Assembly: GCA_027263115.1 (NCBI GenBank)
Contig: GCA_027263115.1_3656.1
Source: a phage
Strand: one strand, 5' to 3'
DNA length: 64,000 nucleotides
Shown here: positions 1 to 64,000 of the stretch, piece by piece
Position numbering within the stretch: the first letter of the stretch is position 1
Layout of the letters: each line of letters starts with the position of its first letter
Program-made: the position numbers and the translations under genes
The notes under the pieces: model-generated
The model's database searches: none
Told to the model about the DNA's origin: nothing
What the model saw: the letters and a program-made list of their open reading frames with translations, nothing else

Positions 1-263
1 ACACCGATGCGGAAAACAATATCTGCTGGGAGTTCGAAACTGAAGATATCCATAAACTTTTCACCTTCCTAGGTATTAAGGTTGAGGCCAAGTTTGAAGA
101 AGGCGAGTGCGACGATTGTGGATTCTACGAGGTAACAGATTTCTATCTCCCAAGTGGTGAGAACCTTTACTATGAAAGCCACTTCGGCAACTCAAATATG
201 CCACAAGGTTGGGATGAGTTTTTTGAAATTGCGGAAGAGGAGCTGACATACCGTGATTATTGA
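1..263 (+). CDS. hypothetical protein, C-terminal fragment (gene begins upstream of window)
   Basis: Open frame from window edge to TGA at 261-263, no internal stop. Confidence 0.45.
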   Translation, partial: TDAENNICWEFETEDIHKLFTFLGIKVEAKFEEGECDDCGFYEVTDFYLPSGENLYYESHFGNSNMPQGWDEFFEIAEEELTYRDY

Positions 264-711
264 TACTGTAGCGGGAGATTTAATCTCCCTTTTTAAGAGC
301 GGTGCTGGTCACCTGATCCACGGTTGTAACTGCTTTCATACAATGGGTGCAGGCATAGCGAAAGATATTGCCCGTGAGTTCCCTCAAGCACTGGCAGCCG
401 ACAAAGAGACTGCCTATGGTAATCTGGACAAGCTGGGTATGTTTTCTTGTTGGGAGCATTTTGCCAAGAACAGGGTCGTATATGGAATCAACCTGTATAC
501 CCAGTTCTACCCAGGGCCCAATGCTGAATACTTCTCAATAATGAAAGGTTTTGAGCGAGTCAACGAGGTATTCAAAGGTGTGTCATTGCCGTTCTACATT
601 CCTAAAATTGGATGCGGTATTGGCGGTCTAAAGTGGGAACATGTAGAAGATGTAATTAATCTTGCAACCACAGATATTGATGTGGTTGTAGTAGAGTACA
701 AAAAGTGTTGA
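253..711 (+). CDS. macro-domain-like protein (ADP-ribose binding/processing fold)
   Basis: 152 aa, GTG start after GAGGAG; Gly-rich segments HGCNCFHTMGAGIAKDIAREFP and PKIGCGIGG resemble macrodomain loops. Confidence 0.6.
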   Translation: MIIDTVAGDLISLFKSGAGHLIHGCNCFHTMGAGIAKDIAREFPQALAADKETAYGNLDKLGMFSCWEHFAKNRVVYGINLYTQFYPGPNAEYFSIMKGFERVNEVFKGVSLPFYIPKIGCGIGGLKWEHVEDVINLATTDIDVVVVEYKKC

Positions 712-736
712 CGACCATCTTCTGAGGTGATATAGT
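708..736 (+). promoter_or_regulatory. sigma70-type promoter TTGACG-N17-TATAGT
   Basis: Near-consensus -35/-10 with 17-nt spacer, upstream of small ORF 766..936. Confidence 0.5.
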
Positions 737-765
737 TTCCACAACAACTAAGAGAGGAGAGCACT

Positions 766-936
766 GTGGAGACTAAAATCTTAATTCTTGCTGTGGTAGA
801 TACAACCGAAGGAGCTATATTCGAATCTGCAGGGGGGTATTTCTACCTACCATACGGAAAAAGAACTTCCGAGCCAAGTAAAGATTCAATCCTCAAGGTG
901 TTCCCGTGTGCTTTCTGGCTGGAGATTTTGGTATAA
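766..936 (+). CDS. small hypothetical protein (56 aa)
   Basis: GTG start 5 nt after AGAGGAGAG; below 60-aa track cutoff; promoter immediately upstream. Confidence 0.4.
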   Translation: METKILILAVVDTTEGAIFESAGGYFYLPYGKRTSEPSKDSILKVFPCAFWLEILV

Positions 937-962
937 GATTGCAGAGGATTTGGGAGAGAATT

Positions 963-1157
963 ATGAGAAACAAGAAAGAGCTTTACTCTGGTGAGTGGAT
1001 CAACGATCAACAGGTGGGAGAGGTAACCTGCTTCAGATGTTTTACCAGGTACAATCTTAAAACTGCACCAAAAAGTGTTCCAAAGACTGATGGTTATTAC
1101 ATAAAAGAACCTCATTGCCCAAAATGTAAATGCCGATTGTACTGGAGCAATCTGTAA
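963..1157 (+). CDS. small zinc-ribbon protein
   Basis: ATG after GGGAGAG; two CxxC pairs (CFRC, CPKC); start trimmed from track ORF 906..1157. Confidence 0.5.
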   Translation: MRNKKELYSGEWINDQQVGEVTCFRCFTRYNLKTAPKSVPKTDGYYIKEPHCPKCKCRLYWSNL

Positions 1158-1161
1158 GAGG

Positions 1162-1189
1162 TTGACATCTGAAAACTGCAGTGTATAAT
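1162..1189 (+). promoter_or_regulatory. sigma70-type promoter TTGACA-N16-TATAAT
   Basis: Consensus hexamers upstream of ORF 1221. Confidence 0.55.
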
Positions 1190-1220
1190 ATACGCATAAA
1201 CTAACAGAGAGCGATGTATT

Positions 1221-1412
1221 ATGGTAATTTTTAACCGGGATGGTATCATAGTTAGACAGCACCCGTTCCTTGAATACTATCAAATTGAGCAATGGTGCTA
1301 CGGGGATTGCAATCACTCCTATGGGCAAAGTTGGGGATATCGTACAGTTTTTGAATCAACAGATCTTGACAAAGTAAGACAGAGAGTTTTAGAACTTATT
1401 AACAACAAGTGA
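1221..1412 (+). CDS. hypothetical protein
   Basis: 63 aa ORF downstream of consensus promoter. Confidence 0.5.
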   Translation: MVIFNRDGIIVRQHPFLEYYQIEQWCYGDCNHSYGQSWGYRTVFESTDLDKVRQRVLELINNK

Positions 1413-1419
1413 GTATGAT

Positions 1420-1755
1420 ATGGTAACATTAGAAAGACGTAAAGCTATCGCCGCCACACTGGCAGACATCTTTTGGGAGTGCAATTTAAAAGATACCCGA
1501 TATTGTGGCGCATCTGTAGATGCATTATTCCCACGGCCCACTATTGTTGCAATGGGAAACCTGTCAAACGTGGTGTATGGAGCATGGGACAAAGAAGGTG
1601 GATTTTATATCTGGCAACCTGACTACGGGACCTGGAAAGAGGTAAGGGGTGCGGATGACTTTGGGCCTGCAGTTGCCAAAACGATGGATGGCTGGCAAAT
1701 TTATGTTGGAAATGACATGAAGCTGAAAGGCGAGATTGTTTACTGGTTACCTTAA
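1420..1755 (+). CDS. hypothetical protein
   Basis: 111 aa ORF, 8 nt after previous stop (operon-like). Confidence 0.55.
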   Translation: MVTLERRKAIAATLADIFWECNLKDTRYCGASVDALFPRPTIVAMGNLSNVVYGAWDKEGGFYIWQPDYGTWKEVRGADDFGPAVAKTMDGWQIYVGNDMKLKGEIVYWLP

Positions 1756-1775
1756 GAAAGTGCAGGAGATAAAGT

Positions 1776-2021
1776 ATGAACAAAGGGTGGACATTTGTAG
1801 ACGGCGTTGAAAACATGCCTCTAGGAAAGTATATTGTAGCCATGGCAGATGAGAATGGCAAGGTTGATTTCGGAGCTTGCGAGATTGTTCTTGCAGGATC
1901 TGGTGACCATGTGCACAAAACTGGGATAATTAACGGTCATTTCTACTTTGATTACAACCCTGTTGTGGCGTATATGGCTATGCCAGAGTTAGAGCTCCCA
2001 AAGGAGGGTGCAGATGTTTAA
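1776..2021 (+). CDS. hypothetical protein
   Basis: 81 aa, SD GGAG upstream. Confidence 0.55.
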   Translation: MNKGWTFVDGVENMPLGKYIVAMADENGKVDFGACEIVLAGSGDHVHKTGIINGHFYFDYNPVVAYMAMPELELPKEGADV

Positions 2022-2211
2022 GCTTAAATCTGCATGGAACATCGCTGTGGGGGACGAGATCCGCATCCCAGGTGGAAAGACCATTATGAAGATATCACGT
2101 ATCGAGTATGAAGGTGATCGTGTATTTCATATCTTTGCAGAAGATGGTCGAGAAATTTATATACAGGCAGGCTCTCACATCTATATCCATAAGAAAGGGG
2201 ACGACAAATGA
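2008..2211 (+). CDS. hypothetical protein
   Basis: 67 aa, SD AAGGAGGG, overlaps previous stop. Confidence 0.5.
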   Translation: MQMFKLKSAWNIAVGDEIRIPGGKTIMKISRIEYEGDRVFHIFAEDGREIYIQAGSHIYIHKKGDDK

Positions 2212-2540
2212 CAGAGATCATCGTTTCAACTGCAGGGTATGTATTCCTGACAATCATTGCGTTGGCTATTCTGGTGGCGGTGTATGGATTTGTTATCCTG
2301 CCTATTCTTGAGACATTTAGCTTGTGTCGGTGTTGGAGAAAAGCTTACGGACCACAACCGTGGAAAGACTGGTTTCATTTGGTGCGTATAGCGTTCTCTT
2401 ATGCCTATGATCACTCCAGCAGTGCATGCGTAACCGGGTACCATGCCTACAACTGGAACTGGGAAGGGCTGGGGAGATGGACTGTTACAAAAACTATACC
2501 CTTACGGTTGTATAAAGGAAAGAACACACTGGGAGCCTGA
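2208..2540 (+). CDS. hypothetical membrane protein
   Basis: 110 aa, ATGA start/stop coupling, N-terminal hydrophobic helix. Confidence 0.55.
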   Translation: MTEIIVSTAGYVFLTIIALAILVAVYGFVILPILETFSLCRCWRKAYGPQPWKDWFHLVRIAFSYAYDHSSSACVTGYHAYNWNWEGLGRWTVTKTIPLRLYKGKNTLGA

Positions 2541-2850
2541 TATTTTAAGTTATCAGGTTGCCAGAGATCAGGAGGATTTCTAAAATGGATTTCCTCCTTT
2601 TGATATTTTACCTACCAGGATATTTTAAAATCCTTAGAAAATCAGAAAATGGATCGAAAACTAAAATGGATTTTTCAGAGCAGGCACGACGAGATGAACC
2701 ACTCATCCTATCGTCTGCACCATATTCCAGACCACCATTACAGATTTCCCGCACATGCTCACACCCTTCTACTAGAACTTCCCCCACTTACCCTTGACCT
2801 TTTATAGTAATAATCCAACCACTACCTTGAAGTTGTGGCGCAGCTTTCCA

Positions 2851-2938
2851 AGTACTCGATCTGTTTTTCGTTTCAAAGATTGAATTTTCTGAAAATTTTT
2901 CTCGATAAATTTCTCAGTACTCGATCTGTTTTTCGTTT
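2851..2938. repeat. direct repeat pair (22 bp AGTACTCGATCTGTTTTTCGTTT x2) in ORF-poor T-rich segment
   Basis: Identical copies at about 2851-2873 and 2916-2938, surrounded by related tttcgtttt / aaatggattt motifs. Confidence 0.6.
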
Positions 2939-3554
2939 TCTGAATCTGATTTTCTGGAAATCGTTCCGGCTCTCGACCTGAAATTTTTGGGGACGAAATC
3001 GATTTTTCGTTTTCAGAAATGGATTTTTAAAATTTCTATATGGGAATATTTTAGTGGATACTATTTTATAGGAAATTGTTACGGAGGGTAATTAGCGTGC
3101 TAATTAAATTTATTAAATGCGAGGAGTTCTCATTTAGAATTTTGAATGATAATCATTCTCGTTTGCAGAATAACGGGCAGGCCCGGTGATTGTCTCCCGG
3201 CCCCTACTGCCCCGGCTTGTTATTATAGTAACACACAGGACAAAGAAAGCAAGAAGTTTTTGCATAAATTTTTAGACGATAATGATAATCGTTCTCATTT
3301 CATGCAGCGCCCATCCCCGGTGGTTGTCTCCCCCGTCACCGGTGCCTGCCGTCCTTTCGATAGGTATATTTTGCCACCTGGCGGGGCCGCTGTCAACACT
3401 TTTCAAAAAAATTTCTAACCTGATGCGCTGACCGCTGCAACCTGGCGGGGCCAGCCTGGCAGGGCCTAACTGACCAGGTAGGAGAGAATGAAGGCTTGCA
3501 AACCTGGTGGGCCTATGCTATAGGATAGGTAACAATTGAAGAGGAGGTACAAAA

Positions 3555-3731
3555 ATGGAAGGTAATATGATCCCCCTGGAAAATGTAGCTATTAATGACG
3601 CTGAGGCTATCGCCCTGGTTGAAAAGGCTATGGCGGGAGCGTTGGAACATAAAGAAGAGTACGAAAAAATGATGGTTAACCTGGCAGGGGCGGCGGCTGG
3701 AGAATTCTACCCAAAAAATAATTTTAACTAA
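3555..3731 (+). CDS. small hypothetical protein (58 aa)
   Basis: ATG after GAGGAGG; below track cutoff; position confirmed relative to downstream ORF 3817. Confidence 0.5.
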   Translation: MEGNMIPLENVAINDAEAIALVEKAMAGALEHKEEYEKMMVNLAGAAAGEFYPKNNFN

Positions 3732-3734
3732 TGG

Positions 3735-3763
3735 TTGACAGCTCGGACAGTTCTTGTTATTCT
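3735..3763 (+). promoter_or_regulatory. sigma70-type promoter TTGACA-N17-TATTCT
   Basis: -35 consensus, moderate -10, upstream of ORF 3817. Confidence 0.45.
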
Positions 3764-3816
3764 TATCCTCGCAAGGTGAACAACACCACACTAATTAACA
3801 GAGAGGATAAAAAATC

Positions 3817-4014
3817 ATGAACGCCTACGGAATTAAAGTACGTCGCAACACTCGCCAGGTGGTCACCAATCAAGTGATTTGCCGGGTGGATGTAACCATC
3901 AACAACGGGCAAGGCCTTTATAAATTTCGTCGCGGTCATAGCTATACCCTGCAACAGCTTAACCGTTGCGCCCTGACAAAAGGTCAGATCAACCACTGGT
4001 TTAATAAAAAATAA
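3817..4014 (+). CDS. hypothetical protein
   Basis: 65 aa, SD AGAGGA upstream. Confidence 0.55.
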   Translation: MNAYGIKVRRNTRQVVTNQVICRVDVTINNGQGLYKFRRGHSYTLQQLNRCALTKGQINHWFNKK

Positions 4015-4026
4015 TGTTGACATATG

Positions 4027-4055
4027 GTCTGACACAAAATACACTGAAATCGCAA
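4027..4055 (+). promoter_or_regulatory. sigma70-type promoter TTGACA-N17-TACACT
   Basis: Hexamers upstream of ORF 4078. Confidence 0.45.
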
Positions 4056-4077
4056 AAGACACTAAGAGGATAAAATC

Positions 4078-4476
4078 ATGAAAACCACTACCTTTAATTT
4101 TGATAATGCGGACTTTTCTTTTTCTGATGTCAAGAACTGCCGCCGTGATCGTGGATTTTACAAGGCTTATAATCTGGTGGGCCTGGACGATGACAATAAT
4201 TTGCACGAAGTAGCTGAGATCCGGTATTATGCCGCCGCCAGTGGTAACACTCACTACTGCGTGTTTTGGATTCACGACAACAAGAACAATAAGTACGGTT
4301 ATACTGGCGGCAAGGCGAGCGGTCACGGTTACGATAAAGCTAACGCAGCACTTGAGAGTGCATTAAATGCTATGGGGATCACTGCCGACGGCTGGATCTA
4401 CGAAGAAGAGTTTTTGTCGGCACTTGCTGACCACCTGGGCTATAAAAAGCACATTGTGACATGCGCCCACGAATAA
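4078..4476 (+). CDS. hypothetical protein
   Basis: 132 aa, SD AAGAGGA upstream. Confidence 0.6.
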   Translation: MKTTTFNFDNADFSFSDVKNCRRDRGFYKAYNLVGLDDDNNLHEVAEIRYYAAASGNTHYCVFWIHDNKNNKYGYTGGKASGHGYDKANAALESALNAMGITADGWIYEEEFLSALADHLGYKKHIVTCAHE

Positions 4477-4482
4477 AAATCA

Positions 4483-4510
4483 TTGACACGCTGCAAAATT
4501 TAAGTAAACT
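4483..4510 (+). promoter_or_regulatory. promoter-like TTGACA-N16-TAAACT followed by leader hairpin
   Basis: Consensus -35, weak -10; GC hairpin GGCGGGG...CCCGCC then CA-rich leader. Confidence 0.4.
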
Positions 4511-4558
4511 AGACACAAAAGGCGGGGATGTTTCCCGCCAGCACAAAGGAAAAAGATC

Positions 4559-4954
4559 ATGAATAAGAACGTACGCCGCATCATGAACGAACTGGCAAAC
4601 GATGAAAAAATTATTGACATGCATTTATTCAACATTTGCCGCCGTTGTGTAACATATAACAACCGCGCCGCAAAAGCGCGTGAGATGAATGCGAAAGGCA
4701 CCTTAAAGCCCTTTCAGGTGGTTGTAAAATCTATAACCAGTGCAGCAGGCCAGGCGCATGACCACAACAACGAGAGCGCTAATATTGATCCGTCTTACGT
4801 AATGAAACGGATCCGGACTTGCAAGAATAAAGAGCAGGTGTATAACGTCATAGATTGGCTGGACTCCCTGGGTGATGTGGTTTACAATAGGTTTTCTGCA
4901 GCTATCGAGATCCAGCTTGACAGATTGGACGGGAAAGTACTGAAAACTTACTGA
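4559..4954 (+). CDS. hypothetical protein
   Basis: 131 aa, SD AAAGGAAAAAG. Confidence 0.6.
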   Translation: MNKNVRRIMNELANDEKIIDMHLFNICRRCVTYNNRAAKAREMNAKGTLKPFQVVVKSITSAAGQAHDHNNESANIDPSYVMKRIRTCKNKEQVYNVIDWLDSLGDVVYNRFSAAIEIQLDRLDGKVLKTY

Positions 4955-4955
4955 G

Positions 4956-5001
4956 TTTATTTTTAGATGGCCTTGACTCCAGGGCCATCAATAAAGTAAA
5001 C
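4956..5001. repeat. 46-bp intergenic repeat element, copy 1 (TTTATTTTTAGATGGCCTTGACTCCAGGGCCATCAATAAAGTAAAC)
   Basis: Near-identical copies at 5575-5620 and 9310-9355; contains ATGGCC/GGCCAT inverted repeat and TTGACT box. Confidence 0.7.
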
Positions 5002-5033
5002 TAACCACAGTTGAGCGGAAAGGGGGCTTAAAG

Positions 5034-5153
5034 ATGAGTACTACACGCCAGCACACAAAGGTAACTATTATCGTTTGCATCATTGGTTACATCCTGGCGC
5101 AAATGTTGATGGGTAGCGCCAACGGTATCGCAAAATTTTTCTTAAACTTTTAA
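5034..5153 (+). CDS. small hydrophobic peptide (39 aa)
   Basis: ATG after AAGGGGG; single TM-like helix; paralog-like to the 11513 peptide (shared S-x-NGI motif). Confidence 0.4.
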   Translation: MSTTRQHTKVTIIVCIIGYILAQMLMGSANGIAKFFLNF

Positions 5154-5181
5154 TTGACAAGCTAACTTAGATCAGTATACT
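5154..5181 (+). promoter_or_regulatory. sigma70-type promoter TTGACA-N16-TATACT
   Basis: Hexamers followed by GGGAA/TTCCC leader hairpin. Confidence 0.5.
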
Positions 5182-5231
5182 AAACACATAAACGGGAAAA
5201 CTTCCCAGAACACACAAAAGGAGAAAACACC

Positions 5232-5573
5232 ATGACTACTATGACCGCCGCAGAAAAAGCTATGCAGATCGCCGCGCTGAAAAAACAGATCGCAGACCTT
5301 GAGAATAAGATCGATAACTTTGAAATCGACGAGGACAAGTACGACGAAAACTATGATGAATGGTTAGACGAGATCTACGGCGAAATTATGATCGGAAACA
5401 TTTCTTTTCTTCCGTCGCGTATCCTCAAGGAGCTAGATCCTATCGCTTACCGCTGCGGATTTAGCGACTACATCGACAGCTTGGATATTGAGGACGATGA
5501 AGAATACCAGGAATTGCATACAGAGCTTGAAGAAGTGAAAGAAGAGCTTGCAGAACTGGAAGAAAACGAGTAA
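5232..5573 (+). CDS. highly acidic coiled-coil protein (DNA-mimic candidate)
   Basis: 113 aa, SD AAGGAG; roughly one third Asp/Glu with heptad-like N-terminus. Confidence 0.6.
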   Translation: MTTMTAAEKAMQIAALKKQIADLENKIDNFEIDEDKYDENYDEWLDEIYGEIMIGNISFLPSRILKELDPIAYRCGFSDYIDSLDIEDDEEYQELHTELEEVKEELAELEENE

Positions 5574-5574
5574 A

Positions 5575-5620
5575 TTTATTTTTAGATGGCCTTGACTCCA
5601 GGGCCATCAATAAAGTAAAC
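5575..5620. repeat. 46-bp intergenic repeat element, copy 2
   Basis: Identical to copy 1 over about 46 bp. Confidence 0.7.
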
Positions 5621-5662
5621 TTTATACTGTTAACACTGAACTAATGCATAGGAGTTAAAACC

Positions 5663-5908
5663 ATGGCAGCACTAATCACCAAATATTATGCCCCTACCAA
5701 CACCAAAAGCGCCCGTATCATGGTAAAAGGCTTCGGACGTAAAAAGGTTTACACCTGGGATTATGCCTTAGACACGGAAGACAACTACACCAACGCGATG
5801 ACCGATTTTATTAATGACCTGAACACGCGGATCTTGACAAATTATCAAATTACCGATATTGCCTATATAGGGGAAGGCGGGATCTGTTTTGTCGGTATCG
5901 TCAAATAA
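5663..5908 (+). CDS. hypothetical protein
   Basis: 81 aa, SD TAGGAG. Confidence 0.55.
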   Translation: MAALITKYYAPTNTKSARIMVKGFGRKKVYTWDYALDTEDNYTNAMTDFINDLNTRILTNYQITDIAYIGEGGICFVGIVK

Positions 5909-5983
5909 GCTGGTTTTTCGGTGGTCCTGGTAGCAGGGCCATCTATAAAGATAGTTTATCAACACAATGAAAGGAGAAAGTAC

Positions 5984-6331
5984 ATGATCAGCGGGGCTAG
6001 TTTTATTATTGGCGCTATTGCTACGGCTTTAATTGTAAACAAGATCCAGGATAAAAAGGAAAGTACCGCCCTTGCAGAATATCCATTTTGGACATTCAAC
6101 GATAATGAAGATTATATTATAAAGTATAAAAATAAAGAAGGTGACCAAGTAACACCGCGACCGATCCCGGCTTACAAAATGCAGGAAACACTGTACCGCC
6201 TGGAAGCGGGGGGCGCAAAAATTGTAGACTTTTGGGGATACGATCACACAGATCAGGAAGTTATAAAGCGCCGTATCCGGGCTATTCAGGCCAATATTGA
6301 AGTTAGCAAGGGGGGAATATATGAAGATTAA
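5984..6331 (+). CDS. hypothetical membrane-anchored protein
   Basis: ATG after AAAGGAGAAAG (start trimmed from track ORF 5921); N-terminal hydrophobic helix. Confidence 0.55.
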   Translation: MISGASFIIGAIATALIVNKIQDKKESTALAEYPFWTFNDNEDYIIKYKNKEGDQVTPRPIPAYKMQETLYRLEAGGAKIVDFWGYDHTDQEVIKRRIRAIQANIEVSKGGIYED

Positions 6332-6518
6332 TTTTGAGAAGATTGTAAAGCGATCTCATGATTCCGAAGATCTGCCGGAACGACGCCAGCGTAACAATAA
6401 ACTGAATAAGCCAAAAAGATTTGGGAAGATCTGGCGAAATCATTATGATCGTAAACTGCCGGGCCTGCTTTTGGAACGTGAACGACAGGCGGAACGATAC
6501 CGCCACAAAGACAAATAG
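6321..6518 (+). CDS. small basic protein
   Basis: ATG after AAGGGGGG, overlaps previous gene by 11 nt; Arg/Lys-rich. Confidence 0.45.
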   Translation: MKINFEKIVKRSHDSEDLPERRQRNNKLNKPKRFGKIWRNHYDRKLPGLLLERERQAERYRHKDK

Positions 6519-6525
6519 CAACCAA

Positions 6526-6553
6526 CGCCCCGCCATTGTGCGGGGCTTTTTAT
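6526..6553 (+). terminator. rho-independent terminator
   Basis: GCCCCG-loop-CGGGGC hairpin followed by TTTTTATTT. Confidence 0.6.
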
Positions 6554-6698
6554 TTCTATCCCGCCGATAGCGCCCCTGGTTGGCCCTACAAGCGCCATAA
6601 AGGCCCCTACCTATGCAATCCCCTTTATTAACCTGAAAACATCGCCCAGGGCCGTTTTATGGTGTTAAAATATTATTGATAGTTATTTTATTTAAAGC

Positions 6699-6727
6699 TT
6701 GACACCTTGGAATAGTCCGGATATACT
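6699..6727 (+). promoter_or_regulatory. sigma70-type promoter TTGACA-N17-TATACT
   Basis: Hexamers upstream of ORF 6763. Confidence 0.5.
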
Positions 6728-6762
6728 AACCACATCAAAGCAAGAAGGAAGGAGTAAACGCC

Positions 6763-7032
6763 ATGCGTAAATTAAAAAATTTTGATAAAGTTGATATTGT
6801 CCTGAATAATTTTTACTACTGCAATAACAAGGCCGTTTGGTGGCGTGATAGTTCCACCGATAAAGTCAAGGCGCGCTTTCTCCAGGGGCACTGGCAAGGC
6901 CGCCCAGTGATTAAAATCATGGGGCAATTGGTAGCGTTTAAAAATTGCCGCCGTGTTGATGACGTTGAAGAGATTTTAAACATTTTGCGCCACAATAATT
7001 TAAAAATAGTGTTGACAAGTAAATCTCAATAA
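6763..7032 (+). CDS. hypothetical protein
   Basis: 89 aa, SD GGAAGGAG. Confidence 0.55.
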   Translation: MRKLKNFDKVDIVLNNFYYCNNKAVWWRDSSTDKVKARFLQGHWQGRPVIKIMGQLVAFKNCRRVDDVEEILNILRHNNLKIVLTSKSQ

Positions 7033-7039
7033 GTATAAT
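7012..7039 (+). promoter_or_regulatory. sigma70-type promoter TTGACA-N16-TATAAT
   Basis: Consensus hexamers, then leader hairpin GGCGG...CCGCC. Confidence 0.55.
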
Positions 7040-7096
7040 TAAAAACACAGGCGGGAAAACTTACCGCCACTAACAAAGAAAACAGGAGAAAATATC

Positions 7097-7720
7097 ATGA
7101 CCACCGTTAACATTACCACAGGTTGCAATTTATCTTTCGACGTGCTGACCGACGAACAAAAAGAAAAAGCTATTGAAATGGTCCGCGAAAGAGAAGAACA
7201 CAGCGGAGAGGATTTTTTCGCAGAAAGTGTAATTGAATATTATAAAGAACAAGTTTTTCCAGAGTACGGCCTTGAAGATACCGATGTACATTGGTCCGGC
7301 TTTTGGTGCCAGGGTGACGGCGCGTCAATCAGTGCTGAAAACGTGGATTTAGAAAAATTCTTGCGTAAAGTAAAGGCCCTGACCAAGTTCCGATCAATTC
7401 GTCACTTGTTTGGCACAATGCACGATGGCGAGTTATCAGCCAGTATTGAACGCGACAAGTACAGCCATTACAGCCATGAAAACACTGTAAGCGGATACAT
7501 TGATACCACCTGGCTAGATCTGACCGCCAAACAAGAAAACAAAGTGGAAGACCTGGAAGAGCTGATCACCGAGACGGTACGGGAGCTATCCCGCAAGGTT
7601 TACGTAGACCTGGAGGAGGCCTATCTAGAACAGTTCACTACCGAAAACCTGATCGGCCTTATTGAGGCCAATGATTGGCGGTTTGATGTGGATGAATATG
7701 GAGAGATGAGTTTTTCATAA
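7097..7720 (+). CDS. acidic hypothetical protein (207 aa)
   Basis: Largest early ORF; SD CAGGAG; Asp/Glu-rich. Confidence 0.65.
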   Translation: MTTVNITTGCNLSFDVLTDEQKEKAIEMVREREEHSGEDFFAESVIEYYKEQVFPEYGLEDTDVHWSGFWCQGDGASISAENVDLEKFLRKVKALTKFRSIRHLFGTMHDGELSASIERDKYSHYSHENTVSGYIDTTWLDLTAKQENKVEDLEELITETVRELSRKVYVDLEEAYLEQFTTENLIGLIEANDWRFDVDEYGEMSFS

Positions 7721-7728
7721 ATAAAGTG

Positions 7729-7756
7729 TTGCAATAATCTAAAAACCTGCTATATT
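7729..7756 (+). promoter_or_regulatory. promoter TTGCAA-N16-TATATT with leader hairpin
   Basis: Followed by GGGGCAA-loop-TTGCCCC hairpin and CA-rich leader. Confidence 0.45.
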
Positions 7757-7809
7757 AAAACTCAAGGGGGCAAGACGTTTGCCCCACACAAAACAAAGAG
7801 GAAAACATT

Positions 7810-8190
7810 ATGAAAAACACTACTAAAGCTATTGACACCGTTATGTTTAACCTGGTTACCTTTCGCGAGGATATGAAAGATCTTCCACGTGAAACAGTGT
7901 GCGATCACATTGAAAACTATCGCAAACTAATCAAAGAGTTGCCTTTAAAACGTGACCAGTATGCGGCTAACGCTATGCTCAACGCCATGATCAAAAAGAT
8001 GATTCAGTGTGATTTAACCCTGGCCTATGATTATGCAGGTGGTCGTTTTGCAGTATACAATCAGCCCGTGCCTGGTATGGGCACCACCGAAGAATTGCAC
8101 GCGCTCAATCTAAAACAAGACGTGTGGGATAGTATGCCCCGCGTGGTGGTGTGGGCAGAAAGCGGAAAGATTTACGGCGATAATTTTTAA
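7810..8190 (+). CDS. hypothetical protein
   Basis: 126 aa, SD AAGAGGAAAA. Confidence 0.6.
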   Translation: MKNTTKAIDTVMFNLVTFREDMKDLPRETVCDHIENYRKLIKELPLKRDQYAANAMLNAMIKKMIQCDLTLAYDYAGGRFAVYNQPVPGMGTTEELHALNLKQDVWDSMPRVVVWAESGKIYGDNF

Positions 8191-8200
8191 TCAGGTAACA

Positions 8201-8226
8201 GGCGGCATATTTGCCGCCTTATTGTT
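8201..8226 (+). terminator. rho-independent terminator
   Basis: GGCGGCA-loop-GCCGCC hairpin followed by TTATTGTT. Confidence 0.55.
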
Positions 8227-8254
8227 AAACAGAACTGCAAAAGAGGTACATAGA

Positions 8255-8626
8255 ATGGAATTTATTATTTTGGCCGTATTAGTTGCCTTGTTTAACGCCT
8301 GGATCGCTGGCAAGATGGGTAGATCCGCCTTTTTATGGTTTATTATATCTATTTTCCTGGGGGTGGTTTCAACTATTGTACTTGTTATCCTTGCAATTGT
8401 TGACAAAGGTGATAATAGAAAGGGTAAAGTATTTTCCGACCTGTATGACGCGCAAACATTTGTCAACGCCTATTATAGTGATCTTCCAGTCTCCCTACGC
8501 TGCAGCCTTGCACAACAGGTTTTCGATGAAGCTAAAACCAGAGATCACGCCCATGAGATTTGTTTAACTGAGGCGGATCGCCTATTTGAGAGGAATAGAA
8601 AATATGTGGGCCAGCCGTTTAAATAA
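8255..8626 (+). CDS. hypothetical membrane protein (two predicted TM helices)
   Basis: ATG after AAAGAGGTA (start trimmed from track ORF 8222). Confidence 0.55.
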   Translation: MEFIILAVLVALFNAWIAGKMGRSAFLWFIISIFLGVVSTIVLVILAIVDKGDNRKGKVFSDLYDAQTFVNAYYSDLPVSLRCSLAQQVFDEAKTRDHAHEICLTEADRLFERNRKYVGQPFK

Positions 8627-8849
8627 TACCACGTTAATTAATCCCTTTGATGAAGATTTGAAGCCAGCCGCCTGGCGTGATGGATTCAATAACGAACGCT
8701 TTATTTTCAGGCCTGATCTTAAGGAATTTTATAACAATGGATCGAACAACGACAGAGATAATTTTTCTTGTGATGTGCGTGGTGATGGTACTCCTGGGGG
8801 CCATTGTAAACCACGTCACTACTACCAGGATGAAAGGGGGAGACGATGA
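8604..8849 (+). CDS. hypothetical protein
   Basis: ATG after GAGAGGAATAG, overlaps previous gene by 23 nt. Confidence 0.4.
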   Translation: MWASRLNNTTLINPFDEDLKPAAWRDGFNNERFIFRPDLKEFYNNGSNNDRDNFSCDVRGDGTPGGHCKPRHYYQDERGRR

Positions 8850-8965
8850 CAACCAAGGATAAGCCCCGCACCGATAAGGTGCGCCGGGTTATGGTATGGC
8901 TTGAGATCATCGCCCTTGAAATATTGTTAGGCGTAGGGATGTATTTTATCGCTGTAAGTAACTGA
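8846..8965 (+). CDS. small hydrophobic peptide (39 aa)
   Basis: ATGA overlap with previous stop, SD GGGGGAG, single TM-like helix. Confidence 0.4.
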   Translation: MTTKDKPRTDKVRRVMVWLEIIALEILLGVGMYFIAVSN

Positions 8966-8969
8966 TAAC

Positions 8970-9012
8970 GGCCCCCGATCCCTGGGGGCCTAACTTTTTA
9001 AAATTTTTTTTC
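8970..9012 (+). terminator. rho-independent terminator
   Basis: GGCCCCC-loop-GGGGGCC hairpin followed by long T-rich run. Confidence 0.6.
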
Positions 9013-9022
9013 TCCCTGAGTG

Positions 9023-9052
9023 TTGCAATCCGATCCAGAATATGGATAATAA
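9023..9052 (+). promoter_or_regulatory. promoter-like TTGCAA-N18-TAATAA
   Basis: Shares ATATGGATAATAA core with the 10186 promoter; followed by leader hairpin. Confidence 0.4.
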
Positions 9053-9106
9053 TAATCAACGGGGAGCTAATCCCCACCAACACAAAAACCAGAAAGGAGA
9101 AACAAA

Positions 9107-9307
9107 ATGAGCAACAATATCCGCGTTATTAACTTCAAAAAAGAAGAAAAAATTGCCGTGCTGATTGACGGTCAAGAAATCTTCAAGGGCTATTATGAAG
9201 ATCATCAAACGGCGATTAGTATCACTCGCGTGATTGGTTACCATAATTTTTACCCCCAAGGCGCTGAGGCGGCGGTTAAACGAATCAAAGAGATTGTAGG
9301 CCTGTAA
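9107..9307 (+). CDS. hypothetical protein
   Basis: 66 aa, SD AAAGGAGAAA. Confidence 0.55.
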   Translation: MSNNIRVINFKKEEKIAVLIDGQEIFKGYYEDHQTAISITRVIGYHNFYPQGAEAAVKRIKEIVGL

Positions 9308-9309
9308 AA

Positions 9310-9355
9310 TTTATTTTTAGATGGCCTTGACTTCAGGGCCATCAATAAAGTAAAT
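9310..9355. repeat. 46-bp intergenic repeat element, copy 3
   Basis: Two mismatches relative to copies 1 and 2. Confidence 0.65.
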
Positions 9356-9391
9356 TTAAACCCTGTTAAAAGACCACGCAGTTAACAAGGA

Positions 9392-9700
9392 GTGATAGAC
9401 ATGTTTATCCAGGCTAATAATCTTTATTTCTTTGATGGTCAGATCGTAGATGGTGTGGAAGTGGAGATCACCGGGTGCCCTGGCGGTCAGGCTATGACTT
9501 TTCGGAATAATGCCTTTGATGATTCTCATATCGTTATGAGAATGGAAGTTACGAAGCTGGACGACAAGAAAACACTTATTGACTATTCTGTGAAAGATCA
9601 TCCAGACTACCACATGATCTATGGTGATTTGTGCGTTGTTGACCGTGACAAGGTGGGCGGCATTGTGATCGCTATTGTGAACGATGTTTTCTCAAACTAA
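9392..9700 (+). CDS. hypothetical protein
   Basis: 102 aa, SD AAGGAG. Confidence 0.6.
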   Translation: MIDMFIQANNLYFFDGQIVDGVEVEITGCPGGQAMTFRNNAFDDSHIVMRMEVTKLDDKKTLIDYSVKDHPDYHMIYGDLCVVDRDKVGGIVIAIVNDVFSN

Positions 9701-9717
9701 TTTCAGCAGGTGATTTT

Positions 9718-10068
9718 ATGAAAATAAAACTATATTACCTTAATGAGCTTAACCCCCTTGCCCAGGTCCGCGCCATAGCTAATACCTTGATTTGTGAGAA
9801 ATCTGTATATTGTGTTGAGCTTAACGCCATGCGTGAACGTCTCAAAGGTGGTTACTTTGACATCCATACTGCAATCAACGGCCTGAATATGGAATTTATA
9901 CGCTTACGTAACAGCCGCTGGAATCTGGCAAGAATGGAACAAGATCCGGCCTACCTTCGTAAGCTGGTTATTGAAAATCATCTGATGTTTAATGCCGAGG
10001 GTGATTATTACCATTTTCACCGCAGACGCTGGTACCGTGGCGGCAATACAGGCAAGAATGCAAAATAA
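9718..10068 (+). CDS. hypothetical protein
   Basis: 116 aa ORF following previous gene. Confidence 0.5.
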   Translation: MKIKLYYLNELNPLAQVRAIANTLICEKSVYCVELNAMRERLKGGYFDIHTAINGLNMEFIRLRNSRWNLARMEQDPAYLRKLVIENHLMFNAEGDYYHFHRRRWYRGGNTGKNAK

Positions 10069-10103
10069 GGCCCCTAGCAGGGCCTGCAGCAATATAATCA
10101 CAT

Positions 10104-10137
10104 AAAGGCCATGCAACCGCATGGCCTTTATTATTTT
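10104..10137 (+). terminator. rho-independent terminator
   Basis: 11-bp stem AAAGGCCATGC/GCATGGCCTTT, then ATTATTTTGG. Confidence 0.65.
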
Positions 10138-10185
10138 GGCGTTACAACGGCATACGGGGCGCTTAAAAAATTTTTAAAGAAGTAC

Positions 10186-10215
10186 TTGCATCATTCCCGA
10201 CAATATGGATAATAA
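10186..10215 (+). promoter_or_regulatory. promoter-like TTGCAT-N18-TAATAA
   Basis: Paralog of the 9023 promoter, followed by GGGGG/CCCCC hairpin. Confidence 0.4.
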
Positions 10216-10270
10216 GAGTTGTCGAGGGGGAGGCCCCCAATCGTTGACCAGATAGATAGGAGTTAAAATC

Positions 10271-10555
10271 ATGGCTATTGTTACCGCTGGCGATGTAGTA
10301 GAAATGGAAGCAAAATACTTAAAAGCGGGTATGCACATCCTACGGAATGATCAAGAGTTATTATTAACGATGGTTGACTATAATCCCGGCCAGGATTATC
10401 CAAGCATCGACTACTTTTTTGAGTATGTTGATGAAGAGTTGAAAGAGGATGAGGCATATTGCGGTGAGTTCTGCAACTTCTTTTGTCCTGATGAGGTTGT
10501 AAAGGTTATTTATCAACCTGGCGTACCTTTCCCACTGCACGCTATCAATAAATAA
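10271..10555 (+). CDS. hypothetical protein
   Basis: 94 aa, SD TAGGAG. Confidence 0.6.
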   Translation: MAIVTAGDVVEMEAKYLKAGMHILRNDQELLLTMVDYNPGQDYPSIDYFFEYVDEELKEDEAYCGEFCNFFCPDEVVKVIYQPGVPFPLHAINK

Positions 10556-10609
10556 ACCTGGCGGGGCCGAAAAGGCCCCAATTATGAAAATAAAGAGAGG
10601 TAAATCATC

Positions 10610-10843
10610 ATGATGGAACAAATTAAACGCGCTGAGGCTATTAATGGCAATGTGATCTATTTTGTCAGCAAAAACGAAAAAGGCGTACCATATGCGGCGG
10701 TAATAGTACAACCTGACGGCGATTATTGGTTTACTGTGTACGGCGCTTATTCTTTTGGGCGTCCAGTGCATGATAAAATTTTGAAAGTAGCGAACCCTAC
10801 CGGGAAGAATATCACAGCAGAAAAATTTTTTGAAAATAGTTGA
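10610..10843 (+). CDS. hypothetical protein
   Basis: 77 aa, SD AGAGAGGTAAA. Confidence 0.55.
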   Translation: MMEQIKRAEAINGNVIYFVSKNEKGVPYAAVIVQPDGDYWFTVYGAYSFGRPVHDKILKVANPTGKNITAEKFFENS

Positions 10844-10867
10844 CATGACCATATAAGACTGTAATAT
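10840..10867 (+). promoter_or_regulatory. sigma70-type promoter TTGACA-N16-TAATAT
   Basis: Hexamers then leader hairpin GGGGC/GCCCC. Confidence 0.5.
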
Positions 10868-10918
10868 ATAAATCAAAGGGGGCAACAAGCCCCACCAACC
10901 ACAAAGAGGATAAAAATC

Positions 10919-11098
10919 ATGGCTATTATTGCAAAGACTGAGATCGTAGGCTTAGATTCTATTCTACTCGCATATGAGGAAGCTATAGAAATGTATGTGG
11001 TTTCCTACGGTGAATATATCCGTGAATATAAATCTATTGATCTAGCTTTTGAATGTTATATTCGCCAGGTCAATAAAGCATATGATGATTATCGTTAA
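10919..11098 (+). CDS. small hypothetical protein (59 aa)
   Basis: ATG after AAGAGGATAAAAA; below track cutoff. Confidence 0.5.
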   Translation: MAIIAKTEIVGLDSILLAYEEAIEMYVVSYGEYIREYKSIDLAFECYIRQVNKAYDDYR

Positions 11099-11189
11099 AA
11101 TAGTTTGACAACAAACAACCATCTAACAAAGCATAATACATAAGGTGGTAGAATGATCCGCCACCTGGAACAAAGAAGAGGTAAACACC

Positions 11190-11435
11190 ATGAAAAGCAA
11201 TAAAGGTTATAACGGTTACAAAAACAAAACTCATTGGAATGTAAGCCTTTGGATTAATAACGATGAGTCATTGTACCGGTTGGCCCAAGGCTTTATTAAC
11301 GCCAATGCTAATCGTAATGATGCGGCGCGGGATATGATGCTTTTTCTGGAGCTAACCGGACAAGATAAGACCCCGGACGGCTTCAAGTACAGCACTACGG
11401 CGATCCGTGCCGCGATGGTTGGAATGAAACACTAA
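11190..11435 (+). CDS. hypothetical protein
   Basis: 81 aa, SD AAGAGGTAAA; preceded by GGTGG...CCACC leader hairpin. Confidence 0.55.
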   Translation: MKSNKGYNGYKNKTHWNVSLWINNDESLYRLAQGFINANANRNDAARDMMLFLELTGQDKTPDGFKYSTTAIRAAMVGMKH

Positions 11436-11512
11436 AAGCATATAGCCGCCTTACCCTGGGGCCGCTGCTACGGCCCCATGAATAAGGTTACTAACAGAAG
11501 AGAATAAACACC

Positions 11513-11617
11513 ATGAAACAAAAATTAATTGATGCTGTGATCCTGGTTATTGCCTTAGGTATTGGCCTGATTGCAACCATGGCTAATGTGATCTTGTCTT
11601 CCAACGGTATCGGGTGA
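11513..11617 (+). CDS. small hydrophobic peptide (34 aa)
   Basis: ATG after leader hairpin and AGAAGAGAATAAA; TM-like; shares SSNGI motif with the 5034 peptide. Confidence 0.4.
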   Translation: MKQKLIDAVILVIALGIGLIATMANVILSSNGIG

Positions 11618-11626
11618 GGTTGACAA

Positions 11627-11842
11627 ATGATCACTAACAAAACAGGAAAAACAGAATTTTTACGCAACTTACAGATCGGCAAGCCTGAGATCTGGCATTG
11701 CACTAAAACACCACGTGACGAAATGAAAGACTTCACCGCCACGCTGCAACGGGTAAAGATATCCATCACGCAGAAAAAGGCCTTGCTAGTGGTGGAAGGT
11801 GAGATCCCCCAAACCGTTGTTATAGTTGAGCGTACAGCATAG
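11627..11842 (+). CDS. hypothetical protein
   Basis: 71 aa, weak SD GAGGT. Confidence 0.45.
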   Translation: MITNKTGKTEFLRNLQIGKPEIWHCTKTPRDEMKDFTATLQRVKISITQKKALLVVEGEIPQTVVIVERTA

Positions 11843-11933
11843 TTTAATTTATAGAGATACCTGAAAATTAACCAATAAAGCATAAACAGGCGGTTACCGC
11901 CGCCTTAAACGTAGCAGAAAGAGGATAGACACA

Positions 11934-12218
11934 ATGAAAAAGATGATCGCAGTGGTTGCCCTAGTTGTTGGACTTAATGCGCCTGTAATGGCTAAAGAGC
12001 TGGCAAAAGAGGTTAATCTAACGGATATTCATGCCGTCAATCAAATCGGGGTTACTTATCGCTTATGCCTTGCCGCTAAAACTTTTAATGACGGCACAAC
12101 AGAGTACTACGGATTCGAGGGTATCCGGTGCGGTGAGCTTGCTCGCGACCTTAAGGAAGATCCAGATCTGGAAGATCTACCCATCACCGTAAACGGTAAA
12201 GCTTACGTAAACCGTTAA
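11934..12218 (+). CDS. secreted/periplasmic small protein
   Basis: 94 aa, SD AAGAGGA; N-terminal signal-peptide-like MKKMIAVVALVVGLNAPVMA. Confidence 0.6.
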   Translation: MKKMIAVVALVVGLNAPVMAKELAKEVNLTDIHAVNQIGVTYRLCLAAKTFNDGTTEYYGFEGIRCGELARDLKEDPDLEDLPITVNGKAYVNR

Positions 12219-12220
12219 CC

Positions 12221-12355
12221 ATGAGAAAGATAATCATCACCTTGGGGATTGTGGTAGCAATACTGGCGCTCTTTCCCCTTATGGTTAGGTATGTGCTGAT
12301 CAGTGTTGTCCTGATAGTCAGCGATCTATTGGAAACGGTTGGCACCTTGTTTTAA
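12221..12355 (+). CDS. small hydrophobic peptide (44 aa)
   Basis: Starts 3 nt after previous stop, no clear SD, strongly hydrophobic. Confidence 0.3.
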   Translation: MRKIIITLGIVVAILALFPLMVRYVLISVVLIVSDLLETVGTLF

Positions 12356-12368
12356 AGAGCGATAAAAA

Positions 12369-12560
12369 ATGAATATCGAACAAGTTAGAAAGGTATTAGC
12401 GGTACTGCGTTATCATAATCATAGAAAGGTCATAGACGATCCTGATTATGTTGATTCAAGTCTAGAAGAGGATACACTACAAGCCATAAGTAACATGCAA
12501 GAATTGCTAAAGCGCATGACAGAGAAAAACAGACCGGACTACATAGGCGAAAAAATATAA
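12369..12560 (+). CDS. hypothetical protein
   Basis: 63 aa ORF in gene array. Confidence 0.5.
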   Translation: MNIEQVRKVLAVLRYHNHRKVIDDPDYVDSSLEEDTLQAISNMQELLKRMTEKNRPDYIGEKI

Positions 12561-12577
12561 TATTTATAAACTACAAA

Positions 12578-12607
12578 ACAGGGCTTGCAATGGCCCTGTT
12601 TTTGTTA
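12578..12607 (+). terminator. rho-independent terminator
   Basis: ACAGGGC-loop-GCCCTGT hairpin followed by TTTTTGTT. Confidence 0.65.
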
Positions 12608-12687
12608 TACTTATTCTACGGCAGGCACCTGGCGACGGGGGGAGACAATCACCGGGCCTGCCTGTCATACAAGAACTATAAAAACCG

Positions 12688-12716
12688 TTGACATCTGCCA
12701 TGGGGTGGGGTAACAT
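12688..12716 (+). promoter_or_regulatory. promoter TTGACA-N17-TAACAT
   Basis: Followed by GGGCA/TGCCC hairpin and CA-rich leader. Confidence 0.45.
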
Positions 12717-12770
12717 TTATCTTGAAGGGGCAAAAGTGCCCACACAACAACCAGGAGAGAGGAAAACATT

Positions 12771-13043
12771 ATGTCAAGCTGGATTAATCAAGAAGTCGAA
12801 TCACGTTTTAATGCTATATGGGATCTCATCGAAAAAGAGGACGGAACATCAAGCCCCTACCTCAACAATTTGGAATTCCATTTTGTGGAAGCGATGAACG
12901 CAGAACATGATCACGAAGGTGGCGCGGATGAGTTCGCTAAAGGTTATGGCTTTAACAATGCCAACGAAATGATCGAGGCGGTTGTACTCCAGGCTGAGGA
13001 AGATTATCAATTAAAAACGCTTGAATTCTGCCGCCGTAAGTAA
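12771..13043 (+). CDS. acidic hypothetical protein
   Basis: 90 aa, SD AGGAGAGAGG. Confidence 0.6.
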   Translation: MSSWINQEVESRFNAIWDLIEKEDGTSSPYLNNLEFHFVEAMNAEHDHEGGADEFAKGYGFNNANEMIEAVVLQAEEDYQLKTLEFCRRK

Positions 13044-13103
13044 TAAGATAATGACACGGGCCAAAAGGCCCACTAATCAGAACCACACAAAGGGAGAAAG
13101 AAA

Positions 13104-13322
13104 ATGACAACCCGTAAAATTAAAGTTGTTTGCATTGAATCGACTGGGGGCGCTTTTGTAGTTGGTCAGGAATATAATGCGGTTTTAATGGGTACGGATT
13201 GGAAGGTTAAAGGCCTTAATGGTTACGAGTACGGCACTACTTGCGGCTTGCGTGGTCGAATCGGATACGTGAGTTTAGACAATAAAGAAAAATTTGTTTT
13301 CGACACCCTTGTGAGTAAATAG
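13104..13322 (+). CDS. hypothetical protein
   Basis: 72 aa, SD AAGGGAGAAAG; preceded by GGGCC/GGCCC hairpin. Confidence 0.55.
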   Translation: MTTRKIKVVCIESTGGAFVVGQEYNAVLMGTDWKVKGLNGYEYGTTCGLRGRIGYVSLDNKEKFVFDTLVSK

Positions 13323-13400
13323 CATGAATTGCTAAAGACTGATCTGCGAACTGCTGTATTATCAACTAATCAAAACGAACCACATAAAGAGGTAAACATC

Positions 13401-13664
13401 ATGAAACGTCTTGATCAGCTCAAACTAGTTCAGTACATGGCCTACAGAATTCTTGAAGTCCAAAAAGGTAGCAAAAAAGAGGTTTGCGAGAAAGCTTATA
13501 AGATCTTTACCCGCAAAAAAGATGACTGGATGCTACGCCAGACCAAAAAGGCTGACATCTTGGGGTACCTGGAAGAAGAGATCCGCCTTGAAGAGCAAGA
13601 AGAGATCCGCCGCAGTGAAGCAGATTATCAGGCAGCTTGGGAAAACTGGATGAATAACAAATAA
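13401..13664 (+). CDS. hypothetical protein
   Basis: ATG after AAGAGGTAAA (start trimmed from track ORF 13329); Lys/Glu-rich. Confidence 0.5.
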   Translation: MKRLDQLKLVQYMAYRILEVQKGSKKEVCEKAYKIFTRKKDDWMLRQTKKADILGYLEEEIRLEEQEEIRRSEADYQAAWENWMNNK

Positions 13665-13728
13665 TACAACAAGTTACGGTCAGGGGGCAATAAAGCCCCT
13701 TGATCACATAAAAATTATGCTATCCTTA

Positions 13729-13757
13729 TTGACAAGGATCGGCAGTTTTGCTATATT
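13729..13757 (+). promoter_or_regulatory. sigma70-type promoter TTGACA-N17-TATATT
   Basis: Hexamers upstream of ORF 13807. Confidence 0.5.
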
Positions 13758-13806
13758 CTTTTTTAAAGGGAAGTTGTAAGAAAATTAACTAAGAGGTAAA
13801 AACACC

Positions 13807-14226
13807 ATGAACATTAAATCTAATAATCCGGCATATAGCTTTGATAACGCTTTTTGTCACGGTCCGGCGGCGAAAGGATTCGAAATCGATGGTAAACTAA
13901 TTATTGTCAATGTTGACGGGGAAGAGGTTGCAGTATATCCGGTGGCAGACGTAAAAAGCCGTTTACAATGCCGCATTGATGTTACCGCCTATCAGCTTGA
14001 TCCGGTCCGCATAGTTGCCCTGGTCCTGGAAGAAGAAATTAAAGCCATGCACCATAGCAACAGGTTTATTGGTGACGCTCAGGATAATATGAAGGTGTGC
14101 CGCCATAAAGTTAATGAAGTGCTTAAAGAGTACGGCTATAAAGATCTTATGATCAAACGTGATGAAAAATTCCGGTACCGTAACGACCTGGCAAATCGAA
14201 TCTATGAAATATACGAATCATTATAA
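13807..14226 (+). CDS. hypothetical protein
   Basis: 139 aa, SD AAGAGGTAAAAA; last gene of rightward early array. Confidence 0.6.
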   Translation: MNIKSNNPAYSFDNAFCHGPAAKGFEIDGKLIIVNVDGEEVAVYPVADVKSRLQCRIDVTAYQLDPVRIVALVLEEEIKAMHHSNRFIGDAQDNMKVCRHKVNEVLKEYGYKDLMIKRDEKFRYRNDLANRIYEIYESL

Positions 14227-14244
14227 TTTTTTAACTGAATTATC

Positions 14245-14270
14245 AAGGGGCTTAGGCCCCTTTCTTTTTG
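14245..14270 (+). terminator. rho-independent terminator closing the early array
   Basis: AAGGGGC-loop-GCCCCTT hairpin followed by TCTTTTTG. Confidence 0.65.
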
Positions 14271-14877
14271 TCTGATCTTCCCCCTACCATAAACGGCCCT
14301 ACCTGGCAAGTGGAATAATTGACGAGCCATCAACCCCACACACTGTACAAATATACATGTAAAATAACTATTGCATAACTTTTCATTGTGTGGTAGCAGG
14401 GCTATTTTTACCCGTTTTTCCTTCCAAAATTGCACGTAATGCAGCTATTGCACAAAATTTAACCTGATGCATATCTTCAGTGTCTTGTCAACAACTAAAA
14501 ATCTTTATAAGTCATGCACTTACATAACCACAAAAGCGTGCTCTACGTGAAAAATCGAGTATAACTATAGCCGCCAGATCTCAGAATTTACGTACGCTCA
14601 CCATTCTATAGTCTGCTAAGTATTTATTCCAACCATAGAATAACGGAATAGTCAATACCTGCATAAAATAATTATTCGTGTAAACTGCATAACATAAATC
14701 AGCTTAGGTGTCAACATTTTTCGTAAACAGTCTGAAATTATCACGATGAGTTATCATAAACAGAGAAATCTTTAGTCGTCTAATGTTTACTGTACGTTAC
14801 TATACTAACTGAAATCATTAGATGACTAATAGAAAGATAAGAAATAATTAACAATACAATTATTTTATCTGTAACAA

Positions 14878-15165
14878 TAAGGCAACTATGCAAACGAATG
14901 GCATGGCGCGACGGAGTCGCGACATAATATAAAAGCAGTAACCATCACCCCCGTGATAGTTTGTCTGCAATCTATTAATCAGATCATAGTTGCCTTGTAT
15001 TTAGTTAATCATGACATAACAAGCAAGGCAACTATAGATCTGCTAATAGTTGCCCTGCTTTTATATTATGTCATAGGAACGCCCGAAGGGGTGACCTAGT
15101 CACCTGGCATAGCCAGCGAAAGATTATTAACTTGGTAATAGTTATCATGCAAACGAATGGCATGG
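14878..15165. repeat. nested palindromic region: 18-bp inverted repeat (about 14921-14938 vs 15055-15072), 19-bp direct repeat ATGCAAACGAATGGCATGG x2, AGGCAACTAT/ATAGTTGCC inverted copies
   Basis: Reverse complements and direct copies read directly in the sequence; no ORF with a ribosome-binding site. Confidence 0.65.
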
Positions 15166-15179
15166 CTTATCATCTCTGT

Positions 15180-15420
15180 GTAAACAGTCAATCATGTAAA
15201 CTATTAGATATGTAAACAGTAAAGGGCGTGAACAGTAAGCGAGGGAATAGTAATAGCGTGAATAGTGACAGCGTAAACAGTGACAGCGTAAACAGTCAGG
15301 CATGTCAATTATGTCATATTGTGTCACCATTATGTCACTATTGTGTCACCAGTATGCCCAGTATGTCAATTGAGTCTAAAGTGTCAAAGGTGTCAGACAA
15401 GTTTTTCTCCTCTTTGTCAA
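15180..15420. repeat. tandem short-repeat arrays (GTAAACAGT family incl. 15-mer TGACAGCGTAAACAG x2; then 22-bp TTATGTCAYTATTGTGTCACCA x2 with further TGTCA units)
   Basis: Direct reading; track ORFs here are low-complexity artefacts of the repeats. Confidence 0.7.
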
Positions 15421-16866
15421 GTGCTGCATGAAAAATTTACAAGCTTGTATGGTAGCATTTTTGCGGCCCGTTTACATTCAGTGATGTATGTATAACCCTT
15501 GTTGTGTGGGAGTTTAGACGTCTAGACGGTTGGAAGTCTGCAGGTCAATATCTAATCTATCGGCTGCTAACTATATCCCACACAAATAGTAAGAAATATA
15601 ATTGTTATATGTGTAAACAGTAACTCATGTTATCAATCCCTGTATGGATCGCCAGTGGTGCGCATAATGGGTATTATGTTAAATTGCCCGTAATGATAAC
15701 AGTTCTCACAATGATAGGTATTCTCATTCATCCACACAAAATAGGTTGCAAATGTTGTGCCACTGTGTGAACGGCCTGGCCTATTAATTTCTCTCACTGC
15801 CTCGATATTTGAGGATTGTTATAAGAATGAGAAGTATTCCCATTCCGTCCGCCTGGCAGCGCTCCTGTAGGTCCTGCAAGGACTCTAGCTGAAAGCTAGA
15901 CCCTTCGGGCCTCCCTGTAGGTCAGGTCAAAATCGTGGCAGAACTGAGCCTGTTCAGATATTTCTGGCTGACTCTTCAGGTCTGTGTGGGAAAAGCCAAC
16001 CTCTCCGGCGGGGCAGGGGAGGGAGGTAAATTAAAAAATTTACGTGGTGTATGAAGCGCTCTTCAGGTAAGGCAGGTATTATGTGATGAAACCCTCTTCA
16101 GGCAATGATATTTGTGGGTGTGATATTTGCTGGAAAGCCAGATATGACGGGACTCCCGGCGGGGCAGGGGTAGTACAGACGGGGGAAATATGGGGATGTA
16201 GTTGGGGAAATTGATCAGGCAGGTAGAGTATGGAATATGTTACAAGTATGTTAAATATGGAGGTTGAATATCTGTAGGATTTGTGTGTAAAATCAAAGAC
16301 TTAAGTGGTGTTGTGGTATTTTCTATAAATAATTCAAGTTTAATAGGTAATATTTGCCTCTATCCACTTTGTGTGGTAAACAGATTCAGATGAGATTAGT
16401 TTACAAGTGTATACATAATATACAAATTAAAGATACAAGAAACCCCCCTCCCCCCTTCGGCTACCATTCACCTTTTCCTCTGACTGGTACTTAAACACTT
16501 ATTCAGACTCTTCAGGTTATCACCCATATATCATATGGCAGTGACTGGTGTCCTCCGGCCCCTCTTTCGTCACCCGTCCGCTTCGCCATGCTAATGCCAT
16601 AGCTAATGGTTCGGTTGTTCACCCTGTTCACTCAGGTGTATCTCTATACCCCTTCAAACCGAAGAGAACAGAAAACCCGAATTACTCGGTAAAAGAAAAG
16701 AGAAGAACTTAATTTTATCAGGATAGGCAAGAATGTCAAGGCATGACTGCTCACTAAACAAGCAAACAGTCATGTGTGGGAGGTAAGTGATTGTGGTGGT
16801 AGGAAATTTAGTTGAAAGATGTGTTATAGGTGCTTCCAGCACTTTAGCCGGGCAGCTAATTGTGTG

Positions 16867-17082
16867 TCAGTCCAGCGGTTCATCCTCTACTTCACTGAAA
16901 TCAATGTTCATGGTCTCTTCCCAACCATCGATCTCAGCACAAGAGTGGAGTTCTTTAGGGTTTACTCCCAAAGCCTCAGCAACAGAGTCTATATTTAACA
17001 CCTCTGGCAGGTATGATTCATCGAATTCAAGGTAAATCAGGCCACGAGTGTTGTCAGCTCCACCAAATATCTCTATCTTCAT
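16867..17082 (-). CDS. hypothetical protein (distal end of leftward block)
   Basis: 71 aa, ATG preceded by GAGGAG on minus strand; N-terminus MKIEI like several upstream paralogs. Confidence 0.5.
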   Translation of the reverse strand: MKIEIFGGADNTRGLIYLEFDESYLPEVLNIDSVAEALGVNPKELHSCAEIDGWEETMNIDFSEVEDEPLD

Positions 17083-17203
17083 AAAATCTCCTCTGGGAAT
17101 GAAAGTGTGAACAGGGTTTTATACGTTCTAATGCACAGGAATTATACACGTTTGCCTCTTCAGGCCATGCTTTAGCATGAGGAACCTGTGTGGGCTCGGT
17201 GCT

Positions 17204-17416
17204 TCATAGTCTACCACCTCTGAACTCTTCGTGCTCAGGCATAATAGAGAACCAGATATCTACGATGTCCTCCCACGTCAGGTCATCAGCCTCAGGATCT
17301 GTCTGGGACGAAGATGAAGAGTCCTCAGAATCTAAGTTTTCCTCTTTAACTGGCTCATCCAAGGGACATATGGTCACTCCTTCGGATGTCTCTTCAGATG
17401 CATGTGTGTTGATCAT
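17204..17416 (-). CDS. small acidic hypothetical protein
   Basis: 70 aa, weak SD GGGTGG; very Asp/Glu/Ser-rich. Confidence 0.4.
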   Translation of the reverse strand: MINTHASEETSEGVTICPLDEPVKEENLDSEDSSSSSQTDPEADDLTWEDIVDIWFSIMPEHEEFRGGRL

Positions 17417-17776
17417 GTTCCACCCGTGAGTATTCCGGCAACAGCCGCTATGGAAGTAATGATCATCAGGATCACCACTAAAACTTCAGACAATGTTCTC
17501 ATTGTGTATTCCATATTCTCCAAACTGTGTGTGGATACTATCACGGGAGCGGTAATGTGTCAACAGCAACGCCGCGAGGGTTTGGTTAAAATCCGAGCGT
17601 ATGGTGATTTGGGTCAAAACGGACGTGCGTTCTCGCTACGCTCGAAAGAGAGACTTGTTTGTAGAAAGCTCTTAAACGCTCTGTAACGAGATTATCTGTC
17701 CAAGGTATGCAATCGTGCACCAGATAAAGAAAAGGACGCCACAGAGCGTCCTAGGTGTCTTAAATTTGATATTTTG

Positions 17777-18088
17777 CTATACCCATGATGGCTTATCAAG
17801 GTTGGAGTAGCTGAAAGGTGTCAAAAGGTGACTGTCAAAATCTCTCAAACTATCCAGATCTTTTTCCTCGTCCTGACACCATCTGTGCCTGCATTTATTG
17901 TTGTAGTGCATAGAATGCATGGCGTTCTGCAACTTAACAGGCACAAGTGATTCCGGAGTAGATAGTATTGTTGGGTATGCCAGAACCACCTCAAACAGTG
18001 GAAACACATCGAAACTAAAATCTACCTCTGCAGAGGTTGATGGCATGTAGGAGTATTTAGCCGTCTTTGTAGACATAATCCACCTCAC
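17777..18088 (-). CDS. hypothetical protein
   Basis: 103 aa, ATGA coupling with upstream gene. Confidence 0.5.
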   Translation of the reverse strand: MRWIMSTKTAKYSYMPSTSAEVDFSFDVFPLFEVVLAYPTILSTPESLVPVKLQNAMHSMHYNNKCRHRWCQDEEKDLDSLRDFDSHLLTPFSYSNLDKPSWV

Positions 18089-18411
18089 ACAGGTTTGATA
18101 ATACCTTTACCGAATAATTCTTCGTATCTAATCTTATCCGGATCCCACTCTTGGATAATTTCGAAGACAATATCCAACCCAGGGATAATCACTTCTCCAG
18201 TGTCAAGTTTGGCAAGAACAAAACCAGAAGGCTGAATGGTTTCCCAGTTGCGCCGATTGGAATAGAAGACCTCGAAAATATCGCCGACCTTTATCTGTTG
18301 ATCAAGATGTTCAAGATTCTCTTTCATATAGACGCAGCGGATTTTTCGTGCAGGCCATAGACCACCTGCATCACGTTCATTTAGCTCTTTTACAGTAATC
18401 GGTATACCCAT
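18085..18411 (-). CDS. hypothetical protein
   Basis: 108 aa in tiled leftward array. Confidence 0.55.
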   Translation of the reverse strand: MGIPITVKELNERDAGGLWPARKIRCVYMKENLEHLDQQIKVGDIFEVFYSNRRNWETIQPSGFVLAKLDTGEVIIPGLDIVFEIIQEWDPDKIRYEELFGKGIIKPV

Positions 18412-18433
18412 CTCAAATCTCCTTCATAGATAG

Positions 18434-18464
18434 TAAAAAGAGGGGCCCAAGCCCCCCCTCTTTG
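18434..18464 (-). terminator. hairpin terminator (G/C-rich stem, T-run on minus strand)
   Basis: AGAGGGGG...CCCCTCT stem between genes 18468..18773 and 18085..18411. Confidence 0.5.
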
Positions 18465-18467
18465 TCA

Positions 18468-18773
18468 TTATTCTACAGAGCGTTTGAACAGAATGTCTGC
18501 CTCAGACATGTGCTCAACCTCTTCTTCGATTTTAGCGCGACGTTTTTCAGCCTCATAGCGAATATCGAACTCGGTAGCCACCAGAGATTTGATGAATTTA
18601 GGAGAATACAGGTGATCCTGCTTCTCAACGAGAATGATATCCTTAATGGCATCTTTCAGATCTTTAATCTGAAGTTGGAGTTCTACCAGTTCTTCGATTG
18701 TTTTGCGAAGGCGATCACGCTCTGCAGTGTCAGAAGGAAGAGAGGTGAACAGTTCAACTTTAGATTTAGCCAT
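18468..18773 (-). CDS. hypothetical protein
   Basis: 101 aa, coiled-coil-like, tiled array. Confidence 0.55.
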   Translation of the reverse strand: MAKSKVELFTSLPSDTAERDRLRKTIEELVELQLQIKDLKDAIKDIILVEKQDHLYSPKFIKSLVATEFDIRYEAEKRRAKIEEEVEHMSEADILFKRSVE

Positions 18774-18801
18774 AGTAAGAGTCTCCTTATGTTGTTTTAA
18801 A

Positions 18802-19119
18802 TTAACGTTCTACAAAAATACCGTTCAGTTCAATAACCAGGAATTTCTGGTCTTCACTATCGTCTCGTGCCAGCACCTCACAGACGTATCGGTCATCCCC
18901 ATCATCATCGCAGTCAAATACAAGACTGAGGACTTTATCATGGTAAACCTTCGCCACTACCGCCTCGTAAGTATTGCCGATTGTGAATCCAAGATAATCT
19001 CCGATGCATTTGACAACAACATGGTCTCCAGCATTTAAGTCAATCTTCGTCATTACTGCGCTCCTTGGGTAATAATACTGTATGTAAAACTTTAACCAGA
19101 GATGTGAATAACGCCCCAA
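18802..19119 (-). CDS. hypothetical protein
   Basis: 105 aa, tiled array. Confidence 0.55.
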   Translation of the reverse strand: MGRYSHLWLKFYIQYYYPRSAVMTKIDLNAGDHVVVKCIGDYLGFTIGNTYEAVVAKVYHDKVLSLVFDCDDDGDDRYVCEVLARDDSEDQKFLVIELNGIFVER

Positions 19120-19208
19120 AACACACCGATAGCGCTAAAACAGACAAGGCCATCATTAAAGCTTCAGTAAAATCAGTCATTCCTCACCTCTTGTTAGTCA
19201 CTATACTA

Positions 19209-19472
19209 TCATTTATCCTTGTCGTCAAGAACTTTTTTAAATCTTTCAGGGATATCTCCCGTTCTTAGATAGTTCATGACCTCGCAAGGTTCCCACTTGA
19301 ATTTCTTACAGAGCAGGGCGGCTGAGATTGTTTCATTGCGAAAAGAAAGGATATTAATATCCCACTCTGAGAACCCCAACTTCCGAAGGGTAGCTACAGA
19401 AATCCTCACCGCAACCCAGCAGCAAAAACATGCAACAAACGCCACTGCTACAACCCACATCAGGATGTTCAT
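19209..19472 (-). CDS. hypothetical membrane protein
   Basis: 87 aa, N-terminal TM helix. Confidence 0.5.
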   Translation of the reverse strand: MNILMWVVAVAFVACFCCWVAVRISVATLRKLGFSEWDINILSFRNETISAALLCKKFKWEPCEVMNYLRTGDIPERFKKVLDDKDK

Positions 19473-19561
19473 ATAAGCACCTTACTGAAATACAAGACAC
19501 AGTGTTAAGGTTACTGACCAGCAAATAATTAACAGTGCCGTTGCAACCTTGGCAAGATTTA

Positions 19562-19849
19562 TCATAGTGCCTCTAAGATTTCATATCCTTCGGGTCGGAA
19601 TACAAGCCACTCCGTGGCTCCGTTTGGTCGATACGCTTTATACAGAACAACCTGGTCTCGGCACATGCACATGGCTACATAGTTTTCATCCACACCTGCA
19701 GCCTGCATTGCATCTTCTTCTCCGGCAACTGCTTTGCTTACAACTTCCTTGGTAGGCAGGTGTGCGATCAGCTCGTCACCATCATTAATTCCAAAATGGC
19801 TGAGTTCGCCGTTGGTATCTTTAATCTTAATCTTAACCAGATCTTTCAT
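19562..19849 (-). CDS. hypothetical protein
   Basis: 95 aa; stop overlaps next start. Confidence 0.55.
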   Translation of the reverse strand: MKDLVKIKIKDTNGELSHFGINDGDELIAHLPTKEVVSKAVAGEEDAMQAAGVDENYVAMCMCRDQVVLYKAYRPNGATEWLVFRPEGYEILEAL

Positions 19850-20178
19850 TAGTCTTCCCCCAGGTTCAAAGGTCCTAAGATTTCATATGCCAGATTAGAA
19901 GTTACAAGAGGGTCTTCTGCGTCTTTAGTATTATACCACCCGTGAATAACCAGAGTCCCACTTTGTTTCATGTCCAACTGGAACTCTTCTGCCGTTTCCT
20001 CATCCAGCTCCAAGATTTCCATAAGGTATTTGATGTTAGGGAGGTATGCAGCTGTTACAGTCCCCTCTACCAGACCTTCAGGCCAACCTACATCTGGATG
20101 ACAAGTAGGAACCAGGTTGGTCAGCTTAATGGTGTACGCTTTTTCTGCACGAGCCTTCAGTAACGGGTCAATCTTCAT
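19849..20178 (-). CDS. hypothetical protein
   Basis: 109 aa; 1-nt overlaps on both sides. Confidence 0.55.
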   Translation of the reverse strand: MKIDPLLKARAEKAYTIKLTNLVPTCHPDVGWPEGLVEGTVTAAYLPNIKYLMEILELDEETAEEFQLDMKQSGTLVIHGWYNTKDAEDPLVTSNLAYEILGPLNLGED

Positions 20179-20528
20179 TATTCGTCCTCCTCTTCGGTAC
20201 CTGCTTCCAGTAATAAGTTAAGAATATCTTCTGCACAAGGTTCATAGAACTCTTGGCCTTCATTATCGATGATTTTGTAGTCATCTCCACGAATAATCAG
20301 GGGATCACTCTCAAAATTATCGAGACCTTTAACAACGACAACACGATCGATTGCCATCATTGTAAGAACTTTATCGACATCTTCCTCTGCTACACCATAC
20401 TGCAGCAGAATGTCTTTGGTAGGAGGAACAGCATCCACCACAACGCCGTTACCAAAACCTTCTGGAAGTTTAGCTAAAATATCTTCCGGAACCACATTCA
20501 CATCAAAACCGGTAATTTCTACTTTCAT
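20178..20528 (-). CDS. hypothetical protein (MKVEITG paralog family)
   Basis: 116 aa; acidic C-terminus. Confidence 0.55.
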   Translation of the reverse strand: MKVEITGFDVNVVPEDILAKLPEGFGNGVVVDAVPPTKDILLQYGVAEEDVDKVLTMMAIDRVVVVKGLDNFESDPLIIRGDDYKIIDNEGQEFYEPCAEDILNLLLEAGTEEEDE

Positions 20529-20789
20529 TTACAGCACCTCTTCGTCAACTACTTCATAAAAATGGCCTGGGATTGCAATAGCGTTCTCACCTTCACCTAC
20601 AAACACAGTTCCGTCAAGAATCAACATCATAAGAATTTCTGTAATATCCTCTTCCGGAACGTTGCCAAAACCTTTAATCAGCTCGTAGGTTGGAATATTT
20701 ACCTCTAAGATGTCACCATCTTTAGAACGGAAATCAACACCGTCCTGAATCTCTGCCGTTTCAAGGTTTTTCAATTTAATCTTCATCAA
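20529..20789 (-). CDS. hypothetical protein (MKIKL paralog family)
   Basis: 86 aa; minus-strand promoter TTGACA-N17-AATAAT at about 20819-20847. Confidence 0.55.
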   Translation of the reverse strand: MMKIKLKNLETAEIQDGVDFRSKDGDILEVNIPTYELIKGFGNVPEEDITEILMMLILDGTVFVGEGENAIAIPGHFYEVVDEEVL

Positions 20790-20865
20790 TCGGTCCCCTG
20801 TCTTGTTAAGATGAAGGTATTATTTCACACAGGGTTGGCGTTGTCAACACCTGTGTGCAAGAAAA

Positions 20866-21261
20866 TTACTGAAACAGTGCGGATAAATTACCTTCTGGTG
20901 GGAACTTATCTGCCAAAAACGGTGTTAGCACAGTAGCCTTCTGAAGATCTGGGGTCCACTCGTTGTTCAGAACATCCCAGTAGTACGCAATGTTGCTGTG
21001 TGGGTGCCGCATTACGAACTTTTTCCCTTCGTAGTCATCTGAAACCTCTACAGAAGAAATAACAACAGAATCTTCAAGGGTTTCTTCATAGAAAGATCCA
21101 CCTTCAAATTTCCAACGAGATGCAAGAGCCCCTGCCTTGAACGCTGCAGATAACGGACTGTCGGCAAGAACATACATTTCTTGCACTCTGTCGCTGCGAT
21201 CTTTGCTTCTTACGTTGTATACAGTATCTGAGCTATACTCAACACGGTATAGGCTTACCAT
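20866..21261 (-). CDS. hypothetical protein (paralog of 23068..23466)
   Basis: 131 aa; shares HP...YYW...WTP motifs with 23068..23466. Confidence 0.55.
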   Translation of the reverse strand: MVSLYRVEYSSDTVYNVRSKDRSDRVQEMYVLADSPLSAAFKAGALASRWKFEGGSFYEETLEDSVVISSVEVSDDYEGKKFVMRHPHSNIAYYWDVLNNEWTPDLQKATVLTPFLADKFPPEGNLSALFQ

Positions 21262-21593
21262 TACCGCACCTCCTCAATAACTTCCACATCTGAACCTACC
21301 ACAAATGCAAAAGGACAGGTTTCATGAAAGATATCCGGATCGCCGCCAAGCTTGCTAACAATTTCTCCACCACTAATAAACACAAGCTCACCGATATTCA
21401 TCAGATTGCTGAAATAGTACCCATAATGATTAAAGAATGCAGCAGGGTCAGGTAGACTAGTAGCCTCAAGCACTACATCGGTTGAGGTTACTTTCTTATC
21501 ATAACCTCTCGCCTTTTGAGATGCAAGATCTGCAGAATCCTCAGGCGACCGGAGATGCATAGGAATTGTTTCACCAATAAAGCGTACTTTCAT
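21261..21593 (-). CDS. hypothetical protein
   Basis: ATG after GGTGA (track ORF 21261..21620 opens with TTG). Confidence 0.5.
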   Translation of the reverse strand: MKVRFIGETIPMHLRSPEDSADLASQKARGYDKKVTSTDVVLEATSLPDPAAFFNHYGYYFSNLMNIGELVFISGGEIVSKLGGDPDIFHETCPFAFVVGSDVEVIEEVR

Positions 21594-21597
21594 ATTA

Positions 21598-21861
21598 TCA
21601 CCCAACAACCATAGCTTCAAAAGGAGTCATGAACGAATAAACGGCATCATCATCTGCTTCAGGGAATGCTCCCAAAGACTTCATATCTGAGCCCTTGACA
21701 AATACAAGGTTTTGATCAAAGGCTTCTTGGGGGTCAATCCGATACATATTTCGTAAAATATCGCTTACCTCCTCATCAAGAGGTGAGTATGCTGTGCACG
21801 TTTTTCCGATCAAGCTTTGAGAATCAGGGTATCCACCTGAAGTTTTAAAATAAACAATCAT
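21598..21861 (-). CDS. hypothetical protein
   Basis: 87 aa, tiled array. Confidence 0.5.
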   Translation of the reverse strand: MIVYFKTSGGYPDSQSLIGKTCTAYSPLDEEVSDILRNMYRIDPQEAFDQNLVFVKGSDMKSLGAFPEADDDAVYSFMTPFEAMVVG

Positions 21862-21952
21862 ATAGTATCACCTCTGGTAAGAGATTGGGACTCCTTTCCC
21901 ACAAATAATTACAAATCTTCCTTAGCGAGGAAGTATGCTAATCCAAGCAGGA

Positions 21953-22222
21953 TTATTCCTCTACAATCTCATACACATCAGGAGTTACAATCAACTCTTC
22001 TCCGTTACCCGGTGCAACAAACACCACCAAACCTTCAGGTGTGTGCTTTTTAGCCATCTCGATAACATCTTCTCGCAGAGCTGGCTCCATCAGATCAAAA
22101 CCTTCACCTAGGGCATCACGAACCACCTTCATATAGTCCACTGGTTGTGCTTCAACAATCATGCCTTCAACCAGTCCACAATTTTTGTCTGCCAGCTCAG
22201 TTTGGAATAATTTAATTTTCAT
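21953..22222 (-). CDS. hypothetical protein (MKIKL paralog family)
   Basis: 89 aa; C-terminal VYEIVEE. Confidence 0.55.
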   Translation of the reverse strand: MKIKLFQTELADKNCGLVEGMIVEAQPVDYMKVVRDALGEGFDLMEPALREDVIEMAKKHTPEGLVVFVAPGNGEELIVTPDVYEIVEE

Positions 22223-22248
22223 TTAGAGGTCTCCTCAATTATTTGATA

Positions 22249-22350
22249 TTAATAGCCGTAACCTAACACATTAACTACAACTGCGATTGCAAACATAATT
22301 TCAAAGCATGCAATCTCTACACTTGGGACTAATTTCTTAATCACGCCCAT
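22249..22350 (-). CDS. small hydrophobic peptide (33 aa)
   Basis: ATG after GGAGAATGAGGTG on minus strand, just downstream of hpf. Confidence 0.35.
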   Translation of the reverse strand: MGVIKKLVPSVEIACFEIMFAIAVVVNVLGYGY

Positions 22351-22359
22351 TGTAGCACC

Positions 22360-22677
22360 TCATTCTCCAAAGTCAATCTTTACTTTTCCTTTCCCTTTAC
22401 CTTTCTTTCCACCGCATTTAGCCAGCTGACGTGCTGCAACATCTACCATACGGTCAGTTGCCTCGTAAGCATCACTGCCTTTAGCTTTGGCAATAACTTC
22501 TTTTCCAGAAGTGTCAAAAATGAACGCCATAACTTCCTGGTGATCATTTTCAACTTTTACACTTACACGTGCATGATTTACAGAAGGATGTAGACGCTCC
22601 AGTTTTGACATTTTGTGGGAAATGAAAGACACCATACCTTCGGTGATTTCTACGTTGCCAGTAATCTCAATTTGCAT
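22360..22677 (-). CDS. hpf: ribosome hibernation promoting factor (HPF/RaiA family)
   Basis: 105 aa; MQIEITGNVEITEGM...LERLHP...ARVSVKVE...EVIAKAKGSDAYEATDRMVDVAARQLAK parallels E. coli HPF; lysine-rich tail. Confidence 0.8.
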   Translation of the reverse strand: MQIEITGNVEITEGMVSFISHKMSKLERLHPSVNHARVSVKVENDHQEVMAFIFDTSGKEVIAKAKGSDAYEATDRMVDVAARQLAKCGGKKGKGKGKVKIDFGE

Positions 22678-22724
22678 AACGTGTTCCTTTTAAAGAAGAG
22701 AGAATAACTCTCTCTTTGAAAACA

Positions 22725-22753
22725 ATAATACTATAACTGAAGCGTTGTGTCAA
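22725..22753 (-). promoter_or_regulatory. sigma70-type promoter TTGACA-N17-TATTAT (minus strand) for hpf
   Basis: Consensus hexamers, followed on minus strand by an AGAGAG/CTCTCT leader hairpin. Confidence 0.55.
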
Positions 22754-22759
22754 CAGTTT

Positions 22760-23050
22760 TTACAGATTGTTGTCGATAGTATTTAAAATATCTACAGCAA
22801 GATCTGCCATTTTTCGAACATACTCTGCAAACTCAACAGGATCCTTGATCAAAGAATTCACAGGGTCGTACCCTAGAGCGTTTAAAATGGCTGCAGCATC
22901 TACAACCTTCTCATCATTTGCGAAGATCTCTCCGTCAAACTTGTAGGTCCATTTTGAGTCAACCTTAGCAGAGCAGGGTTTGTCCATGCTTGTTACACCA
23001 TCGTCTTTAAACTCTCCTGCGTTATCAATATTTAGAATTAAATCCATCAT
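22760..23050 (-). CDS. hypothetical protein
   Basis: 96 aa, tiled array. Confidence 0.55.
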   Translation of the reverse strand: MMDLILNIDNAGEFKDDGVTSMDKPCSAKVDSKWTYKFDGEIFANDEKVVDAAAILNALGYDPVNSLIKDPVEFAEYVRKMADLAVDILNTIDNNL

Positions 23051-23067
23051 GGTGACACCTCACTGTT

Positions 23068-23466
23068 TCAGTTTAGCTTTTCTTCAACAACCCCATAACT
23101 TGGGGCAGAGTCAAGAGCTTTCTGGTTTAAAAGTGGCGTAGCAGAATCTGCAAACGGTGTCCAAGTTTTTGTTCTGGCATTCCAGTAATGCTTCACTCTG
23201 GAATCTGGATGCACTATAACAAAAACTTTTTCACTTGTCAACACATTAATTTCTTCTACACCCTTGCTGATAATTTCTCCGTCATAGCCCCCAGTCTGGT
23301 ATCCTTCGTACCAGGTTCTTGCATAGGCATAGCCAGCCTGCCAGCATGCAGCCTCCTCCGAGGTGGAGACTACGTAGAAGTCTTTCTCAAATTCTGGAAT
23401 ACGCCCTTGCTTTACGCTCCAAGCCCCGCGAATTTTCATTGTAACTTTAAACAGTTTATTTTTCAC
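23068..23466 (-). CDS. hypothetical protein (paralog of 20866..21261)
   Basis: 132 aa; shared HPDSRVKHYWNARTKTWTP-type motif. Confidence 0.55.
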   Translation of the reverse strand: MKNKLFKVTMKIRGAWSVKQGRIPEFEKDFYVVSTSEEAACWQAGYAYARTWYEGYQTGGYDGEIISKGVEEINVLTSEKVFVIVHPDSRVKHYWNARTKTWTPFADSATPLLNQKALDSAPSYGVVEEKLN

Positions 23467-23478
23467 AACGGTTACCCA

Positions 23479-23733
23479 TCACAGCTCTACAATATCTGCA
23501 TCTGACCCTACCCCAAAGGCATAGTAGGACTCTTCCCCGAAATAATATTCAGGTGCACCAGCGGTGATCAGGTCTGATCCCAAGATAAACACCACGTTGT
23601 GGCCTACATAACTGTGATGTTGCCGCACAGGATCATCCCACGGCAACCCTTCAAAGTATACCGCAGGAACGACCTTTCCATTCAGGAAGGATTGTCCCAA
23701 GTAGACGTTAGAATCAAGAATTTTAACCTTCAT
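23479..23733 (-). CDS. hypothetical protein (MKVK / DLIAAGA paralog family)
   Basis: 84 aa; motifs MKVKILDS, DLITAGA. Confidence 0.55.
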   Translation of the reverse strand: MKVKILDSNVYLGQSFLNGKVVPAVYFEGLPWDDPVRQHHSYVGHNVVFILGSDLITAGAPEYYFGEESYYAFGVGSDADIVEL

Positions 23734-23950
23734 GATCGTCCTCCACTACCTCTACATCCTCACCTAGGGCAAAGTTATAGGTCCACTGACTGTCAAAGCA
23801 TTCCTGAGATGCACCAGCGGCAATAAGATCTGCTCCTTTTATTTTTAAAAGGTCAGGGTAATCTTCGTTAGGGACAGCAGTAAACACTTTTCCTACTAAA
23901 GGCTCCTGACCAATATAGAAGCTTGAATCTAAAACTTTAACTTTCATCAA
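23723..23950 (-). CDS. hypothetical protein (MKVK / DLIAAGA paralog family)
   Basis: 75 aa; motifs MKVKVLDS, DLIAAGA, VEVVEDD. Confidence 0.55.
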   Translation of the reverse strand: MMKVKVLDSSFYIGQEPLVGKVFTAVPNEDYPDLLKIKGADLIAAGASQECFDSQWTYNFALGEDVEVVEDDHEG

Positions 23951-24234
23951 CGGTCTCCATCAGGTGGTTGTGGGACGTAAACACTGTTACGAATATCGTC
24001 AGCAGTGTAGTAATAAGTGGTTCCAACCCTGTCTCGGGCTGCAATGTACTCTGCTATACCAATAAGTGCCATTGATTTGGTGGCGTATCTTCCCAACTCG
24101 TTAGCTCCCCAGTAGAATTTAGACCAGTAGGGAATAAGACCGAACAAATATACCTTTTGACGAACTTCCCAGTAAGTGCCTTTTCCGACAAGTTTAAACT
24201 CTACTTCACTACTGTTAATCTTTTTCATTATCAA
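23947..24234 (-). CDS. hypothetical protein
   Basis: 95 aa, ATGA coupling. Confidence 0.55.
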   Translation of the reverse strand: MIMKKINSSEVEFKLVGKGTYWEVRQKVYLFGLIPYWSKFYWGANELGRYATKSMALIGIAEYIAARDRVGTTYYYTADDIRNSVYVPQPPDGDR

Positions 24235-24527
24235 TCTCCCTCTACCGTGGTCGGATTGTCAGTAAGAAATTGAGCATTGGCTGGAGGCACGCCTGACATT
24301 TTCCACACAACCATAAGTTTGTAACCAGGCACTCTATTAAGTGCAGATCGAGTAGAGTTTGTGCACGTATACTTTCGCTTTCCAAACCCGTTCTCCATCA
24401 TAATCCAGTACCCAGTATCTTTGTCACCAGGTATCGGTAGACCACCTTCATCAACCCACTGAATGGACCACGGCACGATGGCTACAGCTTTATATTTAAA
24501 CTTTTTAAACCACTCAAAAAGTTTCAT
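24231..24527 (-). CDS. hypothetical protein
   Basis: 98 aa, ATGA coupling. Confidence 0.55.
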   Translation of the reverse strand: MKLFEWFKKFKYKAVAIVPWSIQWVDEGGLPIPGDKDTGYWIMMENGFGKRKYTCTNSTRSALNRVPGYKLMVVWKMSGVPPANAQFLTDNPTTVEGD

Positions 24528-24712
24528 AATTCAGCCTCGCTTGGCAACTCTTCTACCTTAACATGCCGAAAAGTGTTACCGTAATGGTTGATCCATGACA
24601 TCAGCTCGCTTTCTTGCTCTTCCTCTGGGATGAACTCTCGAATGCTGACAAGTTTTAAGAAAACCCAATCACAATCTGCACCCATTCTACCAGACAGGCA
24701 ATAGTGCTTCAT
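24524..24712 (-). CDS. hypothetical protein
   Basis: 62 aa, ATGA coupling. Confidence 0.5.
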   Translation of the reverse strand: MKHYCLSGRMGADCDWVFLKLVSIREFIPEEEQESELMSWINHYGNTFRHVKVEELPSEAEL

Positions 24713-24730
24713 AAAACCCTCCTGCCTGGT

Positions 24731-24925
24731 TTAGAATATTGCTTCTTCCATTGCGCCTGAGAGCAACAAAGAGGTGATCTGGCTAACATTCATCTCAGAC
24801 TCTACTTCCTCCCCTTTGAAAGGTTCGCGGCAGAATAGGACTGTTTCAGGACTTTTACTTCGAACAATATAATACAAATCATTCAATGTGTTGTAGTAAT
24901 AAGTGTTAAAACGTAAGTTTTTCAT
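24731..24925 (-). CDS. hypothetical protein
   Basis: 64 aa. Confidence 0.5.
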   Translation of the reverse strand: MKNLRFNTYYYNTLNDLYYIVRSKSPETVLFCREPFKGEEVESEMNVSQITSLLLSGAMEEAIF

Positions 24926-25209
24926 TTTCTAGTCCTCTTCTTAGATTTTTGGGGAGAAACGCTTTCTGCAATACGAGACAGACGTTCTTCTGAAGCCTTA
25001 CCTACTCCAGGTTTTTTGAGTGGATTATCTTTATGACCACAATCCAACTGGATATTGGATACCTCTCCAACTTTGTAAGTCAATTCTAGCAAAAGGTTGT
25101 CGTCCTTGTCAAATGTTTTTACGATAAATTTTTTATCGTTCTCCTGAACTTCATATCTGGTACCTGCAGTATACAGCATGGTGCCATCAGCATAGGATAT
25201 CCAGATCAT
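24922..25209 (-). CDS. hypothetical protein
   Basis: 95 aa, ATGA coupling. Confidence 0.55.
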   Translation of the reverse strand: MIWISYADGTMLYTAGTRYEVQENDKKFIVKTFDKDDNLLLELTYKVGEVSNIQLDCGHKDNPLKKPGVGKASEERLSRIAESVSPQKSKKRTRK

Positions 25210-25553
25210 TGAGCCTCCTTTTGCTGCAACAGCATTAACTCTTTGTTAGAGATCTTTACTGCTGTTTTTATTGTTCCATCTTCACGAAACCACGACCAGA
25301 ACTCTACAGTGTCACCACTATCAAGTAAAGCATGCCCATGGTAAAAATCTTTGTCCTTAGACAGTTTCTCATCTATATCTGCATCAACACATTCGTGATC
25401 CATAGCATTTTGCCTGAACGCATCGGTTATGCCAATGCACGCCTTGCTCTCAAGACTGGTATATCCGATATCTTTTAATTCAGTTTCCCAAGTCCAGTAC
25501 CCTATAAAAGCTAAAACAGCTACCCACAGTAATAACGTTTTAATCTTTGGCAT
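25206..25553 (-). CDS. hypothetical protein with N-terminal signal/anchor
   Basis: 115 aa; hydrophobic N-terminus LLLWVAVLAFIGYW. Confidence 0.55.
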   Translation of the reverse strand: MPKIKTLLLWVAVLAFIGYWTWETELKDIGYTSLESKACIGITDAFRQNAMDHECVDADIDEKLSKDKDFYHGHALLDSGDTVEFWSWFREDGTIKTAVKISNKELMLLQQKEAQ

Positions 25554-25615
25554 TCTCTCTACCTCTTTCTTAGTTTATTTCACTATGGCACATCCTTTGT
25601 GCCATATCTCAACTA

Positions 25616-26086
25616 CTACTTAAATAGTAGTTCAAAATAGTGCAAAATTAACAGAAGTTGAACTACACCTAGTGCAACGGCGAGTATGTTAATCTTAGAA
25701 TCGAAAAACTTCTTAACTTTTACTCTAAAAGGTTCCTTAATGTCCTTTACGATCCTATCTATAGATGACCTCATATCTCTGATTACCATCCTGAACATTA
25801 AAGACGGATGCTCCCCCATCTCTGTAACGGAATCGAAAACATACTCTCTTCGGTCATAAGGGCCGCCAGCTCTGCGTATTAACCTCTCCACAGAGACCTC
25901 GAACGTCACACCTGTAACGTAATCATCTATAACAAGTCGTGACGGGTCTTTACCTTTACTATCAAGAGGTATCAAAGTTATCTTTCCAGATTTTGTTAAA
26001 ATTTCCCCTTTTTCAAGCAAGGTGTACCAATGCTCTCTGCCAAGACTGTTGAGGCACGTTTTTACATATTTAACAAACATCGTCAC
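25616..26086 (-). CDS. hypothetical protein with C-terminal TM helix
   Basis: 156 aa. Confidence 0.55.
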   Translation of the reverse strand: MTMFVKYVKTCLNSLGREHWYTLLEKGEILTKSGKITLIPLDSKGKDPSRLVIDDYVTGVTFEVSVERLIRRAGGPYDRREYVFDSVTEMGEHPSLMFRMVIRDMRSSIDRIVKDIKEPFRVKVKKFFDSKINILAVALGVVQLLLILHYFELLFK

Positions 26087-26286
26087 CCCTCATCGCACGT
26101 CTGATATAACCACTCTATAAAATCTTGATACCATTCGCCCTCTGAGCGCTCCGTAGGCCAATAATCTTCACCCTCTCGTGCATTAAAATCTGAGTATTCA
26201 ACTTTCCACTCCTTTACCAGCTCGTGGAGAAGGTTTTCAGCCTGCTCTAAAGATTTATTTTTTACCATTGCTGTCTCCTTTTTCAA
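26083..26286 (-). CDS. hypothetical protein
   Basis: 67 aa, ATGA coupling, SD AAAGGAGA. Confidence 0.5.
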   Translation of the reverse strand: MKKETAMVKNKSLEQAENLLHELVKEWKVEYSDFNAREGEDYWPTERSEGEWYQDFIEWLYQTCDEG

Positions 26287-26351
26287 GATAGTTATACATC
26301 AGAACTGCACCACCTAAGATGGCTACCAGTAACAATATCCCAGATAGCATC

Positions 26352-26504
26352 TCAATAAACATGGCTTGAAACACTGGAAGGTCTCCCTAAATTAACGCAC
26401 CATTTTAAATACATGCTCTTTTCCCATAAAGGTGCCTGGCTAAGATCTGCGTAGAACGCAATCTCTTTAAGAACAGTATAGATAGTTTTAGGTGCGGTCT
26501 CCAT
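26352..26504 (-). CDS. small hypothetical protein (50 aa)
   Basis: Internal ATG preceded by AGGAAGGAGA (track ORF 26352..26540 trimmed). Confidence 0.35.
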   Translation of the reverse strand: METAPKTIYTVLKEIAFYADLSQAPLWEKSMYLKWCVNLGRPSSVSSHVY

Positions 26505-26715
26505 CCCTACTCTCCTTCCTGATATTCTTGTAGTAATCAACTAGGCACATTATTACGATGAAGATAACAACAGGCCAAAAAGGTGCAGCAGTGATGATGG
26601 TGATAAAATCATCAAACTTCACCCTTCGTCTGGACACGATGCATACACCTGTCAAGAATACCGCTGTTATAACGGACATTACCAGGTAACCTATTAGCAC
26701 AACATTTATACTCAT
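26488..26715 (-). CDS. holin-like small membrane protein (two TM helices, charged C-terminus)
   Basis: 75 aa; two hydrophobic helices and a KESRDGDRT tail. Confidence 0.4.
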   Translation of the reverse strand: MSINVVLIGYLVMSVITAVFLTGVCIVSRRRVKFDDFITIITAAPFWPVVIFIVIMCLVDYYKNIRKESRDGDRT

Positions 26716-26745
26716 TGGTCCTCCCTTTGTAGGTTAAATTGTATA

Positions 26746-27279
26746 CTACAAATGGTCGCTGAGGGTGTCAAGAAAATTATCCCGTTCTTTCTCAGAGTTT
26801 TCATGTGTGTAGCTGAAAAACATATCGAGAATAACCTTATTGATATATTCCAGCTCCTCTGTGTTCAGATGCTTAGCAGGATCTACAATGACATCCCAAA
26901 TATCATACAGACCACACTCATGATACCCATAACGCCACTCAATTGTCAAGCTGAGCGGCAAATCTTTACCTTCACAAACAACCTTCCATCTACATATGTT
27001 GGTATCTGGTCGTACCTGTGCACGGTACACCTGCACAAAATCCAATTTGAATTTGAGGTACTCGTCATACAATTTAAGCACAAAGCTCTCGATTTGTGGA
27101 GACACTTTTGCAGCAAACTGTGCGTATTTGTACTTGCACTGGATGATCTTTCTGCGTTTTGCAGTTAAATTTTTTGCCGCCAGTTGTTCTTCAGTGTATC
27201 TCCACCTACGATCAACAAACGCAACAGGGTCTTTGTCCCCATAGAGGTCTTCCCAGTTAATCAGAAGCATACCTGTCAC
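26746..27279 (-). CDS. hypothetical protein
   Basis: 177 aa. Confidence 0.6.
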   Translation of the reverse strand: MTGMLLINWEDLYGDKDPVAFVDRRWRYTEEQLAAKNLTAKRRKIIQCKYKYAQFAAKVSPQIESFVLKLYDEYLKFKLDFVQVYRAQVRPDTNICRWKVVCEGKDLPLSLTIEWRYGYHECGLYDIWDVIVDPAKHLNTEELEYINKVILDMFFSYTHENSEKERDNFLDTLSDHL

Positions 27280-27509
27280 TCCTCCACAACTTCAAGGCCT
27301 TTACCGCCTCGCTCTGGCAGATTACTTAAAGATAGGTAATACATATAATCAGGAGAGATCCTGCCAGACTCTGCACCTGCAGCTAGTAAATCCTTCCCTT
27401 TAACCAGGACAACATTCTCGTTTGCAGATAGCCGTTTTGCTTCCACAATTTTACCAACACAGTCAACCAAGGAAGGGTACCCTAAATCTGTAAGAAATTT
27501 AACTTTCAT
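27276..27509 (-). CDS. hypothetical protein (MKVK / DLLAAGA paralog family)
   Basis: 77 aa; motifs MKVKFLTD, DLLAAGA, VVEE. Confidence 0.55.
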   Translation of the reverse strand: MKVKFLTDLGYPSLVDCVGKIVEAKRLSANENVVLVKGKDLLAAGAESGRISPDYMYYLSLSNLPERGGKGLEVVEE

Positions 27510-27546
27510 GCTACCTCCTACCTACCGTCCCTGGTAAGATAAATTA

Positions 27547-27945
27547 TTACTGAACAGAGCGCGGTGCTGGGAAGGATAACTCTTCTAAAGAGAAGATTTC
27601 ATTTCCTACCACCCAAGTTGCTGGGTCATCTGGATCAACAGGTTGGATAATCATTACCTCATCCGCCTCGCACACACGTTTCCCACCCATAGTAGCGTCA
27701 GCCACTAACATACGCGGCTCTTCAGAAATGCACAGGTAGCCACCTCGGCCCACTGTTCCTTCCACGGGATCCTGCCCTTTGACCACAATGAATACCTTCT
27801 CTCCTGTGGAGATATTACTTTTCACACTAACAGTTTGACCAACTTTAGATGTACCGATCTTGGTGGCTTCAAACATTAAATCCCGAATTACTGTTGCATA
27901 GTTGCCGGACACTTTCTTACCTTCTTTAGTAATCTCAATCTTCAT
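27547..27945 (-). CDS. hypothetical protein
   Basis: 132 aa, SD AAGGAG. Confidence 0.6.
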   Translation of the reverse strand: MKIEITKEGKKVSGNYATVIRDLMFEATKIGTSKVGQTVSVKSNISTGEKVFIVVKGQDPVEGTVGRGGYLCISEEPRMLVADATMGGKRVCEADEVMIIQPVDPDDPATWVVGNEIFSLEELSFPAPRSVQ

Positions 27946-28181
27946 AATCTAGGCTCCTTAAATGAATCTATGTAATCAATTAAATCCCAAGCATCGCGAT
28001 GGGCTGTCAGAGGGTATACTTCTCCGAGAGGGATCATAGCAATAAGTCTATCAAAAACCCAGTCTGGACGCAACATTTTATGGTGATATTCCCACTCACC
28101 TTCCACAGATTTTTTCTGAGTGATCAGGATCTCTGTGTAGTGTTTCGCCTGTCTTGAGTAGATTGAAAATGACTTGTACAT
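27942..28181 (-). CDS. hypothetical protein
   Basis: ATG after AGAGGGGG (track ORF 27942..28217 opens with TTG). Confidence 0.5.
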   Translation of the reverse strand: MYKSFSIYSRQAKHYTEILITQKKSVEGEWEYHHKMLRPDWVFDRLIAMIPLGEVYPLTAHRDAWDLIDYIDSFKEPRL

Positions 28182-28217
28182 AAATGACCCCCTCTTGTTG
28201 AAAACAACAATACACAA

Positions 28218-28502
28218 CTACCAGGTTACTGTCAAGTAGGCAACCGTATTATTTTTCTCTGGGGAGATGCCAACAACATCTACCTGCAGACCTCCTGCCC
28301 TTAAATCTCCAACAATGTGCGGGAAGTAATCTGAGAGATGCGAGGGTAGATTTATCGAAAATCCGCACCCCAGAAAGCCTGCTAACGCTTTATTTTGTAT
28401 CTCCCCTACAATCGCATCATAAATGGAGTTAAGCTCGTCAGGGAGCGTTACAGGGCGTTTTAGCGCTAGCTGGTGTAATTTGTCCTTAGCACTCATTTTC
28501 AT
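28218..28502 (-). CDS. hypothetical protein
   Basis: Internal ATG adjacent to stop of upstream methyltransferase gene. Confidence 0.5.
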   Translation of the reverse strand: MKMSAKDKLHQLALKRPVTLPDELNSIYDAIVGEIQNKALAGFLGCGFSINLPSHLSDYFPHIVGDLRAGGLQVDVVGISPEKNNTVAYLTVTW

Positions 28503-29032
28503 TTCAGGTCTACCTCTGGGGGTGCCAACCACATAAACGGCGGCAAGTCTAAACGGTTTTTCTTATCCCACACAAAATATGCATATGCTTGCCCGTCAGT
28601 TCTGCCGTTTGATTGAAATGATGGACGCTTAGATATTGTGATCACAGTAGTAGGTGCATTATCAAGCCACCATTCAAATCTGGCTTTGCTTTCCAGAAAA
28701 TTAAGACGCAAAAGCATAATAACTACGTCAGCATCTTTCAACGCCTTGTCTACAAACTCACGAGCCAGGCTGTATGGTGGGTTGGTGATAATACAGTCAA
28801 CATGGTTGTATTCTGTATTCAGATAGTCAACACCTTCTTGTATTTCTCCCCATGCAGATCCTAACGGCATACGGGAGTAGAACACACCTGAGGCACTATT
28901 CCTGCAAGGCTCTAAGTAGGTCCAGTCTTCTGGGAACGGAATAAGGTCATACAGCCCTTCTGCACACCACTCCGGTGTCACATACTCATCGTAGGCGTTA
29001 CGTTGTTCATCAGGTTTTCTAGCACAAGTCAT
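28499..29032 (-). CDS. DNA N6-adenine methyltransferase (small, Dam-like)
   Basis: 177 aa; catalytic IITNPPYS motif. Confidence 0.7.
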   Translation of the reverse strand: MTCARKPDEQRNAYDEYVTPEWCAEGLYDLIPFPEDWTYLEPCRNSASGVFYSRMPLGSAWGEIQEGVDYLNTEYNHVDCIITNPPYSLAREFVDKALKDADVVIMLLRLNFLESKARFEWWLDNAPTTVITISKRPSFQSNGRTDGQAYAYFVWDKKNRLDLPPFMWLAPPEVDLK

Positions 29033-29045
29033 GCAAATCTCCAGA

Positions 29046-29068
29046 TCATAAAAGCCCTCCGAAGAGGG
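29046..29068 (-). terminator. rho-independent terminator (minus strand)
   Basis: AAAGCCCTC-TTCG-GAGGGCTTT hairpin followed by TTTTAT on minus strand. Confidence 0.55.
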
Positions 29069-29083
29069 CTTTAGAATTAATGT

Positions 29084-30133
29084 TTAAGCTTCTTCGACAA
29101 TTCCTGCACCCAGGATTTTTTCATTGAGCTCTTTTGCTGTTTTAATAATATTGTCCACCAGACGCTTGCGAGTCTTATCTTTCACCTTAACCTCTTCACC
29201 GCCGTTCAGAGTAGTCTTCAATTGAGACAGAATATCCTGAAGTTCAACGACAGAGAATCTCTGCAGATCTTCTGAAGTAATCTCACTCAGGGCAATTCTG
29301 ACGGTCTCGCCACTTTCCATCTGCAGATTCAGGAACACAGTGTGAACATCACCTTTCGAACCACCCGCTTTTGCAGATTCAACAGCATGAACTAACTCAT
29401 CTAAAGATGTGCACTGGTGAATCTCCGGAAGACCTGCTTCACCTAACACGCCTTCTTCATCACCTTTTGCCAGAAGCTTTTTCGGTTTTTGTCCGTTCTG
29501 GATGCGTTGTATGTTGCCTTCATCCAGAATAATAGCTCCAGTGCGTGCTGCCAGCTCTTCTCCGTCCAACCACACTTCGCCACCAGCTGTGATGGATGCG
29601 ATCTCATCTTCTGTCAGCACCCCACCGTAGTATTTTTCGATCAGGCGTTCAAAACGTTTTTTCCAGTAGCTGACCTGAGTATTCATGTTCACACCGTTAC
29701 CATAAGTGCCACCTTGATAGTAGTGGAACATAAACTCTGTGTCCGGAGCCACAGTACGTTCTTTACAACCAAGCCATAAGATTGTTCCAGCAGAGCAGCA
29801 CATCCCTTCAGCATGTGCAACAACGCTTGCCTGAGACTCTCGGAATGCCTGCAGATAAGCCATTGCAATGTGCACGCAACCCCCAGGGCTATTGATGATC
29901 ACCCGAATGCTTTCTTCCGGCTGAGCCATACGGATCGTCTGCAGACGAGACATATGATCTTGTAAGTCTTCCAAATCGTCGATATAAAGAACGTGGTCAA
30001 CAACAGGTGTTGGGTAGCTGTATGTTTCCATGATACCGCCCGGCATACCAAACATTTTATTACTCATAGGTTCGAAACCGTTCTGTTTTTCTTTCATGCC
30101 GTGTACCATGGTGCTGCGAGGTGTTAAATTCAT
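29084..30133 (-). CDS. ClpP/S49-like serine peptidase with C-terminal extension
   Basis: 349 aa; VINSPGGCVHIA, GMCCSAGTIL (Ser), FHYYQGG (His) resemble ClpP-family motifs. Confidence 0.6.
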   Translation of the reverse strand: MNLTPRSTMVHGMKEKQNGFEPMSNKMFGMPGGIMETYSYPTPVVDHVLYIDDLEDLQDHMSRLQTIRMAQPEESIRVIINSPGGCVHIAMAYLQAFRESQASVVAHAEGMCCSAGTILWLGCKERTVAPDTEFMFHYYQGGTYGNGVNMNTQVSYWKKRFERLIEKYYGGVLTEDEIASITAGGEVWLDGEELAARTGAIILDEGNIQRIQNGQKPKKLLAKGDEEGVLGEAGLPEIHQCTSLDELVHAVESAKAGGSKGDVHTVFLNLQMESGETVRIALSEITSEDLQRFSVVELQDILSQLKTTLNGGEEVKVKDKTRKRLVDNIIKTAKELNEKILGAGIVEEA

Positions 30134-30193
30134 GAGAAATCCTTAATATTGGAAGTTGAAAGCTATTTATTTAAACCTGATTCACATTTACCT

Positions 30194-30505
30194 TTATTTA
30201 GCAATCACTATGGAATACTTACGATTGTCAGAAGCATCACAGCTCAATGATTGCCAGTCTACCACATACCACGTATCATTGTCAACAATTACTTTATCGC
30301 CTGTTCTGTAGCAGGTGCTGCTTTCAATAATCCGAGACTCGATAAAGAATCTGTGTCGGCGCTCACGTAGCAACGCTAAGTTGATTATATTACCACCACT
30401 GTCCTTGATCCACACATTCTTGGATCCTTTATTTGCCAAAATTGTCTCGCCGTTATAGACAAACAGGCAGTATATTTTATTCAGTCTCTCTTGTATTGTA
30501 GCCAT
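30194..30505 (-). CDS. hypothetical protein
   Basis: 103 aa. Confidence 0.55.
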   Translation of the reverse strand: MATIQERLNKIYCLFVYNGETILANKGSKNVWIKDSGGNIINLALLRERRHRFFIESRIIESSTCYRTGDKVIVDNDTWYVVDWQSLSCDASDNRKYSIVIAK

Positions 30506-30608
30506 ACTATCTCCTTCTCCTTGTCTTGTCCGATAATAATATCTAAAGCTTACCTGTTTGTCAACAACTGTTTTAGATATTTAAGGGTGGAATAACCACC
30601 CTTCTGTA

Positions 30609-31397
30609 TTACTCGGAAACAGGGGTCCAAATATGATTTGCACGATCCTCAATAAGATTGAGTGCAATCTGACGACCCAACCCGGAACGAACAACATCGT
30701 CTGGACTATCAAAGCTGATCATTCCAACCTCAGGGTCTGGATGACGAGTAAAGAAATCCGTCACCCATGCAAGGCCAGATTTACCAGGGATGTCACGTTG
30801 GCTATTATCGCCCATAATTACAAGGGTGGCCTGATCAGAGATCCTTGTGATAATTGACAACATTTCTTCAGGGTTAGTTTGCTGTGCCTCGTCAATCAGG
30901 ACAAAGCATCGCTCATCGAAACTACGACCACGAATGCTTTCAACCTCACAAATCTCGATACGGCTGTTCTGACCGTCTCCCAGCATTGCGGCAAAAGCAC
31001 CTTTGCCAACACGACGACAAATCGTGTCCATCATGCTTCGAAGATAGGGCCACAGTTTCTGCATTGCATTTCCAGGTTTAAATCCTGAAGTCTTTCCTGT
31101 CTGAACGTAAGGACGTGCAACAATGATCTTATCAATCTCGTTCTTACGCAGAAGATCACCTGCATATGCAGATGCCATGAATGTCTTACCGGATCCAAAC
31201 ACACCGTTTACAATGATAATCTTACGTGACCCTAGATAATCAAGATACTTTTGCTGCTTCTTATTCATTGGTCGGAGAGCTGGAGCGGTGTGCTCTCTTT
31301 CGTCAGCAAATTTCTCAGCAGCCTTGCGCAGGCGATCAGATTTGCGAGCCTCTCTAGCTTCATCACGCATGCGTTTTGTTTCTTTAGCTCGACCCAT
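30609..31397 (-). CDS. phoH: PhoH-like ATPase
   Basis: 262 aa; Walker A GVFGSGKTF and PhoH-like overall pattern. Confidence 0.85.
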   Translation of the reverse strand: MGRAKETKRMRDEAREARKSDRLRKAAEKFADEREHTAPALRPMNKKQQKYLDYLGSRKIIIVNGVFGSGKTFMASAYAGDLLRKNEIDKIIVARPYVQTGKTSGFKPGNAMQKLWPYLRSMMDTICRRVGKGAFAAMLGDGQNSRIEICEVESIRGRSFDERCFVLIDEAQQTNPEEMLSIITRISDQATLVIMGDNSQRDIPGKSGLAWVTDFFTRHPDPEVGMISFDSPDDVVRSGLGRQIALNLIEDRANHIWTPVSE

Positions 31398-31435
31398 GTT
31401 GGGACTCCTTTCAGATTGAGATGTGCCAAGTACTT

Positions 31436-31786
31436 TTACTGCAACAGTTTTTCAATAGCCGCTTCCATGCTGCTTGCAACAGCCTGAACTCGGATATTCA
31501 TCTCTTCTTGGTGGATCAGCTCCTTAAGCTCTTTAATGGTAAATTCTTTAGAGAAACCTTCCACCATAATCTTGTGTAAGGCTTCTTGCGTATCTACTTG
31601 CAAGAACTTTTCCAGTTTGTTGGCAGAGGCTTCTAAATCAGCCCGAATGCGAGGGTCATCTGTGCGATTCAGCATTAGGCGTAAGCCATCAAGATTAGTA
31701 GAAATAGCGTCTGCATGTTGAGTAACTAACCGTGGCAAAATGAGATCTACAAACTTATTAGCCAAATCGATACGTTCTTGTGTCAC
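31436..31786 (-). CDS. hypothetical protein
   Basis: 116 aa, GTG start overlapping stop of upstream micro-ORF. Confidence 0.5.
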   Translation of the reverse strand: MTQERIDLANKFVDLILPRLVTQHADAISTNLDGLRLMLNRTDDPRIRADLEASANKLEKFLQVDTQEALHKIMVEGFSKEFTIKELKELIHQEEMNIRVQAVASSMEAAIEKLLQ

Positions 31787-31896
31787 TGTTGCACCCCCTC
31801 TTCATCCTCATGATGTTTCTTTTCACGCTTGTGTTTTTTCTTGAGCTCAAGCGCAATTTCTTTTTTGTACGCCTTCTTCAAGGCTTTTTTAGCCAT
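31783..31896 (-). CDS. small highly basic protein (37 aa)
   Basis: ATG after GAGGAGGTG; Lys-rich; GTGA coupling with downstream gene. Confidence 0.45.
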   Translation of the reverse strand: MAKKALKKAYKKEIALELKKKHKREKKHHEDEEGVQQ

Positions 31897-31960
31897 TTGG
31901 CACCTCCTCTGCTTTCATTTTACGATAATTATACCTATCTAAACAAAGCTTTGTCAACAG

Positions 31961-32434
31961 CTAGTCTACCTGAACCCAACCGCCTGATACTTTTTTAAAC
32001 ATTCTTTGGTTATCACTGCCTCGGAACGGTTTCTTGGTTGGTAAATCTTTTACATACTTACCGTCAATGATGATATCAGCCAGTTTAAGAACATCACTAG
32101 AGATATGGTCAAATGTGAACCCAGTATATACAAGAATAGTTTTCTTGTCACCAAATTTTTCCTTAATTTTCTCCATCAGGCTAATAATATCTGGCTCATT
32201 ATAGTATGCTAAGGGTTCTCCACCCAGCAGAGAGATACCGCACACAGACGGGTTATCTAAATCTGACAAGATTTTTTGCAAGTCTTCTTCAGTAAACTCT
32301 CTCCCCTTATCTTTTGACCAAAATGCCTGATTAAAGCAACCAGGGCAAGCGTGTGGGCACCCAGATACCCATAAGGCAGTTCTAATACCTGGCCCTTCGG
32401 TGTAAGATATTTCTGTGTATCCGGCAATATTCAT
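31961..32434 (-). CDS. nrdG: anaerobic ribonucleotide reductase activating protein (radical SAM)
   Basis: 157 aa; CPHACPGC radical-SAM cysteine cluster; adjacent to nrdD. Confidence 0.85.
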   Translation of the reverse strand: MNIAGYTEISYTEGPGIRTALWVSGCPHACPGCFNQAFWSKDKGREFTEEDLQKILSDLDNPSVCGISLLGGEPLAYYNEPDIISLMEKIKEKFGDKKTILVYTGFTFDHISSDVLKLADIIIDGKYVKDLPTKKPFRGSDNQRMFKKVSGGWVQVD

Positions 32435-32547
32435 AGATACTCCGCATCACATTTAGGGCAATGCCAAATAAAATCGTCCAGTGCCTTGCACCAACGAAGA
32501 TTGCAACGACAACCACACTTGCAAATTTTATAAATACCTGTAGACAT
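32431..32547 (-). CDS. small cysteine-rich protein (38 aa, 7 Cys)
   Basis: ATG after AGGAGGT; ATGA coupling with nrdG start; sits between nrdD and nrdG. Confidence 0.5.
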   Translation of the reverse strand: MSTGIYKICKCGCRCNLRWCKALDDFIWHCPKCDAEYL

Positions 32548-32610
32548 ACTGTACCTCCTAGCTCACTGTGTGTCAATAATATGCCACATCCTTGTGGCTT
32601 TTGTCAAGTA

Positions 32611-34734
32611 TCAGCAACCACAACTTCCGTAGTGCTTAACCCGTTCTATAACTTCCGCTTGCTTACCTTTATTGTAAGGACGGGAGTTTGGACTAGACAG
32701 GTACCCGGATACACGTCTGATCACACTGATCGTTCCCTCTTCATGGTTTCCACACTCTGGGCATACAAAGCCTTTAGCTGTTGCACTAAACTCACCAGAG
32801 AAACCACACTTGAGACATTTATCCACAGGTTGGTTAATACCAAAATACATAATGTGTTTATACCCGAAGTCAACAAGAGCCTCTAAAGCATCCAGGTTGT
32901 TTTTCAGATTTGGTGTCTCTACGTATCCGATGTTGCCACCAGAGGAGATCATAGCAAAACCTTCTTCATACTTCCACTTATCAAAAGGAGAGCTATTGAT
33001 CCATACTGGCTGATGGAAACTGTTGGTGAGATATTCATGCTCGTGCTTCAACACTTCAGGATATTCACGATCCAGACAGGTTGCAGCTTTATAGCATAGG
33101 CTCTCAGAAGGGGTGCCGTACAAGCTAAATGCTAGTCTACTTTCCTTCTTGTATCGCTCACAAGCATCTCTCATGTGCTGAAGGATTCCAAGAGCTAAAG
33201 CCTTGTCACCCTCTCTGCCCAAAATCTGACAGGTTTCATACACACCAATATACCCAATACTGATGGAAGCGTACCCGTCATAGAAGAGTTTATCAATACT
33301 CTCTTCAGGATCCAGGCGAGCAAGAGCGCCTTCACACCACATGATAGGGTTCTGCCCTGCCTTGGTGCCTTTCAGACGGTTAACCCTTACAAGGTGAGCC
33401 TCGTATGCAAGATCCAGATACTCGTCAAGAACGGCAAAGAAATCAACACCTTCCGTCTTAGCTTTTGCCGCAATCATTGGCAGGTTAAGACTAACAACAC
33501 CCAAGTTGAATCTGCCGAGGTATTTCTCCTCGCCTGTTTCCAAGTCATTGTATTTGCTAAGAAAACTCCGGCAACCCATGCTCGTTACTTTACCATCTGT
33601 CGAGCCTGTCACTTTACGATTTAGTGGAACAGAAACAAAGTCAGGATAAATCCGCTCTGCAGAGCATTCCAGAGCTAATCGTTTCAAATCATAGTTAGGA
33701 TCTCCAGGGTTCATGTTGACACCCTCTTCTAGGAAGAACAGCACTTTAGGGAACACAGGTGTGATACGTTCTTCACCAAGACCCATTTTGTGGACTTTCA
33801 AGTAATTTTTGGTAATCATTCTACCAAAGACCGAGGTATCCAGTCCTAAACTTAATGTGATGAATGGAGTTTGCCCGTTGACAGAAGTTAACGTATTGAT
33901 TTGATAGAGCAAAGTCTGCATGCTGTCAAATACGTCTTTATCTGTCATTTGCATTGCAACAGTCTCAGCATCTGGCAACCAATGTTCCTGGCAAAATTTA
34001 AGGTTCTTCTCATAGGTCGCTTCAGCATACTGTGCCAGATAATGATCAATATGGCTCATAGTCTGACCACCATATTGAGCACTAGCTACTGCACTAGAGA
34101 TTTGGCTAAGGATTGTTGTTGCAACCCCTATTGACTTCGGCTTACTGACATGGGCGTTACCAATGTTGAATCCGTTTTCCAACATATCTGGATAATTTAC
34201 CAAACAACAGTTTGTTAACGGACTGATCAAGTAGTCAAGATCATGCACATGGATGAAGCCTCTATTGTGCTCTTCTGAGACACGGTCTGGCAGGATCTGT
34301 GTTGATGCAAGGTGTTTGCTAAGGATGCCTGCAAGCAGGTCACGATGAGTGTGTACATGATTGGTAGGCTTATTTGCGTTTTCTTTTGTAAATTCATCAC
34401 AAGTGCGATCCAAGAAGCCACTAATATCTGCAAGCAGTTTTCCACCTGCCTCTCTATTATTATCTCTTGTCTGCCTATACTGGATGTATTCTCTGGCTGC
34501 ACATTTTAAACCCATATCCATAAGAGCGTCTTCAACAAGGATATGGATATTTTTTACAGAGATCGTGCACTGGTCGGTTGGTAGAGTGTTAGCAACAACT
34601 TCATTAACCGCGCAGGCGATCCGGTAAGCTTCTTCTTCAGTATGTCCAGACTCAAGTAAGGCGGACTCTGCCGCCTTGATCACCTTAATTCCGTTATAGA
34701 CCTCTTCTCTACCGTCCCGTTTTACAACTTTCAC
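32611..34734 (-). CDS. nrdD: anaerobic ribonucleoside-triphosphate reductase (class III)
   Basis: 707 aa; C-terminal glycyl-radical motif RRVSGYL and zinc-ribbon cysteines. Confidence 0.9.
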   Translation of the reverse strand: MKVVKRDGREEVYNGIKVIKAAESALLESGHTEEEAYRIACAVNEVVANTLPTDQCTISVKNIHILVEDALMDMGLKCAAREYIQYRQTRDNNREAGGKLLADISGFLDRTCDEFTKENANKPTNHVHTHRDLLAGILSKHLASTQILPDRVSEEHNRGFIHVHDLDYLISPLTNCCLVNYPDMLENGFNIGNAHVSKPKSIGVATTILSQISSAVASAQYGGQTMSHIDHYLAQYAEATYEKNLKFCQEHWLPDAETVAMQMTDKDVFDSMQTLLYQINTLTSVNGQTPFITLSLGLDTSVFGRMITKNYLKVHKMGLGEERITPVFPKVLFFLEEGVNMNPGDPNYDLKRLALECSAERIYPDFVSVPLNRKVTGSTDGKVTSMGCRSFLSKYNDLETGEEKYLGRFNLGVVSLNLPMIAAKAKTEGVDFFAVLDEYLDLAYEAHLVRVNRLKGTKAGQNPIMWCEGALARLDPEESIDKLFYDGYASISIGYIGVYETCQILGREGDKALALGILQHMRDACERYKKESRLAFSLYGTPSESLCYKAATCLDREYPEVLKHEHEYLTNSFHQPVWINSSPFDKWKYEEGFAMISSGGNIGYVETPNLKNNLDALEALVDFGYKHIMYFGINQPVDKCLKCGFSGEFSATAKGFVCPECGNHEEGTISVIRRVSGYLSSPNSRPYNKGKQAEVIERVKHYGSCGC

Positions 34735-35009
34735 TTTTTCTCTCCAAAACCATTCTTAACAAAAGAGATGAAATCGTCGGCACCGCCTATATGGACACTT
34801 TCAAGATTACTTTCTAAGAAGATCTGCGGCAACGTTCTGGGTACGATTGGACTGCACTTCTCAATAAGCTCTTCTTTTGTGTAACCCTCGCCAAGTGTCT
34901 TATATACAAAAGGCAGACCCTTACTGACTGCAAATTCTTTTGCTCTTACACAATGTGGGCAGTTATCTTTACCGTAAATAATAAAGAAAAAAGATTTTTC
35001 ACAGCTCAT
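34731..35009 (-). CDS. glutaredoxin/thioredoxin-like redoxin
   Basis: 92 aa; CPHC active site near N-terminus; adjacent to the nrd genes. Confidence 0.75.
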   Translation of the reverse strand: MSCEKSFFFIIYGKDNCPHCVRAKEFAVSKGLPFVYKTLGEGYTKEELIEKCSPIVPRTLPQIFLESNLESVHIGGADDFISFVKNGFGEKK

Positions 35010-35012
35010 GTA

Positions 35013-36101
35013 TTAAAACTCCCAAATTTCTTCTTCAGCGTCGTTAACAGTTGTGTTGACGCGGTAGTCAGTGTTCGACATTTCTTGGTTCGCCGTCTGT
35101 TGCAATGAAGGTTTCATCCACACCTGCATAAACGGTAGAGGGTCCTTTGTTGGCGGCACAAAGTCTTTGTCGATGTCGTAGTAATCATAAATCGGTGAGC
35201 AGTTATAGTCAACCCATTCTTTAAGCAACGGTGAGTTAAGACCTATAATCGCTCTTCCTTCGCTGAAAATATAGTCACTCCAACCGTACTCTTTGGTTCG
35301 TACTTCATCAAGAATCTCTTTTAACTCCCCTTTTATCTCAAGGAAGCTTTTCTCCCATGCGGGATCATTAAGCAGGATATCAATGATGGCAAAATCACCT
35401 TTCGAATGTAGCATTTCGTCAAGCATGATTTTTTGAACAAGCTGCGCCACCTGAACAAAGATACCCTGCTCAGCTACTGCGAAAGTGCATGCAAAACTTG
35501 CAATAAACTCAATACTTTCCAGAGCTAAAAGTGCAAAAAGCGCTCTAAGAATGCATTTCCGCACAACATCTTCTTCAACACTAGAAGGATCCAGTCGGTA
35601 TTTTGCACCAATAACCTCAAGCTCTTGCATGTATTTGACAATAACGCCGGATCTGCTCAGAACGTTTTGGTTTTCCTGAATCTCTTCTATAATCTCACGG
35701 GCATTGGGGAGGCATTGTCTAACAATCTCTGAGTAAGTTAGTGCGTGAAGAACTTCAATCTCTGACTGTTTCATCAATAGAGTGAAAAGCTCACTATTGG
35801 TGATAAATGGTGAAAACAGACAAATGATAGATCTTGCCGCAACGCTATCAGCCTCCCATTGCCACATCAAGGTCTGCACCATCACGTCATAAGTTGACTT
35901 TGAGCATGTTACAAAATCTGAAATAGATTGCGACAAATCCACTTCATCCTCTGCCCAGTCTTGTTCTTTTTGTTTTTTGTATAGTTCAAACAGTTGTGGA
36001 TATTTTTTGTTGATAGAGTCGTACATACCCATTTGCTGTCCTAGAAACAGCGGATAGTCACCAGTTTTATGAGCGGTGTTCTCAGCATTAAATACAGCCA
36101 T
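35013..36101 (-). CDS. nrdB: ribonucleotide reductase class Ia beta subunit
   Basis: 362 aa; ferritin-like di-iron protein immediately downstream of nrdA. Confidence 0.85.
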   Translation of the reverse strand: MAVFNAENTAHKTGDYPLFLGQQMGMYDSINKKYPQLFELYKKQKEQDWAEDEVDLSQSISDFVTCSKSTYDVMVQTLMWQWEADSVAARSIICLFSPFITNSELFTLLMKQSEIEVLHALTYSEIVRQCLPNAREIIEEIQENQNVLSRSGVIVKYMQELEVIGAKYRLDPSSVEEDVVRKCILRALFALLALESIEFIASFACTFAVAEQGIFVQVAQLVQKIMLDEMLHSKGDFAIIDILLNDPAWEKSFLEIKGELKEILDEVRTKEYGWSDYIFSEGRAIIGLNSPLLKEWVDYNCSPIYDYYDIDKDFVPPTKDPLPFMQVWMKPSLQQTANQEMSNTDYRVNTTVNDAEEEIWEF

Positions 36102-36107
36102 TATTCT

Positions 36108-36135
36108 AACCTCTAAAATGGGGCCGAAGCCCCTT
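36108..36135 (-). terminator. hairpin (possible attenuator/terminator) between nrdA and nrdB
   Basis: GGGGC-TTCG-GCCCC stem followed by ATTTTAG on minus strand. Confidence 0.4.
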
Positions 36136-36140
36136 TAAAA

Positions 36141-38456
36141 TTATAGTGCACAACTTTCGCAATACTGATCTTCAACTGAACTATCTGCATTCAAAGGATA
36201 GTTCTTTCTGGTTTCATCTTCAGCCTGTTTCTTGGCATGAAGTTCCTCTGCCAAGGAGTCGCCAGCACCAACCCTAGAGTTTAAATAATACCATGTCTTC
36301 ATTCCGAATTTAGTGGCACGGATAAGGTACCCTAGCTGCTCCTTCATTGAAATTTTACCATCTTTCAACTTGGTGTAGTCTATGTACAAATCCGCGCTGA
36401 TTGCCTGACCTGTGAATTTTTGAATCACAGCATACATATCGATCATGTCGTTAGTATCAACGTCCCAAGCCGAAGTGTAATACTCTTTCAACTCATCATA
36501 GTCAGGAACGATAAACAGCACCTGCCCTTGTGGCGACTTTTTAAAGATAATGTGCTCACGGACAGGATAGACCCCGTTAGTGGTGTTTGTTGCCAGCGAA
36601 GAGCTTTCATTAGGCATATATGCTTCAAGAACGCTATTACGTAGCCCACCATTTTCAATGATTTCTTTACGTAACCCTTCCCAATCCTGTTTAAGAGAAG
36701 GATCTTTCACCACGCTATCGACCTCTTTGTTATAGGTGTCGATTGGTAACCAACCTTCTGGATATTTTGTTTTATGCATCCACTCGCAGACACCACGCTC
36801 TTTTGCCAACCGTAAACTTGCCTTATGCAAGCTGTAGCTGTGAAGTTCTGCAAGATCGTGAACGAGCTGTTTACTTTCAGGAGATCCGTAAGTAACCTTG
36901 TGGCTGGCAATAAAATGTGCAACATTGGTAAGGCCAACCCCGATGGATCTGCGTTTTTTAACTGTGCTTTCCATATTTTCATACGGATATGTCATGATTT
37001 CCATAACATTGTCAATCATAAGCACCGTATAGTATGCAACATCCTCATACTCCTCTGGAGTAACCCTCCCAGCTACAAGAGATGACAGGAAGCACAATGC
37101 AACCTCTCCATCATCAGCATCGTACTTGAAGATATTACGCATATCTGAATAGCCTTTTGTCGGGAGGGCTATTTCTGCACACAGGTTACTTGAATAGATC
37201 ACATCTTTAAAAGGTGTATGTCTATTCATCTCATCTGTCCAGTATACATACAGCCTTCCCACCTCAGTACGCTGCGTGATCAGTTCAACAGCAAGATCTC
37301 TGGCCCGGATCCATGTTTTAGGAATACTGTCATCTTTAGCAATACGATCAACCTCTGCATCAAACTCCTCCATAGACATGGTGAAGATACCCTCATGCAG
37401 TTGAGGCGCGTGCTTATAAGAAACAAGCATCCAATCCAAATTCTTAGCCACACGGTTGATAAACGACCTATTAATACCGATGGAGTAGTCCATGGTGTTG
37501 ATTCTTTTTGAAGCAACAGTCATAGGGTTTCTCAAACGGATTAGCTCATCAATCTGCGGGTCTAGTGCAAGAAATGATACTGTTGCAGAACCGCCACGTG
37601 ATTGTTGTCTGTTCTCCTTAACCCCAGCATCAATACCTCGATAATATGGAATCTTACCCATGTGTTTAATAGTGTTACCACGAACACCATCGCCTGCAGA
37701 TCTTGATGATAAATAGTAGCCGATACCTGCTTGGTTAACCGTCATTGTGTACGCAACTTCACGTGCCACACCAATAGATTTTGCTGTATCGTCAGCTTTT
37801 ATTACACAACAAGATGCATACCCTGTCTTACCTGTGCGCAGCCCGTTTAAGTACGGTGTCGGGGCATTGATCTTTAAGTCGGACAGATAAGTGTATAATT
37901 TTACAACATCGTTGATACGACGTTCTTTCGGCATATTCTTCATGACAGCCATTGCTATCCCCATAAACATCATCTGGGGAGATTCAAACAAGGTGTCTTT
38001 AAGAGTATCCTTGATCCCGTATTTGTCGCGAAACTGTTTAAGGACTGCATAGCCATAACCGAGATCTTTACTGTGGTCAATAACAGCGTCTAAAGTGTTT
38101 AGCTCGGTAAAGCTATAGCCCATATCCTCCCAATACCCTTTCTCAACCATGGTATTGTAAAATGATGGTAAGGAAGGGATCTTTGTAAACCCTCCAAAAG
38201 CCTCTTTATAAATCTGACCAATAAGAACACGACCAGCCATACGGGAATGTGCTTCGTCTTTACGGCTAACACAGGAGTCTATGATAGCTTGGTTAACTTC
38301 TTTGGTTGTACATCCATCATACAGTCGTTTGTATGCATCCAGTGCAATATGTGACCAATTGCCGTTACCGTCGTCACCGAAAATAGCTGCCTTATTTAAA
38401 CGTTCTGGATCGAATGCTACCTCACATCCGTTGCTTTTAATTACCTTGGTGATCAA
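36141..38456 (-). CDS. nrdA: ribonucleotide reductase class Ia alpha subunit
   Basis: 771 aa; N-terminal ATP-cone-like region, active-site NLCAEI, C-terminal CESC; TTG start after GGAGGAAG. Confidence 0.9.
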   Translation of the reverse strand: MITKVIKSNGCEVAFDPERLNKAAIFGDDGNGNWSHIALDAYKRLYDGCTTKEVNQAIIDSCVSRKDEAHSRMAGRVLIGQIYKEAFGGFTKIPSLPSFYNTMVEKGYWEDMGYSFTELNTLDAVIDHSKDLGYGYAVLKQFRDKYGIKDTLKDTLFESPQMMFMGIAMAVMKNMPKERRINDVVKLYTYLSDLKINAPTPYLNGLRTGKTGYASCCVIKADDTAKSIGVAREVAYTMTVNQAGIGYYLSSRSAGDGVRGNTIKHMGKIPYYRGIDAGVKENRQQSRGGSATVSFLALDPQIDELIRLRNPMTVASKRINTMDYSIGINRSFINRVAKNLDWMLVSYKHAPQLHEGIFTMSMEEFDAEVDRIAKDDSIPKTWIRARDLAVELITQRTEVGRLYVYWTDEMNRHTPFKDVIYSSNLCAEIALPTKGYSDMRNIFKYDADDGEVALCFLSSLVAGRVTPEEYEDVAYYTVLMIDNVMEIMTYPYENMESTVKKRRSIGVGLTNVAHFIASHKVTYGSPESKQLVHDLAELHSYSLHKASLRLAKERGVCEWMHKTKYPEGWLPIDTYNKEVDSVVKDPSLKQDWEGLRKEIIENGGLRNSVLEAYMPNESSSLATNTTNGVYPVREHIIFKKSPQGQVLFIVPDYDELKEYYTSAWDVDTNDMIDMYAVIQKFTGQAISADLYIDYTKLKDGKISMKEQLGYLIRATKFGMKTWYYLNSRVGAGDSLAEELHAKKQAEDETRKNYPLNADSSVEDQYCESCAL

Positions 38457-38683
38457 TTTGCTTCCTCCACTTCATTAACGTATTTATCAAGGCAGGTATC
38501 AGTATCTTGCTGGATAAAGGTATCCTCTTCTACAGAGATATTTATAATTTTACCTGTATACTCGTCATAATAAACATCATCATACATTTTAATATCGTTT
38601 GTCAGGCCGTTGAACCAAAGCCAACCAACATACTCTGCCCGACTTGCAAAACCAAGATCCTTCCACTTGGAGTTATGGCTCAT
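38453..38683 (-). CDS. hypothetical protein
   Basis: Internal ATG after GGTGGTGAAG; TTGA coupling with nrdA start. Confidence 0.5.
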   Translation of the reverse strand: MSHNSKWKDLGFASRAEYVGWLWFNGLTNDIKMYDDVYYDEYTGKIINISVEEDTFIQQDTDTCLDKYVNEVEEAN

Positions 38684-38693
38684 CTTCACCACC

Positions 38694-39155
38694 TTAGCTT
38701 TCAATACCGAATAATTTTTCCAGGCGATGCAGATCTTCAAAATTGAAAGGTTCATCAACAATATGAATATCTTCAGCCTTTTCAGATTGTTTTGTATACT
38801 TTCTTACATTAACACGATCCTCTACTGGGATATCATACGGGAGATCTTGAACAAGCATTGCCTCACCAGGTGCTTTATCCACATCTAAAATATCTACACC
38901 GTTATACATTTGCGGGTATCTAAAGTCTGCACGCATAACACCAGCAAATACATCTGCCTTTCGATAATGTGTTGGCTTATTTTTGCATCGAACGTTTTTT
39001 CCACGAAGAACATCAATACTTTTTAAATCAAACCCTACGGCAAAGAGTGCAGCTCGGAGACCGTTTCGTGTGCGAACGTTAAACCCAGGGACGGTAGCTA
39101 GGAAATCTAAAGTAACTGAAATAAATGTCTTTTTAGGAATCATAACATTACTCAT
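38694..39155 (-). CDS. hypothetical protein
   Basis: ATG after GGAGA (track ORF 38694..39194 trimmed). Confidence 0.5.
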   Translation of the reverse strand: MSNVMIPKKTFISVTLDFLATVPGFNVRTRNGLRAALFAVGFDLKSIDVLRGKNVRCKNKPTHYRKADVFAGVMRADFRYPQMYNGVDILDVDKAPGEAMLVQDLPYDIPVEDRVNVRKYTKQSEKAEDIHIVDEPFNFEDLHRLEKLFGIES

Positions 39156-39253
39156 ATCTGTCTCCATTTCTGGCTCACCAACAAAGTGAGCCATTATTAT
39201 AGATTATCTGATACTATTAGTCAACACAAAAGTTACCTATCGCTGTGATAGGA

Positions 39254-40237
39254 TTAACCTTTCACGAAGTGGTTATTAAGCAGTTGTCTGTGCTGAACCC
39301 ACCCACAAAAGTTGGCAGACCAGAATTTACCATCACGGTCTTGATGGGTTACACCTTCCTGCCAAACACAGCTGTCTTGTGTGATTTCACATGAAGACAG
39401 GTAGTAGTTTAAACGTTCCATTGCGTTATCGTGATCCATAGGTGTTGCCTGGTGCTCGTAAGGGCTTGCATGGATACGATCCCCACCAATCAATTTTTTA
39501 GCCACACTGTCTGCCTTTTCAAACGTGCTGTCAATATTTCGATAAGATACTTGTGCACAGCAACTAGCACTGATAGACAGAGCTTCTTTAGTATCGAGAA
39601 TGCAGAGCTTTCCTTCTGTGTCACGTACAGCGTAGTTAAACTCTCCGTCCAAATAAACGTGCTCTACATATGGAGTGTGCCATTGCCCTGGTTTAAGGAT
39701 TTCAGGAGTGCTATTCACAAGAGCTTCCCACATACAATTAGCCAACATCTGAATCGTAGGATCCGCATCGTGCCAGCAACGGAGATGGAAAAAATTATTC
39801 CACTCTGTGCTTGTTACAACTGTTTTCATGCGCTGAAACGGCTCCACTAAGCGGTTACATACTTGTTTATGGTAACCAGCAAGGGCGAACTTCTCTGCAT
39901 GCCAAGCGGCGTTTTTTGCAGCTTCTTTCCAAAACTCTTCAGGGGTTAGCTCCATGTCAGTGTACTCTACACGGATCTTTTGATCGTGTTCTCCACCATC
40001 TTCCATACCTCGCTTATTTACACCGAAGCGAACTGGCATTGCCGGATTCTCCACAATCTGTTGCAGCATCTTGCCGACAGGTACTGCACGGGAAGACATG
40101 GCGTTTCGGCTGAACACTCGGTGCGTCATAAGCTCTGAGTGAATAATTCGAGGATACTCTAGTTCAAAAGTGGTGATACGCTTACCTTTCTCGGAAATGC
40201 TGTCAGCAATAATCTTTGCAGTGCACAGTTTTAGCAT
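39254..40237 (-). CDS. thyX: flavin-dependent thymidylate synthase-like protein (ThyX family)
   Basis: 327 aa; THRVFSRNAMSSRAVP matches the ThyX RHRxxSxxxxSxR signature except first Arg is Thr; SD AGGAGA. Confidence 0.7.
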   Translation of the reverse strand: MLKLCTAKIIADSISEKGKRITTFELEYPRIIHSELMTHRVFSRNAMSSRAVPVGKMLQQIVENPAMPVRFGVNKRGMEDGGEHDQKIRVEYTDMELTPEEFWKEAAKNAAWHAEKFALAGYHKQVCNRLVEPFQRMKTVVTSTEWNNFFHLRCWHDADPTIQMLANCMWEALVNSTPEILKPGQWHTPYVEHVYLDGEFNYAVRDTEGKLCILDTKEALSISASCCAQVSYRNIDSTFEKADSVAKKLIGGDRIHASPYEHQATPMDHDNAMERLNYYLSSCEITQDSCVWQEGVTHQDRDGKFWSANFCGWVQHRQLLNNHFVKG

Positions 40238-40437
40238 TATTTAGCTCTCCTTGTTTTAATTTTGGAAATTTCGTCTGGGTTTACGTTGGCCTTAAATGCA
40301 AGGTATCTGTTGAACATGTCAGAGCACATATCTTGGGTGATCCTGGAGGCATACACTAGCTTACCTCCTAGATCATACACCTCTAGCCAGTCACCGTATC
40401 TGACTACAGGATCGCCACCTTTAGAACATCTGCCCAT
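40237..40437 (-). CDS. hypothetical protein
   Basis: 66 aa. Confidence 0.5.
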   Translation of the reverse strand: MGRCSKGGDPVVRYGDWLEVYDLGGKLVYASRITQDMCSDMFNRYLAFKANVNPDEISKIKTRRAK

Positions 40438-40438
40438 T

Positions 40439-41032
40439 TCAAATACCTTCTAAAAATTTTCCTATTTTATACCAGCTATTAGCGGTATAGTCAACACTGA
40501 CCTTTAACTCCTCGAATTGCTCATAAGGTGTATCTTTTAGGATTTTAATAACTTCAGGTCGTGAAGCGAATTGGTTCAGGTATTCATGCCTGTCGTCAAT
40601 TATAACATCTACAGCCACATTCCCTTTGAAATGTGTGGCGTAGAAGCCGTGGCCCTGGGTGTGATCGTCCAGATCCATAAAATCACTGGTCCAACGCTTT
40701 AAGAACCTTGATTTAGATGCAAGGTGACCTTTCTTGCATACCGAGATAAATGCAAGCTTGTGACCACGAGCCACCAAATCTTTCATAACCTCAATAGCCC
40801 CCTCTTCAGGCTTAAGAAAGTCGTAGAGGAACGGATCACTCCAGAAATCAAAAGGTCCTATGATGTTTTCTTTGGGGCGATCAGGCCAATACTTTGACAG
40901 ATCGTAATACATCAGCCCATTAGAAGGTTTAACGACTGTCTTACTGGCTGGACCATACAAACGCTCCAACCACTCCCACCATGCTGTTCCTGAATCTACC
41001 AGTGTCAAATCTACATCAATTCCGATTAACAT
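40439..41032 (-). CDS. HAD-superfamily phosphatase (5'-nucleotidase-like)
   Basis: 197 aa; N-terminal IGIDVDLTLVDS (DxDxT motif). Confidence 0.6.
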   Translation of the reverse strand: MLIGIDVDLTLVDSGTAWWEWLERLYGPASKTVVKPSNGLMYYDLSKYWPDRPKENIIGPFDFWSDPFLYDFLKPEEGAIEVMKDLVARGHKLAFISVCKKGHLASKSRFLKRWTSDFMDLDDHTQGHGFYATHFKGNVAVDVIIDDRHEYLNQFASRPEVIKILKDTPYEQFEELKVSVDYTANSWYKIGKFLEGI

Positions 41033-41640
41033 TCTTCTTGGGCCTCTTTAGCATCAATATACTTGCACACAATCTCCGATGCACATTCCCAAGGTGCACC
41101 TTCAGGATTTACAACATCGAACTCAATCCCTTTTATTCCGTTATTTTCCAGACTTAGATAGGTTCTGGAATCATTTCCCCAGTCATATCCGACACGGTGA
41201 ATACGGAACAACAACAGATCTCCACCTGTGCTGTATGCGTACTCGCTAAGGCATGCCAGCTCCTCTTTGAATCCCCCATCGGAGTAAACAATAACCCCTT
41301 TACCTTCAGGGAAATCTTTCTTCAAAGATGCGACTGCGGCTTTACCGAAAGCATCTTCACCAAAGATAGGTTTAATCAGATTTTCACTACAATGGATCAT
41401 CCATTCTCGCGGAGAAACATGCTTGCCGTCTATCATTAAGAAAGGGCAAGGCTCTTCTTTGTAGTGGCGGTCATAAAGTGCATTCCAGAGTTGAGGAGTT
41501 ACACCAGCTGCCTTAATTGCCACACTGAAGAGCATTTCCTTAACCTCACGGTGGTGTGAGTTAGGAATAGCTTCCAACAAGAGATCTGCAATGTGATCCT
41601 TACCACTGCTGGGTGGGGCGTTAAGAACAATAATATCCAT
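41026..41640 (-). CDS. P-loop nucleotide kinase (dNMP kinase-like)
   Basis: 204 aa; N-terminal LNAPPSSGKDH P-loop. Confidence 0.5.
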   Translation of the reverse strand: MDIIVLNAPPSSGKDHIADLLLEAIPNSHHREVKEMLFSVAIKAAGVTPQLWNALYDRHYKEEPCPFLMIDGKHVSPREWMIHCSENLIKPIFGEDAFGKAAVASLKKDFPEGKGVIVYSDGGFKEELACLSEYAYSTGGDLLLFRIHRVGYDWGNDSRTYLSLENNGIKGIEFDVVNPEGAPWECASEIVCKYIDAKEAQEEC

Positions 41641-41843
41641 TAAAAACCTCCGTGGTATTCTTCAACTGCATCAATAATACTTTTACACTTATCTACCAGC
41701 TCGTTAGCCACTACAGCATCGTCTTCCCAAACAGCCTCCTCAATCTGATCAAGCAATGATCGCATCTTACTCATCATTTCTGGGATAAAGTTTTCTGAAA
41801 AGCTGTCTGGAATTGTTAACTCTAGTGTCATTTCGGTCTCCAA
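41640..41843 (-). CDS. small acidic hypothetical protein
   Basis: 67 aa. Confidence 0.5.
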   Translation of the reverse strand: METEMTLELTIPDSFSENFIPEMMSKMRSLLDQIEEAVWEDDAVVANELVDKCKSIIDAVEEYHGGF

Positions 41844-41858
41844 TCATACTATGCGTTA

Positions 41859-42317
41859 TTAGAAGTTTGTTTTTACACGTCCCTTCTCATCAACCTCGTT
41901 GTTAGCTAAAAGCGTTACAAAGTCTGTGAAACGAACATGAAGAACCCTTTTCTTATCAAGGTATCCTAAAGCCACCCCTGAGAAATTTAGCATCAAAGGG
42001 GCTAAAGAAGCTCTGGCACTGAAATGCTGTTGTTCTACCCTTCCAACACCCTTAGTGTAGGATGGGTTAAGATTGTAAGTTCTGAATCCCAGTTTTGTTG
42101 GAGCTTTAGAATTAAAAACGACTTTATAGCGTTTCTTACTCAACTTATGCTCCAGGATAAGCATTCCCTTATCACCTTTGATAAGTTGAAAATCTGTAAA
42201 GTGCTCTTTTAAGACGAAAGGTAGTGCCAGTCCCATCGCCTGTCCTCTTTGTACCGCTGTCTCACCAAAAGCTTTTGCATCAGTAAGTTCTTTGGTCAAG
42301 TCTATGCTTTTGATCAT
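41859..42317 (-). CDS. hypothetical protein
   Basis: 152 aa. Confidence 0.55.
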   Translation of the reverse strand: MIKSIDLTKELTDAKAFGETAVQRGQAMGLALPFVLKEHFTDFQLIKGDKGMLILEHKLSKKRYKVVFNSKAPTKLGFRTYNLNPSYTKGVGRVEQQHFSARASLAPLMLNFSGVALGYLDKKRVLHVRFTDFVTLLANNEVDEKGRVKTNF

Positions 42318-43128
42318 ACCTGGTCTCCAAAATGTATTGTAGTTCTTTCTTACCTATACTCTTCATTCCAGCAGTCTTACCTGCTTCTTCTTGAAAAGAA
42401 GAATAGCATTCAGCAAACACTCTGTCAACACCGTTAACTAAAGATTTTATGAAATATGTTGATTCTTCAGATTTTGGGTCATCATCCCCCAATACTTTTC
42501 CAGCATTATACCCAACACGTCTTACACAGAAGTCGTAGTCATCTGGTGTGCTAAAAGAAAATAACTTATTCTCTCCAATCTCTACAGGATCCCTATTGCA
42601 CGCCTTTTTCTCCCAAATTTGGAAAACACATGGCACGTCATAAGGTTTGCCATTAAGTAAAAACGAATTCTTAGGGCACCTTTCGCTGTAGACAAGGTGC
42701 ATCGACATGTCCAGTTTGTTTGCAAAAAATATTTTTTCAAATGTCCGTGGCAAGATGAAGGCTATAGCCCCTCCAAGCTCTAGCAATGATGCACAATGGT
42801 TAAAGAATTTGCAAGCTAAGGATGAATTCTTGCCAAATGGTGGGTTACCTATGAAGACATCTGCCTTGGGATGCACCTCCAAGAAGTTTGCCTGAATGCA
42901 CGGTGTTGGTCCTTCAAATTCAGGATCTGGTACTAAATCGTACGACAGTATCTCTGAAAATAGTTTTGAAAAAGAACCCCTTCCAGCAGAAGGCTCAACG
43001 TATGCACAATTCCCATACTTATCTTTTACTTTACCAACAAGATATTCTGCATACTCAGGGTTTGTGTAGTATTTGTCGTTGGACTCTTTCTTGCTCAAAG
43101 TGCCTCCAAAAGGAAAAGGGAGGCGCAA
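42280..43128 (-). CDS. DNA methyltransferase (N6-adenine/N4-cytosine type)
   Basis: Motif I YVEPSAGRGSF and motif IV FIGNPPFG; true start probably TTG at 43098 after GGAGG. Confidence 0.7.
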   Translation of the reverse strand: MRLPFPFGGTLSKKESNDKYYTNPEYAEYLVGKVKDKYGNCAYVEPSAGRGSFSKLFSEILSYDLVPDPEFEGPTPCIQANFLEVHPKADVFIGNPPFGKNSSLACKFFNHCASLLELGGAIAFILPRTFEKIFFANKLDMSMHLVYSERCPKNSFLLNGKPYDVPCVFQIWEKKACNRDPVEIGENKLFSFSTPDDYDFCVRRVGYNAGKVLGDDDPKSEESTYFIKSLVNGVDRVFAECYSSFQEEAGKTAGMKSIGKKELQYILETRYDQKHRLDQRTY

Positions 43129-43143
43129 GCCTCCCTATAATTG

Positions 43144-44127
43144 TTAGATTATCTGAATCAGGGTATTTTTCATTTCTTCTCTGGTGCGGATGTTGTTACG
43201 GTCACGAACAACAGATCCACAACCTTCGCAGCGGTATGTTTTAAATGCACTCAGTTGAGTATACGCCAAAGCTTCTTCCTCGTGAAGGTGTTCTCCACCA
43301 CAGCGTGGGCAACGAACTTTTGGCTCCTCATCCTGGTAGTACAATGACATGTTGGGGTGCTGCTTAGCAAACGGGCGAGCCAGCAAATACAGGCCTTCCA
43401 GAGATAGGATATCGCCAACATTGTACTCCCGCATCTGTTTAAACGCCTCAAGATCACCGTGAACACACTTGATCCACATTTCAAATGTGTGGTCAATCAG
43501 TTTCTGTCGGGCAAGTTGGAAGTATTTGCATGCATACTCCAAAGTGTTTGCATTCAAACGGAATGCCTTCTTGATCATTTTAAGGGTGTCAACCTCTTTG
43601 TAGGGGCTTGTTGGAGGCAATCCGTGAAATGCAAATCGTTGGTTGGCCCACCCACAGTCAAAACCTGAATTGTGGGCTACTGCGACATCACATTTATCCA
43701 GATAATACCACAAATCCTGAATCAATTCGAGATCATTGTGAATATCCTCATCCCACATTTTGTAATCAGGAAGAGCGCAGTCAACCACACTAGGACTGTC
43801 TAACCACTTACCTGCGAAAGTTAGCATGTAGGGCATAATTTCAATACCGCAGGTTTGAATGTTGGTCTTATAGTGCCCAAAGAACCAGCCGTTTGTTGGG
43901 GATGTCTCTGTATCATACACCCAAACTTTAGCACCTTTGTGCTCTTCAAGGAAGCGCTCCGTTGCTTCTCCTACAATCTCTGACATATTCTCTTGTGCAC
44001 GTTTAAGCTGTAGTCGGATCCAGCTCTCACGTGACTCACGGCCTAAAAATTCACGAGCAATTTGTCTATTAGTGTATCCTTGTTGCTTTAGTGTTAAAAT
44101 TTGCTCAAGAGTTAACTTTGTCATCAT
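43144..44127 (-). CDS. DnaQ-like 3'-5' exonuclease (DEDD) with N-terminal HTH and C-terminal zinc ribbon
   Basis: 327 aa; VYDTETSP, AHNSGFDCGW, YNVGDI motifs; CPRC...CEGC. Confidence 0.6.
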   Translation of the reverse strand: MMTKLTLEQILTLKQQGYTNRQIAREFLGRESRESWIRLQLKRAQENMSEIVGEATERFLEEHKGAKVWVYDTETSPTNGWFFGHYKTNIQTCGIEIMPYMLTFAGKWLDSPSVVDCALPDYKMWDEDIHNDLELIQDLWYYLDKCDVAVAHNSGFDCGWANQRFAFHGLPPTSPYKEVDTLKMIKKAFRLNANTLEYACKYFQLARQKLIDHTFEMWIKCVHGDLEAFKQMREYNVGDILSLEGLYLLARPFAKQHPNMSLYYQDEEPKVRCPRCGGEHLHEEEALAYTQLSAFKTYRCEGCGSVVRDRNNIRTREEMKNTLIQII

Positions 44128-44139
44128 CGTTAAGATTCC

Positions 44140-44361
44140 TTAGTAAAACTGAAGAATGTCTTTTAAAGCGAAGTCACGATATTCGCCCTTGTCTACATCG
44201 AAGGCACGCATCAACCACTGCTCTTCTTTATGATACTCTGTAGAGCCAAACCATAAATTAGGCTCAGTAACGCAGCGATCTGCAACAACACCTTTCCAGT
44301 TACGGTATTTCATCCTGATCAGGACTGAGTCGCAAGGATTGAATACCTTTTTCATCCCCAT
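44140..44361 (-). CDS. hypothetical protein
   Basis: 73 aa. Confidence 0.5.
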   Translation of the reverse strand: MGMKKVFNPCDSVLIRMKYRNWKGVVADRCVTEPNLWFGSTEYHKEEQWLMRAFDVDKGEYRDFALKDILQFY

Positions 44362-44905
44362 AGAAATCTCTCTCCTCAGTTTTCTTTATAAACTCCTGCA
44401 TGTAGAGCTCAATAGCCTCATGCTTGGTGCACTCTGGATTAATGACAAGATTGAGATCTGATTCTGCTCGTGCAATAATCGTAGCTTTAGAGCATCTCCT
44501 CAAGAACTTTGTCATATCATCTCTGTAGTTTTTGTGGAGCGGGAAGTCGCTGTAGTCTTTCTCCAAATAGTCAGCCATCCGGCGCAACGCCTCTGATAAA
44601 CTGCAATCTGTATACTCGTTACAGTATTTCATCCAGTATTTAAGCACATACCCCTCAAAGGTATTAGTGCATTGAGACAAAACACCCCTGCAACGACCAG
44701 TCAGATGATCATGATCTAAACAAGGCTTACGAAGTGGCTCGCACAAGATCGGATCAAGACCATCCTGCTCCTCTGACAATTCTTTTCGAAAGTTGGCTAT
44801 GTCCTTAGAATCTTTTAACCACCCGTTATGAACTGGGGCTTTGACAGCTTTCTTTCTTATTTTACGCTTTGCGATAATCCCTCCAGATGAGCCCTGCCTA
44901 TCCAA
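44300..44905 (-). CDS. endonuclease VII-like nuclease
   Basis: PCLDHDHLTGRCRGVLSQCTN matches the endonuclease VII signature; start uncertain (49-nt overlap). Confidence 0.55.
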   Translation of the reverse strand: MDRQGSSGGIIAKRKIRKKAVKAPVHNGWLKDSKDIANFRKELSEEQDGLDPILCEPLRKPCLDHDHLTGRCRGVLSQCTNTFEGYVLKYWMKYCNEYTDCSLSEALRRMADYLEKDYSDFPLHKNYRDDMTKFLRRCSKATIIARAESDLNLVINPECTKHEAIELYMQEFIKKTEERDFYGDEKGIQSLRLSPDQDEIP

Positions 44906-45486
44906 TAAGCATCTGCGAGATCGGCCTTACCTTGTACCAAATTGATCCCGTCTAGGAACCCAGGTTCAGATACTTCGCAGGCCTTAACCATCAACTTTTT
45001 ATCCATTGTAACAGGTTTCTTCACAGTATGCTCTTTACCTGTCTTTTTGTCAAGCTTTTTCTTCTCCTCAAAAGCAAGTTCTTCAGGAAGATGACTACGA
45101 GCAAACTTTTTGGCAGTTGTTGGTGTCACTGTGTGGACCTTAAACAGGCCGTCATTTTCACAATCAGCTAAGGCATCCCAAAGCATAATTTCAAGACCGT
45201 AAAACAACCCAGCCAGTTCACGTGTGGCATCCCCGCGTGATCCAAAGGAAAGCCCTTCCATAACCACGGTGTCAACGTGATGCGTGTGGATATAATATCT
45301 GACCTGTTTGCAGATCCAGTCAATACGCTCAGCAGCTGTTGCAAAAGAAACCGTCCCTGGTTTCTTCTCTTTTGCAGATGAGCTTTGAGTTCGTAACACA
45401 ACCTTATGAACAGGCTTTCCATCGTCCCATACAACGCAAGCTGTGTGTGTCAACGACTGGTCTATGGATAATAGACGCTCTCTCAT
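44857..45486 (-). CDS. RuvC-like Holliday junction resolvase
   Basis: 209 aa; LSIDQSLTHTACVV (Asp), MEGLSFG (Glu), ADLADAYWIG (Asp) in RuvC-like order. Confidence 0.55.
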   Translation of the reverse strand: MRERLLSIDQSLTHTACVVWDDGKPVHKVVLRTQSSSAKEKKPGTVSFATAAERIDWICKQVRYYIHTHHVDTVVMEGLSFGSRGDATRELAGLFYGLEIMLWDALADCENDGLFKVHTVTPTTAKKFARSHLPEELAFEEKKKLDKKTGKEHTVKKPVTMDKKLMVKACEVSEPGFLDGINLVQGKADLADAYWIGRAHLEGLSQSVK

Positions 45487-45818
45487 GCTTCCTCATCCTC
45501 CTCTCCTTCATCAGGAGCATAAGCCTTATCTTTGAACAAGACGAGAGAGCAAAGCTTAACATCTGTTTCCACACTGGTGAACATGCATAACCGCTCGCCC
45601 TCAATCAACTCACAATCCTCTTTTAAAACAGCAGACCATACACGGTCATCTGCGTAATCATCTGTGTACAGGATGTATGAAATAGTGTCATCTTCATACA
45701 ACCGCCACATACCTGTGGCAACAACGAATGTATTTTTTGTTTTAAGTGTCCCTGTTGTGTGATCATCCTCAAAAACAGCTTCCATAATTGCGTTATCTAC
45801 AGAATTTTTAGTCATCAA
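45483..45818 (-). CDS. acidic hypothetical protein
   Basis: 111 aa, ATGA coupling. Confidence 0.5.
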   Translation of the reverse strand: MMTKNSVDNAIMEAVFEDDHTTGTLKTKNTFVVATGMWRLYEDDTISYILYTDDYADDRVWSAVLKEDCELIEGERLCMFTSVETDVKLCSLVLFKDKAYAPDEGEEDEEA

Positions 45819-46954
45819 ATTGCTCCAACATTTCTAAGAACGTTAACAAGTTTTGTTTGATCATTGAATGTTCGCTTCATATACAAACAGTCAAAAATTA
45901 TACTCATCCATTGACCTACGGAGATTCTACGATCAATACCATTGAAGTCAGTATACTTAACAACACCTTTCGGGAACCACTTCTTGTACTGATCAATAAT
46001 AGCCACCCACATCTCCTTTGGAGTGCTGCACTGAGACAGTAGGTAGAATGCTGAGGCATCTCCGAACTTACCCTTACCGATAAGTCCTTGATACGGCTTG
46101 ATGTTGTCAGCAGAGTCACCACACAGCATTTGGTATCCGAAGAACAGCATTCCGTAACCACCAACCTCTCCATTAGGCTTCATGAAGATGTTCCCCATAC
46201 CGTTATCGATCAGCATAGGGGTTTCCCTTACAAAATCTCCCTTATCGTTTCGCATGGGATCGAACACAAGCCCCGGTAGTGTTCTTTGGTCCTTATCAAT
46301 AGAGATAATAAACTTGTTGAACTTACCTGTTTTTTGGTAGTGGTTCCAACCTTCAAATTGCTGGATAGCTAACCAGTCATCAGCCTCGATACCGTTGATC
46401 ACTTGAGCATTATACTGCTTTTGGAGATACTGTCTTGCATCTCCAAGCAGCAGTGGTCGAAGAGTATTGTTACGGTTGGCTTTATATCTTTCCGGCATGG
46501 GAAGATCTAGTCTGAAATTACCTGTGCCTCCAAGTACCCCCACGCACCGATCTTCCGGAATACCGAGATAATTAAGGACTGCATTAGCTTTACACTTAAT
46601 TGTGTGCAAGCAATTCTCTACAGGATCAGGGGTTTGGATATCCAAGACATCGAAATCTTCTCGTGTCCACGGAATAAACTCCTTGCCAGCCTTTTTACAT
46701 GCAGCTTCACGGTTGGTATTCTCAGCTTTTAACCAACCACCAACGGTGTTCTTCTGCCGCCCCCAGAACTCTGTTCGTGTTTTAAACATCTTCTTACGTC
46801 CGGAGGCTTTGTGTGTTACCTCAATTGTCCTTTTTTCACAACTTGCTGCAGCTTGATATGCAACCTGATCGAAGTCATAATAAACTATAGCGTCAGGTTC
46901 AAGAAGATCAGCCAGACAATCTATGGACTCAATAAGTGGATATTCTCTACTCAA
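45815..46954 (-). CDS. 5'-3' exonuclease / flap endonuclease (FEN family)
   Basis: 379 aa; GIEADDWLA and CGDSADNIKPYQGLIGKG helix-hairpin-helix-like motifs. Confidence 0.65.
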   Translation of the reverse strand: MSREYPLIESIDCLADLLEPDAIVYYDFDQVAYQAAASCEKRTIEVTHKASGRKKMFKTRTEFWGRQKNTVGGWLKAENTNREAACKKAGKEFIPWTREDFDVLDIQTPDPVENCLHTIKCKANAVLNYLGIPEDRCVGVLGGTGNFRLDLPMPERYKANRNNTLRPLLLGDARQYLQKQYNAQVINGIEADDWLAIQQFEGWNHYQKTGKFNKFIISIDKDQRTLPGLVFDPMRNDKGDFVRETPMLIDNGMGNIFMKPNGEVGGYGMLFFGYQMLCGDSADNIKPYQGLIGKGKFGDASAFYLLSQCSTPKEMWVAIIDQYKKWFPKGVVKYTDFNGIDRRISVGQWMSIIFDCLYMKRTFNDQTKLVNVLRNVGAI

Positions 46955-47255
46955 AGACCCTCCTGTTAGTTATTCTGCAAGATGGTTGGATGCTGTAATG
47001 GAATGCATCATCACTCTCTGCAATAAGTGACTCAACATCCCAATACTTTTCAAAAAGGAACGGATTAGACCCCCAGTGGTGGGTTATTTTCATCAAGGAG
47101 TCTGGTATCATATAACCACAGATCTTAATTACATCGCCAGGTTGAATTGTGTTTTCATGAAGGTTACTTGCCTTCTTCAGAATCATACCTTTATGATTCT
47201 CGTTTGCATACAACTGGACAATATCTTTATCTTCAATAATAAAAATTTTAAGCAT
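46947..47255 (-). CDS. hypothetical protein
   Basis: 102 aa. Confidence 0.5.
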   Translation of the reverse strand: MLKIFIIEDKDIVQLYANENHKGMILKKASNLHENTIQPGDVIKICGYMIPDSLMKITHHWGSNPFLFEKYWDVESLIAESDDAFHYSIQPSCRITNRRVFE

Positions 47256-47314
47256 ATCTGGTTCTCCTAGTTTATAGATATCTGACCGATAATATCAGAT
47301 TAATAACACTTTTG

Positions 47315-47608
47315 TCAAGACTTTTTAGTCTTTCTTGGAGAGCTTTTTGTTGATCTTTTCCTTTTGTGGTAGATTCCAAGTGCAGCGTTTTCTTGGGCGC
47401 ACGTTTTAACAGTTCTCAGACAAGAACTTTCAGCTTTAGGCAGGTTTAACTCCCACCAACCAAGCCAGTAAAGTTCTGATTCAGACAACTGCTCAGATTC
47501 AGCCTTCCGATACAAGGCTTGCATACCTCTGATGATATCGTCCAGAGGTGTATCGAATACAAAAGCTGTCTTATCGAATTTCTCTTTTACAGGTCTCTTA
47601 GCCATCAA
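47315..47608 (-). CDS. hypothetical protein
   Basis: 97 aa, basic C-terminus. Confidence 0.5.
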   Translation of the reverse strand: MMAKRPVKEKFDKTAFVFDTPLDDIIRGMQALYRKAESEQLSESELYWLGWWELNLPKAESSCLRTVKTCAQENAALGIYHKRKRSTKSSPRKTKKS

Positions 47609-48062
47609 GGTAACCCTCTATCCACGAAAAGTCAGTCTTCCATTCTGGAACTTTACTAAGCTCACGCCACTCTGCAAAGCAGTCTCGGTAATACGCCTCT
47701 GCCATACCTTTGGTGATCTTATTCACCTTAGCCAACTGATTAACTGCCTGAGCATACTTTCCACGGATATTTGCTAACCCAGGATGCACCGATGTGTGAC
47801 AATCTGGGCACAACGCTATCAGTCCGACAAGCCGGATCACTCCCTCTTCGAAAGTGTAAAGTTCATGACACTCCACTGGGTGTTTGCTGCCTTTACCGCC
47901 GCACACCTCACAGGTGTAGTTGGCTTCTCTATAGCACTTCTTGCGGATCTTATCCCACTCACTCTTCTTTACAGCGTTTCGGAGGTTATTATACCAAGCT
48001 GTTTCTGGGATCAGTTGCACAATAAGCCTGCGTTCAGACTTCATTAAACGTCCGTCTTCCAC
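47598..48062 (-). CDS. zinc-finger protein (possible HNH-like nuclease)
   Basis: 154 aa; CEVCGG...CHELY...CPDCH. Confidence 0.4.
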   Translation of the reverse strand: MEDGRLMKSERRLIVQLIPETAWYNNLRNAVKKSEWDKIRKKCYREANYTCEVCGGKGSKHPVECHELYTFEEGVIRLVGLIALCPDCHTSVHPGLANIRGKYAQAVNQLAKVNKITKGMAEAYYRDCFAEWRELSKVPEWKTDFSWIEGYLDG

Positions 48063-48071
48063 GTATTCTCC

Positions 48072-48278
48072 TCATTCAAAGAAATGGGTGCGAGGGCAGG
48101 AACCTGCCTCTCCTTGTTTCACAAGTTCGTAGAGCTCACCTTGGCTTGTCTCATAAAGGCAAATACGTTTACCATTGTCCCGATATACATCGACAAGATA
48201 CGCTGTTTCACCTGCAGACACGACACCACAGGCCAGACATGCCGCCATGAACAAAATTGCCAACAGAAAATCTTTCAT
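48072..48278 (-). CDS. small secreted or lipoprotein-like protein
   Basis: 68 aa; signal-like MKDFLLAILFMAACLACG; immediately downstream of endolysin. Confidence 0.5.
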   Translation of the reverse strand: MKDFLLAILFMAACLACGVVSAGETAYLVDVYRDNGKRICLYETSQGELYELVKQGEAGSCPRTHFFE

Positions 48279-48341
48279 GGTTAAACCCTCTCAAACATTT
48301 TATGAGGTGACAATACCACGTCCGTGTGGTTATGTCAATGA

Positions 48342-48812
48342 TCAATCCAGGACAACACCGCCTGCCTTTTTAAACACCTCGATCAACTTCTCGATCTTCT
48401 GTTCATGCTGACCATATCCAGCGCCGGGTAACGAAGCCCAGCGGGAACGGCATTTGCGGATAGCTTCGTGGATACGCCCTTCGTCAATGTCGGCGAGAGC
48501 CTTGCACTCACGGATCAGTTGCAACGCAATCTTGTCCTGACTGGCAGGGCCAAAATCTGGTAATCCTAACTGTTTCATGTAGTGTTTAGCAAACTTCTCC
48601 AAAACCTGGTAACGCCCAGCAGCGGAGGAGGTAAGTTTAGCATTTAGCTTAACGTAAACACCTGGATGCTTGCTGTAATCGCTGAACAGCTTGCCGCCGA
48701 CTATGACATCGTACCCCCGATCCTTGGTAGGTTGTCTACCATTATCTGTTCCTTCCGAATATGCGATCATATCCAAGAAAGCTTTTCGTTGAACATTTTT
48801 ATCAAGTTTCAT
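48342..48812 (-). CDS. endolysin, lambda R-like lytic transglycosylase
   Basis: 156 aa; near-colinear with lambda R (QRKAFLDM...SEGTDNGRQ...GYDVIVGG...WASLPGAGYGQ). Confidence 0.9.
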   Translation of the reverse strand: MKLDKNVQRKAFLDMIAYSEGTDNGRQPTKDRGYDVIVGGKLFSDYSKHPGVYVKLNAKLTSSAAGRYQVLEKFAKHYMKQLGLPDFGPASQDKIALQLIRECKALADIDEGRIHEAIRKCRSRWASLPGAGYGQHEQKIEKLIEVFKKAGGVVLD

Positions 48813-48936
48813 TTTTCATACTCTCCAGTTTACTCATAACTAACCCGATCAACAACACTGCATAGTGTGGTTATGTAGGTGCCAATTGAAAAACCATCAT
48901 TCAATTGGCTACCGTTACCTACTAAACCATCCTACA

Positions 48937-50220
48937 TCATTCCAGAACCTCCCAAGTGTCTGGGTTAACATTTCGGACGCAGATACCGACAGGGAATTGG
49001 TAGTTGTTGTCTTCTGTCCTTGCTTGATATTTGAAGGTGACAAACTTGCCGATCATTTCCTGCATCCTGTCATAGCTACGCTCCTCGTGCGTGCCTTTCA
49101 TCTTCATTTTAACAACAACACCTTCCTTGTCAACACAGATAAGAACACCTTCATCATTCTTATCTTTCTCAACGTCAATAACTTTCACCTCTGCGTCGTT
49201 GAACTTTTTCCATTTCAATGCTTCAGATGTTCGCTGACCATACTCATATTTACCACAGAAGTTACGCATAATGGTACCTTCATATCCCTCAGACATAAAT
49301 ATACCAACAGACTCTTCGCACCGATCAACTGTGTATGCAATCTCTGCATCAACAACCTTAATATGATCAAGCATCAAAGAAGCAATAGCACCATTTGCCT
49401 CCATAAGATCCTTACAGCGTCCAGACTCTGTTTCAGGATCCCACCACACCTTATCGCTAGGAATATCGAAAATATGATACTCTAAGTCGTAGCTGCAGTA
49501 CCCTCCGTAACGCAAATCATCACGAACAGGCTCAACATCAACAGGAATGTCCATCTTGTTGAAGTTTTTGTATGTTGCTAAACCTGCTTTAATCGCAGCC
49601 TGACGGCGTTTTTTATCTGCCTTGTAGTCTTTATCGATCTCGGCCTGAATTTCTTCCTGTGTGCGCCACCGTTTAGCAAGAGACACTATTTTCTGCAGAG
49701 GCAGACCATGAATATAGAGCTCTCCGTCGAGCTGTTTAATCCCGGTGGTTAGGTGGAAAGAGCGAAGTTGCTCCAGAAGCTTCCCTTGAATAGGGTAGGA
49801 CTTATTACCACGGGAAATAAATTTAGGCTCACCATTCTGGAAAACAACAAGTAGACGAAGGCCATCTAACTTACGCAAGATCCAGCAAGGTAATTTAAGT
49901 GCCTTGCCACGCTTCAGGTAGTCATGCACCAACATGGGTAAAAGATCAACACCTTGCTCACAATCTTCCATACTCTCCACGTACCCGAGTCGGACCTGTT
50001 TTTCCCACTTACTGATCGCTTCCAGCTCGGCCTGTTGCTCAGCTGTAGTTTCATTAGCGCGACCCACGTTCTTAGGTGTGCAGATCGTCTCTTTGTATTG
50101 CAGTTTACCATCAAGCTTGCCAAACTCTACGATAACCTTATCACCATCCGTGAATACTTTCCACTGTTGGTGGCTGCCATCTTTGTTCAGTGCGTACAGT
50201 GTTGTTTTGATCTGATGCAT
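48937..50220 (-). CDS. ATP-dependent DNA ligase
   Basis: 427 aa; motif I KLDGLR, motif IV EGYEGTIMR, motif V LKWKK. Confidence 0.7.
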   Translation of the reverse strand: MHQIKTTLYALNKDGSHQQWKVFTDGDKVIVEFGKLDGKLQYKETICTPKNVGRANETTAEQQAELEAISKWEKQVRLGYVESMEDCEQGVDLLPMLVHDYLKRGKALKLPCWILRKLDGLRLLVVFQNGEPKFISRGNKSYPIQGKLLEQLRSFHLTTGIKQLDGELYIHGLPLQKIVSLAKRWRTQEEIQAEIDKDYKADKKRRQAAIKAGLATYKNFNKMDIPVDVEPVRDDLRYGGYCSYDLEYHIFDIPSDKVWWDPETESGRCKDLMEANGAIASLMLDHIKVVDAEIAYTVDRCEESVGIFMSEGYEGTIMRNFCGKYEYGQRTSEALKWKKFNDAEVKVIDVEKDKNDEGVLICVDKEGVVVKMKMKGTHEERSYDRMQEMIGKFVTFKYQARTEDNNYQFPVGICVRNVNPDTWEVLE

Positions 50221-50489
50221 TACTCGGCCTCTTCCTTAAAAATGTTAAACATCTCTTCTTTACTCATTACCAGCCAGTCCCCCATAAAATCAACAAGCCA
50301 ATCACCCTGGTACAAGACTAGGTTACCAAACGGCTCTACAAGCTCACACATGCGACGAAGATCTCTGGTCCGAACAGGTGACGATGTAAACACACCTGTA
50401 TCAATCCACCGTTGCAGATCAGATACTGATGAAGAGCTTCCGTCAAACTGGTGTGCTTCTACAGGTTTAGCAAGATTAAATAATGGCAT
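50220..50489 (-). CDS. hypothetical protein
   Basis: 89 aa. Confidence 0.5.
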   Translation of the reverse strand: MPLFNLAKPVEAHQFDGSSSSVSDLQRWIDTGVFTSSPVRTRDLRRMCELVEPFGNLVLYQGDWLVDFMGDWLVMSKEEMFNIFKEEAE

Positions 50490-50784
50490 TGCAGTCCTCC
50501 TTATCTAATAGGTCTTTTATCGGGTAAACAAGCAGGTGTGGATCGTAATAATTTATAGTTTTATTCTGCCACACTATGAACTTAATTACAACTAAATTTA
50601 CCACATCTTTATCTCCATGTAGTCCAACACACAGATTTGTCCATATTTTGTGGTTGAATACTTTGCTGTCGATGTAGATTTTAGTGTCAAACTTATCCTC
50701 TATCCTGCCTATGAGTTTAACCAACTCTTTCATCTGATCCCCAAACACAGCATCGTTTTCAAGATCTCTAGAGTGCTTGTACAT
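50476..50784 (-). CDS. hypothetical protein
   Basis: 102 aa. Confidence 0.5.
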   Translation of the reverse strand: MYKHSRDLENDAVFGDQMKELVKLIGRIEDKFDTKIYIDSKVFNHKIWTNLCVGLHGDKDVVNLVVIKFIVWQNKTINYYDPHLLVYPIKDLLDKEDCNAII

Positions 50785-50809
50785 AACTAACTACCTCACT
50801 GCATACTTT

Positions 50810-50840
50810 CCATAATAAGTAAAGCCGGGTAATCCCGGCT
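50810..50840 (-). terminator. hairpin terminator (minus strand)
   Basis: AGCCGGG-ATTA-CCCGGCT stem followed by T-rich tract on minus strand. Confidence 0.45.
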
Positions 50841-50846
50841 ATGTTG

Positions 50847-51560
50847 TTAAATATACTCTGTTACATCCTTGAAGCTCGAAGGCTTCATGATCTTACCTTT
50901 ACTGTCAAGGAATATGATAACTTTATTACCGTTGTAGAATTCTTCCTTGGCAACAAAACCTTCATATCGACCATCAAAGCGTCGTTCAAGATCTTTAATC
51001 TCCAACTCGATTAGTTGTTCAGCAGGCATATCTGCACTGGCACCGTGTGAATACTGTAGATGGTTGACCCGTGCAAACTTGCTGTCATTCGATTTGAGAA
51101 CCTTACGCATCATCCCGCACACATCGCCGCGAAGCTGGAACAGTAAAGCTGTTGACAACTCCGCTAAGCGGTAAGCTGACGCTCTTTGCTTAGATGTGTT
51201 TTTAGCAGCGATCAGTGTATCATAGAACTCACCGATCTTGAACTTAAGACCTCGTGGATTATCAAACAGGTTTGACCACTTTTCGTGATTGTCATTAACA
51301 AGATAAGCGGCATAACTTGTGACAACGTGAAGATCGCAGGCCTCTTTTAGCAGGTGATCTCCACCATCACCTTTCTCCAGCTCTTCCAAAACTTCATTGA
51401 ACTCTTCCTCAATGAAGCTAAGCTGTAATTCGAACGGTGTGTATGATTTTTTCACTTTAGCTGCCACACGGTTCCAGTTTTCCACCCAGTTGGCAGACCA
51501 AAGGTAGTTTTCAGGTTGGGACAGTTTTTCCAGGTTGTCAATTAATTTGGTATTCAGCAT
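50847..51560 (-). CDS. hypothetical protein (possible MazG-like NTP pyrophosphohydrolase domain)
   Basis: 237 aa; acidic helix FIEEEFNEVLEELEKGD...LKEACDLHVV. Confidence 0.3.
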   Translation of the reverse strand: MLNTKLIDNLEKLSQPENYLWSANWVENWNRVAAKVKKSYTPFELQLSFIEEEFNEVLEELEKGDGGDHLLKEACDLHVVTSYAAYLVNDNHEKWSNLFDNPRGLKFKIGEFYDTLIAAKNTSKQRASAYRLAELSTALLFQLRGDVCGMMRKVLKSNDSKFARVNHLQYSHGASADMPAEQLIELEIKDLERRFDGRYEGFVAKEEFYNGNKVIIFLDSKGKIMKPSSFKDVTEYI

Positions 51561-51573
51561 TAAAGGTCTCCTT

Positions 51574-52335
51574 TTAAAGTTCCATAAAGTTTTCTACGGT
51601 CTCAATGAATGTTTTATCAGAGAAAGCGTCAACCGCCCCGTTAAACCAAACTGGGATGCCGCGATCCTCATACTGGTAAATATCACTACGTGAAATGCCA
51701 TTCTCCTCTAGATGCTGTGAGTCGTATTTGTTAACGATCAGCAGTTTGGTTCCCTTATTGCAGGCAGGGAATAGTTCCCAGTTAAAATTGATAACTGTGT
51801 TGGAACAACCTACAAGGATAACCATATCATTGCTAGTGAGAGAAGTCAACAGGTCATACATGTCTGTATACTTCGGAGCTACTTCTCCGAAGAACACCAC
51901 ATTAGGCTTAACCCAGATATACTTTCCTGCATCTACCTCAGAGTATCCAATGTCCCTAATGACGTTACTTCCTTCATCGTCATCATAGACTATTTCTGGC
52001 AAATACCCGTGGACATGTAGAATATCTTCATGTTTTACACCAGCACGCTCCAGCAAATCATCTACATTGGTGGTAAGATTGATCACACGGCCAGGCCAGC
52101 GGGAATACCACTCAGCGATCCGGAGATGCGCAAGGTTAGGATCAACACTGCCCAGAGCTACACGGCGTGCATTGTAAAAGTCATGCACCTTATAGTAGTT
52201 CTTGGCAAAGGTGTGGATGTTGCACACCTCATCGATGCTGAAATTCTCCCACATTGCAGTGCTACCAGATCGGAAAGTGGGAATACCAGATTCAGCGCTC
52301 AAACCAGCACCGGAGATAATAATCAGTCGTCGCAT
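51574..52335 (-). CDS. Sir2-family NAD-dependent deacylase / ADP-ribosyltransferase
   Basis: 253 aa; GAGLSAESGIPTFR, LTTNVDDL, LHVHGY; no obvious zinc-binding CxxC pairs. Confidence 0.8.
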   Translation of the reverse strand: MRRLIIISGAGLSAESGIPTFRSGSTAMWENFSIDEVCNIHTFAKNYYKVHDFYNARRVALGSVDPNLAHLRIAEWYSRWPGRVINLTTNVDDLLERAGVKHEDILHVHGYLPEIVYDDDEGSNVIRDIGYSEVDAGKYIWVKPNVVFFGEVAPKYTDMYDLLTSLTSNDMVILVGCSNTVINFNWELFPACNKGTKLLIVNKYDSQHLEENGISRSDIYQYEDRGIPVWFNGAVDAFSDKTFIETVENFMEL

Positions 52336-52343
52336 AAGTGTCC

Positions 52344-52694
52344 TCAGTAGATGTTTTGTTTAATCTCTATTCCAAACTTTTTAAACGAGTCAGCTGCAAG
52401 CATGAATTTACGAGCCGCTGATGGATTAGAAGTATGCACGAAAATCTTCACGTTGTCAACTACAGGAGGCTTACCAAATACAAATTTTTCCTCTAACATG
52501 CAGAAACAGTCGTACCCTTCGAAGACTTCTCCTAAATCGCTGTCAAAATGCCACTCAGAAACGCGCCTGTAGAGCTTTCTATTATCGTTAATAAAATCCA
52601 TGAACTCAGAAGAGTTCTTCAGCCAAAGAGCATCTTGGATTCCGTAATTTGACGGATCTCTCAAGTCATCCAGCCACACAATCAACTTCTTCAT
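52344..52694 (-). CDS. hypothetical protein
   Basis: Internal ATG (MKKLIVW) with ATGA coupling to upstream gene. Confidence 0.5.
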   Translation of the reverse strand: MKKLIVWLDDLRDPSNYGIQDALWLKNSSEFMDFINDNRKLYRRVSEWHFDSDLGEVFEGYDCFCMLEEKFVFGKPPVVDNVKIFVHTSNPSAARKFMLAADSFKKFGIEIKQNIY

Positions 52695-53608
52695 TGCATA
52701 TAGTCCTCGTTGTGAAAATAGCAATCAAGTATCTCACGGCGTTCCTGCTCCAGGAGGCAGTTCCACACATCTTCTGTGTAATTGCTACGAATGAAGTTTA
52801 CCATTCCGTAAAACTCTTCGTCAATACGTTTAAAGATATCATCATCCCAAATCTTCCAAGCTTTACCCCTCATTACGGCCTTCCGTGCCAAATAGTATGG
52901 AGACTTGATCTTCAGCTGCAGGTCATAAGGGTAGTAAGGCTTACGGATCATATACCCTTCGCCCATTGTTTCTGCAGCTAATTCTTTTGCATAGCTGAAC
53001 GGGATTTCACGCACAGTGTGAGGACGTTTTGCACCAAGGTATTTGGCAATCCCATCTAAAGCTGCTTCTGGTAGCATTATTCCAGAATCATTATATCTGC
53101 AACCTATCAAATATGCGCCATGGTCTTCTTGAACAATATGCGGATCTGAAGGGTGACAAATTTCAAACATGAATGTCATGTTTTCATTGCCCATAACCTT
53201 CTTGATAAGATCTAAATTACCACATTGCTCCCTGATGGTTTCTTTTGCGAGGTTACAATATGGGGAATCAAGAGACCCGGTTGTTGAGAACAATAGTTCA
53301 CCTTTATGAGATGATACCACACCGAGGAATCCGTTCTTTTTCTCTACCGCAGTAACAAGTTTACTGTCCGGTAGGTTGGTGGAGTTTTCTCCTAAGTTGA
53401 ATACTTTTGTGAAAGGCCATGCCACAACATTCCCCTCATTGCCAACAACAATACCTCGGCACTCCAGTAAACGCGGAGACAAATGCCACAGATCGTTGTA
53501 GAATACTTTTCTGGCATATTTATAGATCTTTAATCCAAGATCTGGATAATACCGACTGGTTACAAGACCTTTGTCTACTAGGTCATCTGCATTAAAATAC
53601 TTCATCAT
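52691..53608 (-). CDS. RNA ligase (Rnl2-like nucleotidyltransferase)
   Basis: Motif I KKNGF, motif IV EGYMIRK, motif V LKIKS; first ATG at 53626 lacks SD, ATG pair at 53608/53605 follows GAGGAA. Confidence 0.65.
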   Translation of the reverse strand: MMKYFNADDLVDKGLVTSRYYPDLGLKIYKYARKVFYNDLWHLSPRLLECRGIVVGNEGNVVAWPFTKVFNLGENSTNLPDSKLVTAVEKKNGFLGVVSSHKGELLFSTTGSLDSPYCNLAKETIREQCGNLDLIKKVMGNENMTFMFEICHPSDPHIVQEDHGAYLIGCRYNDSGIMLPEAALDGIAKYLGAKRPHTVREIPFSYAKELAAETMGEGYMIRKPYYPYDLQLKIKSPYYLARKAVMRGKAWKIWDDDIFKRIDEEFYGMVNFIRSNYTEDVWNCLLEQERREILDCYFHNEDYMQ

Positions 53609-53669
53609 ACGTTCCTCATTTGTCATTTTGTCAGTCTATCCTGCCACACAAATAACCTAGTGTCAACAC

Positions 53670-53698
53670 TTGAAATTAACAAAACAGTTAGGTATACT
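53670..53698 (+). promoter_or_regulatory. sigma70-type promoter TTGAAA-N17-TATACT
   Basis: In the 100-bp divergent region, upstream of the kinase gene. Confidence 0.5.
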
Positions 53699-53726
53699 AT
53701 CATTAAAATTAAAACGGAGGATTGCT

Positions 53727-54050
53727 ATGTCTAAAATGCTATATATCGTGCGTGGTCTGCCAGGGTCTGGCAAATCAACACTGGCAAATGCGCTATCTTT
53801 AGAAGGTCTGTATCCACATTTTGAGAATGACATGTTTTGGTATGACGATGACGGCAATTACAACTGGGATGCAAGTAAAGTAACACTCGCAGCAAAATGG
53901 TGCAAAGATAACGTAGAAGATATGATGCGTATGGGATACGACCGTATCGTGGTTGAAAACCGCCACGGTAATAAAAGCATTCATGATGTTCCAGACAAGG
54001 TTGTGGATCGTATGGAACGCCAGCTTAAAAACTGCATTAAACTTAAATGA
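53727..54050 (+). CDS. polynucleotide kinase-like P-loop kinase (T4 Pnk kinase-domain-like)
   Basis: 107 aa; N-terminus MLYIVRGLPGSGKSTLA parallels the T4 Pnk kinase P-loop; SD ACGGAGGA. Confidence 0.7.
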   Translation: MSKMLYIVRGLPGSGKSTLANALSLEGLYPHFENDMFWYDDDGNYNWDASKVTLAAKWCKDNVEDMMRMGYDRIVVENRHGNKSIHDVPDKVVDRMERQLKNCIKLK

Positions 54051-54057
54051 GGAATGT

Positions 54058-54612
54058 ATGAAATACTTTGTAACAAGCGATACGCACTTTCTCCACCAGC
54101 GGGTCATGGAGTTTGATTCATGTCAAAAACACAGATCTCAATATGATCACAATCTTGACAGTATGAATGCGGGAATCATCACCGAGTGGAACTCCGTTGT
54201 GTCACCTGCAGACACTGTGTTCCACCTGGGAGATATTGCGTGCACTAATGATAAGAATATCAACAACTTACTTCCAGATATTCTAAATATGTTGAACGGA
54301 CATATTATTCTTGTTCGTGGCAACCATGACACAAGGACGACTGTCAGAATTATGAAAGAGTTCGGTCATGAGGTTGTAGATTATTACGAGCTTCGCCACA
54401 ACAAGAATTTGATCTGTATGAGCCATTACCAGTTTGCAAAGTGGAACAGAAAGCCTCACGGATCAGTCCAACTGTTCGGTCATGCTCACGGAACCACACA
54501 ACAGTTGTTTGGCAGGCAGCTTGATGTCGGTTGGGATGTGTGGGGGAGACTCTTACCATTAGAAGAGGCATACCGTATTGCAATGAGTTTTGATATTGAC
54601 AGCAGGGAGTAA
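54058..54612 (+). CDS. calcineurin-like metallophosphoesterase
   Basis: 184 aa; motifs SDTHF, GDIA, GNHD; SD GAGGAA. Confidence 0.75.
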   Translation: MKYFVTSDTHFLHQRVMEFDSCQKHRSQYDHNLDSMNAGIITEWNSVVSPADTVFHLGDIACTNDKNINNLLPDILNMLNGHIILVRGNHDTRTTVRIMKEFGHEVVDYYELRHNKNLICMSHYQFAKWNRKPHGSVQLFGHAHGTTQQLFGRQLDVGWDVWGRLLPLEEAYRIAMSFDIDSRE

Positions 54613-54659
54613 TCCCTGCTATTTTAAAGAAAATTGCCACACAAGGAGAATCAGGAGAT

Positions 54660-55010
54660 ATGAAAGATGGGGATAAGCTGCTATATCTTAAAGTCCCCCT
54701 TGAAATACTATCTATGTCAAAAGTTTTGAATGACACAACTGGGGAGGTTGTTGTTCTTGACTTGTATGACAAGATTGTATACTGCTACCTGCACAACTGG
54801 TATAAGCTTGGAGGAAATTCCCGCTTCACACCAAGCACAAGGAAAATTGCAGCAGATGTTGGGATAAAGAAAACAAAAGCAGCAGCGTGCGTTAAAACTT
54901 TAGAATGTGCAGGAGTGGTTGAAACATCCACACAAGGGAGAGGTAAAAGATGCACATTTTCCAAAGTTTTGCCACCAGAAGAAGTTATTCGAATGTCAAC
55001 AACTGGTTAG
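54660..55010 (+). CDS. putative winged-helix DNA-binding protein
   Basis: 116 aa; SD AAGGAG; HTH-like TRKIAADVGIKKTKAAACVKTLECAGVVE; iteron array directly downstream. Confidence 0.5.
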   Translation: MKDGDKLLYLKVPLEILSMSKVLNDTTGEVVVLDLYDKIVYCYLHNWYKLGGNSRFTPSTRKIAADVGIKKTKAAACVKTLECAGVVETSTQGRGKRCTFSKVLPPEEVIRMSTTG

Positions 55011-55083
55011 ACCAGTAAAAACTTAAATATCTGTACTATAAGGGTTTGTATGTTTTATGTTCACCATGGAACAGAAACTATTA

Positions 55084-55167
55084 ACTGTCCGTGATACGGA
55101 CACCACTGTCCGTCACGCGGACACATCTGCCCGTAATACGGACACTAACTGTCCGTGATACGGACAC
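55084..55167. repeat. four tandem 21-bp palindromic iterons (core GTCCGTnAYRCGGACAC)
   Basis: Each unit carries GTCCG/CGGAC inverted half-sites; followed by AT-rich palindromic DNA. Confidence 0.75.
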
Positions 55168-55649
55168 ATAAAGAATATAACTAAAATAACTAAATAATAA
55201 AAAATAAAAGATCTAGTACTTATGGTACTAAGTACATATACTTAACTTATGTAGAATATACTAGATCCTAAGTACCATGTTTTAAATTTATTACTTTCTA
55301 TAGGTAGTGTCGGCCCTTCATTGGCACTCGCCTACGAGGGGCGAGATGCCGGGCCTCCATAGTGCACACATGCAGGTCTGTTAACATGTGTGGGAGCGAA
55401 GCGGCGCAGGCCAAAGGCCGAGCACTAATGTGGACCACCGACGAAAGCTTGCCAGCGCCGTAAGGAGTCGGTTGAGAGCCTCCCGCGCGAGTTTGGATAA
55501 AGTTTATGTGTGGAAACGGACAATGAGGCCCCTAAATCGCTCCACAGCCATATAAACTATACCAAGTAAGGCAATCGCACCAGTTTGATAGAAAAGCTCG
55601 TTACAAAGCGATACAGCGAGTTTTTCTATAACTTGAAGAGGAGGCAGCT

Positions 55650-56228
55650 ATGAGTCCACGCAAAGATGACCGTGAAAAGATTGCAAAACGTTATCAGAAT
55701 GAAGAACAGATGGAGAAAACTTTCAAGTGGAAGCCAGGTTTCCAGCGTAATCATTCTAACGCTCGTGATCGTAAGCATCCGGATAAGTGGTTAACACCGC
55801 CAAATGATGGCATGCAGGTTGGTGATGAGAAGGAGCTGTCACCTGGAAAAGATGGCAACTACATTCGCACTAAGGAAGCAGGTCCAAAGGATGACAGCTA
55901 TCTTGTAGATAAGGTTCTTGATGGTATTGATGTGGATGTTGACACTGCACGAAACCTTTTTCTTGGTTGGTATCGTACAGGGTTTTTCGACATCAAGGCT
56001 ATTCGTCGTGTTTGCGATATTAAAAAGTCTGCCTATGATGATGACTCTCTACATCGCACTCTGAGACAATACTCAGAGAGATACGGTCATCCAGTCATCA
56101 CTATTGACGATATTAACGAAGTGATGTATCATGCAGAGGTTGTTGCAGGTAGATTCGGTGATGCATATCTCGGTATTCTTTCTGCAAAAGATGAGGTAAT
56201 GTTAAATAAAATTTACTATGAACGCTGA
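55650..56228 (+). CDS. hypothetical protein
   Basis: 192 aa, SD GAAGAGGAGG. Confidence 0.65.
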   Translation: MSPRKDDREKIAKRYQNEEQMEKTFKWKPGFQRNHSNARDRKHPDKWLTPPNDGMQVGDEKELSPGKDGNYIRTKEAGPKDDSYLVDKVLDGIDVDVDTARNLFLGWYRTGFFDIKAIRRVCDIKKSAYDDDSLHRTLRQYSERYGHPVITIDDINEVMYHAEVVAGRFGDAYLGILSAKDEVMLNKIYYER

Positions 56229-56238
56229 GGAGCGCTTA

Positions 56239-56427
56239 ATGAACAACCCGGTAGCAAAGAACTGTAATAAGTTCAACAAGTCTGCAATTCACACTGACAG
56301 GAAAAAGAGCTGGTCTCCTGACATTGACGAGGAGCTTGAGAGTTACTTTGAAGACCTGGTCACTAATGCAGATGAGGTTGCGATTAAAGAATACGCAGAC
56401 AGGAAGGATAAGGCCGGAATCTGTTGA
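56239..56427 (+). CDS. hypothetical protein
   Basis: ATG after GAGGAG (track ORF 56218..56427 trimmed). Confidence 0.45.
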   Translation: MNNPVAKNCNKFNKSAIHTDRKKSWSPDIDEELESYFEDLVTNADEVAIKEYADRKDKAGIC

Positions 56428-56452
56428 CAAAAATAGTGTTACCTGATAAGAT
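56424..56452 (+). promoter_or_regulatory. promoter TTGACA-N17-TAAGAT
   Basis: Hexamers upstream of ORF 56504. Confidence 0.45.
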
Positions 56453-56503
56453 CTGCAATATGATGTGATGCAATTTTAACTTACGAGGTCTACAGGTAAT
56501 GCT

Positions 56504-56746
56504 ATGTTTAAGGTTAAGCTCGTTTTTCGTTCCATGAATGAGGATTATTTAGAAGATGAAGGTGAATTTCGTGCACTGGATGATGCAATAGATTTTGCCA
56601 ACGACTTAGCTTGTATGAATACAGGTTATGGGCTATGCTGTTGGGATGGTGGTGTTCAGATCGGTGATAGCAAGATCTTCTACTTCTACCCTGAGCCCGA
56701 TAACAAACAAATTAAGTATGTTTTATTTATTTGTGCTTTACAATGA
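56504..56746 (+). CDS. hypothetical protein
   Basis: 80 aa. Confidence 0.5.
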   Translation: MFKVKLVFRSMNEDYLEDEGEFRALDDAIDFANDLACMNTGYGLCCWDGGVQIGDSKIFYFYPEPDNKQIKYVLFICALQ

Positions 56747-57034
56747 GGTTGTTTTCGTGTATCATGATGAATATCCAATTTAAAGATGAATTTGATGGAT
56801 TTATCTCCGGATGCTTTGAAACAGGGTTCGGAGAAGACTGAGTTCCCCTTAGAGGGCTTGATAGTGCACCACACTTAAAATGGTAGGGGCAGCCAGCACA
56901 TGACGATGTGACCCCAGCCAACCTGTAATAAGGTCGAGCCAGAGCGCGGTAATGGGTATCTGGTAACCCACTTGTTGGGTCTTGCTGGTCCAGGACGCTG
57001 GGCAAGTCGCAGGGAATACCACCCTGCGGCGAAC

Positions 57035-57063
57035 TTGACAATCAGTATTTGCCGTGATAAAAT
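57035..57063 (+). promoter_or_regulatory. promoter TTGACA-N17-TAAAAT with extended -10 TG
   Basis: Upstream of ORF 57092. Confidence 0.5.
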
Positions 57064-57091
57064 CCACCTATCACGTGATAATGGAGGAAAC

Positions 57092-57430
57092 ATGGCGGAT
57101 ACAACTAAAAAGCGTCGCCGTAGAGGCAGACCTCTGAAAGAGGAGTCCAACGCCATTCAGCTAGAGAAGAACATTCTTGATATGAAGGAATCTTTTATAG
57201 CGATGGTTCCAGAAGCTCACAAAGTTTTAAGAGAGCTGATGTTGGACCCGAAAACCAAACAAAATATTCGTCAAAGCATTGCAGAGTATGTTCTTGATAA
57301 GGCAGACCGAATGCAGGAAGAATATGATGAGATGTTTGGTGAAGAGGAAGAGGTGGTAGTAGAAGAGGCTGAAAAACCAGCACCTTTTATGCCATTTACC
57401 ACAGAAATACAACCTGTTAGCAATAGCTAA
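57092..57430 (+). CDS. hypothetical protein with basic N-terminus and acidic C-terminus
   Basis: ATG after GGAGGAAAC (track ORF 56972 trimmed); KKRRRRGRPLKEE N-terminus. Confidence 0.55.
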   Translation: MADTTKKRRRRGRPLKEESNAIQLEKNILDMKESFIAMVPEAHKVLRELMLDPKTKQNIRQSIAEYVLDKADRMQEEYDEMFGEEEEVVVEEAEKPAPFMPFTTEIQPVSNS

Positions 57431-57526
57431 AATATTTTCTTGACAAACTTTGCTTAACAGTGTAATATTGTAAACATGGTCTCCCACCTTTTCTGGCGGC
57501 TAAGGTGTAAAAGAAAGCCACCCAGT

Positions 57527-57601
57527 GCCCTGTTAGCTTAGTGGATAAAGCAGCGGCCTTCTAAGCCGTTGACACTGGTTCGAGTCCAGTACGGGGTGCC
57601 A
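57527..57601 (+). tRNA. tRNA-Arg (anticodon TCT)
   Basis: Hand-folded cloverleaf: 7-bp acceptor, D-arm GCTT/AAGC, anticodon loop CTTCTAA, T-loop TTCGAGT, encoded CCA. Confidence 0.75.
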
Positions 57602-57605
57602 AATT

Positions 57606-57692
57606 GGGGAGTTATCCCGTAGAGGTAGCGGTGTAGACTGTAAATCTATTGTCATTGCGACTCGGGTGGTTCGACTCCACCACTCCCCACCA
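57606..57692 (+). tRNA. tRNA-Tyr (anticodon GTA), long variable arm
   Basis: Acceptor GGGGAGT/ACTCCCC, anticodon loop CTGTAAA, T-loop TTCGACT, CCA; 87 nt. Confidence 0.65.
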
Positions 57693-57805
57693 AATTTATA
57701 TTTTAGATGCATAAATAATACAGATAATGGCATTGATATTTATCGTCGTTTATACTAGTCACTAACTGCTCGAAAATCAGTGTCATTATCAGTATAATTT
57801 ACAAA

Positions 57806-57896
57806 GGAGGGTAGGGAGCAATGGTGCTCAAGCGGTCTTGAAAACCGTCCCATTGAGGATGACTCGATGATGGTTCGATTCCATTACTCTCCGCCA
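57806..57896 (+). tRNA. tRNA-Ser (anticodon TGA), long variable arm
   Basis: Acceptor GGAGGGT/ACTCTCC, anticodon loop CTTGAAA, T-loop TTCGATT, CCA; 91 nt. Confidence 0.65.
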
Positions 57897-57994
57897 CATT
57901 GTTGACCTTGTAATTAAGCGAAAGCCGGAAGCAGAACCGGATTATCAAATGTTACAGTCGTCATCGCCGACTAGCAACATGGTCAACATACTGA

Positions 57995-58093
57995 GCTAGG
58001 TAAGCCCTTTGGCAAGGGCGAGGATTTTTAATCCTGAAAATAGACGAGGTAGTCGTTGAATACATAGATGGTTCGATTCCATCACCTAGCACC
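57995..58093 (+). tRNA. atypical tRNA-like element (possible tRNA-Lys TTT with about 25-nt insertion, or pseudo-tRNA)
   Basis: Perfect 7-bp acceptor GCTAGGT/ACCTAGC, canonical T-arm GATGG-TTCGATT-CCATC, D-arm GCCC/GGGC, TTT-containing loop; about 99 nt; no encoded CCA. Confidence 0.35.
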
Positions 58094-58098
58094 TTTTT

Positions 58099-58174
58099 GC
58101 TGATGTAGCACAATTGGTAGTGCAATTGATTTGTAATCAATAGGTTGCAGGTTCAAGTCCTGCCATCAGCACCA
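58099..58174 (+). tRNA. tRNA-Thr (anticodon TGT)
   Basis: Acceptor GCTGATG/CATCAGC, D-arm GCAC/GTGC, anticodon loop TTTGTAA, T-loop TTCAAGT, CCA. Confidence 0.75.
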
Positions 58175-58175
58175 T

Positions 58176-58250
58176 GGCCCTGTAGCTGGAAGGTTCAAGC
58201 AAGCGACTCATAATCGCCAGACGGTGGTTCAATTCCACCCAGGGCCACCA
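58176..58250 (+). tRNA. tRNA-Met or tRNA-Ile2 (anticodon CAT), elongator-type
   Basis: Acceptor GGCCCTG/CAGGGCC with paired 1-72, anticodon loop CTCATAA, T-loop TTCAATT, CCA. Confidence 0.65.
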
Positions 58251-58261
58251 AATAGTAGATA

Positions 58262-58338
58262 CTCCGCGTAGCTCAGCTTGGTAGAGCGCCTGATTTGGGA
58301 TCAGGAGGTCGAGTGTTCGAATCACTCCGTGGAGACCA
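58262..58338 (+). tRNA. tRNA-Pro (anticodon TGG)
   Basis: C1-G72 acceptor, D-arm GCTC-AGCTTGGTAG-AGC, anticodon loop TTTGGGA, T-loop TTCGAAT, CCA. Confidence 0.75.
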
Positions 58339-58384
58339 CTTTCAGTTATACTTTAAACATATACAAACAAAAGGAACCTTTAAA

Positions 58385-58654
58385 ATGTATACACTTAAAA
58401 TTGTAGAGCGTGTGAATCCAACCCATACCGTAGATTTTCGTGACGATTTCAATCCTCTGGCTGTAAATCTTCGAGAGTCATATCATGAACTCAGCTGCGA
58501 TGCAGTGGTGGTCTTTTTTGAAGACAACTCTGAAGGGGCGGTAGCTTGTGTTGTTGATAGTGAGCAGAAGTTTTATATTTACAGAGATGTAGATGCATAC
58601 TTGATGAATGAAAATGCAGTTACTGTTAGAATCATCCACCGAGTGCCTCGATAA
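58385..58654 (+). CDS. hypothetical protein
   Basis: ATG after AAAAGGAACC (track ORF 58295 trimmed). Confidence 0.5.
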   Translation: MYTLKIVERVNPTHTVDFRDDFNPLAVNLRESYHELSCDAVVVFFEDNSEGAVACVVDSEQKFYIYRDVDAYLMNENAVTVRIIHRVPR

Positions 58655-58707
58655 GTATTAGTCTCCTTTTAGTTAGTTTCGATCTATTTAGGTTACTCAA
58701 TTTTAAC

Positions 58708-58745
58708 CCGCCCCGTTAGCTGTATAGCTGCGGGGTTTTTTCGTT
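58708..58745 (+). terminator. rho-independent terminator
   Basis: CCGCCCCG...CGGGG hairpin followed by TTTTTTCGTTT. Confidence 0.6.
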
Positions 58746-58759
58746 TCTGGAGCCTTAAA

Positions 58760-59158
58760 ATGATTTCAGGTTTAACATGGCTGAGTAGGTATAGAGGGAT
58801 CATAAAAGGTTTAGTTTTTGCAGCGGCTATAGGTGCAGCTTATCTTGGGGCCGTGTATTGGTTTAACTCTAAGCTTAATGATGCCTACCAAGAGGGTGTG
58901 TCAGCAACAGAGTTAAAGTGGGAACGGATCCTTGATCAGCAACAAAAGCAGGCCGACAAAATTAAAATGGGCCACGCAGAGGAGGTTAAAAACCTTGAAA
59001 AATCTCTTTCTGATTTGCAGGATAAATTAAATATAGCTGAGAGGGCAGGTAGAGAAAAGCAGATTATTTACCTCCAATCACCTGAAGGTAAGAAGTCAAC
59101 ACTTCCTGATCAGCTTATAGATATTTATAATGAGAGTATCAATCAGGAGGATCGATGA
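58760..59158 (+). CDS. i-spanin (Rz-like: N-terminal TM helix plus coiled coil)
   Basis: 132 aa; TM segment LVFAAAIGAAYLGAVYWF then helical region; ATGA coupling with next gene. Confidence 0.6.
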   Translation: MISGLTWLSRYRGIIKGLVFAAAIGAAYLGAVYWFNSKLNDAYQEGVSATELKWERILDQQQKQADKIKMGHAEEVKNLEKSLSDLQDKLNIAERAGREKQIIYLQSPEGKKSTLPDQLIDIYNESINQEDR

Positions 59159-59442
59159 GAGTTGCTACACTGTTTATTGCGTGCTTGTTATTATGCGGGT
59201 GTGCAACCAGTGTTGAGAAAGAATACAAGATTGACCCTCCAGATGTAGGAAGGTTGATTGTTAAACCCCCAGAAGGTGCCATGAAACCACCTGCTAAAGC
59301 TATGCCTTTGAAGAAAGGTGCGCCAGATGCAGTGAACTCTGGCATTATGAGGGATAATAATCTGTCTTGTAGCAATGATAGAGCTAAATTGATCATTTTG
59401 CAAGACTATATTAGAACACTGTTTCCAAAGGAGAGAGGTTAA
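59155..59442 (+). CDS. o-spanin (Rz1-like proline-rich lipoprotein)
   Basis: 95 aa; signal with LLLCGC lipobox-like site; Pro-rich DPPDVGRLIVKPPEGAMKPPAKAMP; SD CAGGAGGA. Confidence 0.6.
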   Translation: MRVATLFIACLLLCGCATSVEKEYKIDPPDVGRLIVKPPEGAMKPPAKAMPLKKGAPDAVNSGIMRDNNLSCSNDRAKLIILQDYIRTLFPKERG

Positions 59443-60989
59443 TGTCTAAGATTTACGGACCGTGTTCTGAAAAGCAGAAGATGATCCTAGAAAACGATGC
59501 AGATATTTTGGTAATCGGCGGTGCCGCAGGGTCTGGCAAGTCGTTCCTCTTGCAGTTGATGCCACTTAAAATTATTGATGACCCCCACAGCTCTGTGGTT
59601 ATGTTCCGAAGAACAACCCCACAGTTGGAAGGTGAGGGTGGACTATGGCCTAAAGCAGTAGCTATTTATAGTGATCTGCCTGAAAACATTAAGCCAAAGT
59701 TCAGAGAGAAGGATCATAAGTTCATTTTTCCACGGTTTGATCCGAACACTGGCAAGTGGGATAGGAGCAAAAAGGGAGCTGTTGTAAAATACTGCCACAT
59801 GGAGTATGTACAAGATAAGCTTAACCATCAAGGGCTTGAGTACACCATGGTTTGCTTCGATGAGGGAACGCAGTTCGAATGGGAGCAGATAGACTATCTG
59901 ATGTCTCGTCTGCGATCTCAGTCAAAGTATCCATCAAGAATGGTTATCAGCTGTAACCCCGATTCAGAACACATGCTTGCCAAACTGGTTAGATGGTGGT
60001 TGGACGATGAAGGGTATCCAGATCCGGAGAAATGCGGTAAGAAAAGATATTTTATCCGACGCGACGGTGAATTTATTTGGGGAGACTCTAAGGAAGAGTT
60101 GATAGAGAAATACACCACGGTTAACGGACTGGGTGTAGAGATCAAGCCAAGACCGTTGTCATTCTCGTTCATAGGCGCAACAATATTCGATAATCCTGTC
60201 TGTTTGAGAGACAACCCAGAATACCTTGCTTTCCTCGAAGGTCTACCAGAGCTGGAAAAAGCTCAGCTTCTCCATGGTAACTGGTTTGCAAAGCCTGAGG
60301 GTGCAAACTATTTTCAAAGATCTTTCCTTCGTGATGCCGATAGAGTACCCCTTGGATCAGTATCTTGCAGGGCATGGGATAAGGCAGGAACCGAGAGAAC
60401 TTCCGGCAATAAATTTCCTGACTTTACTGCCAGTATTAAGGTAAGTAAAGATAGCGACGGCTTTTATTACCTGTCAGGGGATTATTGTCCTGAAAACGTG
60501 GATGACGGGAGGTATTCCACAGGTCTGGAAGGCAAGTTCTGTAAAAAGGCTGGTGAACGAGATGTGATCATCAGGAAACAGGCGCAGTTTGATGGTGATG
60601 ATTGTATAATCGTATTCTCTGTGGACCCCGGTCAGGCAGGTAAGAGTGAGTTCTTAACCTCATCCAGATCCTTGCTCGCAGAAGGGTTCAGGGTTGAAGA
60701 AGATCCAATGCCTTCCAACAAGTCTAAACTGACAAGGTTCTCACCTTTTGCCAATCTTGCCCAACAAGGGATGGTGAGGATTGTAAAATCCAGTTTCCAT
60801 CCTGATACTCTGGAAGCATTTCTGACCGAACTTGAAAAATTCAACGGGGAAAGATCAACATTTAACAGAAAAGACGACTGGGCTGACTGTGTAGCTTCTG
60901 CAATTAATTTCCTGGAGAAAGAGGAGGTAGCACTTCCTTGTGTGATTCCATCAATCTCATCACCCTCTATGTTCAAGCGTTTTATCTAA
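59442..60989 (+). CDS. terminase large subunit
   Basis: 515 aa; N-terminal Walker A VIGGAAGSGKSF; position before portal gene; ATGA coupling with o-spanin. Confidence 0.8.
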   Translation: MSKIYGPCSEKQKMILENDADILVIGGAAGSGKSFLLQLMPLKIIDDPHSSVVMFRRTTPQLEGEGGLWPKAVAIYSDLPENIKPKFREKDHKFIFPRFDPNTGKWDRSKKGAVVKYCHMEYVQDKLNHQGLEYTMVCFDEGTQFEWEQIDYLMSRLRSQSKYPSRMVISCNPDSEHMLAKLVRWWLDDEGYPDPEKCGKKRYFIRRDGEFIWGDSKEELIEKYTTVNGLGVEIKPRPLSFSFIGATIFDNPVCLRDNPEYLAFLEGLPELEKAQLLHGNWFAKPEGANYFQRSFLRDADRVPLGSVSCRAWDKAGTERTSGNKFPDFTASIKVSKDSDGFYYLSGDYCPENVDDGRYSTGLEGKFCKKAGERDVIIRKQAQFDGDDCIIVFSVDPGQAGKSEFLTSSRSLLAEGFRVEEDPMPSNKSKLTRFSPFANLAQQGMVRIVKSSFHPDTLEAFLTELEKFNGERSTFNRKDDWADCVASAINFLEKEEVALPCVIPSISSPSMFKRFI

Positions 60990-61089
60990 GTGTTGCCAAT
61001 CTTAATTAGATGTGGTACAATAAAGTAATTGGAGATACTAGCCCTCTGACGAGGGCTATTTTGTTATACTGTTTTGAGGGGTAAAGCTT

Positions 61090-62646
61090 GTGTCCAAAAA
61101 GAACCGCAGGAAACACAACGCCACAGCCAAAACTGTGAATAAATCTGGGAACGCAGGCGCACCAACTCATAATGTTCGTATGAGTGAGATCGGTTCTGGC
61201 GCACTTTCCCAAATTATGGCAGAATCGCAATCTATGATGGTTGAGGAATTGCGTTGGCCTCAGCTGATTGCCACAGTGGAGACTATGAAATGTGATTCCA
61301 CAGTTGCTACTGCCTTAGATACAAAATATGTTTTCATCACGAAAGCATTCAATGATTTTAAGATCCTTTATAATGTTAAAAGTGAAGACTCTAAGAAAGC
61401 TGCCGAGCTTATAGAGTATTCTTTGCGTAATTTGGCAAACCAACAAACCCTTCGGGATATTGCAAGAAGCGCAGCTACCTTTAACGAGTATGGTTTTTCA
61501 CTGTTTGAGAAAGTATACCGCAGAGAGAAAGAAGGTAAATATGCCGGGATGCTTCTTATTGATAAAATTGCATTCCGACCTCAGGCCAGTCTGTCCAGAT
61601 CAGAGCCGTTTGTCTTTGACAAGAATAGTAGAACACTGACAGGTATTTATCAGTCACCTAATGCATTTCTAAACACTCAGAATGCACGCTGGGCTGGACC
61701 TCTTGCTGCAATGCCTTCAAAAGGCTTTAATGAGCCTGAAATTTTCATCCCTGCTAAAAAGCTTATGCTCATGACCCTGTCAGGAACAGAATCTAACCCT
61801 GCAGGTGTGTCACCTATGATAGGTTGCTACAGATCTTTCCGTGAGAAAGTTCTGATTGAAAACCTTGAGGTTGTTGGCTGTTCCAAAGACCTTGGTGGTG
61901 TGCTTGAGCTGAAAATTCCTTCCAATATTTTGAACAAGGCCAGCATTGATCCGAATTCAATGGAAGGGAGAATGGTTGCAGACCTTATGCTTGACGCAGC
62001 AAACGCCCATAGTGGTGAGCAAAGTTTCTTTATACTTCCGTCTGATAGAGATAAGTCTGGTAAAGAGCTTTACTCCATGACCCTGAAGGGGGTTGACGGT
62101 ATGGGTAAGCAGTATTCCACTAAAGATTTGATTGATGCCCGTAAGAAGGCGATTCTTGACCGTTTCGGTGCTGGCTTTATTAACCTCGGTAACGATAACG
62201 TTGGATCCTTCTCTCTGTCTGAGTCAAAACAGTCTATCCATGGTCATTTTGTTCAGCGTGATATAGATATTATCACTGAAGCCTTCAATAAAGATCTTAT
62301 TCCACAGCTTCTGGCATTGAATGGTATCATCCTTGAAGATGATGATATGCCTAAACTGAAACCTGGTCTGATTGAAGAAGTGGATATGGAGAGCTTCTCC
62401 AAGTTTGTCCAGAGGATCGGTGCTGTAGGTTACTTGCCAAAAACTCCTGCAGTAATTAATAAGATTCTTGAAGTAGGTGGGTTTGATGAAAGATTTGACG
62501 AGGACATGGATCAGGAAGAGCTGATGAAGCTCTTGGGCCAGGACATTAGTAGAGCTGGTGATGGAATGGCTGCAGGATCCACTGGTAACGGCACTTCTAA
62601 GATGTCATCAACCAGAGATAATTCCATATCCAACATGGAAAATTAA
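61090..62646 (+). CDS. portal protein (putative)
   Basis: 518 aa, GTG start; size and position immediately after terminase; no motif-level confirmation. Confidence 0.55.
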   Translation: MSKKNRRKHNATAKTVNKSGNAGAPTHNVRMSEIGSGALSQIMAESQSMMVEELRWPQLIATVETMKCDSTVATALDTKYVFITKAFNDFKILYNVKSEDSKKAAELIEYSLRNLANQQTLRDIARSAATFNEYGFSLFEKVYRREKEGKYAGMLLIDKIAFRPQASLSRSEPFVFDKNSRTLTGIYQSPNAFLNTQNARWAGPLAAMPSKGFNEPEIFIPAKKLMLMTLSGTESNPAGVSPMIGCYRSFREKVLIENLEVVGCSKDLGGVLELKIPSNILNKASIDPNSMEGRMVADLMLDAANAHSGEQSFFILPSDRDKSGKELYSMTLKGVDGMGKQYSTKDLIDARKKAILDRFGAGFINLGNDNVGSFSLSESKQSIHGHFVQRDIDIITEAFNKDLIPQLLALNGIILEDDDMPKLKPGLIEEVDMESFSKFVQRIGAVGYLPKTPAVINKILEVGGFDERFDEDMDQEELMKLLGQDISRAGDGMAAGSTGNGTSKMSSTRDNSISNMEN

Positions 62647-62713
62647 AAATTATCAACACAGGGGGTTGCAAAACCTCCTTTGGCGTGATAAAATAATCCA
62701 CATGGGGAATAAG

Positions 62714-63133
62714 ATGCCACAGGAAGAAATGATTTCCTACGAAATCATCTACGAGCCTGACACTAAAGATGCTCACGGTGAGTGGATGAGTAAAGACACC
62801 ATCAAAAAGGCTAAAGATAACTGGGACGCAGCATACGCCGCAGGACTAGTTTCTGAAAACCTTTTTCACTTGACCTCTACAGATGCTTTCACCATTGAAA
62901 AGACGTGGATTCAAGAAGAGTTTGATGTTGTAGTGATTGGCACTGAGCAGGTCATCAAGGCTGGCTCTTGGGTTGCTAAAGTTAAATACAATAATCCTGA
63001 ATTATGGGAAGCTAAGAAGGCTGGCATTGTTGGTGGCCTAAGCATTCAGGCAACAGGTAATGTTGATGAAGAAACTGGTGAAATTACCAACGTAAACTTC
63101 GGGATCAGTGTTGTAGAAGAGGGCAATGAATAA
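62714..63133 (+). CDS. head morphogenesis-associated protein (unassigned)
   Basis: 139 aa from internal ATG of track ORF 62558; between portal and scaffold-like gene. Confidence 0.4.
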   Translation: MPQEEMISYEIIYEPDTKDAHGEWMSKDTIKKAKDNWDAAYAAGLVSENLFHLTSTDAFTIEKTWIQEEFDVVVIGTEQVIKAGSWVAKVKYNNPELWEAKKAGIVGGLSIQATGNVDEETGEITNVNFGISVVEEGNE

Positions 63134-64000
63134 TGTCTGAAAAAACGATTACTATTAAAGAGAAGGGGATTGCCCTGTGCCACAAGGCGCAAGGCTATAG
63201 CGCTAACAACAGACCTGTATCTCTTTTGATGAAGAGTGATCTTAATCCTGAGCAGTTAACAGACGATATTGTTAAGGCACTTCGTCAAGTTACTGTGGAG
63301 CTTAGTTTTGAAGAATACCTGCGTCGTTTCTTCGATATGTGGTATGATGATGCTAAAGCACTTGCACACATGCTTGGCTTTGAGATTGAAGAAGAGGCTT
63401 GGGCTAAAGAGCATCCTGATTGGGAATGGGCGCAAGCTGACGCAGAGTCTTGTATTGCATGGCTGGAAGAGCGTTGTGATAACGTGACCATTCATAAAGC
63501 TGCAAAAGAAGGCAAGCAGCTTAGTGTGGTAGATCAATACAGTCTGTTAAAAACACAACAGATTTTTGAACAAGTAACCGCTGATCTCTTCGATAAAGAA
63601 GGGAACCTGATTAAGGCGGTACAGGAACCTGCTGAGGTGGATAAAACTACCAAGGTGGATGATATTGAAAAATCCGCAAATACCGAGGAGAATCCGGTGG
63701 ACGTAACCAAAACCAAAGAGTACCTGGACCTGCTGAAGCAAGTAGAAGAGCTGAAAGCGACCCAGAGTAAAGCTGAAGAAATTATTAAGGCCCAGGTTGA
63801 AGTTGAAAAAGCTAAAATGCTGACTAAGGCCCAAGCTTTAAGCTTTGTCGGTGAAGAAGATCATGCAACCTTGGTTGACTTCATGCTGGAAAAAGCTAAC
63901 GAACCTATCGTAGCTATGCTGGAGAAAGCTCAAGCACGCATCGCAGAGCTGCAAGCTGAAGTTGAAAAAGCTAAAGAAGAGTTTGCCACTACCGAGCACG
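63133..64000 (+). CDS. scaffold-like coiled-coil protein, N-terminal part (continues past window end)
   Basis: Open frame from ATG at about 63133 to window end without stop; Glu/Lys/Ala-rich helical repeats. Confidence 0.5.
   Translation, partial: MSEKTITIKEKGIALCHKAQGYSANNRPVSLLMKSDLNPEQLTDDIVKALRQVTVELSFEEYLRRFFDMWYDDAKALAHMLGFEIEEEAWAKEHPDWEWAQADAESCIAWLEERCDNVTIHKAAKEGKQLSVVDQYSLLKTQQIFEQVTADLFDKEGNLIKAVQEPAEVDKTTKVDDIEKSANTEENPVDVTKTKEYLDLLKQVEELKATQSKAEEIIKAQVEVEKAKMLTKAQALSFVGEEDHATLVDFMLEKANEPIVAMLEKAQARIAELQAEVEKAKEEFATTEH

Follow-up and report, generated by a model that had tools for sequence, protein, structure and literature searches.

A candidate iteron-type replication origin with an attached conserved hairpin element in the gp208-gp209 gap of the rV5-like phages

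Where does a phage of the rV5 type begin to copy its DNA? In the rV5 genome paper, GC-skew analysis was tried for this purpose, the origin proved not to be definable and the skew switches were attributed to the direction of transcription; the same paper describes a T7-type primase-helicase and a Pol A polymerase for these phages. The question is raised again by a 640-bp gap, found in Murica and in rV5, between gp208 (rV5 ORF79) and the hypothetical protein gp209, for which a preliminary description had proposed the layout of an initiator gene and its origin. The window, meaning here the whole stretch of 64,000 nucleotides of phage DNA that was analysed, is 100% identical over positions 54600-55700 to Escherichia phage Murica and to vB_EcoM-Pr121LW, and 90-98% identical there to 119 records of the genus Vequintavirus, the rV5-like myoviruses; the region is kept in all 119 of these relatives. 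A few depositors have entered a 'repeat_region' feature in the gap, none of them with an interpretation, while gp208 is labelled 'DNA-binding protein' or 'putative transcriptional regulator' in the records and 'replication initiation protein' in RefSeq. The searchable literature, itself incomplete, contains no description of the gp208-gp209 region, of an rV5 origin or of the 13-kb plasmids considered below.

The cumulative GC-skew minimum of the window lies at 53685, 1.4 kb from the iteron region, and the array belongs to a long transcription unit of co-directional genes (rV5 genes 81 to 27), whose start is 1.4 kb away. The downstream gene, gp209, starts at 55650, and no relatives of it were found outside the genus Vequintavirus. 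A second ORF-poor region of the window (14230-17700, 3.4 kb) carries several direct-repeat arrays and shared sequence modules, and also contains the second most AT-rich segment and the GC-skew maximum of the window; it could be the main or a second origin. The features of the gp208-gp209 region, in coordinates of the window, are these:

54596..54625, + strand: sigma-70-like promoter TTGACA-18-TATTTT upstream of gp208 (10/12 in a consensus scan)
54660..55010, + strand: gp208, a 116-aa winged-helix protein and presumed dyad binder (Pfam, PHROG, BLASTP, hhalign)
55035..55063, - strand: leftward promoter-like site TGAACA-17-TATAGT, antisense to gp208 (9/12 in the scan)
55082..55167, no strand: four phased iteron units (Tandem Repeats Finder, repeat and dyad searches)
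55168..55297, no strand: AT-rich segment, candidate DNA-unwinding element (19.2% GC)
55304..55427, + strand: 5' domain of the GC island (RNAalifold consensus)
55388..55555, + strand: 55-aa ORF with a GTG start (rV5 ORF78 / rv5_gp074), judged not to be a gene
55428..55489, + strand: core common to phage and plasmids (~84% identity to plasmid non-coding DNA)
55490..55587, + strand: 3' domain of the GC island (RNAalifold consensus)
55588..55649, + strand: 15-bp stem-loop (55588-55602 / 55615-55629), directly 5' of the gp209 Shine-Dalgarno sequence GAAGAGGAGG

The repeats begin 72 bp after the stop codon of gp208. Tandem Repeats Finder reports them at 55083-55168, with a period of 21, 4.0 copies and a score of 114, and the repeat search places four 22-nt copies at 55082, 55103, 55124 and 55146. 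Each unit contains a 15-bp dyad, GTCCGTn4CGGAC (55087-55101, 55108-55122, 55129-55143 and 55151-55165), and the spacing is 21/21/22 bp both between copies and from dyad centre to dyad centre, close to two helical turns, so that all four dyads would lie on one face of the helix. The array of four 21-bp GTCCG...CGGAC units that had been described beforehand is thereby confirmed, except that the third unit has GCCCG in place of GTCCG and one of the spacings is 22. It is also peculiar to this locus: the dyad pattern GTCCGTnnnnCGGAC, with up to one mismatch, gives 8 strand-hits in the window, all of them at the array, against 0.33 expected (none of 100 shuffles reaches 8), and no extra copies with up to two mismatches were found in the window or in the further 66 kb of the Murica genome (~130 kb in total). 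The iterons are near-invariant across 11 aligned diverged versions of the region, including that of phage Aya, and phage V18 lacks exactly one 21-bp unit; variation among the 11 versions is concentrated in three places: immediately ahead of the repeats, where the AT-rich and GC-rich DNA meet, and within the GC island.

Directly behind the array comes the AT-rich DNA of about 130 bp that had been noted earlier, and its limits could be fixed at 55168-55297, which is the lowest-GC segment of the 64-kb window at 130 bp, as it is at 100 bp. What stands out is how little it varies: it is near-invariant in the 11 diverged versions, none of which, not even that of Aya, has more than 5 substitutions over the 130 bp. 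The inverted repeat claimed for it, GATCTAGTA/TACTAGATC, does exist (55210-18 / 55259-67), but as single-stranded DNA the stretch folds no better than its shuffles (z = -1.0), so the palindromes are at the level that chance provides in DNA this rich in AT, and a cruciform was rejected for the same reason. The AT extreme and the GC extreme of the whole window adjoin each other here.

That the upstream gene, gp208, encodes a small HTH-like protein was correct: it is of winged-helix type, matching Pfam HTH_36 (E 2e-5) and DUF6945 (4e-6), both just under the cut-offs. PHROG 12838, 'replication initiation protein', has gp208 as its founding member, and weaker matches are to four other PHROG families, three of them annotated as initiators; these family names, in PHROG and Pfam alike, are annotations and not tested functions. 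An exhaustive HMMER search of 1.8 billion representatives returned only 15 proteins, of which the interpretable ones are of the HTH_36/DUF6945/DnaD_N kind and match the 'replication initiation', 'O-like' and 'DnaD-like helicase loader' PHROGs; the best matches of these distant relatives are to initiator families rather than to regulator families. In the word-indexed protein search all relatives are at least 87% identical, the Aya protein is 89.7% identical, and a scan of IMG/VR gave none. A sequence search of the PDB found the uncharacterised protein 4ro3 (E=3e-6), with weak matches to CodY and to the N-domains of RepA_N initiators, and the AlphaFold (AF2) model, of low confidence (mean pLDDT 45), has the secondary structure beta-beta-H-H-H-beta-beta of a winged helix. 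From the Pfam and PHROG matches, the HMMER relatives, the PDB matches and this secondary structure we conclude that the domain is of initiator type. Its 116 residues are taken up by the winged-helix domain alone; no second domain that might recruit a helicase or its loader was detected, and there is no match to Pfam Phage_rep_O (PF04492). We considered whether gp209 might supply the C-terminal half that a split initiator would need, and rejected this, since gp209 does not resemble the plasmid proteins described below in their C-terminal part. Judged by its sequence, gp208 thus amounts to a DNA-binding domain of the initiator type, with no further part.

Just one good rightward promoter, that at 54596..54625, could transcribe the whole region; it coincides in position with promoter P76 of the rV5 annotation. 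There are no terminator-like sites between it and gp209, and the scan found no good + strand promoter in the AT-rich part, so the region is probably read through. A distance of 19 bp separates the leftward site from the array; its hexamers keep a promoter-like sequence within the most variable stretch, reading TGGACA-17-TATAAT in the alignment for Aya; with low confidence, it may be the start of an origin-activating or regulatory transcript. The rV5 late-promoter word TGGTAAAATA is absent from the region. DnaA boxes (TTWTNCACA) number 9 in the window against 8.8 expected, with none at 55000-55700. In four early genes, gp208 among them, the motif CCACACA was seen behind a 5' hairpin and ahead of the Shine-Dalgarno sequence.

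Beyond the AT-rich segment, the DNA changes to the most GC-rich 200 bp of the window (55298-55497, 60.5% GC), with the maximum over 100 bp, 66%, at 55392-55491. It had been called a GC-rich segment without a convincing ORF, and rightly, for the sole ORF, ORF78, was rejected as a gene: it lacks a Shine-Dalgarno sequence and matches nothing in Pfam or PHROG, and its frame is broken or shifted in the plasmid homologues, the type-B copy stopping after 7 codons. It is not featureless filler, however, since no other part is so well conserved between phage and plasmids and its stems show compensatory changes. The two TGTGTGG motifs that had been pointed out are both present (55387 and 55507), but they are not special to the island, the motif being over-represented across the window (30 copies vs 8.1 +/- 3.0 expected).

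The island can be divided into three parts, followed by the stem-loop in front of gp209. In the 5' domain 55305-55315 pairs with 55416-55427 in a long-range helix; enclosed by it are hairpin 1 (arms 55323-55332 / 55340-50), the first of the two TGTGTGG motifs (55387-93) and, at 55396-55402, a GCGAAGC mini-hairpin. One pair of this domain goes from U-A to C-G, with the U-G intermediate also seen, and in hairpin 1 (55323-55350) plasmid NZ_CP020521 has GTCACTCTCC/GGAGAGATGAC where the phage has GGCACTCGCC/GGCGAGATGCC, which amounts to two double changes. The core consists of ATGTGGACC, hairpin Y (arms 55437-42 / 55467-72, with the 24-nt loop GAAAGCTTGCCAGCGCCGTAAGGA) and GAGCCTCCCGCGCG, in that order. 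The stem of hairpin Y is ACCGAC/GTCGGT in the phage, GCTGCC/GGCAGC in type-A plasmids and TCCGGA/TCCGGA in type-B plasmids, so that 4 of the 6 pairs are changed on both sides; the covariation score of 0.52 compares with 0.16 in shuffles (0/500 as high), in an alignment of three independent lineages only, whose type-B row was padded by hand to bring the arms into register. The loop is common to the phage and the type-A plasmids and is replaced in type-B. The 3' domain contains the second TGTGTGG (55507-13), the sequence CCCCTAAAT (55529-37), which is also kept in the plasmids, and a helix of 55501-55510 with 55549-55558; A-to-G changes in Aya and mgCYGL turn U-A pairs into U-G pairs here, which is compatible with the + strand only. 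The two variable pairs of the gp209-proximal stem-loop likewise change only to G-U on the + strand.

As a whole, the island folds somewhat better than its shuffles on both strands (z = -2.5 for the + strand, -2.4 for the minus strand), with a slight preference for the + strand in alifold (-101 vs -95 kcal/mol), and most of its variable pairs change to G-U on the + strand. Covariation within the genus is not significant (0.072 vs 0.067 in shuffles, with 30/500 shuffles as high), in a set that varies too little to prove a structure. The stems compared between replicon types are more informative, and the GC island is predicted to act in single-stranded, folded form; the + strand is the likelier one, and the molecule may be a transcript or displaced DNA. 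A search of Rfam had been proposed for this segment and gave no family match: in scans of Rfam 15 at gathering and E-value thresholds only tRNAs pass, and the best of the other matches, rli43, was spurious (24 bits vs a cut-off of 100). Loops of the C(UUCG)G type occur in related modules on the same strand. A search of IMG/VR for an 18-mer of the hairpin loop found one rV5-like contig and one chance match; a gapped core pattern gave chance matches only in GTDB species genomes and, among 40 metagenome stretches, three contigs of phage type and three of plasmid type. The family is accordingly narrow, with no more distant homologues to add to the covariation. By eye, GAGCCTCCCGCGCGAGTTTGGATAAAG agrees at 19/29 with the CRISPR repeat of the E. 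coli type I-E system, but this likeness was dropped, as the repeat hairpin is not formed and the 3' half is lost in the plasmids, and GGA motifs of the CsrA type were rejected because the alignment shows that they are not conserved between phages.

The plasmids in question are small circular plasmids of E. coli, of 13.2-13.7 kb (NZ_CP020521, CP148565, NZ_CP035869, CP134895 and NZ_CP178698); NZ_CP043822 (39.6 kb) is a three-fold concatemer. They match the GC island in non-coding DNA, and no other stretch of plasmid and phage DNA comes close to the GC core in similarity. Apart from a major capsid protein and proteins of the tape measure, the neck and the 'baseplate', their genes specify two HTH proteins and little else, with neither terminase nor portal in their annotations. 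Since their 'baseplate' protein shares 50% identity with Murica gp047, and their tape measure protein 25% with that of Murica, they are relatives of the rV5-like phages, and they look like satellites.

The matching non-coding region of the plasmids, about 2 kb long, has 4-5 iterons first, and these are followed, in order, by a short AT-rich stretch that carries AATAGAT repeats, by a C5/G5 hairpin with G-tracts and by an array of short hairpins with TGTGTGGG between them; the core also found in the phage comes next, then CCCCCTAAAT, strong TTGACAAT promoters, small ORFs and an HTH protein of 288-305 aa. The iterons, partly dyad-symmetric and spaced at 23 bp, resemble the phage units in this layout but not in sequence; their sequence varies from plasmid to plasmid, and the recognition-helix stretch of the HTH protein is hypervariable while its remainder is conserved, the pattern to be expected of an initiator and its origin. 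We infer that this protein is the plasmid Rep; its matches to PHROG initiators are weak (E ~3e-4). Residues 26-112 of gp208 (87 residues) align with its N-terminus by BLASTP (E=3e-6), the N-terminal 113 residues of the plasmid protein align with almost all of gp208 at 25% identity and 51% similarity, and the profile comparison (hhalign) gives E=4.5e-4; the plasmid homologues are about 170 residues longer than gp208. Three linked parts are therefore common to phage and plasmids, namely the protein domain, the site architecture and the GC core. Protein domain, iterons, AT-rich DNA and GC core together make up the only plausible replication region that the plasmids appear to have.

We therefore return to the question of the origin. 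The reading of the gp208-gp209 gap as an iteron-type origin module with an attached conserved hairpin element is one in which we place about even confidence, and we infer the origin function with comparative support. The anatomy given in the preliminary description was correct: the locus has phased, locus-specific repeats, adjoining AT-rich DNA and a neighbouring winged-helix gene of initiator type, and the presence of the same kit in the plasmids and the initiator class of gp208 strengthen the layout proposed there. It is weakened by the lack of a helicase-recruiting, second initiator domain in gp208 and by the lack of DnaA boxes, which are common at such origins and not universal. The origin reading is favoured because it accounts at once for the unique sites, for the adjoining AT extreme and for the occurrence of the same kit in a plasmid replicon. 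Phages with T7-type replisomes can, on the other hand, start replication without an initiator protein, which counts against it.

Under the origin reading, dimers of gp208 would occupy all four sites, bending or wrapping the DNA, and would melt the AT-rich DNA next to them, where a replisome could then load, composed of the phage's T7-type primase-helicase and Pol A or of host enzymes. Transcription from the gp208 promoter through the region may help to open it, as at the origins of lambda and T7. The GC hairpin element, at the edge of the melted zone, might act in cis as a folded single strand, either as a priming or loading signal or as the boundary of the opening; its exact role is the least certain step of this scheme. 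A further proposal, which we consider doubtful, is that the GC core and the initiator domain form a cis module common to the rV5-like phages and an apparently undescribed family of 13-kb plasmid-borne satellites; the satellite would keep its own iterons and Rep for its existence as a plasmid and, upon infection, would plug into the replication (or packaging) of its helper through the hairpin, which would be a new kind of helper-satellite recognition signal.

As gp208 consists of a DNA-binding domain only, an operator array is an alternative, though a rather unlikely one. Here gp208 would be a transcription regulator and no initiator, and the four filled sites would form a roadblock that keeps transcription started at the early promoter from reaching gp209-gp212, the tRNA cluster and the late genes, or sets its timing; in a variant, gp208 would control the adjacent leftward promoter-like site, with the AT- and GC-rich parts as a regulatory leader. 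A lone winged-helix domain with weak Pfam and PDB similarity to the regulators CodY, LexA, TrmB, MarR and GntR fits this well, as do palindromic sites of the kind bound by dimeric repressors (a small winged-helix protein on dyads is equally typical of operators), the location of the array inside a long co-directional unit and the promoter-like site so close to it. No dyad, however, overlaps the gp208 promoter or any good + strand promoter, the late-promoter word does not occur, the distant relatives of gp208 point to initiators, and neither the parallel with the replication region of the plasmids nor the adjoining AT extreme would be explained. The origin reading is thus preferred for the array. 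For the GC island, there is the quite unlikely case of a free-standing structured RNA of the + strand, with the nearness of the repeats incidental, that would serve in processive antitermination, mRNA stabilisation or processing, control of gp209 translation or pairing of UGUGUGG with the CCACACA of the early 5' UTRs. Such an RNA would agree with read-through from the gp208 promoter in the absence of a terminator, with the + strand fold and its mostly G-U changes, with the C(UUCG)G-type loops, with the stem-loop adjoining the gp209 Shine-Dalgarno sequence and with the position of CCACACA in the four early genes. Against it, nothing in Rfam matches, the minus strand folds almost equally well, the plasmid element precedes the strong promoters of the downstream operon and thus falls outside the leader of that operon, and the element is tied to iterons in both kinds of replicon.

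Very improbable, in our estimate, is that helper and satellite share the GC island as a cis signal for a helper machine other than replication initiation, for example headful packaging. Without terminase or portal, the plasmids would need the packaging system of a helper if they are packaged at all; they do encode capsid, tape measure and an rV5-type tail protein, the GC core is where they most resemble the phage in DNA, and the terminase gene belongs to the same transcription unit, about 3.8 kb downstream of the region. Packaging sites are recognised in double-stranded form, whereas stems that go on pairing despite changes in sequence point to a folded single strand, and the type-B plasmids replace the conserved loop altogether.

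The closest parallels to the proposed origin are found among phages, plasmids and phage satellites. The origin of lambda has four internally dyad-symmetric repeats and an adjoining AT-rich stretch, and resembles the present locus also in presumed binding by a winged-helix dimer and in transcription from an upstream promoter. It lies inside the O gene, and the C-terminal domain of O recruits P-DnaB. Here the sites come after and outside the gene, and gp208 ends after its DNA-binding domain; lambda, moreover, has no 260-bp GC hairpin element. With the iteron plasmids (pSC101, R6K, F, P1 and RK2 oriV) the region shares phased repeats, a neighbouring winged-helix Rep and an AT-rich DUE, and with RK2 oriV a GC-rich flank as well; in those plasmids the repeat and the recognition helix of Rep vary together, as they do among the 13-kb plasmids. 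Classical iterons are direct repeats bound by Rep monomers, and such origins usually hold DnaA boxes, whereas here the repeats are dyads, no DnaA box is present and the GC flank is conserved in sequence and structure and not merely rich in GC. The G4-type ssi signals, such as the 'G site' downstream of R1 oriR and ssiA/ssiB of RSF1010, are also conserved hairpins a few hundred bp from the initiator sites, beyond the melted region, and fold and loop sequence seem to matter in them as well; a GCGAAGC mini-hairpin occurs in the island. The likeness is one of arrangement, and the present element could equally act as RNA. The origins of T7 (promoters and an AT-rich region) and T4 (oriF/oriG) are comparable in the promoter upstream of an AT-rich region, but they need no sequence-specific initiator and have no iterons.

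The satellite origins of SaPI/PICI (rep-ori), P4 and PLE resemble the 13-kb plasmids in that a small helper-related element carries its own initiator and iterons beside AT-rich DNA. The difference is that helper and satellite-like element here share a non-coding hairpin core and an initiator domain, and that the elements are plasmids instead of integrated islands.

Iteron origins with winged-helix initiators are in themselves textbook material. What would be new is a candidate origin for a phage genus that has had no defined one, with a putative initiator reduced to its DNA-binding domain and an origin-attached hairpin shared with satellite-like plasmids. The rV5-like phages are widely isolated, and they are used for typing and for biocontrol of E. 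coli O157. A candidate origin made up of one protein, four sites, an unwinding element and a hairpin element makes the question of where they start replication directly testable. If the plasmids are indeed satellites, they would represent a plasmid-borne satellite system of a large lytic myovirus, with the shared non-coding element as a handle for its study.

The ORF-poor region between convergent transcription units, the short words and the other features considered here lie in the window as follows.

7784, 12740, 13083 and 54637, plus strand: examples of CCACACA
14230-17700: ORF-poor region of 3.4 kb, between convergent transcription units
15179-15400: tandem arrays of TGTAAACAGT, GCGTGAACAGT and TATGTCAC types, inside the ORF-poor region
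55035-55063, minus strand: leftward promoter-like site, antisense to gp208 and 19 bp from the first iteron
55387 and 55507, plus strand: TGTGTGG
56800-57050 and 57092-57430: second GC-rich, ORF-poor island, 55-62% GC, and gp212, which it directly precedes
57995-58093: tRNA-like gene of 99 nt with a four-base anticodon (atcc), called by ARAGORN

The ORF-poor region corresponds to the box that the rV5 paper labels "non-coding". Besides the tandem arrays, it carries six CTCTTCAGG words, G-tracts such as GGCGGGGCAGGGGAGGGAGG and numerous units consisting of TGTGTGGG plus a hairpin; the second most AT-rich segment of the window and the maximum of cumulative GC skew (at 16409) both lie inside it. 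Short modules of this region also occur in the non-coding region of a family of E. coli plasmids, considered below.

The word TGTGTGG/CCACACA is present in 30 copies in the window vs. 8.1 expected, and in 17 copies in a single 13.7-kb member of the plasmid family (NZ_CP020521, our L006). In four early genes, including that of the winged-helix protein gp208, CCACACA is placed after a 5' hairpin and before the Shine-Dalgarno sequence, and its complement stands ahead of short hairpins in the non-coding arrays. The word does not represent a DnaA box.

Phage V18 (L019, 943-1580) has three iteron units rather than four, through a clean 21-bp deletion aligned to window positions 55113-55133; it is a natural copy-number variant, usable for a functional test. 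In the diverged phage Aya, the hexamers of the leftward promoter-like site are nearer consensus (TGGACA-17-TATAAT). Farther along, the island upstream of gp212, a protein with the N-terminus MADTTKKRRRRGRPLKEE and an acidic C-terminal tail, gave no match in an Rfam search. The tRNA-like gene scores 37.5 bits with the Rfam tRNA model; it is annotated as tRNA-OTHER (Asp|Gly) in Murica and is not annotated in rV5.

GenBank has eighteen entries under the name "Campylobacter phage" (MG0656xx) that share 95-98% identity with rV5-like phages of E. coli, and the E. coli "plasmid" CP057073 (PLSDB; 137,565 bp, the size of a phage genome) matches the GC-island query as an rV5-like phage genome does. Mislabelling, contamination or a carrier state may be the cause.

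The circular E. coli "plasmids" of 13.2-13.9 kb (NZ_CP020521 and others, together with metagenome contigs L037-L039) form one family, of which NZ_CP043822 is a three-fold concatemer. We found no description of them in the literature searched, of which coverage was incomplete. Their annotated genes include those for major capsid, tape measure and neck proteins but neither a terminase nor a portal gene; one of their proteins is 50% identical to Murica gp047, and they have iterons and a Rep-like protein of their own. They look like plasmid-borne satellites of the rV5-like phages.

Follow-up and report, generated by a model that had tools for sequence, protein, structure and literature searches.

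The gap before the tRNA genes

The window, i.e., the whole 64,000-nucleotide stretch of DNA analysed here, comes from an rV5-like coliphage (genus Vequintavirus) and harbours a non-coding gap (56747-57091) between the stop of an 80-aa ORF (56504-56746) and the start of a 112-aa ORF (57092). The 1.1 kb around this gap are 95-99.6% identical to 119 phage records, 18 of which bear the label "Campylobacter phage". Annotated relatives show the same gap with no gene, or with nothing but a hypothetical protein of 36 aa covering its beginning (56731-56841). The original prediction had placed a GC-rich, ORF-free and structured RNA at 56760-57034, between a gene end and a promoter at 57035 and upstream of a tRNA cluster. 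This setting is as described: the 80-aa ORF stops at 56746, a near-consensus promoter occupies 57035-57063 and seven tRNA genes follow. The main features are listed below.

56737-56765, plus strand: sigma-70-like promoter (TTTACA-17-TATCAT, 10/12, consensus scan only), overlapping the end of the upstream ORF
57035-57063, plus strand: promoter (TTGACA-17-TAAAAT with an upstream TG, 11/12, consensus scan), marking the 3' limit of the element
57092-57430, plus strand: 112-aa ORF of family phrog_3330 with an N-terminal KKRRRRGRP motif (ORF call and family search)
57527-58338, plus strand: cluster of seven tRNA genes, on the same strand as the element and 563 nt downstream of its core

The high GC content attributed to about 270 nt is a property of 56844-57034 (0.565, vs. 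0.426 for the whole window and 0.394 at 56000-56746), but not of the first 84 nt of the predicted interval (56760-56843), which are AT-rich (0.357). Similarly, the description of the gap as ORF-free applies insofar as it is unannotated and its plus-strand ORFs have no ribosome-binding site, but mechanical ORFs of 30 aa (plus strand) and 104 aa (minus strand, 56727-57041) are present. The latter is not conserved, as 1- and 2-nt indels among 95-99% identical relatives shift its frame in the N-terminal third, and it contains stop codons in a sister lineage; it is an artefact of the purine-rich plus strand, which leaves all three minus frames open. Although these mechanical ORFs exist and some records annotate the 36-aa protein mentioned above, the conserved core described below also occurs in phages with no ORF spanning it, and we regard the probability of a small protein gene (the 104-aa minus-strand ORF or the 30-36-aa plus-strand ORFs) as next to nil.

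A transcript driven by the 56737-56765 promoter would start near 56772. Searching for an intrinsic terminator after the element returned none, with no U-tract behind any of the 3' hairpins (56967-57027), so that a discrete 3' end would have to be generated by processing. In one contig of the sister lineage (L122), a TTGACA-17-TATACT promoter (upstream TG, 11/12) stops 8 nt short of the first conserved hairpin, and a second TTGACA promoter (687-715) directly follows the last hairpin, thereby delimiting a unit of about 170 nt between two near-consensus promoters.

The remark that no known family was recognisable by eye agrees with our searches of Rfam 15, in which the window yielded only tRNAs at the gathering threshold, and both the 55100-57600 region at E values up to 10 and the homologous loci yielded nothing over the gap (56747-57091). 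Neither ARAGORN nor the tRNA covariance model detected a tRNA or a tRNA-like cloverleaf over the gap.

A three-way junction supported by covariation

The RNA encoded by the plus strand can be divided into the following parts, all in window coordinates.

56772-56843, plus strand: AT-rich leader, found in Vequintavirus only, with two hairpins (56773-56800 and 56804-56834) predicted by a minimum free energy (MFE) fold, without comparative support
56845-56875, plus strand: 5' module common with the sister lineage (comparison), comprising hairpin CCCU/AGGG (56846-56856), GCUUGAUAGUGC and a mini-hairpin (56863-56875)
56886-56915, plus strand: helix P1, GGGG (56886-56889) with CCCC (56912-56915), enclosing CACAU-GACG-AUGUG (56897-56910)
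56917-56957, plus strand: conserved three-way-junction core made of P3, P2 and P4 (covariance model R1 and covariation)
56917-56920 with U56953 and 56955-56957, plus strand: helix P3, GCCA with U and GGU, G56954 being bulged
56921-56924 with 56931-56934, plus strand: helix P2, closed by the hexaloop GUAAUA (56925-56930)
56935-56939 with 56944-56948, plus strand: helix P4, with A56937 opposite G56946 and the tetraloop CAGA (56940-56943)
56949-56952, plus strand: junction strand GUAA
56967-56979, plus strand: 3' hairpin CCC/GGG (MFE fold)
56981-57006, plus strand: 3' hairpin CUUGC..CCAG-GACG-CUGG..GCAAG (MFE fold)
57009-57027, plus strand: 3' hairpin GCAGGG/CCCUGC (MFE fold)

The AT-rich leader is missing from the sister lineage, the RNA of which begins at the next module. 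This 5' module is nearly identical in 12 sequences of the R type (that of the window) and of the S type (the sister lineage); the word GGGCCTCCATAGTGCAC, similar to part of it, occurs at 55350-55368. The first two 3' hairpins have counterparts of changed sequence in the sister lineage, and the first one is deleted in one contig (L110). The core consensus, ACCUGURRNAAGGUCGAGC-N6-GCGGUAA, is matched by the window at 56921-56952. The covariance model R1, which includes the window sequence, scores 69.5 bits (E 2e-18) at 56911-56964, the only copy in the 64 kb (next best, 15 bits); scores range from 43 to 77 bits among the other members and do not exceed 25 bits for non-members.

Folding of the single sequence was modest and not decisive. 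The two strands give similar z-scores (plus, −2.05; minus, −1.80), and the nearest-neighbour MFE of the window sequence alone is −69.2 kcal/mol vs. −56.3 kcal/mol with the junction enforced, P3 and P4 not being recovered. The pairings that this fold prefers in the P3/P4 region do not persist in close relatives.

The comparison of homologues was carried out on two alignments. Alignment A1 comprises 51 distinct and gap-free 54-nt segments, where column n corresponds to window position 56910+n, whereas the model-derived alignment A3 comprises 84 hits (54 distinct sequences) and was fitted to P2 and P3, not to P4. In A3, 95.0% of the cells of the structure are paired vs. 85.1% in shuffles, and six pairs are changed on both sides, a number reached by 0/500 shuffles. 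The covariation score of A3 is 0.280 vs. 0.095 for shuffled alignments (0/500 reach it) and at most 0.048 for the controls with slid partners. This covariation across 54 distinct homologues bears out both the structured plus-strand RNA that had been predicted and the conservation of its fold.

Most telling is helix P3, formed by columns 7-10 with columns 43 and 45-47, in which three pairs vary and are never broken:

Pair 8-46, four types: CG 42, GC 10, AU 1, UG 1
Pair 9-45, five types: CG 44, UA 5, GC 3, AU 1, GU 1
Pair 10-43, four types: AU 31, CG 8, UA 8, UG 7

Among lineages, the P3 strands are swapped whole (GCC/GGU, GGC/GCC, CUGG/CCAG, GCA/UGU, GCACU/AGUGC and CCCU/AGGG). Two simple registers of this closing helix, without a bulge, were each only partly right, whereas the version with G44 bulged fits all sequences. 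P3 stacks on P2, which consists of ACCU/AGGU with a G-U-R-R-N-A hexaloop, while P4 consists of CG-A-GC/GY-G-CG with a C-N-N-A tetraloop and is followed by GUAA. As the P2 and P4 stems are near-invariant in sequence, we deduce their pairing from their complementarity, the one-sided G-C/G-U changes (pair 28-35) and one or two compensated sequences, such as the GCCA/UGGU version of P2 in contig L124. Given 21 T4-like sequences and no structure, RNAalifold returned the same P2, P3 and P4.

P1 is a hairpin lying directly 5' of P3 in every lineage. Reading the sequences directly, we found at least 10 different complementary stems: GGAAC/GUUCC, GGGAA/UUCCC, GGGAG/CUCCC, AAAGG/CCUUU, AAAGC/GCUUU, UGAAUG/CAUUCA, UGAGUG/CACUCA, UGUGUAU/AUACACA, UGAGG/CCUCA and GGAG/CUCC. 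In the full-length R-type and S-type sequences P1 was misaligned by MAFFT, and the RNAalifold output for these sequences was used for the flanking hairpins only. The siphovirus and phAPEC8-like units possess an extra outer helix, which also covaries (GUUGUGAC/GUCACAAC vs. GUUGUGAA/UUCACAAC). Read from the opposite strand, the G-U pairs (G28-U35 in 36 sequences, with several more in P3) would turn into A-C mismatches; from these pairs and the constant orientation, we conclude that the plus strand is the folded one.

Other pairings that we considered are not conserved, namely an UGGU/GCCA extension of P1, a CCAGA/UCUGG pairing and the local hairpin GGGU...ACCC that the original prediction had quoted. 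This last stem (GGGTATCTGGTAACCC) is present in the window at 56955-56970, but it has no comparative support and falls outside the conserved fold, its GGG being part of helix P3. Since conservation and covariation, rather than single-sequence folding, place the structure beyond chance, we consider it very probable that the element is a three-way-junction RNA belonging to a family shared by many phages.

Distribution and genomic setting of the motif

With the 281-nt interval as a query, blastn matched 977 phage records, of which the 119 rV5-like ones matched over the full length. In contrast, about 850 T4-like genomes matched over 45 nt only (56914-56958, 85-93% identity), with unrelated flanks. 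A second blastn search with a siphovirus copy as a query returned 980 records, and overall the core occurs in about 980 of 50,697 phage records and in six or more phage groups. Its occurrence in the T4-like and several other phage groups was not visible from the window letters alone. The T4 copy lies at 64,852-64,905, and RB69 is also among the carriers. Scanning IMG/VR and metagenomes for the pattern, and then searching with a covariance model, added the following carriers.

Uncultured sister lineage of Vequintavirus (S type): L036, L038, L042, L084, L095, L114 and L122
Subset of the phAPEC8-like phages: L091, phiWec188 and phiWec190
46-kb Klebsiella/E. coli siphoviruses and 70-kb Pylas-like phages: L119-L125
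Third T4-like type, some with two tandem copies: L130, L155, L156, L161 and L191
Unclassified contigs of 75-96 kb: L116, L124, L150, L152, L190 and L222

The motif appears to be restricted to phages. Searching 5,426 complete E. coli genomes by blastn returned no core, and the single match among plasmids, 137.5 kb in size, is the genome of an rV5-like phage that was filed as a plasmid. A pattern scan over 596 Gb of bacterial genomes gave 25 matches, where about 35 are expected by chance, and none of these 25 is a member according to R1. Searches of the literature for the literal sequence and the related topics returned no description; the large phage RNA catalogues, including one of 10,006 candidates, lay beyond their coverage.

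In the T4-like phages the motif is intergenic and on the transcribed strand, after denV or an internal-protein gene (ip) and before vs.8 (regB or ip in some). The deposited T4 annotation of vs.8 begins inside the element, whereas the vs.8 genes of RB14 and JS98 begin after it. In T-even phages the motif lies 6-8 kb from the tRNAs (about 6 kb in T4), directly before the vs.8 ribosome-binding site. In all carriers other than T-even phages, it shares the strand of the tRNAs and lies in a tRNA cluster or beside one, no farther than about 800 nt away:

L116 and L124: a tRNA on either side, with the motif taking up the whole 111-nt spacer in L116
L091: 122 nt after tRNA-Thr
L119, L121, L123 and L125: 200-350 nt before tRNA genes
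L150: 289 nt after tRNA-Pro
L222: about 800 nt before tRNA-Met
R and S types: 500-560 nt before tRNA-Arg (563 nt in the window)

In the 46-kb siphoviruses, the unit containing the motif is one of several structured units separated by inverted repeats, a layout that recalls that of rRNA operons. The sense repeat copies flanking these units carry the boxA-like words GUGCUCUUAUCG. A sequence resembling rnaD lies beside the motif in L091 and L121. No phage protein co-travels with the motif.

Nature of the RNA and possible partners

The original prediction had listed a small RNA, a processing leader and a ribozyme as possibilities. The genomic context favours the first of these, in the form of a discrete small RNA gene, because the motif is in a single copy per genome, has its own promoters in the sister lineage and has tRNA clusters as neighbours. 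Our best reading, to which we give even chances, is that the plus strand of 56772-57034 encodes a small, structured and non-coding RNA, the family of which is not yet catalogued. The position of the motif in T-even phages, directly before the ribosome-binding site of vs.8, counts against it, as this position would suit a role in cis.

According to this small-RNA reading, the host RNA polymerase would transcribe the RNA early and along with the phage tRNA cluster, starting from a promoter that belongs to the element, and where the motif lies between tRNAs or inverted-repeat processing stems it would be released as a discrete and stable RNA. That its product is a discrete RNA acting in trans is about an even bet. 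The junction would be the functional surface: GUAA, the bulged G and both near-invariant stems (P2 and P4) keep their sequence, while the surrounding helices are free to change. We propose that the RNA would act by its shape, rather than as an antisense, because its loops vary and it contains no long conserved single strand. A blastn search for host similarity or an antisense target in the 5,426 E. coli genomes found nothing, although short complementarity may escape such a search. The fixed sequences of the P2 and P4 stems suggest a sequence-specific recognition by a protein, knowing that the stems of riboswitches normally covary, and this protein would be one that all these enterobacterial phages meet. 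A host partner seems more likely, since no phage protein travels with the motif, and the tRNA neighbourhood makes an RNA- or tRNA-handling factor, possibly an immune nuclease, the most attractive candidate. We propose the protein-binding or decoy mode tentatively, its partner being hypothetical. A more speculative suggestion, with rather low odds, is that the junction specifically serves as a decoy or inhibitor of a conserved protein with which enterobacteria handle RNA or tRNA, for instance an immune nuclease that targets tRNAs or a modifying or processing enzyme.

The other readings were weighed against the same evidence. The motif could act in cis on the processing or the stability of long untranslated or polycistronic transcripts, the junction being a site or a barrier for the host RNase E, III or P. 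The lack of a terminator behind the motif, its intercistronic position in T-even phages, its filling of the space between two tRNAs in L116 and the inverted repeats of the 46-kb siphoviruses, which could form long stems as around rRNAs, all speak for such a role. However, there is one copy per cluster and not one per tRNA, the promoter that directly follows the unit in the S lineage, in addition to its own, means that nothing downstream depends on the motif, and the sequence invariance of the two short stems exceeds what a generic RNase site needs, so that we assign to this reading a low, though not negligible, probability. Regulation of the downstream gene by a ligand-binding aptamer (riboswitch) appears improbable. 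The compact junction with its conserved nucleotides and variable outer helices has the appearance of an aptamer, the T4-like motif ends 30-60 nt before the vs.8 start, and the GGG of the T4-like P3 could pair instead with a conserved downstream GGCCC. Yet the downstream gene varies from one phage to another (the 112-aa ORF, which has its own promoter, vs.8, regB, internal head protein genes or tRNAs), P2 and P4 do not covary as riboswitch stems would, neither a terminator nor a sequestration of the ribosome-binding site is evident, and in L018 and L227 the bulged G of P3 is replaced by an A, the alternative GGCCC pairing being broken in L227. A recombination, homing or replication site operating at the DNA level, or recently transferred DNA with no RNA function, would account for the near identity of the core between unrelated phages, its patchy occurrence among phAPEC8-like phages and its vicinity to the hypervariable ip/denV region of T-even phages. 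This explanation is very improbable in view of the compensatory changes and the tolerance of G-U pairs in P1, P3 and P0, which indicate a folded single strand of one polarity, the orientation that always matches transcription, and the loops, which vary while the stems are kept and hence had time to drift.

In lambda, the pL promoter, nutL and gene N follow each other in this order, and the nut sites comprise boxA and boxB. The order of promoter, RNA, small Arg-rich ORF and tRNAs in the window parallels this layout, and the motif resembles lambda nut and HK022 put in having a promoter-proximal hairpin with a purine-rich GNRA-like loop. P2 (CCU-GUAAAA-AGG in some copies) could thus be a boxB-like site bound by the Arg-rich N-terminus of the 112-aa ORF, for read-through of the tRNA cluster. 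The ORF begins with MADTTKKRRRRGRP and has a homologue at the same position in the sister lineage, and the boxA-like words of the siphovirus arrays fit the same scheme. However, the T4-like, phAPEC8-like and siphovirus carriers have the motif without this ORF, its family (phrog_3330) lacks a Pfam match and a known function, RGRP is equally an AT-hook DNA-binding motif, both the ORF and the tRNAs have their own promoters, and no boxA-like word was found near the element in the window. Furthermore, the hexaloop belongs to a three-way junction and counts six bases, vs. five in lambda boxB, so that P2 is only loosely boxB-like. We therefore hold nut- or put-like antitermination to be quite unlikely. 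The GUAAUA hexaloop also occurs in the GTPase-associated centre of 23S rRNA (helices 42-44), where it caps a short hairpin that is one arm of a three-way junction, but there the arms follow each other in the reverse order and the sequence is otherwise different, and no rRNA model matched over the gap. The hexaloop itself varies among the motif copies (GUAAAA, GUAGAA, GUGAAA and AUAAUA). The resemblance to both lambda boxB and the 23S rRNA hairpin is at the level of the loop only. Three other resemblances were discarded: a G-quadruplex, the GG tracts of which are not kept in L018; a mimicry of the tRNA-Tyr anticodon loop (CUGUAAA), weakened by the GUG and AUA loop variants; and similarities to RNase P P12, loop E of 5S rRNA and the tRNA D-arm, which are limited to words, with no model match.

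That extra stable RNAs are encoded in phage tRNA clusters is a long-standing observation, and two of them, RNAC and RNAD of T4, have to our knowledge been without an assigned function for fifty years. RNAC and RNAD (the species 1 and 2 stable RNAs of the tRNA region) were still of unknown function in 2010 and 2022 (PMC3014915, PMC9697503). Like the present motif, they are small non-tRNA RNAs encoded with phage tRNA genes, and they are processed from the cluster transcripts. They differ from it by their tRNA-like 3' parts with CCA, which the motif does not have; R1 matches nothing in the T4 tRNA region (L117), the resemblance seen by eye being limited to short words, and blastn in T4 finds only the denV-vs.8 site. 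The phage-associated structured RNAs GOLLD and ROOL, also of unknown function and often located beside tRNA genes (10.1101/2024.12.08.627333), are 500-800 nt long and present in Rfam, whereas the present motif has a conserved part of 41-54 nt within an RNA of about 110-260 nt, which no Rfam model matches. Small HDV-like theta ribozymes adjoin phage tRNAs in Caudoviricetes (PMC10879173) and share with the motif their compactness (about 50 nt) and association with tRNAs. These documented examples and the compact, invariant core are what a self-cleaving ribozyme maturing the transcripts of tRNA clusters would have in its favour. However, theta ribozymes are nested double pseudoknots with a cleavage site at the 3' end of a tRNA, whereas the motif is a plain and unknotted three-way junction, usually hundreds of nt from any tRNA (563 nt upstream of the first one in the window and 6 kb away in T4), which no Rfam ribozyme model matches even at E values up to 10, and the prospects of a ribozyme are accordingly very slim.

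The small-RNA reading of the element concerns a widespread family that is unannotated and absent from Rfam, though of a kind already known, i.e., the extra structured RNAs of phage tRNA clusters. A covariance model is now available for this new RNA family, and the annotations that it overlaps can be corrected, namely the start of T4 vs.8, which lies inside the element, and the small hypothetical ORFs called over it in rV5-like genomes. A review of T4 noted the lack, in this phage, of any functionally characterised riboswitch or RNA acting in trans (PMC3014915). The motif being common to T4, RB69, rV5, phAPEC8-like and several Klebsiella phages, its role is testable in the best model systems, including carriers from the BASEL collection. 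Such a constant sequence in unrelated phages that infect one group of hosts suggests that they share a molecular target, which, once found, would show what purpose the non-tRNA RNAs of tRNA clusters serve. If the decoy reading is true, the tRNA clusters of many unrelated coliphages, T4 included, would harbour an RNA-based factor of host takeover or counter-defence.

Candidate origin module and second GC-rich block

Upstream of the structured RNA element (56772-57034, plus strand), the window carries the following features:

54660-55010, ORF matching PHROG 12838 (E 5e-80; PHROG label 'replication initiation protein')
about 55085-55165, four or five copies of the iteron-like repeat ACTGTCCGTGATACGGACAC
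55170-55295, AT-rich stretch
55296-55540, ORF-free block with a GC content of 0.571

The ORF encodes an HTH domain and is followed by the iteron-like repeats. Together with these repeats and the AT-rich stretch, it looks like a replication-origin module.

The GC-rich block, which directly follows the AT-rich stretch, is present only in the 119 Vequintavirus records, with 84-100% identity, and its homologues show a hairpin-sized indel of 18-21 nt that is missing from the window. The block is predicted to be strongly structured (the RNAalifold folding term is −84 kcal/mol), but almost no covariation appeared in the alignment of five sequences, and an Rfam search of the block returned no family match. 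The word GGGCYU..AUAGUGCAC is common to this block and to the 5' module of the RNA element (56845-56875, plus strand).

By their sequences, 18 public entries labelled 'Campylobacter phage' (MG0656xx) are genomes of rV5-like coliphages, as is CP057073.1 (137.5 kb), which is deposited as a plasmid.

Neighbors of the RNA element in the window

Two features of the same region are as follows:

57092-57430, 112-aa ORF (phrog_3330), downstream of the RNA element
57995-58093, tRNA of 99 nt with a four-base anticodon (atcc), predicted by ARAGORN

The 112-aa ORF is kept in the sister lineage. Its first residues, MADTTKKRRRRGRPLKEE, resemble an AT-hook or an arginine-rich motif, and its C-terminal half is acidic. 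The tRNA, an odd one, scored 37.5 bits with the Rfam tRNA model and is annotated in relatives as tRNA-Lys or tRNA-OTHER.

Motif copies and the vs.8 start in T4-like phages

The three-way-junction motif of the RNA element concerns these T4 and T4-like loci:

L069 3260-3460 (NC_000866 64,759-64,959), minus strand, T4 vs.8 region
L161 9018-9183, two tandem motif copies
L156 5089-5253, two tandem motif copies

The ATG of the deposited T4 vs.8 CDS (219 aa) falls within P1, the hairpin immediately 5' of the motif, and vs.8 in RB14, JS98 and others starts at the downstream ATGAGAACATTTTTAAC, after a purine-rich ribosome-binding site. The annotated T4 start is probably wrong. The tandem copies, found in some T4-like phages of 172-178 kb, lie about 60 nt apart, and the P4 helix region of the second copy is shortened to GGUCAGCCCGCGGCGGUAA.

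Structured arrays and rnaD-like sequences

Other motif-carrying contigs presented these features:

L121 8250-9200, minus strand, array of several structured units (siphovirus)
L121 about 8450-8425, minus strand, T4 rnaD-like ...GGCGCACCA
L091 about 1700-1640, minus strand, T4 rnaD-like ...GGGUCGCU..GUAAGUCGUC... (phAPEC8-like)

Arrays upstream of tRNAs also occur in L119, L120, L123 and L125, which like L121 are 46-kb Klebsiella/E. coli siphoviruses. Their units are separated by inverted repeats, the sense copies of which (GUGCUCUUAUCG, GUGCUCUUUCCG) are boxA-like; none of the siphovirus units matched Rfam, and parts of the arrays match 762 phage records, Felixounavirus among them. In both L091 and L121 the rnaD-like sequences, which resemble a stable RNA of the T4 tRNA region, adjoin tRNA genes. 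As one contig is phAPEC8-like and the other comes from a siphovirus, the distribution of RNAD-like RNAs seems to extend beyond the T4-like phages.

Follow-up and report, generated by a model that had tools for sequence, protein, structure and literature searches.

An atypical 99-nt element in the tRNA operon of an rV5-like coliphage is a real, selected, L-shaped RNA gene that is specific to the rV5-like phages of the Vequintavirinae, and the family of tRNA-shaped RNAs to which it belongs is previously undescribed. The element lies within the window, by which we mean the whole 64,000-nt stretch of phage DNA analysed here (contig GCA_027263115.1_3656.1 of assembly GCA_027263115.1), and its features favour a tRNA mimic over a tRNA that decodes in the ordinary way. 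By exclusion, we infer that it is a non-decoding mimic, made from a tRNA operon, whose role is to decoy host factors that bind tRNA, for example the tRNA-cleaving nucleases of anti-phage defence, and we place the probability of this reading at roughly 40%.

A conserved cloverleaf with a remodelled variable region

The first-pass annotation of this DNA had described a perfectly paired 7-bp acceptor stem, a D arm, an anticodon-like loop bearing UUU, a T arm nearly identical to that of the neighbouring tRNA-Ser and about 25 extra nucleotides that include a 5-bp hairpin and 9 unpaired residues. All of these are present in the arrangement below, and the T arm agrees with that of the adjoining tRNA-Ser at 16/17 positions.

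57995..58093, + strand: whole tRNA-like gene, 99 nt (ARAGORN, Rfam tRNA model and our own covariance model, R1)
57995..58001, + strand: 5' strand of the acceptor stem, GCUAGGU, forming 7/7 pairs with ACCUAGC at 58084-58090
58002..58003, + strand: positions 8-9, AA; A8 is invariant (alignment A2), as against U8 of canonical tRNAs
58004..58019, + strand: D arm, GCCC-UUUGGCAA-GGGC, with G18 and G19 in the loop
58020..58020, + strand: invariant G joining the D stem to the anticodon stem, read as position 26 or as position 27 of a G.G mismatch
58021..58035, + strand: anticodon-like arm, 15 nt, read as AGGA-UUUUUAA-UCCU (4 bp and a 7-nt loop with UUU) or as AGGAU-UUUUA-AUCCU (5 bp and a 5-nt loop)
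58036..58066, + strand: variable region, 31 nt (5' linker, hairpin and 3' linker), ~26 nt above a class I variable loop
58036..58042, + strand: 5' linker, GAAAAUA, 7 nt unpaired; GAAAA is invariant in the family (A2 columns)
58043..58057, + strand: variable-region hairpin, GACGA-GGUAG-UCGUU, 5 bp; a hairpin occupies the same place in the variants
58058..58066, + strand: 3' linker, GAAUACAUA, 9 nt unpaired; AAUACAUA and the next G49 are invariant in the family (A2 columns)
58067..58083, + strand: T arm, GAUGG-UUCGAUU-CCAUC, 5/5 pairs with covariation at 51:63 and a canonical T loop
58084..58093, + strand: 3' strand of the acceptor stem (ACCUAGC), discriminator A73 and CC

The element had also been said to lack an encoded CCA, which holds for the final A but not for the CC that follows A73; a complete U73-CCA is present in the genes of the orthologues from Seunavirus, Mydovirus and Henunavirus. 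A spacer of 5 nt (UUUUU) separates its 3' end from tRNA-Thr.

The minimum free energy structure is the cloverleaf (-34.8 kcal/mol, z = -4.03), a stability reached by 0/200 shuffles, and RNAalifold independently recovers the same fold. RNAalifold also predicts an alternative D arm with a 6-bp stem and a 4-nt loop, whose two additional U-A pairs are invariable across the variants and carry no covariation signal. ARAGORN, proposed as a check in the first-pass annotation, places an atypical call, "tRNA-???(atcc)", at exactly 57995-58093. A covariance-model match as a normal tRNA had been named there as evidence that would speak against an atypical element, and RF00005 does match positions 57995-58091 at 37.5 bits (gathering score 29), but by way of a 26-nt insertion and one deleted anticodon-stem position, and the Seunavirus (KE22) and Mydovirus (KB57) copies are missed by this model at E <= 0.1. 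The Av-05 and L105 copies match only tRNA-Sec in Rfam, below threshold, and an Rfam E-value scan of the tRNA cluster placed no family outside the tRNA clan on the element. Our own model R1 scores the window copy at 107.3 bits, family members at 97.7 or more and ordinary tRNAs at no more than 28.

Across 26 distinct variants, all of the helix cells are paired (520/520 over 20 pairs; slid controls, 34-47%), and 10 of the 20 pairs show compensatory changes, among them acceptor positions 1, 3, 4 and 6 and three of the four D-stem pairs. All 12 acceptor and T-stem pairs are formed in the 26 variants, with covariation, such that the helix is 7/5 throughout. The tertiary elbow pair 19:56 (alignment columns 18 and 90) is G19:C56 in 17 variants and U19:A56 in 9 and is never broken. 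Complete pairing and compensatory change, including that at 19:56, make a chance fold untenable and identify an RNA whose L shape is under selection, as a pseudo-tRNA in decay would not be; the pseudo-tRNA put forward in the first-pass annotation does not stand, as the cloverleaf, elbow pair and variable-region module are held by selection across five genera. The core is nonetheless unlike that of canonical tRNAs, with A, U and U invariant in the family at positions 8, 14 and 15, where the near-universal U8, A14 and R15 are absent.

Conservation within the molecule is highest in the two linkers of the variable region. GAAAA and AAUACAUAG do not vary, and the hairpin between them takes 19 distinct sequences of 18-27 nt, nearly all of which form hairpins of up to 10 bp (three are weak, with 3-4 bp; RNAfold), including compensatory replacements such as GACGA/UCGUU to GACGG/CCGUU. 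The linkers, 5-7 nt on the 5' side and 8-10 nt on the 3' side across the family, are single-stranded in every predicted fold. A tRNA with an insertion is thus structurally correct as a description, though the added residues are more than passive filler. A purely architectural role could account for linkers that do not vary. Pairing between them (AUGUA/UACAU), suggested by the alignment of L105 to tRNA-Sec, is not kept in other variants. An intron or mobile insertion was rejected, the module being far below group I intron size and more conserved than the tRNA body, and it is confined to this gene, with no second copy in 82 pattern-matched viral loci. A role at the DNA level (a minus-strand promoter or small ORF) was likewise rejected: linker spacing varies over 18-27 nt, no gene lies on the minus strand, and the covariation of the helices speaks for RNA.

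A close structural comparison is with the class II bacterial tRNAs (Ser, Leu and Tyr), which share the 7/5 acceptor/T helix, canonical T loop, G18-G19 elbow, location in tRNA operons and an additional paired arm that follows the anticodon arm and precedes the T arm. In these tRNAs, only 1-2 nt connect the extra arm on either side, whereas the element has invariant linkers; their anticodon arm is 17 nt long with U/A/R at 8/14/15, whereas that of the element is 15-16 nt with A/U/U. A canonical variable region has 4-5 nt, or a directly joined hairpin of ~10-24 nt, in contrast to 31 nt with linkers of 7 and 9 nt here.

Linkers that never vary, and for which no variant has predicted pairing, would also suit a small base-pairing RNA carried on a tRNA scaffold, in which GAAAA and AAUACAUAG are seeds for a conserved host or phage RNA and the tRNA shape gives only RNase P processing and stability. 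The carrier phages span E. coli, Salmonella, Klebsiella, Cronobacter and Erwinia, and any such target would therefore need strong conservation. Exact complements of the linkers are absent from the window except on the element's own opposite strand, one-mismatch complements are not enriched in it (13 found vs 17.9 expected), and the sole match noticed there, 6 nt at the start of a downstream ORF, is at chance level. A pure seed carrier, moreover, would need neither the conserved elbow tertiary pair nor an acceptor end, and we consider this explanation improbable.

Distribution, operon context and dispensability

The family comprises one orthologue per genome in five genera of the Vequintavirinae (Vequintavirus, Avunavirus, Seunavirus, Mydovirus and Henunavirus). 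The family has 12 matches in IMG/VR and 18 in metagenomes, and none in 185,579 bacterial species genomes; a search for distant relatives by way of a neighbouring protein returned two close relatives only. The carriers number ~170 or more sequenced phages of the type used in therapy, in which the element is mostly unannotated or inconsistently labelled, the public labels being none, tRNA-Lys, tRNA-OTHER or tRNA-TERM. Our literature search found no paper on the element.

A promoter-like site, TTGACA-17-TAATAT, lies upstream at 57440..57468 (+) and corresponds to the annotated P(tRNA) of rV5; between it and the element there is no terminator-like site besides the element's own D arm. The neighbours of the element differ by genus, being tRNA-Ser and tRNA-Thr in rV5, tRNA-Thr and a structured RNA in Av-05, and an Ile-like tRNA and a structured RNA in Seunavirus. 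Neighbouring proteins were dismissed as candidate partners, all being of unknown function, spanins or terminase. The element is naturally deleted in phage V18, and in JES2013 only the final ~30 nt of the query find a match; it is dispensable for growth in V18 and probably in JES2013, as is typical of accessory or counter-defence genes.

Dispensability in these phages, embedding in the operon 5 nt upstream of tRNA-Thr and omission from the tRNAs counted in the original rV5 annotation and paper would all be compatible with an element that acts in cis on the tRNA operon (as an RNase P or RNase E entry site or a structured spacer, the free RNA itself having no function) or with a hitch-hiking tRNA pseudogene. 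We give this explanation little credence: it leaves the invariant linkers, the 100% pairing, the 10 compensatory pairs and the covariation at 19:56 unexplained, and the neighbours in the operon change between genera.

The anticodon-like arm and decoding

The anticodon-like arm is 15 or 16 nt long in 26/26 variants and never 17, and an invariant G flanks its stem on both sides. In the window, a 7-nt anticodon loop needs a 4-bp stem, and C25 is separated from the first linker A by 17 nt, as against 18 expected, such that either N26 is missing, with G.G at 27:43, or the stem has 4 bp. The loops differ by genus (UUUUUAA in the window; UUUAUAA; the 6-nt C[A/C/U][U/G]CCA, e.g., CAUCCA; and [C/U]AUCAAA, e.g., CAUCAAA), and A33 replaces U33 in most orthologues; the adjoining orthologous tRNA-Thr, by contrast, retains its YUUGUAA loop. 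The family loops resemble host anticodon loops bearing disabling changes: the window copy matches E. coli tRNA-Lys at 10/11 positions over 30-40, the Seunavirus loop is that of glyT with U33A and position 38 deleted, and the Henunavirus loop is that of selC with U33A. Compared with rV5, the Av-05 lineage has A35 for U35, U/C73 and no CCA, features that do not make a coherent Ile identity, and keeps the scaffold fully. Seunavirus and Mydovirus phages also carry canonical tRNA-Gly(UCC) and tRNA-Lys(UUU), so the element fills no decoding gap there. An arm that is non-canonical and differs by genus in an otherwise conserved molecule argues that the conserved function is anticodon-independent, and the tRNA-like decoy listed among the options of the first-pass annotation would fit this pattern best. 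Since the shape and module are conserved and the anticodon loop is not, we propose that the element is not a normal decoder.

The window lineage itself counts against a mimic: its loop is the canonical 7-nt Lys loop (U32, U33, UUU, A37 and A38), accompanied by A73 and CC at the 3' end, and rV5-like phages have no other tRNA-Lys. These features underlie the main rival explanation, namely that in rV5-like phages the element is a nuclease-resistant replacement tRNA-Lys(UUU) that would be charged by LysRS and decode AAA/AAG once PARIS AriB, PrrC or RloC has cleaved the host tRNA-Lys. An altered upper anticodon stem and a bulky module would make it uncleavable, and the family would be an "armoured" chassis on which the anticodon is swapped between genera. 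Consistent with this, window positions 30-40 match E. coli tRNA-Lys at 10/11 positions, and the pairs that differ (27:43, 28:42 and 29:41) surround the AriB cut site between 40 and 41. ARAGORN detects no other tRNA-Lys in the cluster of the window, several GenBank records label the element tRNA-Lys, and the small tRNA set of rV5, Tyr(GUA), Thr(UGU) and this Lys-like gene, corresponds to the published targets of retron-Eco7, OLD/PARIS and PARIS/PrrC. PARIS is neutralised by the tRNA-Lys of T5 (PMC11464382), and a phage tRNA-Thr whose 27:43 pair is disrupted withstands P2-OLD while remaining able to decode (PMC12445682). Phage tRNAs can thus function with 27:43 broken, and a weakened anticodon stem alone does not exclude decoding. 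The element shares with these resistant tRNAs its place in a phage tRNA cluster, changes in the anticodon stem near the cut sites of Toprim nucleases with a weakened 27:43, and the isoacceptor types, Lys(UUU) beside Thr(UGU). They are otherwise canonical, 76 nt long and demonstrated to decode, in contrast to the remodelled core and 26 extra nucleotides of the element, whose orthologues bear other, partly non-functional-looking loops.

Several features weigh against a replacement tRNA-Lys, including the 17-nt rather than 18-nt spacing and the A8, U14 and U15 of the core. To our knowledge, a 31-nt variable region with single-stranded linkers of 7 and 9 nt occurs in no functional elongator tRNA. 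LysRS, like other class II synthetases, approaches its tRNA from the side of the variable loop, and the module may therefore block charging. Orthologues in sister genera with 6-nt loops, A33 or incoherent identity sets keep the scaffold, which means that the conserved function cannot be Lys decoding. On balance, we regard a replacement tRNA-Lys as somewhat unlikely.

The Henunavirus-type variants, with a CAUCAAA loop, U73-CCA and the annotation tRNA-TERM, raise the further possibility of a special-purpose recoding tRNA. Such a tRNA could suppress stop codons (UCA, in Erwinia phages), promote frameshifting by means of a 6- or 8-nt loop, or serve as a tRNA-Sec-like adaptor whose module is read by a dedicated factor. 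Odd loop sizes are known from frameshift suppressors, and tRNA-Sec (RF01852; selC) is the best Rfam match of these variants, their loop differing from the CUUCAAA of selC by one change. The long extra arm is also tRNA-Sec-like, as the D arm would be if it took the 6-bp form with a 4-nt loop. The L105 copy scores 40.9 bits, the best of the family, and the Av-05 copy 29.4, both below the gathering score of 47, and the window copy fits RF00005 better; global similarity of the element to selC is non-specific. tRNA-Sec has an 8/5 helix (13 bp), G73 and UCA in a canonical loop, whereas the element has a 7/5 helix with U73 or A73, the window copy carrying UUU with A73 and the Henunavirus-type variants carrying UCA with A33, in place of U33, and U73. 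Membership in tRNA-Sec was rejected on the helix, the missing G73 and the score. The long ORFs on the L105 contig bear no sign of recoding, and a link to programmed frameshifting in rV5 was discarded, the terminase "join" being an intron with an HNH endonuclease and not a frameshift. A recoding tRNA is accordingly very improbable.

Proposed decoy function and known RNA classes

We hypothesize that the mimic would be transcribed within the phage tRNA operon and presumably released like a tRNA, by an RNase P cut at G1 and 3' trimming to N73-CC(A), with the final A repaired by the host CCA-adding enzyme. Its fold would be L-shaped, with the acceptor/T-arm helix and D-loop/T-loop elbow of a canonical tRNA around a remodelled core (A8, U14, U15, an anticodon stem flanked on either side by an invariant G, and an anticodon arm that falls short by 1-2 nt), in which the variable loop would be replaced by the invariant module GAAAA-variable hairpin-AAUACAUA. 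In this form it may bind host proteins that recognise tRNA shape non-productively, the most plausible targets being tRNA-cleaving anti-phage nucleases (the PARIS AriB/OLD Toprim class and PrrC-like anticodon nucleases), such that real tRNAs would be spared; in the window lineage, the lower anticodon arm would imitate host tRNA-Lys(UUU). A catalytic nuclease is hard to titrate with a decoy unless binding is tight, which counts against such a role. Defences that cleave tRNA are widespread. In the AriB study, its authors raise the possibility that AriB is inhibited through competition from some viral tRNAs (PMC12409363). Against a decoy, the phage tRNA-Thr that rescues from P2-OLD left the host tRNA unprotected and therefore acts by replacement, not competition (PMC12445682).

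Other tRNA-shaped RNAs offer partial parallels. Allo-tRNAs and other irregular tRNAs have long variable arms and widely varying anticodons, are in some cases encoded by phages and have been proposed as suppressors and/or regulatory RNAs (Mukai et al. 2017, PMC5389517); membership was rejected, as allo-tRNAs are defined by 8/4 or 9/3 helices and serine identity and the element is strictly 7/5 with its own linker module. A tmRNA was likewise rejected, the 3:70 pair being U-A, C-G or A-U, not G3:U70, and ARAGORN reporting no tmRNA. Bacillus cereus tRNA-Other and the Y-RNA-like YrlA are small RNAs that copy the acceptor, T arm and elbow, are not standard decoders and act through protein binding or regulation, yet neither matches the element in sequence or model, and its module and phage-only distribution differ. 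For YrlA in particular, there is no match on the element at E <= 1 (a 25-bit sub-threshold match falls on the adjoining true tRNAs) and no Ro-binding helix. The T4 tRNA cluster encodes "species 1" and "species 2", stable small RNAs of unknown function that are co-transcribed and processed with tRNAs; no complete cloverleaf bearing an inserted module is described for them. Descent from one specific tRNA was not upheld: in global alignment, neither the phage tRNAs nor lysT, glyT and selC of E. coli gave a specific match.

It is possible, if rather unlikely, that the family forms an unrecognised class of phage noncoding RNA, a tRNA mimic on a class II or tRNA-Sec-like chassis with an invariant module and deliberately disabled loops (U33A, loss of position 38 and a short arm), which would serve across the Vequintavirinae to decoy or inhibit either host immunity directed at tRNA or some other factor that binds tRNA.

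With the covariance model, or with GAAAA-hairpin-AAUACAUAGGNGGTT as a signature, the annotation of these phages can already be corrected. Part of the current view of phage tRNA genes is that they are counter-measures to tRNA-cleaving immunity (PARIS, OLD, PrrC, retron-Eco7 and Schlafen), and the known cases are ordinary tRNAs with few protective substitutions, whereas this family has a disabled-looking anticodon arm and an added module that is its most conserved part. As a decoy, the element would be an anti-defence factor made of RNA and would put the tRNA fold to a new use; if it decodes, it would widen the range of functional tRNA forms and provide a nuclease-proof tRNA chassis.

The element and its genomic setting

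ARAGORN calls six ordinary tRNA genes clustered in the window, and among them lies a further, tRNA-like element. The order is Arg-UCU, Tyr-GUA, Ser-UGA, element, Thr-UGU, Met-CAU, Pro-UGG.

Features of the window discussed here (element sequence 5' to 3')
57440-57468: sigma-70-like promoter, P(tRNA) in the rV5 annotation
57606-57692: tRNA-Tyr
57806-57896: tRNA-Ser
57897-57994: spacer of 98 nt separating tRNA-Ser from the element
57995-58093, + strand: element, GCUAGGU-AA-GCCC-UUUGGCAA-GGGC-G-AGGAUUUUUAAUCCU-G-AAAAUA-GACGA-GGUAG-UCGUU-GAAUACAUA-GAUGG-UUCGAUU-CCAUC-ACCUAGC-A-CC
58036-58066: variable region of the element, including the linkers
59442-60989: terminase ORF

Reading the sequence at these coordinates bears out each item of the first-pass annotation, which had described a tRNA-like element with about 25 extra nucleotides; its "no encoded CCA" holds for the terminal A, but A73-CC is encoded. 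At minimum free energy the element folds as a cloverleaf with an extra hairpin (-34.8 kcal/mol, z = -4.03); 0 of 200 shuffles reach this energy. ARAGORN returns tRNA-???(atcc), and the covariance-model check that the annotation had proposed does give a tRNA match above threshold (Rfam tRNA, 37.5 bits; gathering score 29), but only by way of a 26-nt insertion and the deletion of one anticodon-stem position.

The region of the element is 99% identical to rV5-like coliphages (genus Vequintavirus). The element is unannotated in the rV5 reference record and is not among the six tRNAs of the rV5 genome paper (PMC3606486); other records label it tRNA-Lys, tRNA-OTHER, tRNA-???(atcc) or tRNA-TERM, or not at all. 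No terminator-like site lies between the promoter and the element, which is therefore expected to be co-transcribed with the tRNAs.

The general tRNA model fits this phage's class II tRNAs poorly too: tRNA-Tyr scores 29.9 bits, just over the Rfam threshold of 29, and tRNA-Ser goes unreported at the gathering threshold, its best match being tRNA-Sec (41.2 bits, under that family's threshold of 47). The spacer is closed by an 8-bp stem (UGUUGACC/GGUCAACA) and holds predicted internal hairpins (z = -2.76); it may be another small structured RNA of the operon. About 18 GenBank records of "Campylobacter phage" (MG0656xx), without any annotation, are 99% identical to rV5-like coliphages over the tRNA cluster, and either their host labels are wrong or the sequences are contaminants, probably. 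The window's terminase ORF is uninterrupted (515 aa), unlike the rV5 large terminase gene (record 58027-60872), which an intron carrying an HNH homing endonuclease divides into three pieces.

A family conserved in shape and remodelled in detail

BLAST and pattern scans recovered orthologues of the element in five genera, plus uncultured relatives.

Orthologues and anticodon loops
Vequintavirus (window): UUUUUAA
Avunavirus (Av-05, 18-1-2): UUUAUAA
Seunavirus (PVP-SE1, 4MG, KE22, Cronobacter phages) and Mydovirus (Klebsiella phages KB57, DP, KPP-1): C[A/C/U][U/G]CCA, 6 nt
Henunavirus (Erwinia phages Hena1, pEp_SNUABM_01) and relatives: [C/U]AUCAAA

A covariance model built on the 26 distinct variants and scanned over 816 kb scores members at 97.7-116.8 bits, one per locus, and all ordinary tRNAs at no more than 28 bits. 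We found the signature AATACATAGRNGGTTNGATTCC in 12 contigs of IMG/VR and in 18 from metagenomes; among 185,579 species genomes of bacteria and archaea, none has it. Most records leave the Seunavirus and Mydovirus copies unannotated because both ARAGORN and Rfam miss them, and our literature search found no paper describing the family.

Across these 26 sequences, standard pairs fill all 520 cells of 20 tested base pairs, half of which (10/20) vary at both partners; the alignment's covariation score, 0.439, compares with 0.166 in shuffles, and sliding the partners by 1-3 columns lowers pairing to 34-47%. Covariation extends over acceptor pairs 1, 3, 4 and 6, three of four D-stem pairs, anticodon-stem pair 27:42 and T-stem pair 51:63. 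D-loop G19 forms a tertiary Watson-Crick pair with T-loop C56; this pair becomes U19:A56 in nine sequences and is broken in none. RNAalifold independently obtains the same cloverleaf, adding two invariant U-A pairs that would extend the D stem to 6 bp and leave a loop of 4 nt. The maintained pairing, the 19:56 switch and the RNAalifold cloverleaf together show that the L-shaped elbow matters. The same observations, with the compensatory changes, rule out a decaying pseudogene, and the pseudo-tRNA option of the first-pass annotation falls in that sense.

The element differs from canonical tRNA in its core nucleotides, its anticodon arm and the architecture of its variable region. A8, U14 and U15 are invariant where tRNAs carry U8, A14 and R15. 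An invariant G flanks the anticodon stem on either side, and the arm between them measures 15 nt in the Vequintavirus, Avunavirus and Henunavirus types and 16 nt in the Seunavirus and Mydovirus types, the canonical 17 nt occurring in 0 of 26 variants. A33 replaces the universal U33 in most family loops; the neighbouring orthologous tRNA-Thr keeps YUUGUAA in all genera. The variable region comprises an invariant GAAAA, a hairpin, an invariant AAUACAUA and then G49. The hairpin takes 19 different sequences of 18-27 nt, nearly all of which fold as such in RNAfold (three weakly), with compensatory changes such as GACGA/UCGUU to GACGG/CCGUU. Its sequence varies while the linkers do not, which makes the linkers the best-conserved portion of the RNA; inside it they lack any consistent partner for pairing, and no complement to them is enriched within the window. 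The linkers include the triplets AAA and AAU-ACA, codons of tRNA-Lys(UUU), tRNA-Asn(GUU) and tRNA-Thr(UGU), the reported targets of AriB (PMC12409363), which may be a coincidence of A-rich sequence.

Among known classes, the element resembles class II tRNAs and tRNA-Sec, and may work like both. The family lacks the 8/5 helix, G73 and threshold score of tRNA-Sec and the 8/4 or 9/3 helix of allo-tRNA, which excludes both assignments, and the defining features of tmRNA and YrlA are likewise absent from the element. Each of the minor alternatives conflicts with at least one tested feature: a small RNA that carries a seed on a tRNA scaffold; a cis-acting processing element or a pseudogene; and a tRNA for recoding (suppressor, frameshift or Sec-like).

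Other unusual genes lie near the orthologues. Directly 3' of the element in Avunavirus (Av-05, L006, ~1100-1295) and Seunavirus (KE22, L004, ~1605-1796), a region of ~190 nt has a predicted fold that is long, closed and multibranched (z = -3.5 and -3.7, respectively). It holds pieces resembling tRNA (the 5' start of an acceptor/D arm, an anticodon arm of Pro-like type with UGG or CGG, an odd T arm) and has no Rfam match; it may be either a structured RNA in its own right or a tRNA-like gene whose D loop has an insertion of ~110 nt. In Seunavirus and Mydovirus, the gene immediately upstream of the element resembles tRNA-Ile(GAU) (L004 1419-1494; L015/L016 ~1424-1498; L079 5383-5457) and has a non-canonical loop, ACGAUUC (C33, U37) in Seunavirus and the 6-nt ACGAUA in Mydovirus, where ARAGORN calls tRNA-???(ga). 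PVP-SE1 (L078, 5994-6079) has a tRNA-Lys(UUU)-like gene, called tRNA-???(ggca) by ARAGORN, with an insertion of ~11 nt between D arm and anticodon stem. Uncultured relatives with the UCA-loop variant carry a CUA-anticodon tRNA (L105 7862-7934, L114 2791-2865; ARAGORN "Pyl", Rfam tRNA 61.9 bits) whose sequence suggests an amber suppressor; no sign of recoding appears in the long ORFs observed on L105. In phage V18 (L007, ~950-1047), a natural deletion has removed tRNA-Ser and the element's 5' two-thirds, so that the tRNA-Tyr 5' half now joins the remaining 3' part of the element at a GUCG(U) microhomology; in JES2013, the match is likewise confined to the last ~30 nt of the query (3' end of the element and spacer).

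Likeness to host tRNAs and a proposed role as tRNA mimic

Three E. coli tRNA sequences, each 100% identical when checked against 5,426 genomes, were compared with the family. The window's arm agrees with tRNA-Lys at 10 of 11 positions from 30 to 40 (G30, A31, U33-U36, A37, A38, U39, C40) and differs at 27:43, 28:42 and 29:41; that part of the stem holds the AriB cut site, which falls between positions 40 and 41 (PMC12409363; PMC11464382). A73 is also common to both. The Seunavirus/Mydovirus loop is the glyT loop with U33A and position 38 lost, and these copies share G1:C72, C2:G71 and U73-CCA with tRNA-Gly. The Henunavirus loop is the selC loop with U33A (best Rfam match tRNA-Sec, 40.9 bits, under the threshold of 47). 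The Avunavirus copy, with UAU, U/C73 and no CCA, lacks a coherent identity. A canonical tRNA-Gly(UCC) is present as well in Seunavirus and Mydovirus phages, and a canonical tRNA-Lys(UUU) in Mydovirus phages, so the element is not needed there for decoding.

The main rival, which we consider somewhat less probable than the mimic reading below, is that the element of the rV5 lineage is a working, nuclease-resistant tRNA-Lys(UUU). The window's loop is fully canonical, A73 suits LysRS identity, rV5-like phages have no other tRNA-Lys, and their small set of Tyr-GUA, Lys-like and Thr-UGU tRNAs corresponds to the known targets of retron-Eco7, PARIS/PrrC and OLD; a phage tRNA-Thr with a broken 27:43 pair, moreover, both resists P2-OLD and decodes (PMC12445682). 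Against this, one nucleotide is absent at the junction of D stem and anticodon stem, the core differs from that of tRNAs, and lineages whose loop cannot decode conserve the scaffold just as well. LysRS is a class II synthetase, which approaches tRNA on the side of the variable region, and the very large variable module would be expected to face it.

The tRNA shape, acceptor end, remodelled core and linker module are conserved over five genera and the decoder-defining part varies; the common function is therefore anticodon-independent. The best-supported reading, to which we give a probability of roughly 0.4, is an excised tRNA mimic that engages tRNA-binding proteins, all of its functional steps (excision, engagement, targets) being ones that we infer. 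The RNA would be cut out of the operon in tRNA fashion and would occupy tRNA-binding proteins without being consumed, tRNA-cleaving defence nucleases being the most plausible targets; its lower anticodon arm would copy one specific host tRNA, which in this window is tRNA-Lys. In function it would come closest to phage tRNAs that resist nucleases and to tRNA-like RNAs that do not decode, among them B. cereus tRNA-Other (PMC5389517). The natural deletion in V18, and probably one in JES2013, shows that these phages can do without the element under laboratory conditions, which supports a mimic since dispensability is usual for accessory counter-defence genes. A mimic also agrees with a proposal in the literature, namely that AriB may be inhibited through competition by viral tRNAs (PMC12409363).
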